Below the pieces are notes generated by a model. That model searched no databases. It worked only from the letters and a program-made list of their open reading frames with translations, and was not told the origin of the DNA. The position numbers and the translations under genes are program-made. Below are positions 1 through 64,000 of a stretch of 64,000 nt of DNA, in pieces. The first letter of the stretch is position 1; each line of letters opens with the position of its first letter. This stretch comes from Methanobacteriota archaeon (GTDB lineage Archaea; Halobacteriota; Bog-38; Methanoflorentales; Methanoflorentaceae). The stretch lies in contig CAVRAO010000008.1 in NCBI GenBank assembly GCA_963719035.1, positions 32,001-96,000 on the forward strand, read 5' to 3'.

Positions 1-1
1 C

Positions 2-436
2 ACGTCGAGAGCGAACAAGGTCGTCGGAGTCACTCATACGACATACGGACACATCCAAGACGTCATGGCCCAAGGCGTCAAGAACGGATCAACTCACTAT
101 GAGATCGGGCAGCAAATCGAGAACAAACTCGACGAACTTTGGAAGGCCGGGGGTGAGACGATCTCAAGGACGGAAGTTAACTCGGCTATGAACGCGGCAA
201 TGCTGGAGGATGCGAGAGCAATGGCTCCAGATTTAAATAAGGTTTGGGCGTGTGCGTTCTTGAACAGCCGTCAAGATCACATGGACGCCGACGGTCAGTC
301 AGTCCCTCAATCAGAGCCTTTCATAGTCGGCGTAGAGGAAATGATGGAACCCGGAGACGATTCAGCTAGCGCCGATCAAATAGTCAATTGTGCTTGCACG
401 ATGTTCTTTGAGCGTCCAGAGGAAGCCCCCGACTAA
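2..436 (+). CDS. Phage head morphogenesis (Mu gpF / SPP1 gp7-like) protein, C-terminal part; 5' end outside window
   Basis: Frame is open from base 2; motifs 'TISRTEVNSA', 'KVW', 'RQDHMDADGQ...EPF...MMEPGD...IVNCAC' typical of phage minor head proteins. Confidence 0.75.
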   Translation, partial: TSRANKVVGVTHTTYGHIQDVMAQGVKNGSTHYEIGQQIENKLDELWKAGGETISRTEVNSAMNAAMLEDARAMAPDLNKVWACAFLNSRQDHMDADGQSVPQSEPFIVGVEEMMEPGDDSASADQIVNCACTMFFERPEEAPD

Positions 437-973
437 GGAGGATAGAAGTAACAACGATCACGACTGATGAACGATTGAACACGGCTCTTGCGACTCTTCG
501 CAAGACCACAATCAAAGAGGTCAGATTCGTTGACTTTCTCGGGAATATAGTCAACTCCTTTTTCTACTTTTGTTTATTTCCAGTGAAAGCGAACTTGTTG
601 AGATTCTTTACCTGCGCATAGAGGTTCAAGTGATTTTGACGTAAAGTCTCTTTCATCTGATCTTTCAAGTCGGCTAAAAAAAACTCCAGTGCTCTCCCGA
701 TATCTAATACCAGAATGAATGCTGCTATGTGGAATGACCTGTAGCCTCACCGAAGCGATTATTCGCTGTACCGTACCGCATCAGCGGGCGGCAGTGCGGC
801 GGCGGCTTAGTTCTAATTCTGTTGTCGAGTGTAATGCTTCTGGTAGGCGGCGGCGTAGTTCCACCGTTCTTCGGCATAGCCGCAGGAGTAATCGCTTTGC
901 TGCTTAATTATCAAACGACATCTCAACACGATCAGCTGTTTGAAATGTCTGTCAAGGCCGGAGGCAATAAATT

Positions 974-1492
974 ATGAAAACTGTCGTCGTCTACGCAAGC
1001 AAGTATGGGTCCACGAAGGGCATAGCGGAGTTCATCGCCGAAAAGCTGCGGCAGCAGGGGACGCAGGCAGACGCCCAAGAAGTCGGCCAGGTCCACAACC
1101 TCGAAGACTACGATGCCTTCGTCATCGGAAGTGCCGTCTACATGGCCCACTGGCTGAAGCAGGCGGCGGAGTTTGTGATGCGAAATCGCGTCGTGTTGGC
1201 CAGTCATCCGGTGTGGTTGTTTAGTAGCGGCCCGCTTGGTACCGAGACCAAGGACGCCCAAGGTCGAGATGTGCTCGTCGCTGCGGCGCCGAAGGAGATC
1301 GCTGAGTTCAAGGTCGCTATCAACCCCCGTGACCATCGAGTCTTCTTCGGAGGGCTGGATGCCAGCAAAGTCGCGTTCGGTGATCGGACGGTCCGAAAGA
1401 TGCCCGCTGCCCGCACGCTTTTTCCCGAGGGCGATTTCCGCAACTGGAACTACATCGATGCTTGGGCCACCGGCATCGCCCGGGCATTTTAG
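974..1492 (+). CDS. Flavodoxin-domain protein (HemG-like)
   Basis: YASKYGSTKGIAE FMN loop, VIGSAVY, WLFSSGP, GDFRNW; SD GGAGG upstream. Confidence 0.85.
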   Translation: MKTVVVYASKYGSTKGIAEFIAEKLRQQGTQADAQEVGQVHNLEDYDAFVIGSAVYMAHWLKQAAEFVMRNRVVLASHPVWLFSSGPLGTETKDAQGRDVLVAAAPKEIAEFKVAINPRDHRVFFGGLDASKVAFGDRTVRKMPAARTLFPEGDFRNWNYIDAWATGIARAF

Positions 1493-1576
1493 CGCTCTCT
1501 TTCTTCTCTTTTTTTAAACATATTTGTAGAGTATGAGAAAGGCTTAATGTAGAGTATGAAGTAGCATAGTATTACA

Positions 1577-2056
1577 ATGGTAGTTTGTCCTACTTGTCAC
1601 CACGAGCATGCAGGCCCGCTTAAAACGTGCCCATCTTGCCGTGACCGAATAGCAGTCTGGAAGCAGAAGCACCAGGGAAAGGACCGCTTGTATAAGCGTA
1701 AGTATGCTGCCAAAAAGCGTGGGCCCGAGGGCTACGATGAGCTTTTTTACAGCACGAGAGGACAGCAGGATAAGTGGGATAAATGGGTAGGACTTGACCC
1801 AGATGAAGTAATACTTTGGACTGGGGCTACGCGTGCAGAACTCTGGGAGGAAGTTGCACACGTAGTCTATGAGGAAAATGTAAGAGATAGATGCTTGGGC
1901 GTTTTAAGTGACACTTTGGCCGGTGTCCGAGCTGACCACCTACAAGCAATGACAGACAAAGGAAAGCAGACGGAGTGCCTTATTAGGATCAAAAAGATAC
2001 AGCTACACCTAACAAACGTGCTACGAGAGAACGGTGTTATTTGGCAGGAGGACTAG
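1577..2056 (+). CDS. Hypothetical protein with N-terminal CxxC..CxxC zinc finger, possibly viral
   Basis: CPTC-x9-CPSC, basic charged region; mobile-element context. Confidence 0.55.
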   Translation: MVVCPTCHHEHAGPLKTCPSCRDRIAVWKQKHQGKDRLYKRKYAAKKRGPEGYDELFYSTRGQQDKWDKWVGLDPDEVILWTGATRAELWEEVAHVVYEENVRDRCLGVLSDTLAGVRADHLQAMTDKGKQTECLIRIKKIQLHLTNVLRENGVIWQED

Positions 2057-2060
2057 CAGT

Positions 2061-2267
2061 ATGCCCAGCAAAGTAAGTTGGATGCACGATAGTGATGACA
2101 GGATGCTAGCACGTTATCAGTACCTTTACAAGAAAGCACTTAAGGTCAAAGCCTTCCAACTGCAGAAAATACAAAGGGCAGAGACTCATGAAGTGTGTGT
2201 CTCTGTGCTATTAAAAGCAGTGGTAATATGCAATCATGCCCTTAAAGAGATGGGCTTTGAAGAGTAG
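2061..2267 (+). CDS. Small hypothetical protein
   Basis: ATG 4 nt after the preceding stop; 68 codons. Confidence 0.4.
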   Translation: MPSKVSWMHDSDDRMLARYQYLYKKALKVKAFQLQKIQRAETHEVCVSVLLKAVVICNHALKEMGFEE

Positions 2268-2668
2268 AAGCAGGCCCCTGAGCAGTTCTTATTGGAAAAA
2301 TAAGCTGTTAAAACGGCACGTTTGCATGCGATTCATGCACGTCCTTGTCGTTAAACTGCAGATTAGATTACTGTTATATTGATGCTAGAATGCTGCTAAA
2401 CGCAGCGCTTACGGACAGCGCCAAAGAGGTAAGCGTGCTGCTGCAAAAACTGGGAGCATTAAAGAAAGCCATCGTCCATACCAGTCCAATGGCCCTAGGC
2501 AGGCTTCTGCCGCACCCGTCTGTAGCAGAATCGTGCTCGCGTTCCCGGCCAGCTAAGTGACGATTGGGAGTGCTAAACTCCCATACCTTCCTTTTTTTCA
2601 CGAGTAATCTTGTTTAAAGTCGCAATCCCCTCAGGATTCCGACCCAAGACCTACATAACAATTATCTG

Positions 2669-2731
2669 TATCCGCTGCCTGAGCACGTGCATGATGTCGA
2701 CATGAAAAACTGGGGAGGCGTGTCTTTTTAA
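2669..2731 (+). pseudogene. Gene-tail remnant (YPLPEHVHDVDMKNWGGVSF*), paralogous to 3734-3859; possibly tyrosine recombinase C-terminus
   Basis: 19/20 nt identity of 2678-2697 with 3797-3816 and in-frame peptide similarity beyond it. Confidence 0.45.
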
Positions 2732-2791
2732 GGCTTGACCCTAGTTGTTAGGTTTTAATGCTGGCTCTGCTGACTGATAATGTGGGAAACC

Positions 2792-3621
2792 TCATGCTTG
2801 CGGAGGGCCTTGCTCAAGCAGCTCTTGTATTCGCTCTTCCGCTGGAACTGACTGTTTCCACAAGATTTCGAACGTAGAGACGAGATACTCAGCATAGACA
2901 GGATCATCGGTCCAAAGAGCTGTCATCGGTGCGTTCAGTGCGGCGCTTGCGGCTATATGAATTGGCATGATACTATGTTTTCGGTCGTACACCACGAACA
3001 TCACGCCATGCCTATCGATATGGCGTACTTCTTCACCTAATCTTAACATCTCACGCACATGGTCGATAAATGTGTATGAGATATCAATTATCGCCCTCAC
3101 TTTGCCTCCCTGCTGAATGAATGCTGCTGCGGCATCGTTAATGCCAAACAAAGAGGCAACGACCGTCGCCAGTCCGGGTGCGGCTATGAGCCATTCCTTC
3201 TTCATCGATTCGATCAGGGGTATTGCGACCGCGACGAGTTCCTTAGTGCTCTTGATGATTTTGAACGTCGTCACCTCATCTGCCGGCCGAAGCCGCTGCT
3301 GCCGTGCCAATTCCTGCAGCTCCCGCTTTCGCACCTCCATCTCGCGGAGTTCGCTCTCGTGCTTCTTCACTGCAGATTCAAGGGCAGTGTCGAGGTCGAC
3401 TGCCGCGTAGACCGTCGGGGCGTCAAGCGACGGATGCACCATACCCTTATCAATGAGGCTCGTGAGCGTGCGGTGTACGTCTTCACGATATGTGTGAAGC
3501 GATTTAGCAAGGGGGAGGGGGTCTTAGGGCCGTACTTGAGCAGGTGAAGGTACGTCTTTGCCTCCTTTTCGCTGAGCCCGAAACCGATCAAACGGCTGGT
3601 GAACTCGTCGTCAATGGTCAT
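2792..3621 (-). pseudogene. TrmB-family transcriptional regulator, frameshifted (or sequencing indel)
   Basis: N-part 'FGLSEKEAKTYLHLLKYGPKTP' and C-part effector domain are joined by one extra base in the G-runs at 3511-3521, giving PLAKSLHTYREDVHRTLTSLIDKGMV. Confidence 0.8.
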
Positions 3622-3733
3622 CTGGTATCACCTCGTACGTGAGCTGAATGATACATATATGTTAGCTTCAAAAAAGAAGAGAAGAGATCAAGCATGCAGT
3701 GTCGGGCGTTACTGTGCTGTACTTCAATGTTTC

Positions 3734-3859
3734 AGGAGCTACATCCTTACACACGGCGTTTCTGAGGTCTATTGGCGATTTTACAAACATCCCCTTCCTG
3801 TGCACGTGCATGATGTTTATATGCAGTATTGGAAAGACGTAGAATTCAAATCAGGTTAG
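3734..3859 (+). pseudogene. Gene-tail remnant (SYILTHGVSEVYWRFYKHPLPVHVHDVYMQYWKDVEF), possibly tyrosine recombinase C-terminus
   Basis: H-x9-Y spacing resembles tyrosine recombinase box II; paralog at 2669-2731. Confidence 0.45.
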
Positions 3860-4010
3860 AGAGCAAATCCTCTAAAAACGCCAGACTTAAAATAGGAGAG
3901 CGTGGCGCAGTGCGGCTGTGGCTACGCGTCTGACTGCTAGTAAAGTAATTCGTATGGAAAAACAAAACGCGAGCCCAGCTACAGCCGGACTCACGTATTG
4001 ACTAGAAGCG

Positions 4011-4661
4011 TTACTGCCGACGTCGTATCACCAAGTACGAAACTGCCAACAGTCCTACTACCGCGTACAACGCCTCAAAGCCTGGCAAGCCGAGGAATCC
4101 TCCGGCCGCCGTGGCTGACGCCGTCGCTGCTGCGGTCGCGTTTGCCGGCGGTATCATAACGCTGTCGATGACGTGAATCACGCCATTTGTCGCATTGATA
4201 TCCGTTTTGGTTATGCTGGCGTTGTCAACTGTGACTACAGTGCTAGTGACGGAGTAAGGCAATGACAGTCCGTTTGCCGTCGTAAGCGTTCCATTGCCCT
4301 TGATATCTTTCGATAACAGCGTCCCCGGCACGACGTGGTAAAGCAGCACTCTCTTAAGGGCGGTCGTGTTATTCGCTAGAGTGGCAAGAGCTGAGCTCGG
4401 GATTTTGTCAAAAGCCGCGTTTGACGGCGCAAACAATGTGTAATTAGCAGTTCCGTTCAACGTGTCTGTAAGGTTAGCAACCTTGAGTAAGCCCACCAGT
4501 GTGGAAAAGTTCGTCTCGCTAGCTGCGGTCTGAATGATGGTCTCTCCGATAGGTGTCGCCGTTGTCGTTTGCGTCTGCGCGAAGGCAACGGTCGATCCTG
4601 CGACGATAGAGAGAATCACTAACGTTGCCAAAACAGCGGAAAAGAGTTTTTTGCTAATCAT
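4011..4661 (-). CDS. Fasciclin (FAS1) surface protein with signal peptide and PGF-CTERM sorting signal
   Basis: YTLFAPSNAAF, LLYHVVPG, NGVIHVIDSV; C-terminus LPGF + TM helix + RRR. Confidence 0.9.
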   Translation of the reverse strand: MISKKLFSAVLATLVILSIVAGSTVAFAQTQTTTATPIGETIIQTAASETNFSTLVGLLKVANLTDTLNGTANYTLFAPSNAAFDKIPSSALATLANNTTALKRVLLYHVVPGTLLSKDIKGNGTLTTANGLSLPYSVTSTVVTVDNASITKTDINATNGVIHVIDSVMIPPANATAAATASATAAGGFLGLPGFEALYAVVGLLAVSYLVIRRRQ

Positions 4662-4966
4662 CTTTCACCTCCAAAATAGAGTTGCGTTGTTTAGGCGCAT
4701 GATTTTCTATATATGCTATACACTTTGCTTTTTTCTACTTTCCGACGTCGTATCGTAAAATTCAAGTCCATTTGAAAAAGTAAATACCCGAAAAAACGTG
4801 ACTAATTCAGCGTTACGACCATATATATTTCCGGTCAATCTTTCAGAGAAAATAGTTCGACTTCTAATTACGTCGTGAACATGATACGGCGGGGCGGCGA
4901 TACTGATCGCAATACGGAACCTTGTCCTTATCGCCGCGCAGCTTGCAACCGTTATACTTCTCGCAC

Positions 4967-5380
4967 CTACGACAATCTGTCATTATATTCTCGCCGCTGT
5001 GCGAGGCTTCGCGCACGATCGTCTACGGTTTTTAGTAACTCGTATTCGGAAGAAAGCATTATCGTCGTAAACGCGCGATGCCCCTCGACGTAATCAGGTA
5101 ATACGGTTCGTTCGCTTTCTGCATCCGCGATAATAACTTTACCAGCGTTAGTATCATATCCGCTAACGATGCGCGAACCGTCCTTAATAATGCGTTCGTT
5201 TGCGCGCTTATCGTCGTCCTCTATATCGCCGTAGTCGCCGCTAAAGTGACGCTTACTCAGCGCGGCGACGTTTATTATACCTCGCTCGCGCGCATTGGCG
5301 ATCCCCGGCGTCACAACTAACACTCCCGGCTCGAAGCGGTCTATATCCATTCCCAGCGTTAACTCGACGCCTTTTCTCAT
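4967..5380 (-). CDS. Plasmid/phage-associated conserved hypothetical protein
   Basis: VVTPG, RHFSGDYGD, ANE, and TTIMLSSEY match a pattern I associate with mobile-element hypotheticals; SD AGGAG before ATG at 5380. Confidence 0.6.
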   Translation of the reverse strand: MRKGVELTLGMDIDRFEPGVLVVTPGIANARERGIINVAALSKRHFSGDYGDIEDDDKRANERIIKDGSRIVSGYDTNAGKVIIADAESERTVLPDYVEGHRAFTTIMLSSEYELLKTVDDRARSLAQRREYNDRLS

Positions 5381-5823
5381 TATTTTTCTGCACTCCTGCG
5401 TTAGTATCACGCCGCCTTATTTAGCCCGCGCACGCTTATACGTTCGCTTATCCCAGTCAGTTATCCATCAATAAGTCGCCAATGGCGTAACGCTGCGAGA
5501 TAATGCCGTCGCTCGCGTTCGTGTTGTAGTAACGCTAAAAGTAAGTCGGTCGTTTCGGCGTCTATTATTGACGTTCATCTTACCGGCATCGTTCATAAAC
5601 ACGCTCCCTGCGATATATCCCTTTTATGTTTATCGTCGGCGTGCAAGCATATCTCGACGCCATGGTTTAGCGGAATGGCGGCTTTCGGATAATTCGCGGC
5701 CAACCTTACCATAAATAGATAATCCAAACAAAGTCCCGATAGGCATTAAAAGAAGTTAGTCAATTGTAGTTCAATAAGATTAATAGATACCACGTAATAA
5801 TTCGAAAAAGGAGATTGTAGAAT

Positions 5824-6321
5824 ATGTCTAAAACCGAAGACTTCTTGAAAGAGGCATTTGCAGGAGAGTCCCAGGCCAACCGCAAATACCAGGCATTTGC
5901 AGCCAAAGCAGATAAAGAGGGATACGCCCAAGCAGCTAAGCTGTTTCGAGCAGCTTCTGAGGCAGAGGCGGTGCATGCCAACAACCATCTGAGAGTAATG
6001 AAAGTCGTCCAGTCCACTCCAGAAAACCTTAAGGCGGCCATCTCTGGCGAGGATCATGAGTATGAGGCCATGTATCCGGAGATGATTGAAACGGCCAGAG
6101 TCGAGAAGCAAAAAGGCGCCGAAATGTCCTTCCACGACGCCAACGAGGTGGAGAAGGTCCATTCTCAGCTTTTTAATAAGCTTCTTGCCAACCAAGGCAA
6201 ATCAACAGAGACCTTCCCCTATTACGTCTGTCCGATCTGCGGGAATACGGTGGAAATGGAGCCGCCGGGAACGTGCCAAGTATGCGGCACTGAAGGGAAG
6301 CTGTTCAAGAGGGTCGATTGA
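5824..6321 (+). CDS. rbr: Rubrerythrin
   Basis: AFAGESQA, EAVHA, EKVH diiron ligands; CPICG..CQVCG rubredoxin domain. Confidence 0.95.
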   Translation: MSKTEDFLKEAFAGESQANRKYQAFAAKADKEGYAQAAKLFRAASEAEAVHANNHLRVMKVVQSTPENLKAAISGEDHEYEAMYPEMIETARVEKQKGAEMSFHDANEVEKVHSQLFNKLLANQGKSTETFPYYVCPICGNTVEMEPPGTCQVCGTEGKLFKRVD

Positions 6322-6469
6322 GCCTTGCCAATTGGCTCGGGAAGGTCCTAGGGGATCTTCCCACTTTTCTTGTGCATGGAATGTGCAGATATTGCCTGAA
6401 ATTACACTGTTTTTATTTTATAGTTGTAGTAATATTAATTCAAAAACAATATTTTAGGAGGCAAGACAA

Positions 6470-6985
6470 ATGATTTCCGCAAAATTGAATCAAGCTATTA
6501 ATGAGCAAATAACTTTTGAATTTTATTCAGCGCACATTTATTTATCAATGGCGGCCTATTGTGCTGCTATTGATCTGCCAGGATTTTCACATTTTTTAAG
6601 AGTGCAATATCGCGAAGAGGTAGATCATGCGATGAAGTTTTTTAATTTTGTAGCTGAAATGGAAGGCAATGTTAAGATTACTGGTTTCCAAGATCCACAA
6701 TCAGATTTTAGCTCTGTTTTAAATGCATTTGAGATAGCATTAAACCATGAAAAAATTGTCACAGGTAGAATTTACGATTTAAAAACTATTGCTATTGAAG
6801 AAAAGAACTATGCAGCTTCAAGCTTCCTTGAGTGGTATGTAAATGAGCAGATAGAGGAGGAATCTAATTTTACGGCCATCGTCAGGCGCTTAAAAATGAT
6901 AGCTCAAGATTCTGCTGCCTTGTTCATGTTAGATAACGAGTTGGCAGCAAGGGTTTATGTTCCACTCCCAGAAGCAAACGTCTAA
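6470..6985 (+). CDS. ftn: Non-heme ferritin
   Basis: NEQITFEFYSAHIY, EEVDHAMKF, HEK, WYVNEQIEEE ferroxidase centre. Confidence 0.95.
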   Translation: MISAKLNQAINEQITFEFYSAHIYLSMAAYCAAIDLPGFSHFLRVQYREEVDHAMKFFNFVAEMEGNVKITGFQDPQSDFSSVLNAFEIALNHEKIVTGRIYDLKTIAIEEKNYAASSFLEWYVNEQIEEESNFTAIVRRLKMIAQDSAALFMLDNELAARVYVPLPEANV

Positions 6986-7144
6986 AAAAATGATCAAAGT
7001 GCATCACCTTAAAGCGCTATGCCTTCGGTGAAACTAGCACATACGTGTAATCTCGCTTGGCAGATTGATTAGAGTGGTACGAAACAAGATTACGCTTTAG
7101 CGTATACAGATTTATTTCGTTCTTGGCACAGAAGGAGGAAGAGT

Positions 7145-7702
7145 ATGGTTGAACCGCGGGAGACTATTGAAATTGTAAATGTAGTTGCGTCCACCGGTAT
7201 AGGACAAGAAATAAACCTCAATCAAGCAACGCTTGCTTTAGAGGGAGCAGATTACGATCCTAAACGGTTTCCGGGCCTTGTCTACCGCACGAAGGACCCG
7301 AAGACCGCTGCACTCATCTTTCGATCGGGAAAAATCGTTTGCACGGGCGCAAAGAGCATCGATGACGTGTATAAGGGTCTGGAAAACGTATTTCAAAGCC
7401 TCAGAAATATCGGGATAGACGTCCAGGGAACGCCGGAGATCAAGGTGCAAAACATCGTGGCGTCCGCGGATCTTCACGCAGTTTTGAACTTAAATGCCAT
7501 TGCGATCGGCCTTGGGCTTGAGAACATTGAGTACGAGCCTGAGCAGTTTCCCGGTCTTGTTTACCGGTTGTCGGAACCTAAAGTGGTCGTTCTTTTGTTC
7601 GGTTCCGGTAAACTGGTTGTCACCGGCGGTCGAAAGCCCGAAGATGCGGCTAATGCGGTCGATCGAATCGTGAAGGAGCTTAAAAGCCTGAGCCTTTTAT
7701 AG
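7145..7702 (+). CDS. tbp: TATA-box binding protein
   Basis: Two repeats NVVAS/NIVAS, FPGLVYR, IFRSGKIVCTG / LFGSGKLVVTG. Confidence 0.98.
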   Translation: MVEPRETIEIVNVVASTGIGQEINLNQATLALEGADYDPKRFPGLVYRTKDPKTAALIFRSGKIVCTGAKSIDDVYKGLENVFQSLRNIGIDVQGTPEIKVQNIVASADLHAVLNLNAIAIGLGLENIEYEPEQFPGLVYRLSEPKVVVLLFGSGKLVVTGGRKPEDAANAVDRIVKELKSLSLL

Positions 7703-7841
7703 GTTACTAGGTCTAGCCGCGGCACTTCACTGGTAGAAGGCATATCCTATGCTGAAAAATGTCATGGGGGATAAAGTAGATTACTTTGTAACCGGGAACA
7801 GCGTAGAATTATGAATGATAATTGGGGTGGCGGGATCTATG

Positions 7842-8109
7842 TTAATTTGTGATGATCGGCGCTTGGCGAATATACTTTGTGTCCTTTACCTGCTGAAGCA
7901 CGAAATCGGCTAAGTCAGCGCGGGGATACACGTCTTCCCAGCTCATTGCGACCCGGATAGCCGGTCTTAACATTTCCTGTCTTCGGCTTATCATCGAGCA
8001 GGAGAACACGCACTAGAGTCCAATCAAGATCCGATGCCCGAATCACTTCAGACCAGCCGACTATGTCTGCATAAGCGTCTGGTGTAGCGGTCTTGACAAA
8101 GGTGATCAT
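7842..8109 (-). pseudogene. C-terminal fragment of an NAD(P)H-binding flavin reductase/BVR-B-like protein
   Basis: SDLDWTLVR, then after an extra base in the run at 7922-7925, RADLADFVLQQVKDTKYIRQAPIITN*; Rossmann N-terminus missing. Confidence 0.7.
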
Positions 8110-8192
8110 TGTCTTAAGATGCCCGGCTGTCTAACAGATGAACTTGATGACGGCTTGCATTATTTCTTCGCGCGGGGCTTGTCGTTACTAAC

Positions 8193-9107
8193 TTAGCTCC
8201 TCCCCGTGAAGATACTTAGATCAATTGCGTTTCCCATTGCCAAATATCCTACCGCGTTCGGATGTAAGCCATCTGACATTACGAGCGCAGGATTTGAATG
8301 CCCTGGATTCGACGGATTGTCTATGACTGCATAAAAATCGATGAGTCCATATCCCTTCGAATTAGCGTACTCGGCTATCCACCCGTTTAAAATATCCCGT
8401 TGTTCGAGGTAAAAACTGCTGGGTGGAACGGTACACAAGACGGGTACAGCTCCGTAAGATTCAACACGCGTGCACATCTCGCGGATGTTCGCCTGCATGG
8501 TTGCAAGCGGTAAGTCACCATTCGCAAGGTCATTGGTGCCCCCTAGTATAACAACAAAATGGGGGTTTAATACAAGGGCCTTGTCTATTCGGGCGAGCAT
8601 ATCTGCCGTTTTATCCCCGCCAACGCCCTGACTGACGACCTGCCAATTCCCGCCAAGCCTTGATTTAAGATGGTACGGCCAGTTGTTAGGGTCCGCAAAC
8701 CCTTCCGTGATTGAATCCCCGACGCAGACTATGCGATGTGCGTACAGCGTGCGCGAGGATGACGGCACTGGAGACGTTGTGGTGTTCCCACCCGTCGGGA
8801 TATGCAGCGCCCCTCCAACAATTACTACAAGGACGAGAAAGGCAATGAGAACAACAACCCCCTTGAACACATGTTTGCTTTTAAGCGAAAATTTGGACGC
8901 ACGTGGTTTATCTAAGCTCTTAATTCGGTCTTTCTTGCCGAGTAGACCGTCAATTTTGGGCTGTCGTTGAGAGCGAGGTTTCGCCCGGGTTGATGGCGCT
9001 AACGTGGAGCTCGTAAGGAGAGACCCACAACTCACACAAAATTTGGCATCTCGTGGCAGAATTGCACCACAGAACTTGCAAGGCTTTTTTTCACCCATCG
9101 TTGTCAC
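8193..9107 (-). CDS. Zinc-ribbon + TM + SGNH/GDSL hydrolase
   Basis: CKFCG..CVSCG, TM helix, GDSIT, GTND, DGLHPN. Confidence 0.9.
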   Translation of the reverse strand: MTTMGEKKPCKFCGAILPRDAKFCVSCGSLLTSSTLAPSTRAKPRSQRQPKIDGLLGKKDRIKSLDKPRASKFSLKSKHVFKGVVVLIAFLVLVVIVGGALHIPTGGNTTTSPVPSSSRTLYAHRIVCVGDSITEGFADPNNWPYHLKSRLGGNWQVVSQGVGGDKTADMLARIDKALVLNPHFVVILGGTNDLANGDLPLATMQANIREMCTRVESYGAVPVLCTVPPSSFYLEQRDILNGWIAEYANSKGYGLIDFYAVIDNPSNPGHSNPALVMSDGLHPNAVGYLAMGNAIDLSIFTGRS

Positions 9108-9121
9108 TTTCGTGCAAGCAA

Positions 9122-9205
9122 CTAACGCACGTTGATGGTGGTGACGCTGCTCGTTTAGGTTGGGTAAGCGCTGTTACCAGCGAAGGTGACGTGGTAGGTG
9201 CGCTG
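9122..9205 (-). pseudogene. Remnant of an Ig-like surface-protein repeat
   Basis: QRTYHVTFAGNSAYPT*TSSVTTINVR* resembles Ig-like repeat end; internal stop. Confidence 0.35.
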
Positions 9206-9467
9206 GACGGTGAAATCTTCAACATGATGCTTGCCTCCGCAGCGATTACTCTAACTACAAGTCCATGTGCAAAAGATAAAGGAGGGCTTATAAGAGTTCC
9301 TATTTCCTAAAAAGGGATCGTCCAAAATCGACGCAGTCATGATAGCAAAGAACAAAACAAAACGTATCAAACTGTCAGCAGGCGCAATTTCAGCATTTAG
9401 AGCTCAACTAGTAGTATATCTCCTCACCTCACGAGGGGCGCTATTCAGCCCAATGACTAGACCAAGT

Positions 9468-10880
9468 TTATCCTCGCGCCTCGCCAAACAAGATTGGGCT
9501 GTCTCTCGCACCTGCTAGCTTTTCCAAAGCCTCTTCAACCGTCTGACGCTGCGTTTTGCTTTTCTCACTCATCAAAGCCTTAATAAGTGGCTGTACGGCT
9601 CTCGTGTCGCCGATCTGCCCAAGTGCGTAAGCAGCGTTACCTCGAACAGAGCTGTCGGAATCGCCAAGTGCCTGAATAAGTGGTTCCACAGCCGCAGTAT
9701 CGCCGATTTGACCGAGAGCTGAAGCCACAGACACACGAATCTCTCTTCCTTCGGAGAACAGCTTGTCTGCTAGCGGCTGAACTGCTCTGGTATCACCAAT
9801 CTCCCCAAGGGCATACATAGCAGCAGTTCGCACCTCAGGAGTGGCATCGTCTAGCACTTGTATCAAAGGTTCCACCGCTCGAGGATCGCCAATTTTTCCC
9901 AGTGCGGATGCTGCATGGATCCGAACGTCAACATCGCGAGGTTGCAGTAGTGCATCTATCAAAGGCCCTACCGCTCGAGGATTCCCGATATTTCCGAGCG
10001 CTGATGCTGCAGATCGTTGCAGATTGCTCCGCCCGTTTGGCACCCCGAGGTCGACCTGCGATAACATTTCAATAAGGGGGTCTTCCGCGCGTGCATCGCC
10101 AAGCTCGCCGAGCACCTCTGCAGCTACTGTTCGAGCTACTTCATGATCATCGCTAAGCGCTTCGATCAGCGGTTCGACTGCTGCGTCCCCAATTCCCAAC
10201 AACGCCGCCACAATGGCGCGCTGCATGCTCACAAGCTCGCTGTTCGCGATCAGCGATGCTATCAGTGGCTTTACGACGCTCGCATCCCCTAAAGACCCTA
10301 ATGCTTCAATAGCGACCTTCTGAACCGCTCGGCTCGTGTCCCTCAAAGCCTCAACTAGCGGCGCTACGATACGTGAATCGCCGAGCGTCGCTAGCTCTCT
10401 GACGGCCACCAATCGAACGTCAAGGCTGGGGTCTCTCAGGGCACTGGTCAAGGCCCCCAGTGCACGCTGATCACCGAGCTTGCCGAGTGCCTTTAAGGCG
10501 AGCCTGCGAACTCCATCGTGTCTATCGTGCGACGCTCGCACGAGCGCTTCGATTGCTCGCAGATCGCCAATTTTTCCAAGCGCGTATGCTGCGCATCCCC
10601 GCGTTCGCTCGTACTCGTCATCCAAAGCTGCAATTAGCGCGTCAATCGCTCGTGGATCACCGAGCTTGCCGAGTGCCAATGCCGATTCTTGCCTGACACT
10701 CCCTTCCGCATCACCCAAATGCTCAATAAGCCCGTTGACCGCTCGGCGATCACCAATGTTGCCGAGCGCATATATTGCCTTTACTCGTAGTTCAAACGCC
10801 GGATCATCTAACGCTTTTATAAGGCCGCCGACATCATTACGTGCCTTCAGTTTATCGACGTCGGGTTTGAACAATCGCAT
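9468..10880 (-). CDS. HEAT-repeat (PBS lyase-like) protein
   Basis: Many VR..AA.ALG.IGD.RAVEPLI repeats. Confidence 0.95.
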   Translation of the reverse strand: MRLFKPDVDKLKARNDVGGLIKALDDPAFELRVKAIYALGNIGDRRAVNGLIEHLGDAEGSVRQESALALGKLGDPRAIDALIAALDDEYERTRGCAAYALGKIGDLRAIEALVRASHDRHDGVRRLALKALGKLGDQRALGALTSALRDPSLDVRLVAVRELATLGDSRIVAPLVEALRDTSRAVQKVAIEALGSLGDASVVKPLIASLIANSELVSMQRAIVAALLGIGDAAVEPLIEALSDDHEVARTVAAEVLGELGDARAEDPLIEMLSQVDLGVPNGRSNLQRSAASALGNIGNPRAVGPLIDALLQPRDVDVRIHAASALGKIGDPRAVEPLIQVLDDATPEVRTAAMYALGEIGDTRAVQPLADKLFSEGREIRVSVASALGQIGDTAAVEPLIQALGDSDSSVRGNAAYALGQIGDTRAVQPLIKALMSEKSKTQRQTVEEALEKLAGARDSPILFGEARG

Positions 10881-11261
10881 GCAGGTAACTCCTTCTTTCC
10901 TTGCTTTTCGGCAGACCTCTTCTCAAAGCAATGCTAACGAATGTAGGAATAAAAATGCTTCGAGTTTGTCGTTTTTAAAATCGCTTACGCGAACCAGCTA
11001 ATAAGATGATCTGGTCGCGTTGACGGCGTGTTAGTAAGCAGTTCAACGAAAGACTTATCGCACAAAGCAGCTGCACGTGCGTAAACACGGTCGCTACGTA
11101 CTACGAAAGTCAAGCGTCACGAGACTAGCAACTCACAAAAAAGGTGACTTTCAATAGAAAAACGGATGGAAGAACAACATCCTCGTCAAATACTAGGGGC
11201 CTAACCCCACAACAACAATGCAGTCGATCCATCTAAAAAAAGGCTCAGTTATGACAAGTGA

Positions 11262-11561
11262 CTACTCAACGTCGTCACTAGCCGTTTCCGCTTCCTCAGA
11301 AGCTTCGACTACTTCAGCGACCGCACAGTTGCGCTTTATTGCTTTGATTTCAATTTTAACTGAATCGTTGACCTTTGTGTTTGGAACAAAGACCACAAGT
11401 CCGCTGATGCGCGCGATGCCATCTCCTTGTCTAGCAGTATCTTCAATTTTTACGTCGTATTGTGTGCCGACGTCCACGGGAGAATCATTATAAGATCCAC
11501 TGCCGTACTTGTTAAAACTACTACTACTACTGCCGAAACTACTCTTATTCGATCTGTACAC
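11262..11561 (-). CDS. Single-TRAM-domain RNA-binding protein
   Basis: PVDVG..YDVKIEDTARQGDGIARISGLVVFVP; SD GGAGGTG before GTG. Confidence 0.92.
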   Translation of the reverse strand: MYRSNKSSFGSSSSSFNKYGSGSYNDSPVDVGTQYDVKIEDTARQGDGIARISGLVVFVPNTKVNDSVKIEIKAIKRNCAVAEVVEASEEAETASDDVE

Positions 11562-11739
11562 GTTTCACCTCCGTTTCTTGTTAACAAACAATACGTTTTA
11601 TGACATATAGTCTTATGCTACGTTACTGCGATTCTTGCCTCACAACTTGCGCAAAAAGCCTCAAATTAGCAATCGCGTTCAGATTTAAATTAGATCCCCC
11701 TCCCTCGGAAAAAAGGAGACTGTTAACAACGGAAGAAAA

Positions 11740-12885
11740 TCAACGTCTTAGTAGTCTTCTAATAAGGGGGACAGATACGGTAATAGCACCCTCCGGGCAT
11801 AACTCCTGGCAGCAATAACAGCGGATACATTTGCTATAATCAATGTCCGGTATCCGGGCTTTTTTAAGCACGATGGCGTTGGGGGGGCAAGCCCTATAAC
11901 ATTCCCCACAGCGTTTGCAGTTGGAAACGCCGATGACAGGTTTTACGGCAATAAACCGCTTCAAGGTGTTGATGAGGAATGGCGGTGCCCTCGAAAGCGA
12001 TGCAGTTAACGTCTTTTCAAAATTCTCAATTACAAGCGGCTGAACCCGCTCTCCGCATATCCTGACGTCCTCCAAGCGCGCTGGGCCAACGCCCCTCTCC
12101 TGAGCCAGTCTCACTGTTGGCACAGTCATAGGATTAAATCCTGCGATCGTTACTGCGACGTAGTCTAACGCCGTGCAACTTTTGCTAGATAGAACAAGCC
12201 CGATTTTGCGCGGTTTTCCGTTAGAGGGGCCCGCCCCTTCCATGCCTACGACCGCATCCATAAGCGTGAGGGCAGGGGGATATGTCTCATGGATGTCAAG
12301 CAGCAGGTCAGCAAACAGGTTTATGTCGTTAGCGGTATGCAGATGGTAATCGGTTTTGAACAATCCGGGTATGTAACCGTACAGAAGCTTAACAGCGCCC
12401 GTGTAGTACGTGAGAGCGTGTGTCTTAAGCTTCGGGAGTCCTATAATCACGTCTGCCTCGGTAACTGCTTTGGCCAGCGTGAGCTTCTTAAACGTCTTAG
12501 CTTTCACTGAGGCCACGTCTCGTTTAGCCTCATCGAATCGGACAATTTCACATCCTGTGTCATCTACAACATCCTGAATACCCGTCTTCTCCAACAGTGC
12601 TTTGTAAGACGCCGCAGTGCTTCCGCCGCCGGGAGAGTCCCCAAGCACCGGTGTCGCTCCGAGCTCTTGTACCAGTTCGACTGTCGCTTTCACTATGGTT
12701 GGGTGTGTCGTTACAGCAGCCTCAGGTAACTTGGAGGACAACAAGTTTAGCTTGACAAGGACGTGATCGCCGTCCGCGACGACCGACTCGAGTCCGCCCA
12801 GCGGTGCTAAACACGCTTCGACGGCCTTTCTAACCTCGTGATCATCGTAAGAGCCACACTTTTCGATTGACACCTGATATGACAT
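11740..12885 (-). CDS. DUF362 protein with C-terminal 2x[4Fe-4S] ferredoxin domain
   Basis: VLVKLN, TTHP, PKLKTH, GMEGAGP; two CxxCxxCxxxCP motifs. Confidence 0.9.
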   Translation of the reverse strand: MSYQVSIEKCGSYDDHEVRKAVEACLAPLGGLESVVADGDHVLVKLNLLSSKLPEAAVTTHPTIVKATVELVQELGATPVLGDSPGGGSTAASYKALLEKTGIQDVVDDTGCEIVRFDEAKRDVASVKAKTFKKLTLAKAVTEADVIIGLPKLKTHALTYYTGAVKLLYGYIPGLFKTDYHLHTANDINLFADLLLDIHETYPPALTLMDAVVGMEGAGPSNGKPRKIGLVLSSKSCTALDYVAVTIAGFNPMTVPTVRLAQERGVGPARLEDVRICGERVQPLVIENFEKTLTASLSRAPPFLINTLKRFIAVKPVIGVSNCKRCGECYRACPPNAIVLKKARIPDIDYSKCIRCYCCQELCPEGAITVSVPLIRRLLRR

Positions 12886-13004
12886 CGCTTGATATCACTG
12901 TATCGGGATTGACGCTCAAATAGCTTCGCTCGAGCGCCAATCGCGGTTCCAAAGTAGAAAGTTTTATCCGAAGACGTTGTCCTTACGCTCTTGAGACTGA
13001 TGCT

Positions 13005-13412
13005 GTGGACCAAGAAGTGACTTATCTTAAGTCTTGCGAGATCGCTGACAACGCTCTTTTACAGAAAAACGCAACAGGAGGAAACGACACGAGCGCGCGA
13101 GATCAGCTCGAAGAAAATATGGAAGATCTCGAGAAGCTCCAAGAAATGAGTGAGCTCCAAAGAGCTATACTTACGCAGTTGATTCCGCTTGCCCCATGTG
13201 CTATGCACTCAGCTGTTTTGCGAGAGGCCGTTGCACCTTTCTTCAAAGGGTTGGATAAGAAAGAGCGTAACCGCGAGTTTGAAGCTGCAGTAGGCCCTCT
13301 GGTGCAAGACGGACTTGTTAGATACTTCTGCTGTATAATAGACAGTTACGCCATGAACCCACGGCACCTGATTATTGCGCTGTACTTGGCTGGACAAACG
13401 CCCAATGATTGA
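13005..13412 (+). CDS. Hypothetical protein, possibly winged-helix; true start may be internal
   Basis: ORF overlaps the next gene start by 8 nt; helical pattern ending LVQDGLV. Confidence 0.45.
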   Translation: MDQEVTYLKSCEIADNALLQKNATGGNDTSARDQLEENMEDLEKLQEMSELQRAILTQLIPLAPCAMHSAVLREAVAPFFKGLDKKERNREFEAAVGPLVQDGLVRYFCCIIDSYAMNPRHLIIALYLAGQTPND

Positions 13413-13842
13413 AGAAGAACGCTATTTTACCATAAAGGAAGTAGCCAAGCTCTTAGGAGTCCCTAAAAGGAGCATCAAGCGACGTATCGAGAGCAAGAAC
13501 CTCAGCGCGCACAAGCGTTTAGGCAGACGCGGCTTTGAGCTTGTTATCCCGCAGCGCGAATTGAGCATGGAGATTATGAGCTCCATTCCTGATTCACGCC
13601 AGTTGAGTCTCTGCGAGTTTGAAGCGATCGTGATCAAGCGTTTAAAAGTAATGGCCGCGGGACGAGATCGACGAATCTCACTCACTTTAAAGCTGCTGTG
13701 TGAAGAGTTTGAACAGCTTAGAGCTGAAATAAGAACTTTGAACGGTAGCACTGCAGAAGATGATTTAGCTACAATATCACTAAAGAGGGACCGCCTGTCA
13801 ACAAGACAGGAGAAGGAGCTGGCATATTCATCGCAGTCATAA
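13405..13842 (+). CDS. Excisionase/MerR-like HTH protein with coiled coil
   Basis: YFTIKEVAKLLGVPKRSIKRRI. Confidence 0.75.
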   Translation: MIEEERYFTIKEVAKLLGVPKRSIKRRIESKNLSAHKRLGRRGFELVIPQRELSMEIMSSIPDSRQLSLCEFEAIVIKRLKVMAAGRDRRISLTLKLLCEEFEQLRAEIRTLNGSTAEDDLATISLKRDRLSTRQEKELAYSSQS

Positions 13843-13945
13843 TCCCCCTCCCCGGTGCTTGGGCCTCGAATCACGAATAACGCGGCTAAAAGTGACCCGA
13901 TAACTTAACTAGGTGCTTAACTAGCGTCGATATATATCAGTCAAT

Positions 13946-14621
13946 ATGAGCTCCAGTCGGATCAGAGCACTAAGCGAGTTGCAAGTTGCAGGACCTGAGG
14001 CCAGCGGCCATTTTAAGAGCAACGTCGTCACGCGCTCGATTGTCGGACTCGTAGCTGGAGCGGTTTTAGGAGCGGTGCTCGGCGCCATTTTTAGAGTGGT
14101 GCTGTACATAATATTTAGCTGGCTGCTTTCCGGAGTAACGACTTTTTTGGGCCGACATTCTCCAAACGCTAGCTGGGCTTTGCATAGGCAGAGTAATCGG
14201 CACGCTTGTCGGAGCAATTGTAGGTCTCATTTATGTAGGTTCAGTCAACATCGCTGAAGAATCACCGTTCTATTCCGTGTTCGGAGCTTTTTTTGCCTGG
14301 CTGACCTATTCACGGTTCGGTTCATTTTCAAGCGGCGTAGAATCGGCTATGACAGGTGCCTCCATAGGCGTTATCGCAGGATTAATAACTGGTTTTGCAT
14401 CAGGTTTGATCAGCAAGGGCAGTCTTGATAAAGTCTTTCGCGTAATCAGCGCTGGCGTCGGAAGTGCCGTCGGTGCCGCAGTCTTCGGCGTCTTCATTTT
14501 ACCGGACGTGACATCGACAACAGATACAACAGTAGGTATCGCCAGAGGCCTGCTCATAGGCGTCGCAGCCGGGTTAGGGTCAATTGTGACCTCACGGAAG
14601 AAATCTTCAAGTAAAGGCTGA
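13946..14621 (+). pseudogene. Gly-rich multi-pass membrane protein, frameshifted (or sequencing indel)
   Basis: Removing one T from the T6 run at 14143-14148 joins the two ORFs into a continuous series of GxxxG TM helices. Confidence 0.6.
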
Positions 14622-14759
14622 TCGCCGATTTGCTTTTTTGACCGTGTTTTATGGTAAAAAAGAGTGCAAAGGCGTCTTAACTTGTGCCGACGCGTCGGAC
14701 TTGTCTCAATCTAGGTTACTTGCCTCTGATCGGCAATTGTAACGCTCGTGTAAGTTAGT

Positions 14760-14930
14760 TTAGAGGTTCAGCGAGCCGTCCTTGATGATAAGCATATGGC
14801 GAGTGCAGTCTTGACAGAACACGTGAACCTGTCCGTCAGATAGAATACTTCTGCTTGCTGCATCGGTATTCAACGCAGTGCCACATTTTTCGCAGGCCAG
14901 CTGAAAGCCATCGCTTTTATCTAGTTTCAT
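14760..14930 (-). CDS. 56-aa zinc-finger microprotein (not in ORF track)
   Basis: MKLDKSDGFQLACEKCG...VFCQDCTRHMLIIKDGSLNL; SD GGTGA 4 nt upstream. Confidence 0.65.
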   Translation of the reverse strand: MKLDKSDGFQLACEKCGTALNTDAASRSILSDGQVHVFCQDCTRHMLIIKDGSLNL

Positions 14931-15013
14931 GAATTCACCGAAGTCGTCGCATTTTTCGTCTATGTTCCGCGTTGTTCTTAAGCTGTATTAAAGGTGTTTC
15001 AAAATTGGATACT

Positions 15014-15544
15014 TCAAAAATCGCTTGAAGTAAATAAGGATTCAAACAGATAACCTTTCGACGTGATGCGCTCTTGGGCGCCGCTCTCGCGGTCTAAAAC
15101 GCTAATCACCTTGGCAATCCTGCAACCGAGCTGTTCAACAGCAGCTATGCCTGAGAGGGCCGATTCTCCACTTGTCGTAACATCCTCCACGAACGCAACG
15201 ACGTCCCCTTTCCGCACACATCCCTCCACCCTGCGCATTCTCCCATATGTTTTCTCAGACTTTCTCACAAAAAATGCGCGGATGATGCCTGATTTGAGAG
15301 CGATTGCAGTAGCGACCGGTATTGCACCGCTTTCCATTCCTCCGACTGCGTCGACACCCGTCAAGCGCTCAATCATTAGTTCGGCTATTAAAGAGGCGCC
15401 ACGAGGGTGCATCGTAACGCGGCGTAAGTCAAAATAGAAATCACTAAGCGCTCCTCCCGATAGTCTATACGGGCCATCAGTGAAGCATCCGTATTTCTTG
15501 ATCAGCTGTTTCAAATCTTCATACGTATCTTGCACGATTGCCAC
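15014..15544 (-). CDS. pyrE: Orotate phosphoribosyltransferase
   Basis: LSGG.SDFYFD, VRK..K.YG, VEDVTTSG PRPP motif. Confidence 0.95.
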   Translation of the reverse strand: MAIVQDTYEDLKQLIKKYGCFTDGPYRLSGGALSDFYFDLRRVTMHPRGASLIAELMIERLTGVDAVGGMESGAIPVATAIALKSGIIRAFFVRKSEKTYGRMRRVEGCVRKGDVVAFVEDVTTSGESALSGIAAVEQLGCRIAKVISVLDRESGAQERITSKGYLFESLFTSSDF

Positions 15545-15699
15545 CAGTCATGTGACTTCGAGAGGACTTGGCTAACCGTATTCTCTATTTTTAAGCTAAT
15601 AAGCATATAGGTCCTCGTCTAACGTCATCCCCGAGGGAGCTCATTGCGTTGCGAGACGAGGATACTTATAATAACGCTTGATTTAACCTAAAAGCGGGA

Positions 15700-17781
15700 A
15701 TGCGAGAGTACGTTGACCTGAAACTGATTGTCCCGAATTCTGTCGAGGCCCGAGTGTATCAGGTTGCGCTAGCAGAATCGGCTATGCGCGCCTCAACGAT
15801 GATTGTACTGCCGACTGGGCTTGGCAAAACTGTTGTCGCGCTGCTCGTGATAGCTAAACGCCTCGAAGAAGATGGACGGGTCATATTTCTCGCACCGACA
15901 AAGCCACTTGTTGAACAGCATGCAGAGTTTCTACGATCACATCTGCTCGCAGAGACGACCATCTTTACTGGAGAGATTCCTCCTGAGAAGCGAATGGAGC
16001 TTTGGAAGCAGGAACAGCAGGCGATCGTTTCAACTCCTCAGGTTATCGAAAACGATCTCAAAGCGGGGCGCATTACGCTTGCTGGTGTTAAACTCATTAT
16101 CTTTGACGAAGCGCATCGAGCAGTAGGTAATTACGCATACCGATTCATTGCCAGCCGATACATCGAACAAGCAGATGATCCGCTCATCTTGGGCATGACT
16201 GCGTCTCCTGGCGGCACTGTAGAGAAGATCAACGAAGTCAGCGAAAGTTTGTTCATCGACAATATCGAGATCCGCACCGAATCAGATCCTGACGTGTATC
16301 CATACACGCATGAAAAGAATTTAGAAATGCTGAAGTTTACGTTGCCTCCTGAGATGGAGACAATTCGACAGCATCTCAAGCAGGGCGCAACCGAGCGGCT
16401 GCGCAAACTGATAAAACTGAAAGTCATCTTTAGCGAATGGGTCTCGACGTCAGAATTAATCAAGGTCCAACACAAGGTTGCGACTGATAGGAACTATAGG
16501 GCGATGTCGCTCGTTGCTGAGGTCATTAAGTTACGCCACGCGATTGGACTGATAGAAACCCAAGGCGTTGTGCCCACGCGCAAATACTTTACGAGGCTAA
16601 TTAAGCAGGCGCAGTCAAAAAAAGGTAGCAAAGCTGCGCGAAACCTCGTCAGCGATGATCGCATAAAGGCTGCTGTGGAGCTGTCGAACCGCCTTGATGA
16701 AATCCATCCAAAGCTCGAAGCATTGAAAGGCGTTGTTCTTCAACAACTGGCGCTCAAGCCTGATTCGCGTGTTATCGTATTTACCAATTACAGGGACACC
16801 GCCGAAATCGTGAGGAATACCCTGAACACGTTGCGTGACGTAAGGGCAGAGAAGTTTGTCGGCCAAGCAAAGAAAGACGGACTGAAAGGACTTTCTCAAA
16901 AGGAACAAGTAAAGCTCGTATCAGACTTCGTGAATGGAACGTATAACGTCCTCGTTGCGACAAGTGTCGCTGAGGAGGGGTTAGATATCCCAGCTACCGA
17001 TATGGTCGTGTTTTACGAGCCAATTCCTTCTGAAATTCGTAGCATCCAACGTGAGGGCCGCACGGGGAGAAGGCGTGCGGGTCGCGTCGTCGTTTTGATA
17101 ACAAAGGGGACACGCGATGAGGCGTACAGCTCATCTAGCTCGCGAAAAAAACGGATGATGAGTGCCGAAATGAAGCGTTTGAGCACGAGACGAACGCTCC
17201 CTGCTGAACGTATCGAAGTTGATGCTGAAAAAGAGCCTCAGGAGTCAATAGACTCCACACTCCCACTGAAAACCGATCAAACGGCATCTTATGCCCAATT
17301 AGAAACCAAATGCAGCTTCCACGCTGCCGAAACGAATGCCACACCGACACAAATCCGCAGCCACCACAAAAGTTCAGGAGGGACCGCAGGTACCATCCCT
17401 GAAGAACGCCAAAAAACGCTTTTAGACTTTGATTCGAAGGAAAAAAATAGGAGCGATACGCTTGTCCGCGTCGTCGCTGACCAAGGAGAGGTCAAATCCG
17501 GGGATGCTATCGCGGAGCGAGAACAAACGGGTAAAAAGTGGACATCCGCAGTGCACGGAAAGAAGATTTCAACTACACTTCGAGAACAACAAGAGCATGT
17601 AATTGCTGCAATCCCGTCGGTAGGCCCCGTTACCGCGCGTGCCCTGCTGGAGTTTTTCGGCTCACTTGAGGCTATATTTCGCGCGCCAATACAAGAGCTC
17701 ACTAAAGTCCGAGGCGTTGGTCCCCAGACCGCGCGGGCAATCCACTCCCTTGCTACGACCTATTACGAAGCCCTGAAGTGA
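15700..17781 (+). CDS. hef: Hef/FANCM-family helicase with HhH tail but lacking the ERCC4 nuclease core
   Basis: PTGLGKT, DEAH, TASPG, EEGLDIP, GRTGR, C-terminal IPSVGP/VRGVGP. Confidence 0.93.
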   Translation: MREYVDLKLIVPNSVEARVYQVALAESAMRASTMIVLPTGLGKTVVALLVIAKRLEEDGRVIFLAPTKPLVEQHAEFLRSHLLAETTIFTGEIPPEKRMELWKQEQQAIVSTPQVIENDLKAGRITLAGVKLIIFDEAHRAVGNYAYRFIASRYIEQADDPLILGMTASPGGTVEKINEVSESLFIDNIEIRTESDPDVYPYTHEKNLEMLKFTLPPEMETIRQHLKQGATERLRKLIKLKVIFSEWVSTSELIKVQHKVATDRNYRAMSLVAEVIKLRHAIGLIETQGVVPTRKYFTRLIKQAQSKKGSKAARNLVSDDRIKAAVELSNRLDEIHPKLEALKGVVLQQLALKPDSRVIVFTNYRDTAEIVRNTLNTLRDVRAEKFVGQAKKDGLKGLSQKEQVKLVSDFVNGTYNVLVATSVAEEGLDIPATDMVVFYEPIPSEIRSIQREGRTGRRRAGRVVVLITKGTRDEAYSSSSSRKKRMMSAEMKRLSTRRTLPAERIEVDAEKEPQESIDSTLPLKTDQTASYAQLETKCSFHAAETNATPTQIRSHHKSSGGTAGTIPEERQKTLLDFDSKEKNRSDTLVRVVADQGEVKSGDAIAEREQTGKKWTSAVHGKKISTTLREQQEHVIAAIPSVGPVTARALLEFFGSLEAIFRAPIQELTKVRGVGPQTARAIHSLATTYYEALK

Positions 17782-17811
17782 CTTTGCTTCCGAACTCAAC
17801 ATGAAACACGC

Positions 17812-17980
17812 TTTTAAAAATGCTCGTAAAGCGAGAGGGGTGCAGCCCCTCTAAATTGCGCTTTAGGCGCAGACTTGCTGCTTGGCAAGGGGCGCTAATC
17901 TTGCTAGCCACCGTCAGAGCTGCTTCTGAAGTTTGCTGGTGATAGCGTCGTCACCCTCAAGACAAGGCCCGGTTTTAAAA
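17812..17980. other. Multi-hairpin intergenic element bounded by TTTTAAAA (candidate ncRNA, MITE or bidirectional terminator)
   Basis: Stems AGAGGGG/CCCCTCT, CTTGC/GCAAG, TCAGA/TCTGA, GGTGA/TCACC, TCTTG/CAAGA. Confidence 0.35.
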
Positions 17981-17995
17981 TCACGCGAGATCGAT

Positions 17996-18625
17996 CTAAA
18001 AGGTGATAGCCCCTCCAATCGATAGCACGGTGACGTGGTGCCCCTTATTTTCAGCGAGTTGCTTAAAAAGCTGCGGATCAGCTTTGATCTGGCTGAAGGT
18101 GTCGTAATGCATCGGAATGGCGTTTTTAGGATTAATAATGTCGAGCGCGTCGAGCGCCTCTTCTATGTCCATAGTGAAAAATCCGCCTATAGGAATGAAA
18201 AGCACGTCAACATTTTCCAAAGATTGAACGCCGTCTAAATAGGTGTCTCCGAGATGTGCAAATCGAACGCCGCCGAGTTCAAAGACGTAACCGGCTGGGT
18301 ACTTGCTCTGATGATGACTTGCACCGATCATTGTTACGCTAATCCCTTCAACAAGTCTGGTTGCTCCGTGCTCCATAACGACCATCTTCTTGAACTTACC
18401 CTCTAGAGGGGGTGGAGCGACCACAGCAACGTTGAACGACTCTGCAGCGCTATGATCGAAGTGCTCGTGGGTGACAAGAACGATATCTGGTTTGCCAGTG
18501 TATCTATGTGCGTTAGGATTCTCTTTCCTAAAAAAAGGGTCAATTAAAAGCGTGTGATCGACGTCTTTCACTTCAAAACACGAATGGCTCAGGTACGTCA
18601 CGCGCACTGAGAGATCTTCTTCCAT
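17996..18625 (-). CDS. Metallo-beta-lactamase-fold hydrolase (UPF0173-like)
   Basis: THEHFDH, HLGDT, PIGG.FTM, IPMHY. Confidence 0.9.
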   Translation of the reverse strand: MEEDLSVRVTYLSHSCFEVKDVDHTLLIDPFFRKENPNAHRYTGKPDIVLVTHEHFDHSAAESFNVAVVAPPPLEGKFKKMVVMEHGATRLVEGISVTMIGASHHQSKYPAGYVFELGGVRFAHLGDTYLDGVQSLENVDVLFIPIGGFFTMDIEEALDALDIINPKNAIPMHYDTFSQIKADPQLFKQLAENKGHHVTVLSIGGAITF

Positions 18626-18753
18626 ACAAATACGTCACATAGCGTGGATATATTGTTTGGCGTCAGAAGACGGGGTCTCTAGGCGAAATTGTCCTGTTGC
18701 AGCTTACCGCTTTTCTGCAACGCGTGATAACCGATCTCAATTACTTGTTGGCT

Positions 18754-19584
18754 TTACGATGACCCGACGCAAGCGTGCTGAAGTCTTAAGAATAATTCTT
18801 CAGAGCGCATCTCTAAAACCTCGTGCGCTGAAACGTTGGGAACTTCCAAGATTTGGTAGCCAATAGAGTTAAGAGCTGCCGAAACGAGAACGGTAAGATC
18901 GTCAGAGAACGTGAGCCTTCCGTTGCCCATTGTGGCTCTTGAGATGCCTATCAAACCGTCAGCCACGTGCGGATTTATGTCTTTAGGAAGTCGCAAGGAA
19001 AAATCTCTCACATTTGCCTGAAGTGTCTGAGATGCATCATACGCGATTTTTGCAGCAACCGCTATCGCGCCACATTTCTCTCCGTGATAGTTGAAGCCTT
19101 CTCGCAGGAGCTCGGCGAGCACGTCAGCTCGGGCCATATGACGCATGATGAAAGAAGAGTGAACGTCTCGAGCCCAAAAAATTGCATCCCATCCTGATGA
19201 ATAAGGCTTTATATCCACGATCGGCGATCCATCGATGAGATCGAGTGGTTCGACATAAAGGAGGGGGCCCTTTACTTTAATTAAGCGTGTGGCTGAAAGT
19301 GACAGCGGATTTGGGCGTGTAGGGGAGCGAAGAGAGAAGACGCCGCGCTCCTCGAGCTCGGGGTTTATTTTTCGCGGTCTCACCATCAGTGGCGTTCTTT
19401 GTGCTTTGCTAAACCAGCCGATGACGTTTATATGACTATCGCCTTCTATACCACTAAGCCCTTCTATGAACTCATCAAAAATCTTAATAACTGCCGGAAC
19501 ACCCTGAAGTGGCATGTCCTGCGAGTCCTTCACTGCGGATTGCACGACGCCAATAGGCTTAAGGTTGTATACCAAAAACGCCAC
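18754..19584 (-). CDS. trmO: TrmO/TsaA-like tRNA methyltransferase fused to an FmdE-like domain
   Basis: LKPIGVV, GVFSLRSPTRPNPL, DGSPIVDIKPY; C-terminal YHGEKCG..ADG..ATMGNGRL. Confidence 0.8.
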   Translation of the reverse strand: MAFLVYNLKPIGVVQSAVKDSQDMPLQGVPAVIKIFDEFIEGLSGIEGDSHINVIGWFSKAQRTPLMVRPRKINPELEERGVFSLRSPTRPNPLSLSATRLIKVKGPLLYVEPLDLIDGSPIVDIKPYSSGWDAIFWARDVHSSFIMRHMARADVLAELLREGFNYHGEKCGAIAVAAKIAYDASQTLQANVRDFSLRLPKDINPHVADGLIGISRATMGNGRLTFSDDLTVLVSAALNSIGYQILEVPNVSAHEVLEMRSEELFLRLQHACVGSS

Positions 19585-19637
19585 CTCGCTTCACTAATGC
19601 GATAACAAACTGCAGCCAGTAAGCGATCTGCCCTATG

Positions 19638-20117
19638 CTACTTTGGTAAGTCTTTCGATGTGGATCGGTCGACTAACTTTGTAGTTCTCTGATAACGGCG
19701 AATGAGTTCGTCTAACTCGCCTACCTTTGATTCGTAAAGCGCTTTTTCCCTCATAAGCCTCTTTTCGTGCCGATCTCGAGCATATGCAATGTGCAAGGAG
19801 GCGGTTTCTTCATCGAGTAAAAAAGCAGAGTGAAACTCTCGTATAGTCAGATCAGTATTACCTTGTTTCTCGTAGGCAACCCCCAAGCCGCTGTGCGCAA
19901 TAACGTCATCAGAATCAACCTTTAATGCCTTTTTATAGCAATCTACAGCGCTTTCCAGCTCACCAGCCTCGTCGAACGCGGCCCCTAGCCCTGTCAAAGC
20001 TATGGGATCGTCTGGATCGAGTTTGAGCGCTTCTTGATACATCTGGATCGCTGCCTCGATATCGTCCTTGTTTAGTAAGTCTGTTGCTTGTGATATGTAA
20101 TCGTCGAGTGAACCCAT
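19638..20117 (-). CDS. TPR-repeat protein
   Basis: About three TPR units (YQEALKLDP, LGVAY). Confidence 0.9.
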   Translation of the reverse strand: MGSLDDYISQATDLLNKDDIEAAIQMYQEALKLDPDDPIALTGLGAAFDEAGELESAVDCYKKALKVDSDDVIAHSGLGVAYEKQGNTDLTIREFHSAFLLDEETASLHIAYARDRHEKRLMREKALYESKVGELDELIRRYQRTTKLVDRSTSKDLPK

Positions 20118-20314
20118 GGTGAGAAGTGCCCCTCAGACTTATAAAGCACTTTCGACTAATCTAGCGGGTCCAATCCCCGCTCTAACGGAGCACTCTTCCA
20201 ATGTTGTTGGCAAAAATCCGGCGCAATGACGCTTCAGGCAATCCTGCTCTCGCAGCATCGCATAAATCTCATCTACTTGCGAGCCGATTGTCGCGATTTC
20301 ACAATCGGGACTGT

Positions 20315-22708
20315 TTAATCAAGCTTGTATCTTTTGAGGCGCAGCGAGTTTGCTACGACCGACACTGAGCTCATCGCCATTGCTGCTGCTGCGAACTCAG
20401 GGCGTAAAAATCCGAACGCCGCTATTGGAATGCCTATGGCATTATAAACAAGCGCCCAGCCGAAGTTCTGACGAATCGTTGTCATTGTTTTTCTAGAGAG
20501 CTTAATGCTGGCAATCACGCCACGCAAATCCGCTTGCAGCAGTGTGATGTCCGAAGCTTCAATTGCGACGTCGGTGCCGGTGCCAATTGCGATACCAACG
20601 TCGGCCTGCGCTAGTGCGGCCGCGTCGTTGATGCCGTCACCCACCATCGCCACGACGCTACCACTTTCCATAAAACGTGATACTTCGGCAGCTTTACCCT
20701 GCGGGAGCACTTCGGCGCGCACGCTTTGAATTCCTATCTGCTCGGCAATTGCTCGCGCGGCTGTCTGATTGTCTCCGGTAAGCATCGCCGCGCTAATCCC
20801 CATAAGCTGAAGTTCACGAACGACGCTCGATGCCTCGCCGCGCACAGTGTCAGCAAGAGCGATACCACCAGCTAACACCCCATCTATCGCTAGCAACATA
20901 AGCGTCTTCCCCTCCGCCTCTAGCTCACGTATCTTGGTTTCCTGTGCGATATCAACTCCATACGCGTTCATAAGCGCCCTATTGCCAAGCACCACCTCTG
21001 CGCTGTCAAGTGATGCGACGACTCCCTGTCCAGCGACAGCTTTGAAGTCCCGTGGAGGGCCCGCCGCGATGCCTAGCTCAGCTGCACGTCGCAAGACTGC
21101 TTGAGCGAGCGGATGTTCAGAACCCCACTCTGCGCTTGCAGCTAAGCGTAGAACGTCCTCTTCTGATAGTGACGTATTGCCGAAGACGTCCGTCACCCTG
21201 AGCGTGCCGTTTGTAAGCGTCCCAGTCTTGTCAAAGATGACGGTCTTGATCGCTTCAGAACGCTCAAGATATTCGCCCCCTTTGATGAGAATACCGTTTT
21301 CCGCCCCAAGACCGGTTCCAACCATTACAGCGGTGGGCGTTGCTAGCCCCAACGCACAGGGACAGGCTATAACTAACACTGCGATCGTTGGCAAAAGGGC
21401 GTCATTAAACGGGAGCCCGAGGAGGGTCCACGCCACGAACGTAAAAAGCGCGGCTGCAACCACACTCGGCACGAAATAACTAGCAGCCCGGTCTGCAAAC
21501 CGTTGGATAGGCGCTTTTGATGTTTGCGCCATGTCCACAAGCCGTACGATTTGCGCTAAAGTTGTGTCAGCCCCAACCTTTGTAGCTTTCAGCTTGAGGA
21601 CGCCCTCGCGATTGATCGTTGCACCGATCACTTCGTCGCCGGGCTGTTTGTCGACCGGCATAGCTTCACCTGTAAGCAGGGACTCGTCAACGGCAGAGTG
21701 CCCCTCAGCAACAACGCCGTCAACCGGTATCTTTTCACCCGGCCGAACGAGGACTATGTCACCAACTTGTACCTCATCGGCTGAAATAGCTCGCTCTAGC
21801 CCCTCTGTGACTACGGTCGCGAATTCCGGTTTTAATTGTAGAAGGGTCCTAATTGCTTCCGATGTGCCACCTTTCGCCCGGGCTTCAAGATAGCGGCCGA
21901 GAAGCACGAATGCGAAGATGAAGACCGAGGTGTCGAAATAGGTATCGCCTGCGATAAAAAATGTCGTCGCTGTACTGTATACAAATGCCGCAATTGTGCC
22001 CAAAGAGACAAGAACGTCCATATTCGCGCTGCGGTGTAATACGGAGATGATCGCCCTCTTGTAGAATCCATAGCCGATGATGACCATTACAGGTGTCGTC
22101 ACCACAAACTGAAAAAAAGGATCCATGAAAAACATTGGGATTGAACTAACGTACGGAGCAAGCATGCCAAGTAGCAAGGGTATCCCGAATATTATAGTGA
22201 ATAAGAACTGATTTCGATAAAGTGCGATCTCGCGTTTTCGAGAGGCCTGTTCCCGGTCGAGTCGCGTAGTCTCAGCGCCTATTGTCGGCGCTTCCGCAAC
22301 CTCGTACCCCGTGTTTCGTATCGTTTTTATGAGTGCATTAATAGTAACAATAGACGGATCATAGTCGATGACTGCCTTAGCAGTCACTACATTGATACTC
22401 TGATCGATAACGCCTGGCACTTCTTTAAGGGCATTTTCGATCGCCATGACGCAAGAGGCGCAGACAATACCCACAACTTCAAGTTCTACACGTTGCGAGT
22501 CTACCGTGTAGCCTACATTTCGTATTGCTTGCACGAGTTGTTTGGGGCTAATGGTATCTGGATCATAGCTTATTTTGGCTTGTCCTAGCGCAAAGTTGAC
22601 AGAGACGTCCGTAACCCCACGCTGATCTGAGAGTTGTTTCTCAATCGTGAGTGCGCACATAGTGCACGTCATGCCAAGTATTCTGAAGGTAACATTTCTC
22701 TCTCGCAT
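20315..22708 (-). CDS. copA: Cu(I)-translocating P1B-type ATPase
   Basis: Two HMA CxxC domains, TGE, CPC, DKTGT, SEHP, GDGIND, YN and MxxSS. Confidence 0.97.
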
Positions 22709-22943
22709 TTCTGCCCCAAGACGTATACACGTATTAGTATGATTTAAAGTGCTTTGAAAATATCTACGCGTTGACTCTCTACTTTATAGCGACAAACTCA
22801 TCTAAACTCCAATAACGCAGATAGCAGCTGGTCGCTGAATATTACTCGCTGTGTAACTCCTTTGGCGCTGCTGATGTCGTGTCCTTGCAGACTGCCTGCG
22901 GTTTTCCTGCGCATGAGGATAGTCCAGGAGATGACATCGGGGA

Positions 22944-23750
22944 TTATCCGCGTGCAAGATTACTCAGAGCAGATGCTATGAGGATAGCATCAGCGAACGA
23001 CGCCCCTGACCGAGATGTATCAACGAACGTGTACGGGATTCCAAAAAAAGGCGCTCCGTGCCCCTTTCCGCCCCCAAGAAATATAAGTGTTCGAAAAATT
23101 AGGTTTCCGGTAATCCCATCTGGAGCCACGAGTATGTTCGATGATTTCACCGCGTCTTCGATAAGTATGTTATAGTTAGTCGCATCGATACCTATGTTCT
23201 GAAGCTGTTTGGTCAGCGCCTCTGCGGATGTTAGCGTTGCATCAACGGCCTCATTCCTACCTTTATCCTCAGATCTGCCGCCTGCTAACACACCAACTGT
23301 TGGGGCCACGCCGAGCGCGCTGAGGAGCTCTACTGTCTTCATAACGAGACGGGTTCGTTCGAGCATCGATATGCCTTCGTCGATACCGACGGGAAGCAAA
23401 AAGAATTGTCGAGCATCAGAGGTTGAGAGCAGTGCAGAGCGGCACATCTGGCCGGCGCCTGTCTGCTGTTTAAGTTCTTGCAGTGTTTTCCGTGCACTGA
23501 TTGTACCTCGAACAGCTGCGTCGATCGTGCCATCGACAAGCATTTCGACGAGTTTGCGCTCAGGCTCTGATGTTAGCACGACCTCTTGTCCCGCTTCGCC
23601 ACTAGTTCCAACTAACACAATATCAGAAAAACGATTCACCTTAGCCACTGCGCGCAATAAGTATGGATTGTAATGCCCCATACCTATTCCGACTCGGCTC
23701 TTCGATCGCGCAGCGAGTCGTGCAAACTCCCTCAGTATATCCTGTCCCAT
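22944..23750 (-). CDS. mtxX: Methanogenesis marker protein 4 / MtxX
   Basis: DAAVRGT, PVGIDEG, GGRSED.GR, APDGITGNLIFR, VDTSR. Confidence 0.9.
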   Translation of the reverse strand: MGQDILREFARLAARSKSRVGIGMGHYNPYLLRAVAKVNRFSDIVLVGTSGEAGQEVVLTSEPERKLVEMLVDGTIDAAVRGTISARKTLQELKQQTGAGQMCRSALLSTSDARQFFLLPVGIDEGISMLERTRLVMKTVELLSALGVAPTVGVLAGGRSEDKGRNEAVDATLTSAEALTKQLQNIGIDATNYNILIEDAVKSSNILVAPDGITGNLIFRTLIFLGGGKGHGAPFFGIPYTFVDTSRSGASFADAILIASALSNLARG

Positions 23751-23916
23751 CGTGACGCTACAACAACCAGTTACTTTCAGTACTATGAAAACGCTGATAG
23801 GCCGATAAATCCTTTTGCATCTTCCAGTGGAGCGCGGCGAAGTAGTGAACTCCGCGTCAAATACGTATATAAGATGAAGCCACAAATCTTGGCTAAATCA
23901 GACAAAAGGTGATGAG

Positions 23917-24366
23917 ATGCGTATCGATGACATAAACAAGAAGATCTTGTACTTGCTCCAAAAAGATGCACGTATGACGTATAAAGACATTGCCAGGGCG
24001 CTCAGCAGATCGGAGTCAACGATACGCGATCGTATCTCTATAATGGAAGACGACGGTGTTATCAAGGGTTATTCGGCCGTCATTAACAAAGAGAGAGTCG
24101 GCCTCAACTGCAACGCCCGGACGTTTGCACGAATCGACCCAAAGAATCTGGACCGTTGTATTAAAGAGCTTCAAAAAATAGAATCGGTGTATCAAATCAA
24201 CCAGATATCCGGTGATCACAACTTAGAGTTCTCTATCGCTGCCACCGACTACGACCATCTTAGGAGTATATTGAAGGAGTACATATCCCCGCTTGGAATA
24301 ACCGATCTAACTATCAACATCATTATGAATTCGGTCAAAGAGGCTGGGCCGATACAAATCCCATAA
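23917..24366 (+). CDS. Lrp/AsnC-family regulator
   Basis: IDDINKKIL..LQKDAR HTH, GVIKGY. Confidence 0.93.
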   Translation: MRIDDINKKILYLLQKDARMTYKDIARALSRSESTIRDRISIMEDDGVIKGYSAVINKERVGLNCNARTFARIDPKNLDRCIKELQKIESVYQINQISGDHNLEFSIAATDYDHLRSILKEYISPLGITDLTINIIMNSVKEAGPIQIP

Positions 24367-24424
24367 ACTAGCAGACAACGTTCCCACTAGAAGTCATCGT
24401 TTGCGCGTTTTTCATTTTCGTTTT

Positions 24425-26173
24425 TTAGTGGGAAGAAGCAGCAAACCCACGCTCAAGCATTTCACGCAAAGTTGCTGCAAGCGAAGCAATCGGTCGTCTT
24501 ATCTGTTTCGTCGTGTCCCTATCTCGTACTGTTACAGTGCCGTTTTCAATGGTTTCATGGTCTATAGTTACTGCAAAAGGCGTTCCAATCTCGTCGTGTC
24601 TCCTGTAACGTCGACCGATCGTCCCGGAATCGTCGTATTCCACCAAAAATCCCTCAGCCCGAAGGAGTTGAAAGACCTCCACTGCCTTTTCGTTCAGCGC
24701 TTTAACTAAGGAGAAGACTGCAACTTCGATAGGAGCTAAGCCTCGGGGCAAACGCAGCACGATTCTTCGCTCCCCATCGATGGTGTCTTCGTCGTAAGCG
24801 TGTTCAAGAGTCGTATACACCGTGCGATCGATGCCAAACGACGGTTCGATTACGTGCGGAGTTATAAAATCGCCTAAGACTGACTGCGTAGCGGTTTCTA
24901 TCACATAGCCAAGGGGGTCAATTTCCTGACCTTCGAATATGAAAGGCCCGCTAGGATCGCTTATCGTCGCGAGATAATCAGCCACCTGCTTGGCTTTATC
25001 TTTATATTTTGGACCAAGGAAGTCCATTTTTGGACGGACGACGGTCCGCTCCACCGATTTAGGCTTCGCATATGGCACAAACACCGTCATCTGGAGCCCG
25101 CTCTGCCTCTCGTGTTGTTTCAGATCATAATCTGTTCGATCAGCGATTCCAGCAAGTTCAATCCAACCGTGTTGCGTAAGTCCCTCAGCGTCCCAGCAGT
25201 CAACCGCGTAGTGTGCCATCTCGTCGGGTAAGTGCTGTCTAAACCGAAGTTGCGATTCATGTACACCAACGCGCAAAAAAAACTCCTGGCTGCGCGCGAC
25301 GTAGTAAGCCAAATATTGATGGGCGATTATACCTCTGTCGCACGCCGCTTTGACTGTAGCCTTACCGACGAAATCCTTTGAGAGGATTTCTATTTCAACG
25401 TCCGCTACTTCATCAAACCGAGGGTGAATGCGCTTTTTGTCTGGGTTAACGAACACTTCGATTTCCGCTTGGGTGAATTCACGCAATCTGATCACGCCTT
25501 GGCGTGGTGATATTTCGTTTCGAAAGGATTTGCCAATCTGCGCGACCCCAAAAGGCAATCTGTCTCTGAAAAACCTCAAAAGCTTCGGAAAATCAGAAAA
25601 GATACCTTGCGCGGTCTCAGGTCGAAGGTATCCCTTTCGCTGGGTTCCAGGCCCTATGTGGGTGGCAAACATCAAGTTGAAGTCATGCACGTCCCCGAGA
25701 GGACCTCCGCAATCCGGGCATGTAATCCCGTAAGAATCAATGAGTTCTTGGGTCTTCTCTCTCGAAGGGACGCACGCTTCGGCAATATCAGGCTCACAGA
25801 GATCCGCAGCTATCCCCCTGCTCCTAAGATACTCATTCGCAACATGATCCGCCCTCAGAGTGTGATGGCAGTCGACACATTCAACGATAAGGTCCACGAA
25901 GTTTGACAAGTGCCCAGAAGCGAGAAACACCTCTTCAACGCTTATCGTTGGTGTGTCAATTGGGAAAGCGCCTTCCCCTACGATAAAAATCTCGCGCCAC
26001 GCGTTTTCGACTTTTTGTTTCAGTAGCGTACCCAATGGACCGTAATCCCACAAACCCGCGACTCCACCGTAAATCTCATATGAGGGCCACAGAAACCCGC
26101 GTCTCTTTGCTAACTCCAATACCCGTTCCTTTAAGTCGTCGACATGATTTTCACGATATTCTTCGTGCTCCAT
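24425..26173 (-). CDS. glyS: Glycine-tRNA ligase
   Basis: LRPETAQG, FRNEISPRQG, EPSFGIDR, IGRRYRRHDEIGTP. Confidence 0.98.
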   Translation of the reverse strand: MEHEEYRENHVDDLKERVLELAKRRGFLWPSYEIYGGVAGLWDYGPLGTLLKQKVENAWREIFIVGEGAFPIDTPTISVEEVFLASGHLSNFVDLIVECVDCHHTLRADHVANEYLRSRGIAADLCEPDIAEACVPSREKTQELIDSYGITCPDCGGPLGDVHDFNLMFATHIGPGTQRKGYLRPETAQGIFSDFPKLLRFFRDRLPFGVAQIGKSFRNEISPRQGVIRLREFTQAEIEVFVNPDKKRIHPRFDEVADVEIEILSKDFVGKATVKAACDRGIIAHQYLAYYVARSQEFFLRVGVHESQLRFRQHLPDEMAHYAVDCWDAEGLTQHGWIELAGIADRTDYDLKQHERQSGLQMTVFVPYAKPKSVERTVVRPKMDFLGPKYKDKAKQVADYLATISDPSGPFIFEGQEIDPLGYVIETATQSVLGDFITPHVIEPSFGIDRTVYTTLEHAYDEDTIDGERRIVLRLPRGLAPIEVAVFSLVKALNEKAVEVFQLLRAEGFLVEYDDSGTIGRRYRRHDEIGTPFAVTIDHETIENGTVTVRDRDTTKQIRRPIASLAATLREMLERGFAASSH

Positions 26174-26272
26174 TACGAACCTCTTGCTCCTAGCTGTATG
26201 AGCTGCAAACCACTTGCTTTAAGAGATCGCGCTTCTTCAGGGCTACGAGCCACACGTATTTCTTATCCCCCA

Positions 26273-26686
26273 TTACCCAATAAAACGCGAGCTGCTCACG
26301 AGACTGTCGATCCCACGGGCGAGCTGAATGATTCGAAGCCCTCGTTCTATGCATTCAAGCTGCACTTGAATTCGGGCTAAGTCCGTTTCTGTGCTCATTT
26401 TAACGGCTAAGTTTGAGATAAACTCGGCTATTGCTTCGTCTAAAAGTAAGCTTTGACGGGCACGTGGTGATTGCGCTGCTTGGGGGGATTGTGTCTCGAC
26501 TACTGGAGCACGTTCTGTTTCTGTGACAGGTGTTTGCGACGCTCTGTATGAACAAACAGGACACGTCACTTTGCCTTCATACTTGAATAACGGAGAGTGA
26601 CAGGTTTCGCAAGGGTCTGCAAGCATTTTGCCACCACGTTCAAGCAACTTTGATATCTGCTCGAGCTCTCGATCGTCTAACGGCAT
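26273..26686 (-). CDS. UPF0148 / SSSCA1-family zinc-ribbon protein
   Basis: LLERGGKMLADPCETCHSPLF...CPVC. Confidence 0.85.
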   Translation of the reverse strand: MPLDDRELEQISKLLERGGKMLADPCETCHSPLFKYEGKVTCPVCSYRASQTPVTETERAPVVETQSPQAAQSPRARQSLLLDEAIAEFISNLAVKMSTETDLARIQVQLECIERGLRIIQLARGIDSLVSSSRFIG

Positions 26687-26791
26687 AGTAATTCTAGATA
26701 GCTATTGTTGTTGAAAAGCTTTATGAAGGGCGCGAAACGGGCTGCCCAAGTAACGCGACCCTCTCGCATGACGGGGCTCCCTTATTCACTT

Positions 26792-27529
26792 TCATGCTAT
26801 AGCAGCACGATTGAAAACCTCGCGAAGGGCCAGAGCGTGTTTGCTTTGCGGATCTAACTTCGAGGCAATCGTGAGGTCGTACAGGCCTTCGCCGATTTGG
26901 TCAAGCGCCAAGAAACATATACTACGCACAATATAAAATGACCCTTTACCCAAACCGGTGGAAATACAGCGATCAACGCAAGTCAAAGCCCCTGTATAGT
27001 CACCTAATGCTATCAGTGAGAGAGCTTTGTTGTTTAACGTCTCAAACAAACCTTCGCGTATCGAATCCACTTTATCAAAGCAATCGATTGCTGCTCCAAA
27101 CTCATCAAGTCTCTGCAAAGCGCAGCCTTTGTTGTTAAGCGACTCAAGATAGAGCGAGTTCAAAGAGCTGGCTTTGTCAAAGCAACTGATAGCGCTACTA
27201 TAGCGCTCTAAAAAATAATTACAGAGACCTTTTTGATTCCAGGCGTGGATGTACCCTGGTTCCAGTCTCAGCACCTCATCAAATCGCGCGAGGCTTTCGA
27301 GATACTTGCCCGATAGAGCTAACGTATAGGCTTGGTTGTAGATCCAACCGACTCGCCTGTCTGCCAGCTTGTTGCTTATGTAGACATGCGGAGTTAACTT
27401 GTGCTTTTTTACGGTGGCAACGCTCGACATAAGAAAGCACGTGTCGCGAGCAATCGTTCTGAAATCAACAGAAAAATATCGTTCGAGGTACTCGTTACCT
27501 TGAATGTCCTTAAGAGGCTTTTTCAGCAT
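26792..27529 (-). CDS. TPR-repeat protein, probably with a disrupted 5' extension
   Basis: AWNQKG, SLNNKG, TLNNKA TPR units. Confidence 0.8.
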   Translation of the reverse strand: MLKKPLKDIQGNEYLERYFSVDFRTIARDTCFLMSSVATVKKHKLTPHVYISNKLADRRVGWIYNQAYTLALSGKYLESLARFDEVLRLEPGYIHAWNQKGLCNYFLERYSSAISCFDKASSLNSLYLESLNNKGCALQRLDEFGAAIDCFDKVDSIREGLFETLNNKALSLIALGDYTGALTCVDRCISTGLGKGSFYIVRSICFLALDQIGEGLYDLTIASKLDPQSKHALALREVFNRAAIA

Positions 27530-27609
27530 TTTGAGTGTCTAACAGAGATCGATTGGGTTTCCATTTTCTGCAGTCTCAAATAACTGTGAAAGGCGCTTAT
27601 CAGACGTAA

Positions 27610-27777
27610 TCACGTTCCGTTTGAAAATATGTCGCTGAAGTCTGAGGTCCAAAAGTCGATACCCAACTTCTTAAAGTCTCTTTCTTTCATTTTATGGACA
27701 GGCACGATCAGCGCAGTGTTCGCGACGTTGCATCCCGTGCATCCATCCTTACACAATATCTTTCTTGAGTTGGTCAC
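27610..27777 (-). CDS. 55-codon Cys-rich ORF, possibly the detached N-terminus of the TPR gene
   Basis: SD AGGAG + GTG; CKDGCTGC motif. Confidence 0.4.
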   Translation of the reverse strand: MTNSRKILCKDGCTGCNVANTALIVPVHKMKERDFKKLGIDFWTSDFSDIFSNGT

Positions 27778-27789
27778 GTCTACTCCTGC

Positions 27790-28188
27790 TTAACTGGTAA
27801 CGTACGGCCGATCACCCACCATAAACATGAGCCAGTTCTTCGGATCTTTCAAACGAATAAGCTCATATACGCCCTCGAGCTTGCTACCGAGGAGGGCCAC
27901 TTTAATCTTATCCTCTTTCTTTTCGAGCAAGTAGTAGTCCCCTGAATCGAATATCTTAACGGTGCCCGCACCGTATTGGCCCTCCGCAATCTCTCCCTCA
28001 AAGCCAATGTAATCCAAGTCGTGATCCTCGACTTGTACAGCGAGGCGCTTAACTTTCCTTACGCGAGGGACTTCTTTTGGAATTGCCCAGCTCTTTAACG
28101 TTCCGTCCATTTCGAGACGAAAGTCATAGTGATGATGCCTAGCGAAATGCTCCTGTACAACAAAACGACTGCGATAATAACGCATCAT
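27790..28188 (-). CDS. Stand-alone LigD 3'-phosphoesterase domain protein
   Basis: FVVQEH, HYDFRLE, SWAIPK, RLAVQVEDH, YGAG. Confidence 0.93.
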   Translation of the reverse strand: MMRYYRSRFVVQEHFARHHHYDFRLEMDGTLKSWAIPKEVPRVRKVKRLAVQVEDHDLDYIGFEGEIAEGQYGAGTVKIFDSGDYYLLEKKEDKIKVALLGSKLEGVYELIRLKDPKNWLMFMVGDRPYVTS

Positions 28189-28439
28189 GGAATCTATGTG
28201 AATAATGCGCAATAAACGCTTGCACACAGCAATTTTGGAGTGCTATGTCGCAGACGCGCGTATCCATTACGCTTATATACCCCATAGAACTTCGAGCCAG
28301 AAATCAACGCACGTCAATGCTACCAACTAATTGATCTAAGGTCATAGAAGCACTGAGTCCTGATAGCCCTATTTTTTGGAAACAGAAAGATATAATAGCG
28401 GACGATGCTAAGGGATGATAAAATGTTGGAAGGTTTAAA

Positions 28440-29348
28440 ATGAAGGTAAACGGCGTAAATATTGACGACACCTACGCAGAGGCATTCCCCGTATACGTAG
28501 CACGCGTCTTGATTACGGGCGCAACCACCGCGCTTGCAGAAACTGCTGCAATCGTTGCGACTGGATTTGCTACTTCAGTTATCGGTTGTAGCGCAGAAGC
28601 AGGAATAGATCGCTATGTACTGCCACACGAAACTCCCGATGGCAGACCAGGCGTCATAATTATGGTTGTTCACCCATCCAAGAAACAGATAAAAAGCAAC
28701 CTCGTTGAAAGGACTGCAGAATGTGTTCTCACCGCCGCTACAACCGCTGTGTTTAACGCGTTGGAATCAGAAGAAACCGTGCAGGTAAAGCTCCACTACT
28801 TTGGAGACGGATACGAATATCAGACCACTGTCGGTGGTCGGAGCGTGTGGGCGATCCCCATTCTTGAAGGGGAGTTCATCTGTGAAGAGACCTATGGCGT
28901 GCAAAAGGGTGTTGCCGGGGGCAACTTCTTTATCTACGGCGAAACGCAAGCTTCGGCGCTCTTGGCCGCTCAAGCTGCAGTTGGAGCAATCAAATCTGTT
29001 GAAGGGACGATAACCCCGTTCCCAGGCGGGATTGTTGCATCTGGGTCTAAAGTAGGTTGTCCAACATACTCGACTTTTATGAAGGCGTCTACCCACCACA
29101 GACTTGCCCCGACGCTCAAAGACAAAATCCCTGATTCATTCGTCCCGGACGGCGTGAAGGCAATTTACGAAATTGTAATTTGTGGCCTTGACGAAGGGGT
29201 TATTGCCGAAGCGATGAAGCGGGGAATGTTTGCGGCGACACACGCAGAAGGAATTAAAGGTATATCAGCCGGGAACTATGGAGGGGAGCTTGGACCGTTT
29301 AAGTTCAACCTTCACCAGATTCTCAGCGATTATGCTGATCCAGAATGA
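28440..29348 (+). CDS. ftr: Formylmethanofuran:H4MPT formyltransferase
   Basis: IDDTYAEAF, ETPDGRPG, GVAGGNF, PFPGGIVASGSKVG, SAGNYGG. Confidence 0.97.
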   Translation: MKVNGVNIDDTYAEAFPVYVARVLITGATTALAETAAIVATGFATSVIGCSAEAGIDRYVLPHETPDGRPGVIIMVVHPSKKQIKSNLVERTAECVLTAATTAVFNALESEETVQVKLHYFGDGYEYQTTVGGRSVWAIPILEGEFICEETYGVQKGVAGGNFFIYGETQASALLAAQAAVGAIKSVEGTITPFPGGIVASGSKVGCPTYSTFMKASTHHRLAPTLKDKIPDSFVPDGVKAIYEIVICGLDEGVIAEAMKRGMFAATHAEGIKGISAGNYGGELGPFKFNLHQILSDYADPE

Positions 29349-29495
29349 TCGCTGCGAGTTCCATTTGTCGATAGCAGCCTGTGAAAGCCACAGTCTGACC
29401 GGTAACCAAAAGAGATATATCCTCCCTTAACTTAAGAAGGATGTGGCCCTACGAGAGCTACGGCTTAGCTTTTAAAGGTAACAGGTGAATTAAAT

Positions 29496-30317
29496 ATGGT
29501 GAAATTAGGAATCGCAAAAATAGGTAACATCGTAAGCGGTTTGATGACTGATTTGCTGCTCGACGAGCGCGCAGACCGTGATGATTTTGAAGCGGTGACC
29601 GTTACGAGCGGCACGAAGATGAAAGAAGAAGATGCAGCAAAGGTTGTCGAAGCACTGCTGAAATTTGAACCGGATTTGTGCGTCGTTGTGTCTCCTAACG
29701 CAGCGCAGCCAGGCCCAACAAAAGCTCGAACTTTGTTAAAGGATGCGGGCAAGAAGGTCGTTGTCATTACTGACTCACCAAAGCTGAAGGACAAGCTTGA
29801 GGAGGAAGGGGGATTCGGGTACATCCTCATAAACGCGGATGCGATGATCGGCGCAAGAAGAGAGTGGTTGGATCCTATAGAGATGGCCATTTACAACGCA
29901 GATTTAATGAAGGTCCTTGCGGCAACTGGCACCTTTAGAGTGCTCCACACAGCGCTTGACACTTGTCTCACAGCTATTAAAGAGGGCAAAGAATGCGAGC
30001 TACCTAAGATTGTGATGACTGCAGAAAAGGCGACTATCAATGAATTCAGTAACCCCTACGCACGGGCAAAGGCGATCGCCGCGTACGAGATGGCAGCAAA
30101 AGTCGCCGACGTCAACGTTAAAGCCTGCTTCATGACAAAAGAGTGGGAGAAGTACGTACCCCTGACAGCAGCGTCTCACGATATGATGCGCACGGCGGCC
30201 AAACTCGTAGATGAAGCGCGTGAAATGGAAAAGGCTGATGACACGGTGAAGAGGGCGCCTCACTCGAGAGACGGAGCCATACTTAGTAAGACTAAGCTGA
30301 TATCGAAACCAGAGTAA
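29496..30317 (+). CDS. mtd: F420-dependent methylene-H4MPT dehydrogenase
   Basis: KIGNI, LLDERADR, SPNAAQPGP, DAMIGARREWLDPIEMA, FSNPYARAKA. Confidence 0.97.
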   Translation: MVKLGIAKIGNIVSGLMTDLLLDERADRDDFEAVTVTSGTKMKEEDAAKVVEALLKFEPDLCVVVSPNAAQPGPTKARTLLKDAGKKVVVITDSPKLKDKLEEEGGFGYILINADAMIGARREWLDPIEMAIYNADLMKVLAATGTFRVLHTALDTCLTAIKEGKECELPKIVMTAEKATINEFSNPYARAKAIAAYEMAAKVADVNVKACFMTKEWEKYVPLTAASHDMMRTAAKLVDEAREMEKADDTVKRAPHSRDGAILSKTKLISKPE

Positions 30318-30334
30318 TAGTCCAATCTATTACC

Positions 30335-30360
30335 CTTTTTTCCTTTTTTTCCTTTTTTTA
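30335..30360 (+). terminator. Oligo-T terminator after mtd
   Basis: Three consecutive T6-7 tracts about 20 nt after the stop. Confidence 0.6.
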
Positions 30361-30433
30361 AACAATGCGGGATAGCAATCGCTAACGTCTTCAGTCAACT
30401 CGCCCGTAAAAAATGTGCGTCTGAAAAAAAGAG

Positions 30434-31255
30434 CTAATCGAGGATGAATGGACTGACGTAAAGGCCATCGGTCCGTATGAGGCGCTTTATAGAATCCGCT
30501 TTAAACGGAATTTTCCATACTTTTTCCGAGTTATCCCATTGAGCTCCTGGAATTTGTTTTAAATTGGCCTCTATCTCATGGGTATCCCCTAATACCTTGA
30601 TCCATTTCTTATTGCGTGTTCCTACTGCCCACGTGTTGTGAGAAGAAGTGTTTAAACACTGCACAGTAGGATGGAGCACGACGCCACTGTCCTTCAGGCT
30701 TTCAATCGATTCTCGGTTGATCGGAAATCGCCACACCCGCGTCTCCTTATCCCAGTGTCCGCCCTTAATTGCACTCAGCCTATGACGCCGGCTAAGGGAA
30801 CTTCCGCGGACTATCAAAGTCGTAGAATCGTCGTCAAGTTCGCAAAGAAGCCTGTTCTCATCGTGGTGGTATTCGCGTTGTTGCTTCTTTGTCGCGTTTC
30901 TCTTGGATTCAAGATGATTGGGACCATTTTCTTGGTCATCGTTAGCCTTCTGAGTCTGACTTTCTTGCGAGGTGTTGAGCGTTTTTAGAGCGATCTTTGC
31001 ATGCAATTTCACGTCGTCGTACGCGTTCTGTGTCGCAGCTAGAACCAAAACATCGCGAGCTGATGAGTCCGCATCGCCTGAAGCAAGAGCAACCGCTTCC
31101 AGCGCATCAACTGCCTTGAATCGCTGGTGCTCGTTTTCGTCATTTAATGCCTTTAAAAGTACGTCAACTCTTCTATACCGAGTAAGGCGGTCGAAGTCGT
31201 ATTCACCCATCTTATCACTAGCGATTCTTCTTCTATCTTCGATGTACGGGAGCAA
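30434..31255 (-). CDS. HEAT-like N-terminus plus two G.xWD.x..xW (HARP/DUF5710-like) modules
   Basis: AIKGGHWDKETRVWRFP and QIPGAQWDNSEKVWKIP. Confidence 0.65.
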   Translation of the reverse strand: MLPYIEDRRRIASDKMGEYDFDRLTRYRRVDVLLKALNDENEHQRFKAVDALEAVALASGDADSSARDVLVLAATQNAYDDVKLHAKIALKTLNTSQESQTQKANDDQENGPNHLESKRNATKKQQREYHHDENRLLCELDDDSTTLIVRGSSLSRRHRLSAIKGGHWDKETRVWRFPINRESIESLKDSGVVLHPTVQCLNTSSHNTWAVGTRNKKWIKVLGDTHEIEANLKQIPGAQWDNSEKVWKIPFKADSIKRLIRTDGLYVSPFILD

Positions 31256-31395
31256 AATATAAATATTTACCTAAACAGTGCGCGCAATACGCTCATAAGC
31301 TATCTAAACGGCCTAGAACACGATATTGGATACCCAAGCACTCAACTAAATCTTGACTATTGTAGTTAACTCAAAAAGGCGCACACGTAGAGCTC

Positions 31396-31818
31396 CTAGT
31401 CGCGGCTTGAATTCGTTATATTATCCGCATCGGCGTTCGCTGCCAGGCGTTTATACAACTCTTCGGTTTTGTAATTGGGAAACGCCCATTCATCCTTTTC
31501 GATTGCGCGCATTTGTTCGCACTTTGCTTTGGCAGCCTTCAAAGCGCCGCGCCACGAACCATAATCTTTAATGGCTTTGTTGTAAACCTCAGGATGCTCC
31601 ATTTCAGCGCTGATTGCGGTCATATCGAATCGATTTCGATACAACGCAATAATGTCATCCACGATGTCAAAATTCAGCGCGGCTTCAAGTGCTCTATCGA
31701 GAGTCCCGTAAATTAACTCAGCTACAAGGGTCAGTTTCGGATTGTCATATAATCCGTCCACCCCAAGCTGTCTAATTTTCTCTCTTATAAATTTTTCAAG
31801 CTCCGCGTCAGACATCAA
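31396..31818 (-). CDS. Hypothetical protein with homing-endonuclease-associated-type helical repeats
   Basis: YGTLDRALEAA and YGSWRGALKAA. Confidence 0.55.
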   Translation of the reverse strand: MMSDAELEKFIREKIRQLGVDGLYDNPKLTLVAELIYGTLDRALEAALNFDIVDDIIALYRNRFDMTAISAEMEHPEVYNKAIKDYGSWRGALKAAKAKCEQMRAIEKDEWAFPNYKTEELYKRLAANADADNITNSSRD

Positions 31819-31928
31819 GTCATAATGTAACGTATGAGTATAGAAGCATTACGGTGTTGAAAACGTATTTCTGCCTTGTTTAGCGCTTCAAACTTCACTT
31901 TCCAATTAACTGCTTACAGGGCGATAAT

Positions 31929-32168
31929 TCACTCGCTTTCGCTTGTGTAGTCTCTTGCTGCTTCTAATGCTTTAATGAGCTCATCAAGGGTCGCCCGCGT
32001 CAATTGTATTGCGAAGCCGTCCTTAGTTGGATACCTCTCGGAGCCTCGCTGCACCCACTTCCGTATTCCCAGTACCTTAACAGCATCTTCTCCCTCGGAG
32101 ACACTAATCTTCAACGATACACTTTTTGAACTCTCTACCTCGACGCCCCACAATTCTTTCCACTCCAT
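31929..32168 (-). CDS. PC4-like ssDNA-binding protein
   Basis: LGIRKW...YPTKDGFAI..LDELIKAL; SD GAGGAGG. Confidence 0.7.
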   Translation of the reverse strand: MEWKELWGVEVESSKSVSLKISVSEGEDAVKVLGIRKWVQRGSERYPTKDGFAIQLTRATLDELIKALEAARDYTSESE

Positions 32169-32192
32169 GAAATCCTCCTCGCTTGCTGCGAT

Positions 32193-33086
32193 TTATAATG
32201 CCTCACGGTTTGGCTTTCCGAGAACGCTCTCAAGTATCTTCACTAGATCGTGCTCTTTGACTGGTTTTAAGTCAGATGCTGAACCGGCTTGGCATAAGCG
32301 TTCATATATCCTTACAGCTGTGGGCTGATTCAAATTAGCCCTAGCTAAAACAGACTTGTTATAAAATATATCGCGCGGCGTTCCAGTCGCGATAACTTGG
32401 CCTTCGGCGATAACATAAATTCGATCTGCTATCCTCGCTGCGAGATCCATGTCGTGAGTCGCAATCACAATACTAATCCCGGAGTGAGTTTTCAGTTCAC
32501 TCAACACTGATTCGATCTGGCGAGAGTGGAGCGGATCCAAGTCGCTCGTAGGCTCATCTGCAACGATTACTTCAGGATTCATGGCGAGAACCCCCGCAAT
32601 CGCAACAAGTCTCTTTTCACCTTTACTCAAGTAGTACGGTATCCTATTAATTAGATGCTCAGCGCCGATGCGCTCCAAGGCGCTTATTGCAGCTTGTCGC
32701 GCCGCTTCATTTGTCAGCCCCTTGTTGAGTGGCCCAAACATCACATCATCTAAAACAGTCGGGGCAAAAACTTGGCTGTCTGAATCTTGAAACACTAAAC
32801 CCACCTCAGTAATGACGCTTGTCTTCTGAGTGACCTCCTGACTCAAGACGATTAAACGTCCTACTCGAGGCTTTATAAGTCCGTTCAGATGTTCAACTAG
32901 AGTGCTTTTTCCCGCGCCGTTTGCTCCACATATGACTACTATTTCACCTTTGAATAGTGAAAAACAAACGTTATGCAGAGAACTCGTTCCATCAGGGTAA
33001 ACATGCTCAAGACAGTCGACGTGGATCAGTTCATCTTCTTCGAGTTCTCGAAATTCGCAGGCGCTTAGCTGCTTATCATTGGACAT
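32193..33086 (-). CDS. cbiO: ECF (Co/Ni) transporter ATPase
   Basis: GANGAGKST, VGLVFQD, LSKGEKR, DEPT. Confidence 0.9.
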   Translation of the reverse strand: MSNDKQLSACEFRELEEDELIHVDCLEHVYPDGTSSLHNVCFSLFKGEIVVICGANGAGKSTLVEHLNGLIKPRVGRLIVLSQEVTQKTSVITEVGLVFQDSDSQVFAPTVLDDVMFGPLNKGLTNEAARQAAISALERIGAEHLINRIPYYLSKGEKRLVAIAGVLAMNPEVIVADEPTSDLDPLHSRQIESVLSELKTHSGISIVIATHDMDLAARIADRIYVIAEGQVIATGTPRDIFYNKSVLARANLNQPTAVRIYERLCQAGSASDLKPVKEHDLVKILESVLGKPNREAL

Positions 33087-33089
33087 CTC

Positions 33090-33890
33090 CTAGAAATACC
33101 TCCCAAAAGAATAAAATGATATAGAGAGCAACACGGCAACAAAAATAAACGCGTAACCTCCTGCAGATGGCCTTGGCACGTGGTATGAGGAAATAAGTTT
33201 TCCCTGATATCCTCTCGATTGCATCGCTTTTGAAACTTGGTCAGCTTTGTCGAATGACCTAATGAACGCGAGGGCAAAAACTGATCCATAGAACTTACCA
33301 TGCTTTCTAATTCCCGATAGCTTAAGGCCCCCACGGCATTTCATCGCAATCACCATTGACTCCAGTCCCTCCAACATCAAGAACAGGAACCTGTACGTAA
33401 GTAAGGCTATTTGGCTCAAAGGGTGAGGTAAGACTTTCGATATTATATGTGTCAAATAGTTGTATTTAGTTGTCATCAACAAAACTAAGCTATAGGAGAC
33501 CCCGGTAAGCGTTTTAACTATCAAGGTCACGAACAGTGCCACACCCTCAAAAGTGAGGTGTATTGGACCATAGCTTATCAGAGTTGATCCCGGAACGGTC
33601 CAAATAAGCAGGAACACAATGCTTGTGACGAAAAAAACCGGCAAAGTCCACCAATAGAGGAGGAGTACTATCGGCAGCTCTGACGCCCAATAGAGACAAA
33701 CGACAGCAAATAGCATCATCAGCAAGAGGCGAAGGTCTGTTATTACCGTTATGTCAAAAACCACGACTGGAAGTAGGATGATCTTCGTCCAAGGACTAAA
33801 TTTGTGGACGGGACTACTCCCAAACTCAGAGTAATGTGTTATCAAACCAAGATCTGGCAGATGCTTTTCAAACCCAAAGTCAGTCATCAT
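33090..33890 (-). CDS. cbiQ: ECF transporter T component
   Basis: SPVH..SPWTK, YRFLF, AMKCRG, AMQSRGY. Confidence 0.9.
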   Translation of the reverse strand: MMTDFGFEKHLPDLGLITHYSEFGSSPVHKFSPWTKIILLPVVVFDITVITDLRLLLMMLFAVVCLYWASELPIVLLLYWWTLPVFFVTSIVFLLIWTVPGSTLISYGPIHLTFEGVALFVTLIVKTLTGVSYSLVLLMTTKYNYLTHIISKVLPHPLSQIALLTYRFLFLMLEGLESMVIAMKCRGGLKLSGIRKHGKFYGSVFALAFIRSFDKADQVSKAMQSRGYQGKLISSYHVPRPSAGGYAFIFVAVLLSISFYSFGRYF

Positions 33891-34065
33891 TGCCCCTTAA
33901 GCGTGACGATAAGCGTTGACACACACAACTATTATTAGCGCGACGCGCATAAAGGCTTCTAAAGATTAAATATCGGAGCTAACTCACGCTTGAACTTCGT
34001 GCGACCTTTGAGAAGCAGAAAAAAGCGTTGTTAAGCTCGGCAAGACTTCGAAAAAATCACGATTT

Positions 34066-34605
34066 ATGCGCGCGTTTTACATCGGCCGTTTTCAGCCATA
34101 TCATCTAGGACATCAGGAGGTCTTGGAAAAAATAGCTCGGGAATGCGAGGAGATCATTGTTGGCGTCGGTAGTGCGCAGCTCAGTCACACGTTTTCAGAT
34201 CCGTTTACGGCAGGCGAACGAATTTTAATGATTATGCGCTCGCTAGCGGATATCAATGTCTTGTTTTACGTCATACCAATTGAAGACATCCGCAGAAACG
34301 CGATATGGGTTTCTCACGTAATGACGATGGCCCCTCCCTTCGACGTCGTCTACACGAACAATCCTTACGTCGTGCGACTGTTCAATGAAGCAGGGTTCGA
34401 CGTCAAGTCTTCTCCGCTCTATCAAAGAGACAAATATTCAGGATCAGAGATTCGAAGAAGAATGCTCAATGACGAACCGTGGGAGCAACGTGTACCGCAA
34501 GTGGTAGCGGAGATTATCAGCCAAATCGACGGTGTCAACAGGCTGAAGGAAGTGTCTAGACAGGATAGCCAAGACAATTTACGTTTTGCCAACAAGCATC
34601 GATAG
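34066..34605 (+). CDS. nadM: Nicotinamide-nucleotide adenylyltransferase
   Basis: [30 protein letters not shown]. Confidence 0.96.
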
Positions 34606-34633
34606 GGCTGAAGCAGCGTAGAACTAAGTGGTC

Positions 34634-34783
34634 TTAGAGATAACCTAACGTATGAGCTAGTGCTGCAGTGATCAACAACAAGCCTGCACAGATGAAGACT
34701 GCGGACACCCTTGAGCTACGATATCTTCCACGCGCGCTGGATGCGGACCGACTCTTATCTTTAGATCGTTTAGACGAAGACAT
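34634..34783 (-). CDS. 49-aa candidate membrane microprotein (not in ORF track)
   Basis: Basic Ser/Arg N-terminus then AVFICAGLLLITAALAHTLGYL. Confidence 0.35.
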   Translation of the reverse strand: MSSSKRSKDKSRSASSARGRYRSSRVSAVFICAGLLLITAALAHTLGYL

Positions 34784-34978
34784 GTGTTTTTCTAACGAGA
34801 GAAGTTTTTCGCATAATGTTGCATGCTACATCAGTAACCGCAACTTCTTTTCGTAGTGAACTCAAACTTTGATTATTAAGTAATCGCTAAACAATGCGAG
34901 GCAGTTTACGGTATCAAACAGTGCATCCTTAACCTGCGTGTGCCAGTTCTCCACCTCGCAGCTCTACTTTATATGGAT

Positions 34979-35179
34979 TCATCTCAGAGTCACATTTATC
35001 AAGCGAACCACGTAGTTTTTGCCAATGTGCTCCCATCTGAAGTTGTATTTGTATTGTGGAAATTTGTTTTCTAGTTCTTTCAGCTCGTTAAGGCGTTCAT
35101 CCAAACAGCGCTCTGATTTGCAAACGAATACAAACCGCCACTTCGGAAGCGCTTTCGGATCGTCAACAAATTTCACCAT
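34979..35179 (-). CDS. Small hypothetical protein
   Basis: 66-aa ATG ORF with protein-like composition. Confidence 0.5.
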   Translation of the reverse strand: MVKFVDDPKALPKWRFVFVCKSERCLDERLNELKELENKFPQYKYNFRWEHIGKNYVVRLINVTLR

Positions 35180-35528
35180 GTCAGAGCCATCGCATATGAT
35201 TAAGCACCGCGAGGCAATTGCTTAGGAGTTTTTCATGCTAGGCCTGTTGGCATATAATTTTCGTCGATTAACAAATTTGAGATTTATAAAAAAAAATTGG
35301 TACAGGCAATAGGACCTGTCTTTGTCTTCAGGTTCGAGTAGCTCTTTTTATCTTTCCTCGATCGCAAGCTCAATCATATAGTCCTTACAGCGGAATTTCG
35401 AGACCAAATGTACGCTTAGTCTCATTGATTTCTAGACACGCAGCTAGTCGCATTTGTTGCTTTTACGTCATATTCAGTTCCGTCATCTGCCGCGAGTTTT
35501 TATAGTAAAGTAACTATATTTACATATA

Positions 35529-36653
35529 ATGCACCTGAATCGAAACGACGAAGACATCCTTGCTGGCGAATTGGGGGCTGTTAAACAAAAAGCAATGGAG
35601 ATCTTGGTCGCTCTTGGCGATATATATGAGGCGGAACGACTTGTCCCAATAGAGAGCGCTCAGATCGCCGGTGTTTCATATAAAACCATCGGCGACGCTG
35701 GACTTGAATACTTGACAGATCTAGCTGGAAGCGTAACCGTTCCAACAATGCTCAACCCAATGGGAATGGACCGATATAAATGGCGGCAAATGGGAATCGA
35801 TGAGTCGTTCGTTGAAAAACAGCTGGCCATTATAAGACGATATGAACTGCTCGGAATCGATGCCCAATGCACCTGCACGCCTTATTATGTGAATTCTCCA
35901 CGTAGAGATTCCCATTTGAGCTGGTCCGAGTCATCCGCCGTTTCTTATGCAAACTCAGTTCTCTGTGCTCGCACTAATCGAGAGGGGGGACCAAGTGCAC
36001 TTGCTGCTGCACTGGTGGGAAAAACACCACTCTACGGCTATCACCTCGATGAGAACCGAGTCCCGGATATATCTATAAAAACAGATTTTCCTCTAGCGGG
36101 AGCCGATTTTGGCGCACTCGGGTATGTCGTTGGGAAGATCGTTCACTCACGGGTGCCACAGTTTTCCTTTGTTACCCCCCCGAGCGATGATGAGCTTAAA
36201 GCTCTCGGTGCCGGTATGGCCGCCACAGGGGCTGTAGCCCTCTTTTACGCGGATAAAAGAGCAACACCAAGCGAAATGCTCAAACTAGAGCGTTCAGACC
36301 TTGACATTTATTCGTCAGGCGAACCTGACGTCGTCGTATTAGGGTGTCCGCACTGTTCACGTTCAGAACTTACGGAGATTGCGCAGCTTCTAGAGGGACA
36401 CACCGTCGAACGACCTCTCTGGATATGCACTTCACGGTTCGTGGCGGATCGGTGTAAGCCATTAGTCTCTCGCATTGAAGCGACTGGCGCCCACGTAATC
36501 TGCGACACCTGCATGATCGTGTCGCCAGCTTTTGAAAAACGAAGCATGATGGTTAATTCCGGAAAAGCACTTGAATATGGACCAAGCTTGTGTAATTCGC
36601 ACACTGTGATCGGAACAACTGCGGGCTGTATCAATATCGCGTGTAACGCGTGA
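35529..36653 (+). CDS. Aconitase X large subunit (phosphomevalonate dehydratase)
   Basis: GVSYKTIGDAG, CTCTPY, WSESSAVSYANSV, LGCPHCS, DTCMIVSP. Confidence 0.92.
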   Translation: MHLNRNDEDILAGELGAVKQKAMEILVALGDIYEAERLVPIESAQIAGVSYKTIGDAGLEYLTDLAGSVTVPTMLNPMGMDRYKWRQMGIDESFVEKQLAIIRRYELLGIDAQCTCTPYYVNSPRRDSHLSWSESSAVSYANSVLCARTNREGGPSALAAALVGKTPLYGYHLDENRVPDISIKTDFPLAGADFGALGYVVGKIVHSRVPQFSFVTPPSDDELKALGAGMAATGAVALFYADKRATPSEMLKLERSDLDIYSSGEPDVVVLGCPHCSRSELTEIAQLLEGHTVERPLWICTSRFVADRCKPLVSRIEATGAHVICDTCMIVSPAFEKRSMMVNSGKALEYGPSLCNSHTVIGTTAGCINIACNA

Positions 36654-36681
36654 TGATATCAAAAAGATAGCAGCGTTTTCT

Positions 36682-37089
36682 ATGTTTAAACGAATCAACG
36701 GCCGGATAATATCAAAAGGAATTGGCGAAGGGCAGGCCGTGGTGACGAATCAACCACTCTCATTCTTGGGGGGTGTGGATCCCAAACGAGGAGTCATAAT
36801 GGATTTAAAGCACGAGTTGTACGGTATTTCAATCGTGGGCTCTGTTCTTGTTTTTCCACAAGGCAAGGGATCAACAGTGGGATCGTATGTGATGTATCAG
36901 CTCAAAAGAAACGGCAAAGCCCCGGCCGCGATTATTAACGCTTCAAGCGAAACGATTGTTGCCGTTGGAGCGATTATCTCGAACATCCCGCTCATCGATA
37001 GACTTGATGTCGACCCGATTGCTGCCATCAAACCCGGATCACACGTCCTCGTAAATTGCGTTGACGGCTTCATAGAGGTAGAATCTTGA
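36682..37089 (+). CDS. Aconitase X small (swivel, DUF126) subunit
   Basis: LSFLGGVDP, FPQGKGSTVGSY. Confidence 0.92.
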   Translation: MFKRINGRIISKGIGEGQAVVTNQPLSFLGGVDPKRGVIMDLKHELYGISIVGSVLVFPQGKGSTVGSYVMYQLKRNGKAPAAIINASSETIVAVGAIISNIPLIDRLDVDPIAAIKPGSHVLVNCVDGFIEVES

Positions 37090-38147
37090 ACGACCTCGTC
37101 AGCTTGGACCGAATTAATGCTGTGTTTCACGTTTACGAGATTCAAGCGAGTGGGCCAGTTGTCAGATATTACGGTGAACCGCTAGTTAACAGCAAGACGC
37201 TTTTAGCGACCCTCTGGAATGACTTCGCTGGGAAGGGTTACGAGCTGGAACTAAAGCGCGAACACGGCGAGTTTATTCTATTAGCGATGCCTGTTAGCGA
37301 TGCCGACGATAACAAGCATGTCAACGTTATTCTGGCAATCGCTACCACTTTAGCCATAACTCTCACCGGCGCAGTTCTTTTTTACGGCGTCAACCCCATC
37401 ACAGACCCTTTACTTATCTATAAGGGCTTGCCCTTTGCAGCAGCTGTCATGTTCGTTCTTGGCTCTCACGAGTTGGCTCACTATTATGTCGCGAAGCGCC
37501 GCGGAATGAAGGCTAGCTTACCGTTCTTCATACCACTGCCACTTATATCACCTGTCGGTACTTTGGGCGCACTCATCAAGCTTAAGGGAGCTATTCCAGA
37601 TCGAAAGTCTCTTTTTGACGTAGGAATCGCCGGGCCACTTGTAGGCCTCGCAGCAGCTGTTGTCGTTACAATAGTTGGATTTCTGCTCCCACCCGTCACC
37701 ACCAGCGCCTCGCAAGCGCAGACTTTCGCGTTAGGAACCCCCCTTCTCTTTGCGTTGATAGAAAAAGTTATTCCGTTGACGTCGACCGGTACGCATCCAG
37801 TGGCGTTCGCAGGCTGGGTAGGCATGCTCATAACCAGTCTAAACCTTCTGCCAGTAGGACAACTAGACGGAGGACATATTGCCCGAGCTATGTCTGGCGA
37901 AAAAACGACGTACATATCAGCAGCAGTTCCGCTCGTCCTTATGGCTACGGGAGTCTACTACTCGCTCAATGGTTTGAACGGAGAGATGCTCCTGTTTTGG
38001 GGATTCTTCACCTTACTGTTCGCGACCGGAGGACATCCGCGGCCGATCGACGATACGAAAAAGCTCGATAGTAAGCGTGTAGTCTTAGGAATTATTGCTT
38101 TTGGCCTATGCGTAGCTTGTTTCACCCCAATCCCGATTCAAGCGTAA
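37086..38147 (+). CDS. Site-2 protease (M50)
   Basis: HELAH, AGP, NLLPVGQLDGGH. Confidence 0.93.
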   Translation: MNDLVSLDRINAVFHVYEIQASGPVVRYYGEPLVNSKTLLATLWNDFAGKGYELELKREHGEFILLAMPVSDADDNKHVNVILAIATTLAITLTGAVLFYGVNPITDPLLIYKGLPFAAAVMFVLGSHELAHYYVAKRRGMKASLPFFIPLPLISPVGTLGALIKLKGAIPDRKSLFDVGIAGPLVGLAAAVVVTIVGFLLPPVTTSASQAQTFALGTPLLFALIEKVIPLTSTGTHPVAFAGWVGMLITSLNLLPVGQLDGGHIARAMSGEKTTYISAAVPLVLMATGVYYSLNGLNGEMLLFWGFFTLLFATGGHPRPIDDTKKLDSKRVVLGIIAFGLCVACFTPIPIQA

Positions 38148-39244
38148 CAATACGCTTTGATAAGCGGAACACATTCAGCTTGGCAGCCATCCAAGCGATA
38201 CTCACCTTACGAGGTATCGAAGCAAGTTTTTCATCGAGTCCGCGCGATGGTGTCATGATCTATAGTGTGGCGACGCCGCAAGCGCGTGAAGTATATCACG
38301 AGGTGGAAAACGCGCGAACGCAATCTATATTCATAGCGGGCGGACCTCATCCGTCAGCCAAAGCACGCGAGGCACTAGAACAATTCGACTTCGTCGTCCT
38401 CGGAGAGGGTGAAGAGACGCTTCCTGAGCTAATCTTCACGCTCAAGGACGATAGCGACCTTGAGAAGGTGCGAGGCATCGCATATAAAAGGTCAGGTATG
38501 ATTTACAAAACCCGTCCAAGAACTCACGTACTGCTCGACGATTATCCGCCCTTCAACCAGAACCTACGGGCCCCAGTCGAGATCAGCCGCGGTTGCCCAC
38601 ATAACTGCAAGTACTGTCAAACACCGCGCCTCTTCGGCACAAAAATGCGCCATCGGAGCGTGGAATCGATCGCTTTCTACAGCAATTACCTGTCAGACGT
38701 TAGATTCATCTCACCTAACGCGTTCGCTTACGGATCCGACGGCCGCCACACAGCGCTCACAAGAGTATCTGAGCTCCTTGCTTCGCTTAGCGGTCAAGTT
38801 TATTTCGGAACCTTTCCGTCCGAGGTACGGCCTGAGTTTATTACAGACGAAATGCTTGATATCGTCAAGGAATACTGCTCAAATACGTCAATTCACATCG
38901 GGGCACAGTCGGGAAGCGATGCTGTGCTGGAGGAGACAAATCGAGGACATTCACGTTGCGACGTCGAAGGAGCAGTCGATATATGCCGCAGCCACGGTTT
39001 CTGTCCAGTAGTGGACTTCATCTTTGGGCTTCCGACCGAAGTTGCAGCAGATCAGGCGGAAAGCCTCGATCTTATTGACTCCATCGTCTCTGCTGGCGGA
39101 AAAGTGCGTGCCCACTACTTCATTCCACTACCTGGAACCCCCTACGAAAACGAGACGCCAGCACCCGTACGTAAAGAGGTACAGAAAAGACTTGGCAGAC
39201 TCGCGCGCGACGGTAAACTTACCGGTCGGTGGGAACCACATTAA
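38108..39244 (+). CDS. B12-binding / radical SAM protein (archaeal TIGR04013-like)
   Basis: AGGPHPS, GEGE, RGCPHNCKYC, GTFPSEVRPE. Confidence 0.9.
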   Translation: MRSLFHPNPDSSVTIRFDKRNTFSLAAIQAILTLRGIEASFSSSPRDGVMIYSVATPQAREVYHEVENARTQSIFIAGGPHPSAKAREALEQFDFVVLGEGEETLPELIFTLKDDSDLEKVRGIAYKRSGMIYKTRPRTHVLLDDYPPFNQNLRAPVEISRGCPHNCKYCQTPRLFGTKMRHRSVESIAFYSNYLSDVRFISPNAFAYGSDGRHTALTRVSELLASLSGQVYFGTFPSEVRPEFITDEMLDIVKEYCSNTSIHIGAQSGSDAVLEETNRGHSRCDVEGAVDICRSHGFCPVVDFIFGLPTEVAADQAESLDLIDSIVSAGGKVRAHYFIPLPGTPYENETPAPVRKEVQKRLGRLARDGKLTGRWEPH

Positions 39245-39312
39245 AGACCACAAAAAAGGCAAACGATTTAAAACAGAGGGCCGTAAACGTATTCTCGAGT
39301 TGTGAGGTTTTT

Positions 39313-39954
39313 ATGAAGTTTCTAGTCCTTTCGGATGCTCACGGCGTCTATACTCATGTCGCCCAATTGTTATATAAGGCTGGAGACGTCGATGCCGTTT
39401 GCGTAATTGGGGATATTACTGATTTTGGGCCGAATAACCTGGTTCAGGAGCTGCTTTCGCTGCTCGGAGAAGATGTACCAACACTTATGATACCGGGCAA
39501 CTGTGACCTTCCGACCATTGTTGAGACGATAGAAGAGTCTCCTGCAGTCAACTTACATCTCAAGAGTTTTGATTATGATGACATTAAATTCCTCGGAATC
39601 GGTGGGTCAAACCCCACGCCATTTAACACTCCTTTTGAACTTAGTGAGGCAGAAATTCAGAGTTATGTCGATAAGCTCTTGACCGAAGTCGGTGAAACGA
39701 CTATTTTGCTGTCGCACACCCCACCTAAAGGGTTCTTAGACACAGTTGACTCGAGGCACGTCGGCAGTGAGGCTATTCTTCGCGCTGTTAACATTGTCGA
39801 TGTGCTCGCATGTGGGCACATACACGAGCAGCGCGGCACGCTTATTGCCGGCAAAACTACGATTGTGAATCCTGGAATGGCCGCCCGCGGATTTGGTGCA
39901 GTCGTTGAAATCCTCCCTGAAGAGGGCTCAAACGTCTCGCTGATTCAAGGTTGA
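39313..39954 (+). CDS. Calcineurin-like metallophosphoesterase
   Basis: DAHG, GD, PGNCD, SHTPP, GHIHE. Confidence 0.92.
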   Translation: MKFLVLSDAHGVYTHVAQLLYKAGDVDAVCVIGDITDFGPNNLVQELLSLLGEDVPTLMIPGNCDLPTIVETIEESPAVNLHLKSFDYDDIKFLGIGGSNPTPFNTPFELSEAEIQSYVDKLLTEVGETTILLSHTPPKGFLDTVDSRHVGSEAILRAVNIVDVLACGHIHEQRGTLIAGKTTIVNPGMAARGFGAVVEILPEEGSNVSLIQG

Positions 39955-40030
39955 GTCGACGCGAATTCTACGTTGGGCGGCCTAATCGTCCAACGATAAG
40001 GGTTTTAAGTATTAACCGTAAGTATCCACT

Positions 40031-40810
40031 ATGAGCGTTGAAAGGGGCGATTTCATTAGACTGTCTTACATTGGCCGATTAGACAACGGCGATGTTTTTG
40101 ATACCACGAACGAAGACATTGCCAAGGAGAATGATCTATTCGCTGAGGGCGTAAGCTATGCGCCGATAGTAATAATTGCCGGAGAGAACATGGTAGTTGC
40201 GGGGCTTGACGAAGATTTGATCGGAAAAGCGTCTGGCTACGAAGGACAAGTCAAGATTCAGCCAAAAGATGCTTTTGGCGAGCGAAAGCCTGAATTGGTT
40301 GAGGTCGTCCCTACACGCAGATTCGAAAAGAGGCCGACCCCTGGAACGCGAGTTTCCCTAGATAACAAGACCGGGAACGTCGAGAGCGTAGTAGGGGGAC
40401 GAGTACGAGTAGATTTTAATTCGCCTTATGCGGGTAAGACGATCAGTTATCAGTATACGATTGAAAAGATTGTTGACAAGACAGTCGAAAAAGTCAAAGG
40501 GTTGCTCAAGTACTACTTGAATAAGGACTTCGATGTTTCGGTCACCAAGAAAAGAGTGAAAGTTGACATGCCTTACGAATTAGGGTTCAATCCACAGATG
40601 CAGTATTATAAGAAACTGCTTGCTGAAAAGATAATGCTTTTTGCCGACGTGGAAGAAGTCGATTACATCGAAGTGCATAAGCGACCCGAACCCGTCAGCG
40701 AAGAAGCTACAGAAGAAGTTACAGAGGCGACTCCAAAGGAGGCTCCAGAGGAAAAAGCTGATCAACAATCGGAAGTGCCAGGAAAGAAGGAAACACAATC
40801 TCCTGACTGA
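40031..40810 (+). CDS. Long-type archaeal FKBP peptidyl-prolyl isomerase
   Basis: GDVFDTT, GLDEDLIG, AFGER, VDFNSPYAGK; acidic tail. Confidence 0.92.
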   Translation: MSVERGDFIRLSYIGRLDNGDVFDTTNEDIAKENDLFAEGVSYAPIVIIAGENMVVAGLDEDLIGKASGYEGQVKIQPKDAFGERKPELVEVVPTRRFEKRPTPGTRVSLDNKTGNVESVVGGRVRVDFNSPYAGKTISYQYTIEKIVDKTVEKVKGLLKYYLNKDFDVSVTKKRVKVDMPYELGFNPQMQYYKKLLAEKIMLFADVEEVDYIEVHKRPEPVSEEATEEVTEATPKEAPEEKADQQSEVPGKKETQSPD

Positions 40811-40960
40811 CAATCGTCACCCATGCTAAAAACTCACGCTTAAGACTGCGGCAATTGTCTTTCCCCATCAACCTGACATTAGTGAAGTGACTTCGGTTTT
40901 TCGCTGAATGCACAACACTGCCCGATGCCGAGCCGGGAACGAAGTCCATCGAAAGATCTG

Positions 40961-41407
40961 CTATCTCTTTAGCTCAGCCAATTTCAACAATTTTCCCTCG
41001 GGGCACGCTTGCGGCGCATCTCCGAGAACCGCAGAAATCGTGAGCCTTTCTTCTCGCACGCCGTCAGGATGGCACAATTCGTAGATCTTGCAGTCAATTA
41101 CCTCGCACTCATTCTGTTTGTACAAGATTTTCGAGCCGACAAATGCGTTTTTAGCGTCAATTGCGACGATACTGGGGCTTTCGACTACTTCGACGGCTTT
41201 AACTCCTAGATCATGTAAGGCGCAATCGTGCTTTATGTTCCCGCGCACGGTTACTATCCTGTACCGACGCCCAACGTCCAGATTCAGGCAAGTGTTTTTG
41301 AGCTTGCACGTCTCACATTCGTTCACAGGCCCATTGAATACAAACTCTGTGCCTATCTTGGCCACGCCGACGCCTATGAGTGTTATGCTAGCGTTTCCTT
41401 TTGGCAT
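40961..41407 (-). CDS. UPF0179-family protein
   Basis: ITLIG..AKIG.EF, CETCKL..C, HDCALH. Confidence 0.85.
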   Translation of the reverse strand: MPKGNASITLIGVGVAKIGTEFVFNGPVNECETCKLKNTCLNLDVGRRYRIVTVRGNIKHDCALHDLGVKAVEVVESPSIVAIDAKNAFVGSKILYKQNECEVIDCKIYELCHPDGVREERLTISAVLGDAPQACPEGKLLKLAELKR

Positions 41408-41488
41408 GCTATCAATCCGATTCAATTTACGCAAACGCAATCTTACAAAAGTAAGTTACTCTGTTTGATGATAAAGATATCAACAAAG

Positions 41489-42523
41489 CTACTCGATCAC
41501 CATCGTGACCTTCGCTAAATCGTGAGCAGCTTTTTTCGTCAATCCTTCGCCAAGAATCGTATAACGTTCCGGTCGGACGTCCTTTGCGTGAAGGAGCGCT
41601 TGAATGATGTACTGATCCTCGACCCCCAGACCGCGCGCATCGACAGGGGCTCCGATGCTCTGAAGGGCTTGTCTTATTCGTTGCCAGTCGCCCCCATGGA
41701 GATAAGCCATCATAATCGTGCCAACGCCGCACTGTTCGCCGTGTAGAGCCGGTTTAGGGGCTATAGCGTCGAGCGCGTGACTAAACTTGTGCTCACTTCC
41801 TGAAGCTGGACGAGACGATCCAGCAATACTCATCGCTACGCTGCTGGAAACTAGGGCTTTTACCACAAGCCTAACAGAATCCTCAAGATTGGGCTTAATT
41901 TGGGTCGCCGAATTGAGGATTATCTCAGTGGACATGAGGGACAGCGCTGCGGCATATTCGCTAAACTCCTCACCTCGCAGCTTCCTCGCGAGTTCCCAGT
42001 CCTTCACCGCCGTATAGTTGGATATGATATCACCGCAGCCTGCGGCAAGAAGCCGATGAGGCGCCTGAGCTATGATCCTAGTATCTGCAATAATAGCAAG
42101 CGGCGTTTGAGCTTCTATAGATTGAGTCCCCTCACTAAAACGTATCGACGCGCGCATCGAGGCGATTCCGTCGTGACTTGCTGCCGTAGGCACACTTATG
42201 AAAGGTAAATTCGCTGTGACAGAAGCAATCTTGGCGATGTCAATAGTCTTTCCTCCGCCAACGGCGACGATAAATCTCTTATCTGTAGCATGACTTGCGA
42301 CTCGTCCAACTTCTTCCATCGTGGCCGAACCGACGACGAGTACCTCGGCCGGATATTCATTACCCAGGATGCCCTCAATCTGTCGCCCAAATGCACACGT
42401 GTGCTTTCCGCAAACTATTAACCCGTCCCCAGCAAGTTTAAGTTCCTTAAGCACGTTGGCAGTATCGCGTATAGCGTCCTGTTCCATTACCACTATTCTA
42501 GGGAGCGACATCCATTTTTTCAT
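41489..42523 (-). CDS. egsA: sn-glycerol-1-phosphate dehydrogenase
   Basis: [36 protein letters not shown]. Confidence 0.96.
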
Positions 42524-42533
42524 CGGTGATCAT

Positions 42534-43367
42534 TTGGCAGTCGATTTAGGGAACTTTATAAACGAGTACTATTTAAACCCCATCATCTATGACACCGGCT
42601 ACAACCCTGTAAACACGATCACCTGGGCAATCATTTTAGGCCTCAGCCTCTTTGGAGTCGTCAAGCTTCTCAATAAGCTTAAGATTACAGTTGATGAGGT
42701 GTTCATATTCGCTGTAACCCCTTATATTTTTGCGGGGGGATCGTTGCGAGTCGTCGAAGACGCGGGTATCCTTGCAGCGCCGTACAAGTATCTCCTCATC
42801 ACGCCGCTAATCTATTTCTTCATATTCTTTGTGTGCGTCGTGGCGCTTATATTGTCGGTTGGTTTGCAGCGCACTGTTCGCATCAACTATTATTGGCCCT
42901 TCGCGATGACCGGCATCGCATGGAGTGCAATAAATGTCTGGCTCCTCTATACGAACGCGGTGTCGTTTAACGTTTGGATTTTCGCCCTCATATTGTCAGT
43001 CGGCATCGCCCTCAGCTTCTTCGTCTACGCAGTCGCTCACTTGTTAAATGTCGCTCTGCTAAAGGATCGCGTGAATGCCTTGGTGCTCGACGGACAACTG
43101 CTCGATGCAACGGCAACATCATTTGGACTCACGTTCCTACCCTACGCAGAGAAGCACGTGCTCCCGAACTTTCTTATCGAAGCTACTGGTACGGCATTCG
43201 TAATGTACCCGCTCAAGCTCGTTGTGACCATCCCCGTATTGTTTATCATAGATCAGTATTTAAAGAACGAGTCAAAGACCCTTGTCGGGCTCGTAAAGCT
43301 TGCTATTCTCACGGTAGGCCTTGCCCCGGCCATTAGAGACATATTGCGTATGAGCCTAGGCATATGA
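42534..43367 (+). CDS. DUF63-family membrane protein
   Basis: GYNPVNT, LRVVED, ITPLIY, LDATAT, EKHVLP, GLAPAIRD; TTG start with SD GGTGA. Confidence 0.85.
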   Translation: MAVDLGNFINEYYLNPIIYDTGYNPVNTITWAIILGLSLFGVVKLLNKLKITVDEVFIFAVTPYIFAGGSLRVVEDAGILAAPYKYLLITPLIYFFIFFVCVVALILSVGLQRTVRINYYWPFAMTGIAWSAINVWLLYTNAVSFNVWIFALILSVGIALSFFVYAVAHLLNVALLKDRVNALVLDGQLLDATATSFGLTFLPYAEKHVLPNFLIEATGTAFVMYPLKLVVTIPVLFIIDQYLKNESKTLVGLVKLAILTVGLAPAIRDILRMSLGI

Positions 43368-43394
43368 CACGTTTGAAGCAGGAGCGCCTTCTAA

Positions 43395-44813
43395 GTGCGC
43401 TCAAAACAGTTCAGGAGTTATGAGGTGAAGGAGACAAATTTCAGCAACTGGTTTAACGATCTACTGATCGACGCGCAAATTGTGGACGTGCGATACCCGA
43501 TCAAAGGACTTTATGTGTGGTTTCCATTCGGTTTTAAGTTGCGCAAACTGACATACGATATCCTCCGATCATTGCTCGATCGAGATCACGAAGAGGCATA
43601 TTTTCCCCTACTTATACCAGAAAATGAGCTGCTAAAAGAATCAGAACACATTAAAGGATTTGAAGAAGAAGTCTTCTGGGTGACCCGGGGCGGTTTTGGA
43701 GAATTGGATATCCCGCTAGCGTTGCGACCGACTTCGGAAGCCGCGATTTACCCCATGTTTAGCATTTGGATCCGCTCGCACGCAGATCTGCCACTGAAGA
43801 TCTACCAGCTCGTAAACGCGTTGCGATATGAAACAAAACACACGCGACCGTTAATACGGCTACGAGAGATCACGAGCTTCTGTGAGGCTCATACTACCCA
43901 CACCTCTTGGGAAGATGCCGAATTGCAGACCCACGCCGCTGTGGATTTATACAAGGAATTCTATGACCGACTAGGCATTCCATACATCGTTTCGCGTCGT
44001 CCGACGTGGGACAAGTTCCCGGGAGCAGATTACACACTCGCTTTTGACACGCTCATGCCTGACGGGAAAAGCCTCCAGGTCGGCACGATTCACCATCTCG
44101 GCACCAACTTTGCTAAGACATTTGATGTCACCTACGAAGATCGTGACGGCAATCAGCAGTTCGTCAATCAGACGTGTTATGGCATTTCAGAGCGCTGCAT
44201 CGCAGCCGTTATATCAGTCCATGGCGACGATAAGGGCTTGATTCTCCCGCCCGAGATAGCCCCCGTTCAGGTCGTTATTATTCCGATCTATAGCAAAGAG
44301 GCCGACAGCGAGGCTATTTTAAAAGCTTGTACCGAAATTCGACAGGAACTGTCGCGCTATCGAGTTGTTCTCGACACAGACGACATTCGGCCGGGCGCTA
44401 AGTTTTATAAGTGGGAAAAACAAGGGGTGCCAATACGATTGGAGATCGGCCCTAAGGATCTTTCGAAAGGCTCTGTTACCCTTGTTCGTAGGGATACAAG
44501 AAAAAAAGAGAGCGTGAAACGGTCTGAACTACAATCTCGACTCGCACAAGCGATGAGTGACGTATTGGAAAACATCGCCGAAAAGGCGCAAGCATTTCTC
44601 GATTCGCATATGGTCGCTATAGAAATGCCCGAACAAGCAAAGGGCAAGAAAGGCATTTTTAAGATCTCGTGGTGTGGATCCGAGCCCTGCGGGCGGAAGA
44701 TCCAAGAGTTAAGTGATGCTGACATATTAGGAGAAACCGAACCTAGGGAAGGGCGTTGCCCCGTTTGCAGTGCACCAACGACCGTCTGCGCCCTTCTGGC
44801 CCGGCCATACTGA
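43395..44813 (+). CDS. proS: Proline-tRNA ligase
   Basis: LRPTSE, RYETKHTRPLIR, QTCYGISER. Confidence 0.97.
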   Translation: MRSKQFRSYEVKETNFSNWFNDLLIDAQIVDVRYPIKGLYVWFPFGFKLRKLTYDILRSLLDRDHEEAYFPLLIPENELLKESEHIKGFEEEVFWVTRGGFGELDIPLALRPTSEAAIYPMFSIWIRSHADLPLKIYQLVNALRYETKHTRPLIRLREITSFCEAHTTHTSWEDAELQTHAAVDLYKEFYDRLGIPYIVSRRPTWDKFPGADYTLAFDTLMPDGKSLQVGTIHHLGTNFAKTFDVTYEDRDGNQQFVNQTCYGISERCIAAVISVHGDDKGLILPPEIAPVQVVIIPIYSKEADSEAILKACTEIRQELSRYRVVLDTDDIRPGAKFYKWEKQGVPIRLEIGPKDLSKGSVTLVRRDTRKKESVKRSELQSRLAQAMSDVLENIAEKAQAFLDSHMVAIEMPEQAKGKKGIFKISWCGSEPCGRKIQELSDADILGETEPREGRCPVCSAPTTVCALLARPY

Positions 44814-44937
44814 TGCTATGTCGAAAGCAAGCAATGAAGCAGACGCATCTACAGTCTATTTGAGATTTGCGAGACAATGTCCAGGTATCTGATCGCATTC
44901 ATCACTTGCTGCGGCCTGAAAGCCCTGAAGGGCAAAT

Positions 44938-46113
44938 TTGCTGGAGAACAACTTGAATTCAACGCTAACTGAAACCCTCGATCGAAAAATCGCCGAACTT
45001 CAACTTGACGGTTATGCTCAGTACGCTGCGTCTTCGAAGGACGCTAATCTCTACTATTTGACTAGTTTCTTAGCGGACGATCCATTCTTGTTTTTACGAA
45101 CAGGCGAACAATCCATCCTAATAATCTCCAGCATGGAGAAAGCGAGGGCGCTTAGATCTTCAGATGTTGATCGCGTGCTTACGCGAGAGGATTTTCAGAA
45201 GGACTCATACGAAACGGAAGTCGATCGCGCCACACTTAACATGATCGGATCAGTGCTAAGGGAACGTGACATCAAGCGCTTAGGAGTTAACGCTGATTTT
45301 CCTGTAAGTTTAGCAGACGAGCTGCGGCGCACTGGCTACGAGATTGTCCCTATATCTGGTTCGATCGAACGCTTACGATCAATCAAAACGGCCGGCGAAC
45401 TGAAACTCATGGCACAAGTGCAGCGTGCTAGCGAAAAAGCGCTCGCCTCCGCAATCACCATCCTAACCCATAGCAAAATCAGTGGCGACGCGCTGAGGTA
45501 TAAGGGGCAGGTGCTTACGTCGGAACTATTGAAAAGCGCAATCGGCCAGTCCCTTATCAGCGATGCTTGCACGCCGCAAGACGTCATAGCGTCGAGCGGC
45601 GAGGATTCCGCGTTACCCCATCTAGTAGGGTCAGGGCCGGTAAAAGCGAATTCTGCAATCGTGTTTGACGTTTTTCCGCAATCGGTCACATCCCGATACC
45701 ACGCAGATATGTCGCGCACAGTACTTCGCGGAGATGCGCCTCCCGAACTCTTCGATATGTATTCTGCAGTTCAAGAGGCGCAAAACATTGCCCTTAAAAT
45801 GCTAAGGCCAGGGATGAGTGGGTCGGAGGTCCATTTGGCCGTTGCAGATCACTTCGAACAGAGTGGTTTCCAAACGAACCTCGACAACGGTCGAGGTTTC
45901 ATACACTCAACAGGTCACGGACTAGGATTAGAGGTCCACGAACTACCATTCCTCAGCAAAAGGGGTGGGCTCCTGGAAAAAGGCAACGTAGTGACGGTTG
46001 AACCGGGCTTATATTACCCTAGCATCGGAGGGGTACGACTCGAAGACGTAGCTGTTATTACACATAACGGGAATAGAAACATCACCCAGTTTCCAAAGGA
46101 GTTCGTGATATAG
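44938..46113 (+). CDS. Xaa-Pro aminopeptidase (M24B)
   Basis: ADMSRT, HSTGHGLGLEVHE, TVEPGLY, GVRLED. Confidence 0.93.
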   Translation: MLENNLNSTLTETLDRKIAELQLDGYAQYAASSKDANLYYLTSFLADDPFLFLRTGEQSILIISSMEKARALRSSDVDRVLTREDFQKDSYETEVDRATLNMIGSVLRERDIKRLGVNADFPVSLADELRRTGYEIVPISGSIERLRSIKTAGELKLMAQVQRASEKALASAITILTHSKISGDALRYKGQVLTSELLKSAIGQSLISDACTPQDVIASSGEDSALPHLVGSGPVKANSAIVFDVFPQSVTSRYHADMSRTVLRGDAPPELFDMYSAVQEAQNIALKMLRPGMSGSEVHLAVADHFEQSGFQTNLDNGRGFIHSTGHGLGLEVHELPFLSKRGGLLEKGNVVTVEPGLYYPSIGGVRLEDVAVITHNGNRNITQFPKEFVI

Positions 46114-46983
46114 GTGCAAGAAGCCGACGTGTTAGATAAATACCGCGAAGCTGGCCGCATACTAGCAGAGGTTCGCGGAGAAGCCATCAAAAAAGTAAGA
46201 ATCGGTGAAAAATTGCTAGACGTGGCTGAAAGCATAGAAAGCTTAATACAGCAAAAAGGTGGAGCGGTAGCCTTTCCGATGAATATATCCTTGAACGATG
46301 AAGCAGCGCACGCTACCCCTTCCAAGGCAGATGAATCGACTTTCGGCCGCGATCTCGTCAAGCTTGATATTGGCGTCCATATAGAAGGCTATATCGCAGA
46401 CACCGCTATCACTGTTGATCTCGGCAGTAATAAGGAATTAGTAGAAGCGTCGAATAGCGCACTCGAGCGAGCAATTGAAGTTGTACACGCTGGCGTCGAC
46501 ACGGCTGAGATCAGCGCGGTCATCGAACAAACCATCACTGATTACGGATTCCACCCTGTCGTCAATCTAACGGGGCACGGCCTAGAGCGTTACACACAAC
46601 ACGCCCCGCCTGCGATACACAACCGAAGAACTCAAAGCGGTACGACGCTCAAAGAAGGTCAGGTTATCGCTATCGAACCTTTTTCCTCTAACGGCAATGG
46701 TCGAGTTTACGAGACAGGAAAAGCGGAAATCTTCAGCCTTGTGAAGACAAAGCCTATTCGATCGCCCGAGGCTAGATCGATCTTGAAAGAAGTGGAGGTT
46801 TACAAGTCACTTCCATTCGCAAAAAGATGGCTAACGGGACGCGTCGATCTGGGCTTAAAGCAACTGGAAACAGCGGGCATGATCCACCCCTATCCTGTGT
46901 TAAAAGACAAAGGACTCGTTTCACAAGCTGAGGATACCCTTATCGTAACGACCGACGGAAGCGAAGTAATAACTAGAATCTGA
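46114..46983 (+). CDS. map: Type II methionine aminopeptidase
   Basis: AAHATP, DIGVHIEGYIADTA, NLTGH, AIEPF. Confidence 0.96.
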   Translation: MQEADVLDKYREAGRILAEVRGEAIKKVRIGEKLLDVAESIESLIQQKGGAVAFPMNISLNDEAAHATPSKADESTFGRDLVKLDIGVHIEGYIADTAITVDLGSNKELVEASNSALERAIEVVHAGVDTAEISAVIEQTITDYGFHPVVNLTGHGLERYTQHAPPAIHNRRTQSGTTLKEGQVIAIEPFSSNGNGRVYETGKAEIFSLVKTKPIRSPEARSILKEVEVYKSLPFAKRWLTGRVDLGLKQLETAGMIHPYPVLKDKGLVSQAEDTLIVTTDGSEVITRI

Positions 46984-47078
46984 TACCGCTTTTACGTGTC
47001 TTTTTAGCTATCTGCCTTCAACCTAATCTTTATATGCTGTTCACGCAATAATCATCCTTTATATAGAAAAGGTGCTAG

Positions 47079-48362
47079 ATGGAAGATTCGGAAAGTCAAG
47101 TTCTTGATATCGTTGAGCTGTTGCTTACTGCGCATATCTACAATGGCAACGATCAGCTTGATGAAAACGACCTGCCCCCACCAATAAGAAAGAACTATTG
47201 GAACTCCAAAGAGCGCAAGGTAGAAAGACCTATCATCGTTTCAGAAAAATCTGTTGACGGAATCTTTGAGATCCCGCACGGATGGAGTCTAATAAAAACG
47301 TTCCCATTTGTCTCATTCGATGAGTTTGGCGCTCGGATCAGCCTCACTGTATTCGACTTGGGCGCCAAGTGGTTTGCTAATCAAGATTCTTTGTCCCGCA
47401 TCAAACGGAACCCGACCTTGGCATTCTATTATTCACAGCAAGACTCAATTGACGTCAGCTACGAACAAGCGCGTAAAGATAACAAACCCATAGAAATGGA
47501 CAGGGAATGGATACAATCACTAACAGACGAGATCGCAGGCGAGGGCGAAGAAGCAGAAGATATGCTCAAACTAGTTTCTATTTCCGCGCCCGAGGATGTT
47601 CGCGAAAGCCTCGGTAAAATAGTCCTTACTCAGGAACAGGTAGAGGAAATAGAGAAGATAGTAAAGGCAATACAATATAGAGAATATCTTAAAGAGATAG
47701 AACTATTTGAAATAGGAAAGCTGTTGTTCGTTGGGCCCCCTGGAACAGGGAAGACCTCTGTTGCCCGAGCCCTTTCAAAAGAGTTAGGGTTCCCGTTCTT
47801 AGAGGTCCGTCTCTCGATGATTACATCGCAATATCTTGGGGAAACGACTAAGAATATCGGCAAAGTATTCACTCTTGCAAAACGATTGAACCCCTGCATC
47901 CTTTTTATCGATGAATTTGATTATGTGGCAAAAACACGTCTTGCAGATGAGCATGGCGCGATAAAAAGAGCCGTGAACATGCTGCTTAAGAGTATCGACG
48001 ACATCAGCCTTGTCGATGATGGAGTGCTTCTGATTGGTGCCACAAATCACCCAAAGTTACTTGATTCCGCTGCGTGGAGGCGATTTGACAAGATTGTAGA
48101 TTTTCCGCTTCCCGACGCGTTTATGAGAAAAGAAATATTTGAAAAGATACTAGCGCGCGTTGCGGGCACGTTTGACACTCAGAAACTAGCAGATATGACT
48201 GATCAATGCACCGGTTCAGATCTCAGGCTGATATTGAGAGAAGCAGTGCTGAAGGCGTTATTTGAAGATAGAACAAATCTAACGCAAGGTGACCTTGAAG
48301 AGGCCGTGAGCAACTTCAGCAAACGATTTGAGCTCAAAATGAGTGCATACGAAAACATCTAA
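47079..48362 (+). CDS. AAA+ ATPase
   Basis: GPPGTGKT, FIDEFD, ATN, RRFD. Confidence 0.92.
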   Translation: MEDSESQVLDIVELLLTAHIYNGNDQLDENDLPPPIRKNYWNSKERKVERPIIVSEKSVDGIFEIPHGWSLIKTFPFVSFDEFGARISLTVFDLGAKWFANQDSLSRIKRNPTLAFYYSQQDSIDVSYEQARKDNKPIEMDREWIQSLTDEIAGEGEEAEDMLKLVSISAPEDVRESLGKIVLTQEQVEEIEKIVKAIQYREYLKEIELFEIGKLLFVGPPGTGKTSVARALSKELGFPFLEVRLSMITSQYLGETTKNIGKVFTLAKRLNPCILFIDEFDYVAKTRLADEHGAIKRAVNMLLKSIDDISLVDDGVLLIGATNHPKLLDSAAWRRFDKIVDFPLPDAFMRKEIFEKILARVAGTFDTQKLADMTDQCTGSDLRLILREAVLKALFEDRTNLTQGDLEEAVSNFSKRFELKMSAYENI

Positions 48363-48409
48363 CGAAGTAGTAGGTTAAGAGCGCCAACGAGAATTCAGCC
48401 ACTTGTGGC

Positions 48410-49648
48410 GTGGAGGTAGCTAACTTGGAAGCTTGCGTAAATATAGGGATGGTAGGACACGTCGACCATGGCAAGACGACGTTGGTGTCCGCTCTTTCAG
48501 GCACATGGACGGACCAACACAGTGAAGAAGTAAAGCGCGGCATTTCGATCAGACTCGGATATGCTAACGTCACTTTCAAGAGATGCCCGCAGTGTCCGGA
48601 GCCCGATGCATATACAGTCGCGTCAGTGTGCGGCAAATGTGGCGCTAAAGCAGAACCGATGCGCACTGTTTCCTTTGTAGATGCGCCCGGACACGAGACA
48701 CTGATGGCTACGATGTTATCAGGGGCTGCAATTATGGACGGTGCTATACTTGTTATTGCAGCAAATGAACCATGCCCGCAACCACAAACTAAAGAGCACC
48801 TTATGGCGCTCGATATAATTGGTATTAAAAAGGTAATCATTGTTCAAAATAAGATCGATCTGGTCTCGCGCGACGATTTACTCGTTAACTACGAACAGAT
48901 CAAGGAATTTGTGAAAGGGACTGTAGCAGAGCACGCCCCAATTATACCTATCTCAGCCCAACAAGGGGTTAACATTGACCTACTAATTGAGCTTATCGAG
49001 AAGGAGATCCCGTGCGCTGCCCACGACGCGACTAAACCTGCGCAAATGTTTATCGCACGCTCTTTCGACGTCAATAAACCTGGAACGGACATCGCAAAGC
49101 TGCTCGGCGGTGTGATCGGCGGCACGTTGAACCAAGGTGAACTTAAGCTGAAAGATGAAATTGAAATACGCCCCGGACGGAGCGTCGAAGTTGGTGGTAA
49201 GAACGAGTGGGTGTCCATCACAACATCTGTGTCGAGCATAGTGTCCGAAAAGGAGAGATTGAAAGTTGCGACGCCAGGGGGGCTGCTCGGTGTAGGAACA
49301 AAATTAGATCCTGCGTTGGTGAAGAGTGATTCTCTCGTCGGCCAGATTGCAGGAACGCCTGGAACTTTGCCCCCTGTGTGGAAATCGTTTACGATGGAAG
49401 TTAAGCTCCTCGATCGCGTTGTTGGAAGCTCTAACGAGCTTAACGTCGATTCGATACACACGAGTGAGCCACTCATGTTGAGTATCGGTACTGCTACAAC
49501 CGTCGGAATCGCGACCAGCGCTCGCGATTCAGCTGTTGAAGTAGCACTCAAGCGGCCCGTCTGTGCACAAATTGGGTCTCGAATTGCCATTTCGAGACGA
49601 ATTGGCTCTCGATGGCGACTTATTGGAGCTGGAACGCTTATCAAATGA
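48410..49648 (+). CDS. eif2g: Translation initiation factor 2 gamma subunit
   Basis: [25 protein letters not shown]. Confidence 0.98.
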
Positions 49649-50007
49649 TCGCCATATTGGATGCCAATGCACTTCTCATCCCGTGGAATTTTAGAATCGA
49701 CGTATTTGAGGAGGTGCGCAGGCTGGGATTCGTACCGACAACGATAGAACCAGTTCGTCGAGAATTAAACACGTTGATGAAGAAAGGCTTTGCCGGGGCA
49801 GGCGTGGCGCTGCGCCTTTCAGCGCGATGTCAGACCGTCGAAACTGCAGGCGGTTCGACCGTTGACGACCAAATCCTCAACACTGCTCTTAAGTACAAGG
49901 CAGCAGTTGTAACGAACGACAAGGATCTTAAACGTGAGCTTCGTGAGCACGGGCTACATATAGTGCAGCTAAGAAACAGGAAATATTTAGAGGTCGATTT
50001 GCAATGA
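49645..50007 (+). CDS. PIN-domain protein (Fcf1/Utp24-like)
   Basis: ILDANAL, VDD, VTNDKDL; conserved position after eif2g. Confidence 0.88.
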
Positions 50008-50029
50008 GCTGATGGACATGAGGGGATAG

Positions 50030-50620
50030 ATGTATAAAAAAGCGAAGTTGATTGACACGGTAAGGCTGCCGCCTGAAAGGCTAGGAGAAGATACGATAGC
50101 AGTCGTGAAAGACCTCCTGCGTGATAAGCTGGAAGGCCGAATAGACAAAACGCTTGGTTCAATAATCGCTGTCACTGATGTCTTAGACATAGGTGAGGGG
50201 CGCATACTGGCGGGAGACGGCGCTATTTATTACGATGTCACTTTCAACGCAATTACCTTCAAACCGGAGTTGCAGGAGATAATCGAAGGTAAAGTCGTAG
50301 AAATTGTTGAATTTGGTGCCTTTGTCGGATTAGGACCGCTCGATGGATTGCTGCACGTTAGCCAAATAGCTGATGACTATATTTCATACGATGAGAAGAA
50401 CGCGAGACTAGTCGGAAAAGAGACTGGACGGGCGATTGCCGAAGGGGATATGCTGCGGGCGAGGATAGTCGCGGTAAGCCTCAATGAACGAGAACCGCGA
50501 GAGAGCAAGATTGGCCTTACAATGCGGCAGGCAGCTCTCGGTAAGGTTGAATGGCTTGTCGAAGCACGAGACAAAGCCAAGAAAGAAGAAGAGGAAAAAA
50601 ATGCCAGAACAAGTGTGTAA
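50030..50620 (+). CDS. rpoE1: RNA polymerase subunit E' (Rpo7)
   Basis: GDGAIY, FGAFV.LGPLDGLLHVSQI, KIGLTMRQ. Confidence 0.97.
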   Translation: MYKKAKLIDTVRLPPERLGEDTIAVVKDLLRDKLEGRIDKTLGSIIAVTDVLDIGEGRILAGDGAIYYDVTFNAITFKPELQEIIEGKVVEIVEFGAFVGLGPLDGLLHVSQIADDYISYDEKNARLVGKETGRAIAEGDMLRARIVAVSLNEREPRESKIGLTMRQAALGKVEWLVEARDKAKKEEEEKNARTSV

Positions 50621-50786
50621 GACGTGCCATCGGTTTGTCGAAGGACTTGTATGCCCTGTCTGTGGATCGAGCTCACTCGGGCGAGATTGGAGCGGCTATC
50701 TGATCATCATCGACCCGAAACGCTCTGAAGTGGCCAAGCGGATGAATATCGACTTACCTGGAAAATACGCGCTCAAAGTTCGATAA
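50601..50786 (+). CDS. spt4: Transcription elongation factor Spt4
   Basis: CKTC..CPVCG, WSGYLIIIDP..SEVAK, PGKYALKVR. Confidence 0.95.
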   Translation: MPEQVCKTCHRFVEGLVCPVCGSSSLGRDWSGYLIIIDPKRSEVAKRMNIDLPGKYALKVR

Positions 50787-50793
50787 AAAGCTC

Positions 50794-51309
50794 ATGCTGA
50801 CCGAAAAACTGCGAGCTGAGCTGCAAAAACCATTTGGTGATCTTTGTTCCAACGCTAATTGTGCAGAAAAGTTAAGAGCTTATAGCAAAATAGTCACTGT
50901 TGGCGACATTACGACCTACAATGTCGTACAAGCCGGCATTGCGCCTGACGTAAGCATCATTGACGGCATCACAATGAGAAAGAGGGTGTCGGACGATATT
51001 TGCAGCGCGATCAGCGTCGACCCACGCGTTATCTACAAAGTAGATAATCCTCCAGGTTCCATCTCACGGCAGCTATGTAACGCGGTAAGCAGCTCTATGG
51101 AGCGCATCGCCCGGTCTGAACGGGTAAGAATCGTCGTCAACGGAGAAGAAGATCTTGCTGTTATCCCAGCTGTCGTAGAGGCCCCTTTGGGTGCCGCGGT
51201 GGTTTATGGGCAGCCTAACAAGGGCATGGTGATTATCGCTATCACGCGAGAGAGGAAAGAGAAAGCAAGACAATTGATGCACGAGATATTGAAAATCACG
51301 CCTAAATAA
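50794..51309 (+). CDS. GTP-dependent dephospho-CoA kinase (DUF359)
   Basis: VGDITT, NPPGSI, GEEDL, YGQP..G. Confidence 0.9.
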   Translation: MLTEKLRAELQKPFGDLCSNANCAEKLRAYSKIVTVGDITTYNVVQAGIAPDVSIIDGITMRKRVSDDICSAISVDPRVIYKVDNPPGSISRQLCNAVSSSMERIARSERVRIVVNGEEDLAVIPAVVEAPLGAAVVYGQPNKGMVIIAITRERKEKARQLMHEILKITPK

Positions 51310-51328
51310 GCATAAAAAAGGAGTTAAT

Positions 51329-51901
51329 ATGCAAATCGAAGTTATCAAAGAACAGCATAACGCACTGCTGGATCGAAAAGAGTTGCAAATCAAGATTAAG
51401 CATCCTGCAGCTACCCCAGCACGGATCGAAGTAAAAAACAAAGTTGCAGCCGACTTGAAGGTCGAACCTGACCGAGTGATTGTGGATAATATGAAAACTG
51501 CTTTTGGCAAGAAAGAAACGATAGCATATATCAAAGTGTATGAATCCACTGAAGTCGCATTGCAAATTGAACGAGAGCATATCCTAAAGAGGAACCGTCC
51601 GCCGACTACGGAACCGGCTGGAGAAGCGGAAGAGACGGTGACGACGGAACCTACGGAACCGGCTGGAGAAGCGGAAGAGACGGTGACGACGGAACCTACG
51701 GAACCGGCTGGAGAAGCGGAAGAGACGGTGACGACGGAACCTACGGAACCGGCTGGAGAAGCGGAAGAGACGGTGACGACGGAACCTACGGAACCGGCTG
51801 GAGAAGCGGAAGAGACGGTGACGACGGAACCTACGGAACCGGCTGGAGAAGCGGAAGAGACGGTGACGACGGAACCAGCTAACGGGGGGGAAGAAAATTA
51901 A
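51329..51901 (+). CDS. rps24e: 30S ribosomal protein S24e with repeat-expanded acidic tail
   Basis: [22 protein letters not shown]; operon position. Confidence 0.93.
51608..51877 (+). repeat. 6 x 45-bp tandem repeat encoding [15 protein letters not shown]
   Basis: Unit ACGGAACCGGCTGGAGAAGCGGAAGAGACGGTGACGACGGAACCT; identical except the last base of copy 6. Confidence 0.97.
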
Positions 51902-52046
51902 GGCATGTGATCTTTACGACGTGACCGAAGAAAAGGCGCAGAGGCGGCGCCAAAACTGTCCGCGCTGCGGCGAAGGAGTCTTTTTAGCCGAGCATAAGGA
52001 TAGATCATCTTGTGGTAAGTGTGGATACACACAGTTTAAAAAATGA
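51897..52046 (+). CDS. rps27ae: 30S ribosomal protein S27ae (not in ORF track; apparent ATT start)
   Basis: [29 protein letters not shown]. Confidence 0.92.
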
Positions 52047-52061
52047 TCTTCGTTCGCAGGA

Positions 52062-53036
52062 ATGATCGTTCTAGGCCTTGAGGGGACCGCTTGGAATCTT
52101 AGCGCAAGCCTAGTGAATAATGATGAGGTTTTGTGCGAGGCGAATTCAGCATACTTACCCATTTCAGGTGGAATTCATCCAAGAGAGGCTGCGCAACACT
52201 TCGCTAGTAACGTAGTCGGCGTGATTCGCGAAGTTCTCAGTTCAACAGATCCTCGCTCCATCGAAGGGGTAGCATTTTCGCAAGGTCCAGGTTTAGGGCC
52301 GTGCTTGCGTATTGTTGGTACTGCTGCCAGAGCCCTTGCTTTACGGCTCGGCGTGCCTTTGGTTGGGGTCAACCATTGCATTGCTCACATTGAAATAGAA
52401 CGATGGAAAACTGATCTCTCGGATCCAATTGTACTCTACGTCAGTGGGGCGAATTCGCAAGTGCTTTCGTACCGTCAAAAGAGGTATCGTATTCTTGGAG
52501 AAACTTTGGACATCGGAATCGGGAACTGTTTGGACAAGTTCGCGCGATCAGCAGGATTATCGCATCCTGGCGGCCCCAAGGTGGAAAAACTCGCGCAAGA
52601 GTCACAAAGATACATACCTATGCCGTACGTCGTCAAGGGAATGGACTTTTCGTTTTCGGGGATCGCTACCGCGGCTCAAGAGGCTTTGAAATCCGCCCCA
52701 CTTGAAGATATATGTTATAGCTTTCAAGAGACAGCTTTCTCTATGCTCGTCGAAGTGTGCGAACGGGCCCTTTCGCAAACGGATAAATCAGATTTGCTCT
52801 TAGCTGGTGGGGTCGGGGCAAACAAAAGGCTCCAAGAGATGCTTGCTATAATGTGCTCTGAACGCAGTGCGCGTTTCTTCGCACCTAAATCGAAGTATTT
52901 GCAAGACAATGGCGCAATGATCGCGTACACAGGTTTACTGATGTTGTCACACGGGGTTCACACGCCGATTAGCGCTTCCGGGGCTAACCCGAACTTCAGG
53001 CCAGACGAGGTCGAGGTACTATGGATCAAGGGATAG
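52062..53036 (+). CDS. kae1: KEOPS t6A synthase Kae1
   Basis: GLEGTA, GGIHPREAA, HCIAH, LYVSG, DNGAMIA. Confidence 0.96.
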   Translation: MIVLGLEGTAWNLSASLVNNDEVLCEANSAYLPISGGIHPREAAQHFASNVVGVIREVLSSTDPRSIEGVAFSQGPGLGPCLRIVGTAARALALRLGVPLVGVNHCIAHIEIERWKTDLSDPIVLYVSGANSQVLSYRQKRYRILGETLDIGIGNCLDKFARSAGLSHPGGPKVEKLAQESQRYIPMPYVVKGMDFSFSGIATAAQEALKSAPLEDICYSFQETAFSMLVEVCERALSQTDKSDLLLAGGVGANKRLQEMLAIMCSERSARFFAPKSKYLQDNGAMIAYTGLLMLSHGVHTPISASGANPNFRPDEVEVLWIKG

Positions 53037-53608
53037 TAAAGGTGGTGACAGGGGCGGAAGCAGCAGTCTATATACAGGCTCACTCAGTCATTAAAAAGCG
53101 CGTTCCAAAGAAATACCGCGCTGCAGAGCTCGATATCAAACTGCGGAAAGAGCGGACAAAAAGCGAAGCTAAGATTCAATCGGAAGCACGAAAAGCAGGT
53201 GTGCCGACTCCTATAATACAAGAAATCGACGGCTTTGACATTACAATGGAACGGATAGAGGGCCCATCTGTACGCTCTGTTATAAATGAGACAATCGCTG
53301 AACAGATTGGCGAAGTTCTCTCCACGCTTCACGCAGCAGGCATCGCTCACGGCGATCCAACGACACGCAACATGATTGTCTCAGATAAGCGGATCTATTT
53401 AATCGATTTTGGACTCGCCTCGTACGACAGAAGTCTCGAAGCTCGCGGCGTAGACGTGCATGTTTTTTTCCAAAGCCTTGAAGCTTCGCACGAGAATTAC
53501 CATGCGCTCAAAAAGGCGTTTCTAGCAGGCTACGCCAAAAAAAGCCGGGACGCTGAGCAGGTACTCTCCAAAGTTGAAGAGATAAAGGGGCGAGGTCGAT
53601 ATCTTTGA
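53021..53608 (+). CDS. bud32: KEOPS kinase Bud32
   Basis: GAEA, KKR..K.YR, HGDPTT.N, IDFGL. Confidence 0.94.
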   Translation: MDQGIVKVVTGAEAAVYIQAHSVIKKRVPKKYRAAELDIKLRKERTKSEAKIQSEARKAGVPTPIIQEIDGFDITMERIEGPSVRSVINETIAEQIGEVLSTLHAAGIAHGDPTTRNMIVSDKRIYLIDFGLASYDRSLEARGVDVHVFFQSLEASHENYHALKKAFLAGYAKKSRDAEQVLSKVEEIKGRGRYL

Positions 53609-54144
53609 AAGAGATCAATTTTATCACGCAAAACCGCGGTAAGGTAGCTGAATTGCAGGCTAAGGTTAAGCAGTTCGAACTGACGATTAACCATATTGAT
53701 GCGTCCTACCCAGAGCTTCAAGCTGACACGCTGGAAGACGTCGTGCGTTACGGACTCGCTTTCTGCCAGAACAAGTTCCCGGCACCGTTTATCATTGAAG
53801 ACTCTGGTCTCTTCGTTGACGCTCTCCACGGGTTCCCAGGGCCGTTCTCGTCGTACGTCTTTAAAACTATAGGTAACAGCGGCTTGGTCAAACTAGTCGG
53901 CGAAGGGGTGCCGGCCCGATTTGAGTCACTCATCGGAAGCTATCATCACGATTTTAAGCTGTTCCGTGGACAGGTCGAAGGACGCATAGTCGCTTCAAGA
54001 GGAGGCGGCGGTTTCGGATTCGACCCTATCTTCGAGCACGAGGGTCGCACTTTTGGGGAGATGACGATCAATGAGAAGAATGCTATATCGCACCGCAGCA
54101 ACGCGGTAGACCAGTTCGTGAAATGGGCAACGACAATTATATAA
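53605..54144 (+). CDS. rdgB: Non-canonical purine NTP pyrophosphatase
   Basis: TQNRGK, EDSGL, GFPG, FGFDPIF, KNAISHR. Confidence 0.94.
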   Translation: MKEINFITQNRGKVAELQAKVKQFELTINHIDASYPELQADTLEDVVRYGLAFCQNKFPAPFIIEDSGLFVDALHGFPGPFSSYVFKTIGNSGLVKLVGEGVPARFESLIGSYHHDFKLFRGQVEGRIVASRGGGGFGFDPIFEHEGRTFGEMTINEKNAISHRSNAVDQFVKWATTII

Positions 54145-54210
54145 GAGGGGCTCATAGAGTAGCACACCCTACATCACATAGAAATTATCTGACAGGAATA
54201 AGGAGCTCAA

Positions 54211-54663
54211 ATGGCGCGAATGCACGCAAGAAGGAAAGGAGTGTCTGGATCGACGAGGCCGCTTACAAGTACTGTTCCCATCACGACAACCCCAGAAGAA
54301 GTACAGAAACTCGTGATTGAGCTGCGAAACAGCGGACTTTCTTCGAGCCAAATCGGCATCGTTCTGAGGGACACGTACGGCATACCGAATGTCAAATCGG
54401 TAACGAAGAAGAGTCTAACGGAATTACTTCGCGATGGTGGGGTCGCCCCTGAACTCCCTGAAGATTTGTTCAATCTTATCACTAAAGCGCTAAATCTCAG
54501 AGATCATCTTGAGGAAAATAAGAAGGATCTGCATAACAAACGAGCGCTTCAATTAACAGAGTCGAAGATTCGAAGGCTTGTTCGCTACTATAAGAACAAA
54601 GCTGTGCTACCGAGCGAGTGGTCGTACCGATTAGATACCGTAGAGATGCTGATCTCACGATAG
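54211..54663 (+). CDS. rps15: 30S ribosomal protein S15 (S13e)
   Basis: MARMHARRKG.SGS, IGIVLRD.YG, LPEDL, ESKIRRL. Confidence 0.97.
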   Translation: MARMHARRKGVSGSTRPLTSTVPITTTPEEVQKLVIELRNSGLSSSQIGIVLRDTYGIPNVKSVTKKSLTELLRDGGVAPELPEDLFNLITKALNLRDHLEENKKDLHNKRALQLTESKIRRLVRYYKNKAVLPSEWSYRLDTVEMLISR

Positions 54664-54780
54664 GGTGCTTCCACTTCTTCTCACGGTTTCCAGAAGCTGA
54701 CGCGCGACTTAACGTTAGGACAAACCGACGGCGGCAGACGTAACATATATTGTCACCGCTATTTTTCGCCCACGCAAACA

Positions 54781-55011
54781 ATGATCACTGCCATAATCGT
54801 TTACGAGCATCCGCAAGCGTCCTTGCTTGTCGAAGTTCTCCAACCCGATAACACACCTGAAATACTAATGAAGGCTAAAGGGAAAAAAGTGCTCGGAGTA
54901 CTGAGAGCGAGCAAGCTGCGGACTATGATAGCTTCGTGTGATGATCTGTTTGCGAATCTCCAGATAGCGCAAGCCATGCTTTGCGACACGATCGAGTCGA
55001 CAGGCTTTTGA
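54781..55011 (+). CDS. pcc1: KEOPS subunit Pcc1
   Basis: LQPDN, LRTMIASCDDLF.NL; position after rps15. Confidence 0.8.
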   Translation: MITAIIVYEHPQASLLVEVLQPDNTPEILMKAKGKKVLGVLRASKLRTMIASCDDLFANLQIAQAMLCDTIESTGF

Positions 55012-55084
55012 AAGCCCGCACGAACGCCTAAGTTCGACCTTATCGTATTCACGAGACTATGACAGAGCAATAAGCTCTAAAAGT

Positions 55085-55579
55085 CTATTTTATCTTCTTA
55101 AGATAACTAAGCCACCTTTTTTCGGCTTCGTTTCTTTCTTCAGATGCCGTCGTCACATAATTATCAAGCAGCTTACCTTTCTCAAAGTCTCGCAGTTCAA
55201 TGGCAGCGCGAATTAGGCCTTGAGCTTCTGTATATAGCTCGAGGGCTTGGTGTTCGTCGATATCTTGGCTTTTAATTGCAGATTCATTTTCATGGATCTT
55301 TCTCTCAATCGCCATGTAAAGCCTTTGAACTGCAGAAAACTCTTCAGGAGTGAGTTCCGTTTTGTGATTGATCAAACGCCACATAACTTCGTGGAGCGCG
55401 ACGACTTGTCCGTCAAGTTCAATCTCTTCTGGAACTTCTGTCCCGACGAACGTGAAGAGTCGATTTAACTTAAAAAGAAGCTTTTCTCGTTCCTCCTTTG
55501 TCAGATTATGCGAGTTCGACAAATGCGCCCCCCAAACGATAGGTTCAAGAGGTTCTTCAGAGTGGTCTGTCAGCTTCAT
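55085..55579 (-). CDS. Conserved archaeal helical protein (DUF5788-like)
   Basis: EREKLL..L...F.FVG..VPE.I, GLIRA, KRWLSYLKK. Confidence 0.7.
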   Translation of the reverse strand: MKLTDHSEEPLEPIVWGAHLSNSHNLTKEEREKLLFKLNRLFTFVGTEVPEEIELDGQVVALHEVMWRLINHKTELTPEEFSAVQRLYMAIERKIHENESAIKSQDIDEHQALELYTEAQGLIRAAIELRDFEKGKLLDNYVTTASEERNEAEKRWLSYLKKIK

Positions 55580-55950
55580 GCTCGTGCTTCGGTCGTGTTA
55601 TACTCTAACTATACTGCTTGCTCATCAATAATCGTTGCCGCATATAGGATATAAAATCGCTACAAACTGCAAACAGCTTTACTGCAAACGCGGTGCCTCA
55701 CGAAGAACTGTGTACGTTTGAAACAAATGATATCAAACCCACACAGCGCCCTTTGATTACCAGCTAAAGTCCCTCATTGTGAAGTTACACAGCATTTAGC
55801 ATTGATTGAAGTCGCACCCCTAAAAGCCTTGAAATAGCTCAAAGTGTCAAATAACTCGCAAGAACGCGCAAAAAGTCATAAATGCACCCACAAAGATTAT
55901 GAACCTTAAGGAAGATAAGATCGATCCCTGTTTTCAAACTCACTCGTTAC

Positions 55951-56604
55951 ATGGCTAGAATACCGCGTCATATCGGCATCATTCCCGACGGGAACCGCCG
56001 CTGGGCAGTCGCCAGAGGTTTGCCAAAAAAGGCGGGTTACGAATCGGGTTTGTTCCCTGGGTTAGAAATGCTCAGGTTGTGTACGAATATTGGTGTCAAA
56101 GAGGTCTCAACTTACGGCTTCACTCAAGACAATACAAAAAGGTCCAAAGAGCAAAGGCGAGCATTCCAAAAAGCATGTATTGACGGCGTAGAGATGCTCA
56201 AGCTGGAGGACGCTTGCCTACTTGTCGTGGGAGACCCAAACTCCCCGATGTTCCCCCAGAAGCTCCGCCCGTACACAAAAAGAACGAAGTTTGGCACAGG
56301 AAAAATTAAAGTAAATTTCCTAGTCAACTATGACTGGCAATGGGATTTGAAACCTCTCTATGCCCAGCCAAAATCCACAACGCAGAGCGGAAACGTAAAC
56401 ACCCTGATACAATCGTCCGATGTATCACGTATTGATTTGATAATTCGGTGGGGTGGTAGAAGACGGCTGAGCGGATTTTTGCCGGTGCAATCGGTTTACT
56501 CAGATATCTACGTTGTCGATGATTACTGGCCTGATTTCAAGCCTGAACACTTCTTTGCAGCGCTTGATTGGTATGATAAGCAGGATATCACGCTAGGCGG
56601 ATAG
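55951..56604 (+). CDS. cis-prenyltransferase homolog, Methanosarcina MA1831-type
   Basis: HIGIIPDGNRRWA, GFTQDNTKR, RWGGRRRLSG, C-terminal QDITLGG. Confidence 0.85.
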   Translation: MARIPRHIGIIPDGNRRWAVARGLPKKAGYESGLFPGLEMLRLCTNIGVKEVSTYGFTQDNTKRSKEQRRAFQKACIDGVEMLKLEDACLLVVGDPNSPMFPQKLRPYTKRTKFGTGKIKVNFLVNYDWQWDLKPLYAQPKSTTQSGNVNTLIQSSDVSRIDLIIRWGGRRRLSGFLPVQSVYSDIYVVDDYWPDFKPEHFFAALDWYDKQDITLGG

Positions 56605-57087
56605 AACCACCTCTCGTGTGCTGCTAGTTTCCTGCTAAAACATCTAAACATCCTGTCCTCACGTAAAGCTTTAGCTAGGCACTTAGTGCCGAGATTCGGA
56701 TGTATCCCCCGTGGTCGGTTAAGCGTCGCAAAACGGTTGAAGTGAATAAAGGGCAATCTCGAGACGTTATAGCAAAAGAGCTAAATAATTAGAGTTTTTT
56801 TTTAAATGTATGAAGCGGTATTTCCACTGCACAGTCTGTGACGACATTCATTTTGGGGAAAATCCTCCTGAGATATGCCCTACCTGCGAAACTATGAGCT
56901 CCTACAAAGGGGTCACAAAAGACGAAGCTCAAGAATACCTCTTATAAAGAGTATCGCATTCGGAAATTGTTGCGAATCTTGCCGATTTTTCGTGCAGTCT
57001 TGAGACTACCGTAGATTTGACATAAACGCAAAAAATCGTAAAAAAAGAAACGAGCGCTGCAGATAATGACTTCTGCAGCACACTAAA

Positions 57088-57651
57088 TTAAATTTGATCC
57101 ATCATTGAATCGGACATGCCGGCCATTTCCTCTTCGGATGGCCCCTTCGAAAACGTAGCGGCTTGAATCACGTCATCAATTCGAAGGATCATGTTCGCAG
57201 CTTCAGTAGCTGATAAGATAGCCTGCTTCTTAGTTCTCAGAGGCTCTATCACGTCAGGCCACATGTCAGTGGCTTTTCCGGTTGAAATCTGAAGCCCCAT
57301 CGTTTTATTTCCCGATTCGTGGGCAGTCCTCAAGCCAACGAGCGAGTCCATCGGATCCAAACCCGAGTTTTCAGCAAGCGTTTTTGGGATTATCTCGATC
57401 GCGTCGGCGAATGCGATGACCGCGAGCTGCTCCCTCCCGCTGAGCGTTGAAGCATATTCTCGCAGTTGCATGGCAATCTCTATTTCAGGAGCGCTTCCAC
57501 CTGCGACGACCTTGCCGTCTTCGATCGCAGCTTGAACGACTCGAACCGCATCATACACAGCTCTGTGCGTCTCTTCGACGATATGATCGGCGCCTCCGTG
57601 AACGACAATACTGACGACCCGCGGGTTCTTACAGTCTTTTATTGTTATCAT
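57088..57651 (-). CDS. ths: Thermosome subunit, C-terminal part
   Basis: CKNPR..HGG, YDAV, AGGSAPE, IPKTLAENSG, EP, ILRIDDVI. Confidence 0.85.
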   Translation of the reverse strand: MITIKDCKNPRVVSIVVHGGADHIVEETHRAVYDAVRVVQAAIEDGKVVAGGSAPEIEIAMQLREYASTLSGREQLAVIAFADAIEIIPKTLAENSGLDPMDSLVGLRTAHESGNKTMGLQISTGKATDMWPDVIEPLRTKKQAILSATEAANMILRIDDVIQAATFSKGPSEEEMAGMSDSMMDQI

Positions 57652-57666
57652 TGTTGGGACCTCTCT

Positions 57667-58761
57667 CTAATCAATGCCACAGGTATCACAGCTTGATTCA
57701 ATATCAGTAGTTTCTTCTATCTCGCCTGCTCGGCCTAAGTCAGATCTGCTCAGATCGTCTAAGCTGGATACGACCCGGGCGCCGGTCACCTTAGAGATCG
57801 TCTCAATATCTTCTCCTTTGACGTTTTCCACTGCCATCACATTCTTCCGCGAAAAATGCCATTGGATAAGGTCGTCGATACCCTTCTGGCAAAAGACGAC
57901 GTTTGCACCGCTTGCCAGAATCTTGTCAGCTTTTTCGATCAGCGTTTCGTGATCACGTTCCATAAAGAGCTTCATTTGAGTAGGGTCTTTTATTTTGATT
58001 TTGGCATCAGTTTTGGTTTTGGCTAGCTCCAGTGGCTGATCATAGACGAGAATCCGCGCATCACATACTTTTCGTGGCATTCCCTCAGCAGCGCGTTCTT
58101 TATCGATAACGACGCCTTCGACGAGTTCCGAATCAGAGACAGAACCAGATACTTTCTTTTCAATTCTGATGTCTTCCTCATCGACTTTGAACTTCTTATT
58201 ATCCTTTTGAGCGACTGCTTTGACCGCTCTAACCACGAACTCGGGAAGAACGTCTTTTCCAACATCAGTCCCCTTGCCCGTGAGCGCCGTCTGAGCAATC
58301 TTCTTCAACAGGTCGTCGTCGTTTATCGAAACGCGGCGAGACATCGATTCTGCGACCTCAATCGCCTTTTCTGCTGCGAGGCTGTAGCCTTTTTCGATGA
58401 CCGTTGGGTGGACGTCTTGCTCAAGTAGGTCCTCTGCGTACTTTAGTAATTCGCCTGCCAAGATTACGGCTGTTGTCGTGCCGTCCCCTACTTCATCATC
58501 CTGCGTCTTAGCGACCTCGACCATCATCTTTGCTGCAGGATGCTCGATGTCCATTTCCTTCAATATCGTAGCACCGTCGTTTGTTATGACTACTTCGCCC
58601 ATCCCATCAACGAGCATCTTGTCCATGCCTTTTGGTCCGAGCGTCGTTCGCACTGTTTCAGCAACGGCCCTGCTTGCGGTAAAATTCATAGACTGGGCTT
58701 CCCTGCCCTTCGTCCTTTGTGTTCCTTCACGGAGAATGAGAATCGGTTGACCACCAATCAC
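57667..58761 (-). CDS. ths: Thermosome subunit, N-terminal part (ends at in-frame TAG)
   Basis: [34 protein letters not shown]. Confidence 0.9.
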
Positions 58762-58795
58762 TATGCTAACCTCCGAAATAACTAGAGTTGTTGTT

Positions 58796-58810
58796 CTATA
58801 TAAAATTTCT
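58796..58810 (-). promoter_or_regulatory. Putative BRE/TATA of the thermosome gene
   Basis: AGAAATTTTATATAG about 35 nt upstream of the GTG. Confidence 0.55.
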
Positions 58811-58996
58811 TACAGCGGCTATAGTTGTTTGTCAAAAGACCCGACAAACGGCGTTCTTACAACTGGACAGGAGCAAGAGTTGATCAGCACAACATCGGTT
58901 GAATCTAAGGTCGCAGTCTCGTTGCGCTTGGGGCTCACATGCTCCGCAGGGCACGCTTCGCTCAAGCCCCTCAAGCATGCTTGAAGCGAACCCATA

Positions 58997-60199
58997 TCAC
59001 GGATTCATCGGTCGGTCACTTCGCACGAAAAAGCCGATTATCAGCACAGCGGCGACGGCCATGAACGCGCCGTAGAGAAAAGCAAACGTAGGGCCGATCG
59101 TTTGCCAGAGCGTGCCAGCAATCAGGCTTGCTGGCAAAGCGACAGCGCCGATGACGAAGTAATACGTACCGAATGCGGTGGCTTTGAGGTGCAGAGGGGC
59201 AAGATCGGACACGAGCGCTCTGGACACTCCGTCAGTAAGACCGTAATAAAGTCCGTAAAAGGGAAAAAGGACCCAGACAACGAGTGCAGATGAAGCGAAT
59301 GCAAATCCTAGATAGACTATGAAGAAGATCGCAAAGCCTATCAATAGCACCGCCTTGCGTCCTATTTTGTCGGAGACAATGCCAAACGGAAATGCAGAAA
59401 CCGCATATATAACATTCATCAAGAGATAGAGTAGCGGTATCACGAGCGTCGGGATGCCGAGGTTTTGCGCACGTAAAAAGAGGAAAGCGTCGCTTGAATT
59501 TCCAACAAAGAAAATACCGAGCCCCAAAAGAAAGGTGCGAAAGTTCGGGTCTAACGACCTAAAGGATACCTTGTATAACTGTTTGCTTCGTTGCCCGGCG
59601 GCCGTCTCTTTGACGAAAAAAACCACAAGTACCGTGGCAACTATGCCGGGAATGAATGCGAGGAGGAATAGTCCCCTATAGCTCAGGATGCCAAACAGAG
59701 CGACCGCGATAAGCGGGCCGATAACAGCCCCTAACGTATCGAGAGAGCGTTGAAAACCGAAGGACCTGCCCACCCCGAGACTCTTTGACTCAGATATGAT
59801 TGCATCACGCGCTGAGCTTCGTATGCCCTTGCCAAAGCGATCAAAGAACCGAATCGCCAAGACTTGTTGCCATGCGGTTGTGAATGCCAACAGGGGCTTC
59901 GCGATCGCAGCAATCGCATAACCAGAATACACCAAGGACTTGCGTTTCCCAAACCTGTCGGAGAGATACCCTGAAACGATCTTCAGTATGCTTGCTGCGC
60001 TTTCAGCAACTCCCTCAATAAGGCCCACATCAATGAACGTTGCGCCGAGCGCGTTAACGAGAAAAAGAGGAATGAGTGGGTAAATCATCTCCGTGCTCAT
60101 GTCGGCAAACAGACTCACAATCCCAAGGACTAAGACGTTCATACTTACGCCGAAAACAAGACCGTCCTTGGAGAATCGCTTCCCCCACATTCGCTCCAA
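58997..60199 (-). CDS. MFS transporter
   Basis: About 12 TM helices; GYLSDRFGKRK, SDKIGRK. Confidence 0.93.
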   Translation of the reverse strand: MERMWGKRFSKDGLVFGVSMNVLVLGIVSLFADMSTEMIYPLIPLFLVNALGATFIDVGLIEGVAESAASILKIVSGYLSDRFGKRKSLVYSGYAIAAIAKPLLAFTTAWQQVLAIRFFDRFGKGIRSSARDAIISESKSLGVGRSFGFQRSLDTLGAVIGPLIAVALFGILSYRGLFLLAFIPGIVATVLVVFFVKETAAGQRSKQLYKVSFRSLDPNFRTFLLGLGIFFVGNSSDAFLFLRAQNLGIPTLVIPLLYLLMNVIYAVSAFPFGIVSDKIGRKAVLLIGFAIFFIVYLGFAFASSALVVWVLFPFYGLYYGLTDGVSRALVSDLAPLHLKATAFGTYYFVIGAVALPASLIAGTLWQTIGPTFAFLYGAFMAVAAVLIIGFFVRSDRPMNP

Positions 60200-60492
60200 A
60201 TTGCAGCTTTAAGGACTTAAAATTGTCTAAGCGATGAGCTCGCGTGCAAATCGGCTATTTTACAAGCGGTCCGAAGCACTTTTAGCGACTGTTTGTGCTT
60301 TCGACAAGAAAAGGGAAGCACCTTTATGGGACGGGCTATGAAGACTTCCTAGCTCGGGACTGCGCCCGTCTTGCCCAGCAACGTATGCTAGCTAACAGAG
60401 AAAACGTTTGAATGCAACCAGAGGGGAGAGTTAGCGATAAGATTAAGATTGAACAGTATTTATGATTGAACAGCAGAAAAGATAGTGGAATT

Positions 60493-61758
60493 ATGTTCGA
60501 AATCGAAGGAATTTTAGGAAGACAAGTCCTCGATTCGCGCGGAAATCCTACGGTAGAGGTAGAAGTTTTCACGGGTTGTGGCTTCGGCAGAGCGATCGTG
60601 CCTTCCGGCGCATCCACTGGATCAAACGAAGCGCTTGAGCTGCGAGACCACGAAACGGGCTTCGGCGGAAAAACCGTGTTGCGGGCGGTCAGTAACGTCA
60701 ACGAAATCATAGAAGAAGAGCTCATCGGGATAGACGTTCGAGCGCAGCGAAGCATAGATCAATCCATGATCGATCTCGATGGAACTCCTAACAAGTCGAA
60801 TCTTGGAGCAAATGCAATCCTGGGTGTGTCAATGGCAGTTGCTCGTGCAGCCGCGAATTCAGTCAATATGCACCTTTACGAATACTTGGGCGGCCCAAAT
60901 GCGTGCAGGTTGCCCGTCCCATTAATGAACGTGATTAATGGGGGGGCACATGCGGGCAATGCGCTGTCGATTCAAGAATTTTTTGTGATACCCGTGGGAG
61001 CAGAGACGTTTTCTGACGCTCTCAGAATGGGCGTTGAGACCTATCACGAGCTCAAGCGGGTTCTAAAGGCGCAATATGGACAAGGAGCAACGAATGTAGG
61101 AGACGAGGGTGGATTCGCCCCACCGATTCATTCATCTTCTGAGGCACTTGACGCCATTACGACTGCCATCGACAAGGCAGGTTATGTTCAGGAGATGCGG
61201 CTCGGCGTCGACTGTGCTGCATCTGAGTTCTACGACGACGCTACAGAAACGTATTCCATAGACGGCAACCGACTATCGTCCACAGAACTGTGCAATTACT
61301 ATGAGGATTTGATCGCCCGATACCCCATAATGCTCGTCGAGGACCCACTCAGCGAGGAGGCTTTTGACGACTTCGCACAGCTAACGTCGCGACTCCGCGG
61401 AACGACCATTGTCGGGGACGATTTGTTCGTCACGAACGTCGAACGACTCTCTAAAGGTATAAGTCTTGGAGCAGCAAATGCTTTGCTCTTAAAGCTAAAC
61501 CAAATTGGCACGATGTCTGAAGCTTTCGATGCCGCTACGCTCGCCTTTCGGAATGGGTATACTGTAGTGGTAAGCCACCGATCAGGCGAAACCGAGGATA
61601 CGACGATTGCTGACGTTTCAGTCGCGCTGAGTTCAGAGTTCATAAAAACTGGCGCGCCAGCCCGGAGTGATCGAAACGCGAAATATAATCAGCTCTTGAG
61701 AATCGAAGAATTCCTCAAAGATTCTGCGTTTTACCAGGGCCGACATATGAAGGTCTAA
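60493..61758 (+). CDS. eno: Enolase
   Basis: DSRGNPTVEVE, PSGASTG, GDEGGF, SHRSGET. Confidence 0.98.
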   Translation: MFEIEGILGRQVLDSRGNPTVEVEVFTGCGFGRAIVPSGASTGSNEALELRDHETGFGGKTVLRAVSNVNEIIEEELIGIDVRAQRSIDQSMIDLDGTPNKSNLGANAILGVSMAVARAAANSVNMHLYEYLGGPNACRLPVPLMNVINGGAHAGNALSIQEFFVIPVGAETFSDALRMGVETYHELKRVLKAQYGQGATNVGDEGGFAPPIHSSSEALDAITTAIDKAGYVQEMRLGVDCAASEFYDDATETYSIDGNRLSSTELCNYYEDLIARYPIMLVEDPLSEEAFDDFAQLTSRLRGTTIVGDDLFVTNVERLSKGISLGAANALLLKLNQIGTMSEAFDAATLAFRNGYTVVVSHRSGETEDTTIADVSVALSSEFIKTGAPARSDRNAKYNQLLRIEEFLKDSAFYQGRHMKV

Positions 61759-61911
61759 CCACGCGTCGCCAACTGTACGTTTCCACAGAGCGCAAAAACA
61801 AGAGCGGGCGAAACATTGCACGAAAAAGATCCGTTAGCCGCTATTAAACCAGACCCTCGATTTCATGCTAAGGAACCATAGACGTGCGACCACATCTAGC
61901 GCTCAATTAGA

Positions 61912-61963
61912 GTGATGAAGCCCCGATTGCAAGATGCGGTCGACGGGGGGGATGCACTCCTGA
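61912..61963 (+). ncRNA. Candidate C/D-box sRNA within a hairpin-rich intergenic tract
   Basis: GTGATGA (61912-18) and CTGA (61960-63) span 52 nt; internal D'/C' boxes degenerate. Confidence 0.3.
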
Positions 61964-62221
61964 TTTCCCAGTTTTTGTTCAGGAGCTGCGTGCTCAGATT
62001 TTGAGGGCATGATCCTCGCCGGATACCGGCATCTGTTTCAGACGTACGCAAAAAAGCGCAAGGCTCATCAACGTAAATTTTTGGTTCACGCGGTGAGAAC
62101 GCTTCTTTTAGTTTCGACATGTCGTCCGCATTGTCAAAAGTTAGGGGCATAACAACTACTCTGAAGACCACATCGAAGGCTACTTGTATACTAAACACTT
62201 CTGTCGGAACTGTCGACACTC

Positions 62222-62812
62222 ATGAAAAAAGATGCCTCGCTGCTCATCGCAAGCTTGTTTGCAGTATTTCTAGTAACAACCTGCGTCACAGCAGCTTTTT
62301 GGGCCGGAACGGTGGCGGACAGCCAGACAAATCAACATCAAGGCGTCACTCCGCAGGATGCGACGTCAGATCCACGCGTATTGTTGTTGCAGTCTGCTGT
62401 GCCAAGCAATTCAACACAAGCCAGCCGCGCTTTAGCTGACAACATAACTCGTATTATCGTTCCAATTTCAAGAGTCGAAAATACTTCAAGCAGCAGCGCA
62501 CAGCTTTTCAGCGGATTTGAGTTTCCAACGTGGCTTTGGGTTCCAGTCATCCTTGTTCTCCTCGTGATTTTGGCTTATCTCTTTTTGAAACTGCTTCGTG
62601 ATGGTGACAATGAGCCGCCTGTCGACAAACGACCTCTTGCACCGGCATCCGCTTCGGAAGCTCCGCAGCCATCACGGCAAATTCCAATTAACGAGTCGGA
62701 TATCGAGGCTGAACGAAAAAACAGGTCACTGGTTGCGGCAGAAAGTAAGATCAGAAGTATACCCATAGACGCTTCTGAAGAACGACAAGAACCAGACGAA
62801 GACTCGCCGTGA
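62222..62812 (+). CDS. Hypothetical membrane protein (signal/TM, second TM, acidic tail)
   Basis: Two hydrophobic segments with low-complexity linkers. Confidence 0.65.
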   Translation: MKKDASLLIASLFAVFLVTTCVTAAFWAGTVADSQTNQHQGVTPQDATSDPRVLLLQSAVPSNSTQASRALADNITRIIVPISRVENTSSSSAQLFSGFEFPTWLWVPVILVLLVILAYLFLKLLRDGDNEPPVDKRPLAPASASEAPQPSRQIPINESDIEAERKNRSLVAAESKIRSIPIDASEERQEPDEDSP

Positions 62813-63128
62813 CGAGCGAACAAATGCTAACAATTCATGATCTCTTAACGATAGGCTTCAGCTTCATCTAACAGCCGTCATAAGTCGTCCAGCTCACAAA
62901 TATTGATTTTGAAAAAAGTACCGACGCGGCGCTTTGGCGTTCGACAAGTTCATAGTAGTTACGGCCCATAGTGTCCTTAGTGCGAGCAGCAGGACGAAAG
63001 CGTTTTTTTATAAATAAATGAATAAAATGAATAACGTTGCTACAGTCAATTGCACGTGGATCAACGTTCTGAGAGTCGCTTGAATGCGAGGCGGAAGGGC
63101 ACATACACATATCAGCGCTTATAGAAAT

Positions 63129-64000
63129 ATGGATAACGTGGAGAAAAAACAGGGGCTTAAAGCTCGCAGAGACTTAGACTTCCTCTGGGTGCAGAGGTAT
63201 CGTCCGCAATCGTTTGAAGAGATGGTGGGCCAACCTATTGTTAAGGTCCAACTAGAGCAAATTGTTGAGAGCAAGAACTTGCCCAATCTGCTCTTCAACG
63301 GCTCGGCTGGAACGGGTAAGAGTTCAGCAGCTGAAGTCGTGGCAAGAGAACTTTTCGGCGACGTTTGGGAAGGCAACTTCACAGAACTCAACGCGTCGGA
63401 CATCTTTGAACAGGGCAAGAAGTACCTTGAGGCGTCACGCAGTTTGGCGCGTTTTTACGATGCGCGAAGGGGCGTGCTTGACAACTTCAAACTGATTATG
63501 AATCGACTTGCTGGTATCGCTCCGCTAGCTACTCCATACCGAATTCTGTTTATCAACGACGCTGATGCTTTGACGCTGGACGCTCAGCAAGCGCTGCGAA
63601 GGACAATTGAACGTTACAGTCGAACCTGTAAATTTATCTTAGCCACCGAACGGCCGTCGCGAGTTATTGTTCCCATCAGATCGCGTTGTTTGCCGATGCA
63701 CTTCACGCAGCCCCCCGTAGACGTTACGCTCTCCTTCCTGCAGCATATCGCAAGTGATGAAGGTTTCACGTTATCTGATGAATTAGTTCTTGCTGTGGCA
63801 CGTCACAGTGGCGGCAATCTTCGAAAAGCGCTAACACTGCTCCAGATTGTAGCGGAAAGCAGTTCGTCTGATGCGAATTCGCTTGAGTTAGATACGCTTG
63901 CAGAACGCATGAACCCGACGGGGATTGCCGAGCTGGTGCGACTCGCATTACAAAACGATGCTCCCAAGGCCAGGCAGGTGCTTGATCGTCTCCTGCTTGA
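63129..64000 (+). CDS. rfcS: Replication factor C small subunit, divergent (RFCS2-like); runs off window
   Basis: WVQRYRP, NLPNLLFNGSAGTGKS, ELNASD, AQQALRR, SRC; Walker B reads INDAD. Confidence 0.9.
   Translation, partial: MDNVEKKQGLKARRDLDFLWVQRYRPQSFEEMVGQPIVKVQLEQIVESKNLPNLLFNGSAGTGKSSAAEVVARELFGDVWEGNFTELNASDIFEQGKKYLEASRSLARFYDARRGVLDNFKLIMNRLAGIAPLATPYRILFINDADALTLDAQQALRRTIERYSRTCKFILATERPSRVIVPIRSRCLPMHFTQPPVDVTLSFLQHIASDEGFTLSDELVLAVARHSGGNLRKALTLLQIVAESSSSDANSLELDTLAERMNPTGIAELVRLALQNDAPKARQVLDRLLL

Follow-up and report, generated by a model that had tools for sequence, protein, structure and literature searches.

A conserved two-gene thermosome subunit with a cysteine tail in an uncultured methanogen order of the Halobacteriota

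In an uncultured methanogen order of the Halobacteriota that carries mcrA, two adjacent genes encode the third, lineage-specific thermosome (group II chaperonin) paralog, and we put the probability that this arrangement represents a fixed gene fission at about 90%. The arrangement was examined in a window of 64,000 nucleotides (the whole stretch of DNA that was analyzed) and in related genomes. The genome containing the window (2.19 Mb, 13 contigs, 91% complete) carries the split copy and two intact Cpn60_TCP1 genes, three in all. An earlier reading of the window from its letters alone (the sequence-only reading) had ranked first a naturally split two-chain chaperonin whose first chain carries a CxxC tail, and the comparative data given below bear this out. 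We regard the conserved two-gene layout of this subunit, found throughout the order, and its conserved cysteine tail as real and as moderately surprising. Group II chaperonins are single-chain, three-domain machines, and their allostery runs through the hinge region that is cut here.

Organization of the Locus

The features of the locus, all on the minus strand, are listed in Table 1, where N-part and C-part denote the upstream and downstream genes and their products. The sequence-only reading had described a TAG in frame within a CxxC insertion and 557 joined codons, and direct reading of the window reproduced every coordinate of this description; the N-part and C-part read through do give 557 codons. 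It had also assigned an SD and an ATG of its own to the second half, and the GAGGT block in the spacer was found at the same distance from the ATG as the GGAGGT block from the GTG of the N-part. The loop of the apical hairpin, said to hold 20 codons where canonical subunits have about 7 residues, was found to comprise 14 residues, the stop and five spacer codons, compared to 7 residues in unsplit relatives (e.g., RKVGGDE). The five spacer codons between the TAG and the ATG, which are in frame in the window, read REVPT, and the C-part has MITIKDCKNP as its N-terminus.

A terminator scan of the region detected no terminator-like hairpin between the N-part and the C-part on the minus strand. The scan returned two sites where 1.7 were expected by chance, so that only the position of the hairpin next to the C-part is suggestive. 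Public gene calls list the parts separately. The exact 364-aa N-part protein is present as a separate gene, N-parts are mostly 364-369 aa, C-parts are 187 aa in 13 of the 15 listed members, and the contigs that hold the split parts reach 464 kb. Annotation pipelines name the halves as two separate "thermosome" or "TCP-1" proteins, and this naming calls for caution.

Table 1. Features of the split thermosome locus in window coordinates.
Feature	Position	Strand	Basis
TTTTATATA, archaeal TATA-box-like element, 36 nt 5' of N-part GTG	58797-58805	-	by eye
SD-like GGAGGT, 7 nt 5' of N-part GTG start	58769..58774	-	direct reading
N-part gene, 364 codons plus TAG, GTG start at 58761	57667..58761	-	ORF reading
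N-part C-terminal tail, residues 351-364 (14 residues), in place of 7-residue hairpin loop	57670..57711	-	alignment
Cys358-Asp-Thr-Cys361 (CxxC), then Gly, in N-part tail	57679..57690	-	
TAG stop of N-part	57667..57669	-	direct reading
Intercistronic spacer, 15 nt, AGAGAGGTCCCAACA	57652..57666	-	direct reading
GAGGT in spacer, 7 nt 5' of C-part ATG	57663-57659	-	direct reading
C-part gene, 187 codons plus TAA; ATG 57651-57649, TAA 57090-57088	57088..57651	-	
Terminator-like hairpin, 10 pairs, then T-rich run, directly 3' of C-part	57054..57081	-	

Protein Family and Division of Domains

Read through with an X at the stop, the protein scored 718.1 bits against the NCBIfam model NF041082 (thermosome_alpha; cut-off 450), 709.7 bits against NF041083 (cut-off 400) and 696.3 bits against TIGR02339 (cut-off 671.1). 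Taken singly, the N-part matched positions 1-318 of the 490 positions of Pfam PF00118 (Cpn60_TCP1; 368 bits, E 7.9e-110) and the C-part matched positions 324-489 (190 bits, E 7e-56), both far above the cut-off of 34.3, and the two parts are thus exactly complementary. The N-part contains the equatorial N-segment (TNDG, GDGTTT), the intermediate N-segment (K163) and the entire apical domain as far as the first of the two strands in its last beta-hairpin. The C-part starts with the second hairpin strand (MITIKDC) and goes on to the intermediate C-segment, where the Asp of RAVYDA lies, and to the equatorial C-segment (GGSAPE). The ATPase motifs TNDG, GDGTTT, YDAV and GGSAPE had been read as intact, and all are present, each in columns that are invariant or nearly so in a 35-row alignment of thermosomes; T60, N61, D62, G63, G92-T96, K163 and D404 (read-through numbering) are invariant in the 35 rows. 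We take the invariant Asp of RAVYDA in the C-part to be the catalytic Asp (cf. GroEL D398 and Mm-cpn D386) and K163 to be the Lys of the TGK loop. With TNDG, GDGTTT and K163 on the N-part and the catalytic Asp on the C-part, the ATP site would need both chains.

The closest solved chains were those of an ancestral group II chaperonin, Mm-cpn, the Thermococcus KS-1 chaperonin and 1A6D (E 1e-155 to 1e-167). An AlphaFold2 model of the read-through protein, built from the 35-row alignment, had a mean pLDDT of 80.7, and Foldseek aligned it with Mm-cpn, KS-1 and 1A6D chains at TM scores of 0.80-0.87 and 49-52% identity. The model has a long helix at residues 260-283, in keeping with a three-domain fold that includes a helical protrusion (lid). 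Residues 343-351 and 371-377 were modeled as strands, as would fit the final hairpin of the apical domain, and residues 354-367 (the tail and the untranslated spacer) had a pLDDT below 50. Instead of one polypeptide of about 520-560 residues, two cistrons encode the subunit in 21 of 21 orthologs.

The two products could in principle work apart, with the N-part acting as a free apical-domain holdase and the C-part in another role. Each part has its own start signals, and the tail together with the residues specific to the split clade suggests some new function. We nonetheless consider separate roles unlikely: the equatorial ATPase domain of thermosomes is made of segments from both the N- and C-terminal parts of the sequence, the Pfam coverage of the two parts is exactly complementary, the ATP-site residues of both parts are invariant, and the two genes are adjacent in every genome that has them. 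A two-chain model also argues against separate roles. This model, built from separate alignments of the N-part and the C-part (51 and 48 rows), gave a median ipSAE of 0.83 over three runs (range 0.83-0.84), compared with 0.01 for the best of three controls. Thermosomes have been solved as single chains, so the score speaks for likeness, not for binding of these copies. For comparison, 58 of 80 solved complexes and 2 of 110 mismatched pairs attained an ipSAE of 0.83. At least 93% of the contacts were common to the runs, partner pLDDT was at least 82 and about 500 contacts were confident. The modeled interface includes N-part residues 344-351 against the start of the C-part, and it places residue 235 with the first strand of the C-part.

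Conservation of the Two-Gene Layout

The order sample comprised 24 genomes of one family, of which 18 belong to the genus of the window and six to a sister genus. Of these 24 genomes, 21 have the split two-gene layout; they comprise 15 of the 18 from the window's genus and all six from the sister genus. The remaining three (G004, G007 and G016) are 64, 60, and 59% complete, and a contig-end fragment of the N-part is present in G004. In the 21 orthologs, the two genes are adjacent throughout, the N-part stops at an equivalent place, and the spacer always contains a purine-rich GGAGG- or GGGGAG-like block and is followed by an ATG start. The C-part occupies stop-to-stop frames of 188-200 aa. An equivalent stop in 21 independent assemblies means that the TAG of the window is neither a chance hit nor an error.

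If the TAG were decoded, by pyrrolysine insertion or by readthrough, a single chain of 557 residues would result, and the sequence-only reading had listed this possibility at a lower rank. The host is a methanogen (mcrA was found in its genome), and a TAG stop with both parts in one frame is seen in the window and in ten other species of the genus. However, the stop codon is variable among the 21 orthologs (TAG in 14, TAA in five and TGA in two), the spacer ranges from 12 to 18 nt, and the N-part and the C-part lie in different frames in eight genomes. In the genome of the window, the best match to PylS_Cterm reached 18.6 bits against a cut-off of 178, no CUA tRNA was among the 34 tRNAs detected by Aragorn (genome 91% complete), and TAG terminates 208 of the 785 ORFs of at least 300 codons (26%). 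The variable stop, the out-of-frame orthologs, and the lack of both a PylS match over the cut-off and a tRNA-CUA exclude recoding at this locus, and the chance that the TAG is decoded is practically nil.

A second possibility is that the parts are rejoined, either at the RNA level through a small intron (as of the archaeal bulge-helix-bulge kind), which had also been listed at a lower rank, or at the protein level by ligation or splicing. The break lies in a loop, and the Cys residues of the tail are of a kind usable by ligation chemistries. The features of the junction argue against rejoining. A hairpin of AATCAA with TTGATT had been proposed for the insert, and the pairing does exist in the window, but other species of the genus have AATCTG facing TTGAC, so the hairpin is not conserved; nor is the length of the spacer. 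The tail offers about 13 residues before the stop and none after the Met, which is far too short for an intein half, and Pfam detected only Cpn60_TCP1 and no intein-like domain in the parts. These observations, together with the RNA-library contigs described next, make rejoining very improbable.

The stretch or a part of it is present in 20 public runs from 12 studies. Four RNA-library runs were compared in the form of assembled contigs, from which neither transcription, a single transcript, its ends and its level nor every individual base can be read. The contig of X15 (record 9) covers 57161-58774 and crosses the junction with 0 gaps, and that of X16 (record 15) covers 57614-58527 and crosses the junction without a joint; 11 of 30 bins were covered in the X18 run. 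The contigs that span the junction (two runs of one study) carry the spacer, with no joint or gap, and fit an unspliced two-gene message, although assembled contigs drop rare forms and the lack of a spliced joint is for this reason weak evidence on its own.

Beyond the order, 18 of the 401 genomes sampled across the phylum showed the exact junction pattern. All 18 belong to the window's family, and none of the 377 sampled genomes from 35 other families had it. Residues 325-390 were used for a word-seeded search of 5.8 billion proteins, which among 50 candidates gave no carrier of 306-975 aa other than N-parts. Ten of the 50 candidates had E values of 1e-5 or lower; nine of these are 340-364 aa long and one is 475 aa, and each aligns over 61% of the query, as N-parts should. 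Relatives of the size of the C-part comprised 14 clusters at 75% identity or more, with the next dropping to 65%. In a wider search for relatives, the best 80 of 590 were all unsplit thermosomes from other lineages (51-66% identity), with no close relative among them, and these 80 were used only for alignment depth.

Candidates for further split genes were evaluated and rejected. Public chaperonins of about 181-200 aa that start at the same conserved Met (P0018-P0113) are contig-end fragments; in the five clusters that were checked, members range from 69 to 553 aa, bear "partial" labels and are trimmed to the first Met. Contig-end fragments that start at the conserved hairpin Met could thus pass for further split genes. 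A match in G034 that was flagged "1 TAA" is an intact frame of 543 aa.

Selection and Phylogeny

Both parts are under purifying selection. Values of dN/dS (NG86) were computed for five within-genus pairs and ranged from 0.058 to 0.112 for the N-part and from 0.040 to 0.168 for the C-part; between the genera, saturation of synonymous sites was found. The corresponding ranges were 0.020-0.068 for intact paralog A and 0.031-0.086 for intact paralog B. The values for the parts are about twice those of paralog A, so constraint on the split copy is somewhat looser.

In a phylogeny of 51 thermosomes from a quick IQ-TREE run, all 21 split copies group in a single clade (SH-aLRT 100), whose stem of 0.61 changes per site equals the stem of paralog B and is three times that of paralog A. 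The nearest unsplit sequence, from another family, has 61% identity and joins the clade with weak support (86); it has an ordinary 7-residue loop with no cysteines there. No unsplit intermediate was detected among the thermosomes compared. One split clade extends across both genera and the nearest unsplit relative has an ordinary loop, so the fission and the insertion are older than the separation of the two genera.

The selection and tree data also bear on whether the split is the trace of a dying gene, that is, a nonsense mutation in a redundant third paralog, or a sequencing error. The sequence-only reading had placed this among its lower ranks. Two intact paralogs do exist and the stem branch of the split clade is long. 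Against this, the same break recurs in 21 assemblies, and these come from two genera that are saturated at synonymous sites; both parts have dN/dS values of 0.04-0.17, a start codon and an SD are conserved right after the stop, and none of the 21 genomes has further stops or frameshifts inside either part. A decaying or misread gene is highly unlikely to account for this pattern, and a maintained gene fission accounts for it. The split thermosome is thus a clean case of gene fission followed by long-term maintenance.

A frameshift was observed in an intact-type paralog of a single-contig genome of the sister genus. In this genome paralog A (L125; G022:C1:2271158-2272954) is frameshifted at the VFCQKGIDD motif, leaving overlapping frames of 311 and 272 aa, and is otherwise intact; the frameshift may stem from an indel in the assembly, or the gene may truly be a pseudogene.

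Cysteine Tail and Clade-Specific Residues

The N-part ends in Cys-x-Thr-Cys in 20 of the 21 orthologs, followed by Gly-Ile-Asp in 19 of these and by Ala-Ile in G015. The codons of both tail Cys residues alternate between TGT and TGC among species, and this synonymous switching indicates that the Cys residues themselves are conserved. The tail amounts to an insertion of roughly seven residues that no unsplit relative carries. The exception among the orthologs is G018 (L016; G018:C1:946901-951571), where an extra G turns CATCGID into CGNMRN and makes the stop a TGA. The last six codons are shifted and the second tail Cys is lost, and the C-part and its start are unaffected. It is possible that the tail is dispensable in G018 or that the extra G is an assembly error; the genome is a single-contig assembly, so an indel error could have occurred. 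Genome-wide in the organism of the window, nine of 2274 frames of at least 150 aa encode other proteins with a CxxC within four residues of the end, and none of these has the tail motif.

The split clade has 55 invariant residues that are almost never seen outside it. These include C233, H271 and the segment QWHFSR, which replaces QHYLAK. The last of these belongs to the helix after GIDDL (N-part residues 298-305; window 57850-57870, minus strand), which reads QWHFSRKN in all split copies versus QHYLAK in unsplit ones. We take this helix to belong to the substrate-binding face of the apical domain, so that client choice may differ in the split subunit.

A C-x-x-C-G motif has the shape of a rubredoxin or zinc-ribbon knuckle, and a metal site needs a second pair of ligands. 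The tail has this motif in common with such knuckles, but it is a single knuckle at a free C-terminus. A redox or metal function of the tail is a guess. In one scheme, which we find doubtful, fission would free the end of the apical chain, and the CxTCG tail, acting as one half of a knuckle of the rubredoxin type, would make up a metal or disulfide site together with the tail of a neighboring subunit or with Cys233/His302, which are clade-specific residues in the apical domain of the same subunit. The outcome might be a redox- or metal-switched subunit with an altered substrate-binding helix in an oxygen-sensitive methanogen. If the tail did bind metal or sense the redox state, it would represent a new way of chaperonin regulation.

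The PRFSELT segment of CCT5 presumably lies some ten residues before the last apical hairpin. A 'release loop' of CCT5 is placed at PRFSELT in an excerpt of PMC5473854.

Proposed Subunit and Relation to Known Systems

We propose that the subunit is made from two adjacent cistrons with the cut in the loop of the last apical beta-hairpin. The first chain (364 aa) would provide the nucleotide-binding loops and the whole apical domain and would end in a flexible tail with Cys-x-Thr-Cys-Gly. The second chain (187 aa) would begin with the second hairpin strand, at its conserved Met, and would supply the catalytic Asp together with what is left of the equatorial domain. The second cistron would be translated from its own SD and ATG, 12-18 nt past the stop, and its translation is probably coupled to that of the first, which would make the chains roughly equimolar. 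Neither chain is expected to form the equatorial ATPase domain alone, so both would have to fold together as one subunit with a composite ATP site. This composite subunit may then enter thermosome rings, with or without the two intact paralogs. Group II chaperonins form double rings of 8 or 9 subunits that close with ATP; the modeling here covered the heterodimer of the two chains.

The split subunit has its ATP-site motifs in common with archaeal thermosomes, including those of T. acidophilum (alpha/beta; 1A6D), Methanococcus maripaludis (Mm-cpn; 3KFB and 9CPK) and Thermococcus KS-1 (1Q3R), and its sequence matches these chains at E 1e-155 to 1e-164. In contrast to them, it consists of two chains cut in the last apical hairpin, carries the roughly seven-residue insertion that ends in CxTCGID, and belongs to a clade with 55 invariant residues of its own. 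Natural split genes are known in archaea, for example in Nanoarchaeota, where essential-type proteins are encoded in two pieces that reassemble. The thermosome pieces differ from these in being adjacent and probably co-translated and in encoding a chaperonin. Within the literature on thermosomes and split genes, the split genes in the excerpted text of PMC5434244 are those of DNA polymerase. In a full-text literature search whose coverage left out most subscription journals, no group II chaperonin split in nature came to light among the papers inspected.

According to the portion of PMC11596651 that deals with it, a Sulfolobus group II chaperonin (HSP-beta) that was circularly permuted by design still forms complexes (Paavola et al., 2006). 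As far as that account goes, the assembly of the permutant suggests that chain breaks in the apical region are tolerable. The Sulfolobus permutants, so far as they are described there, are man-made single chains with linked native termini and other cut positions, whereas the subunit described here is natural, consists of two chains and is under selection. A natural two-chain subunit amounts to a ready-made experiment on how much chain continuity is needed for chaperonin allostery. It also offers engineers a proven split site together with a free apical chain end.

A short ORF of 45 aa with four cysteines (CTVC...CPTC; window 56810-56947, plus strand) converges on the C-part and was not found in any of the five searched loci of the sister genus. 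That this ORF is perhaps linked to the CxxC tail of the N-part is only a thought. Its product matches Pfam RUBY_RBDX, the rubredoxin-like domain of rubrerythrin (E 1.4e-8), and it is present at 78-91% identity in all 13 searched loci of the window's genus.
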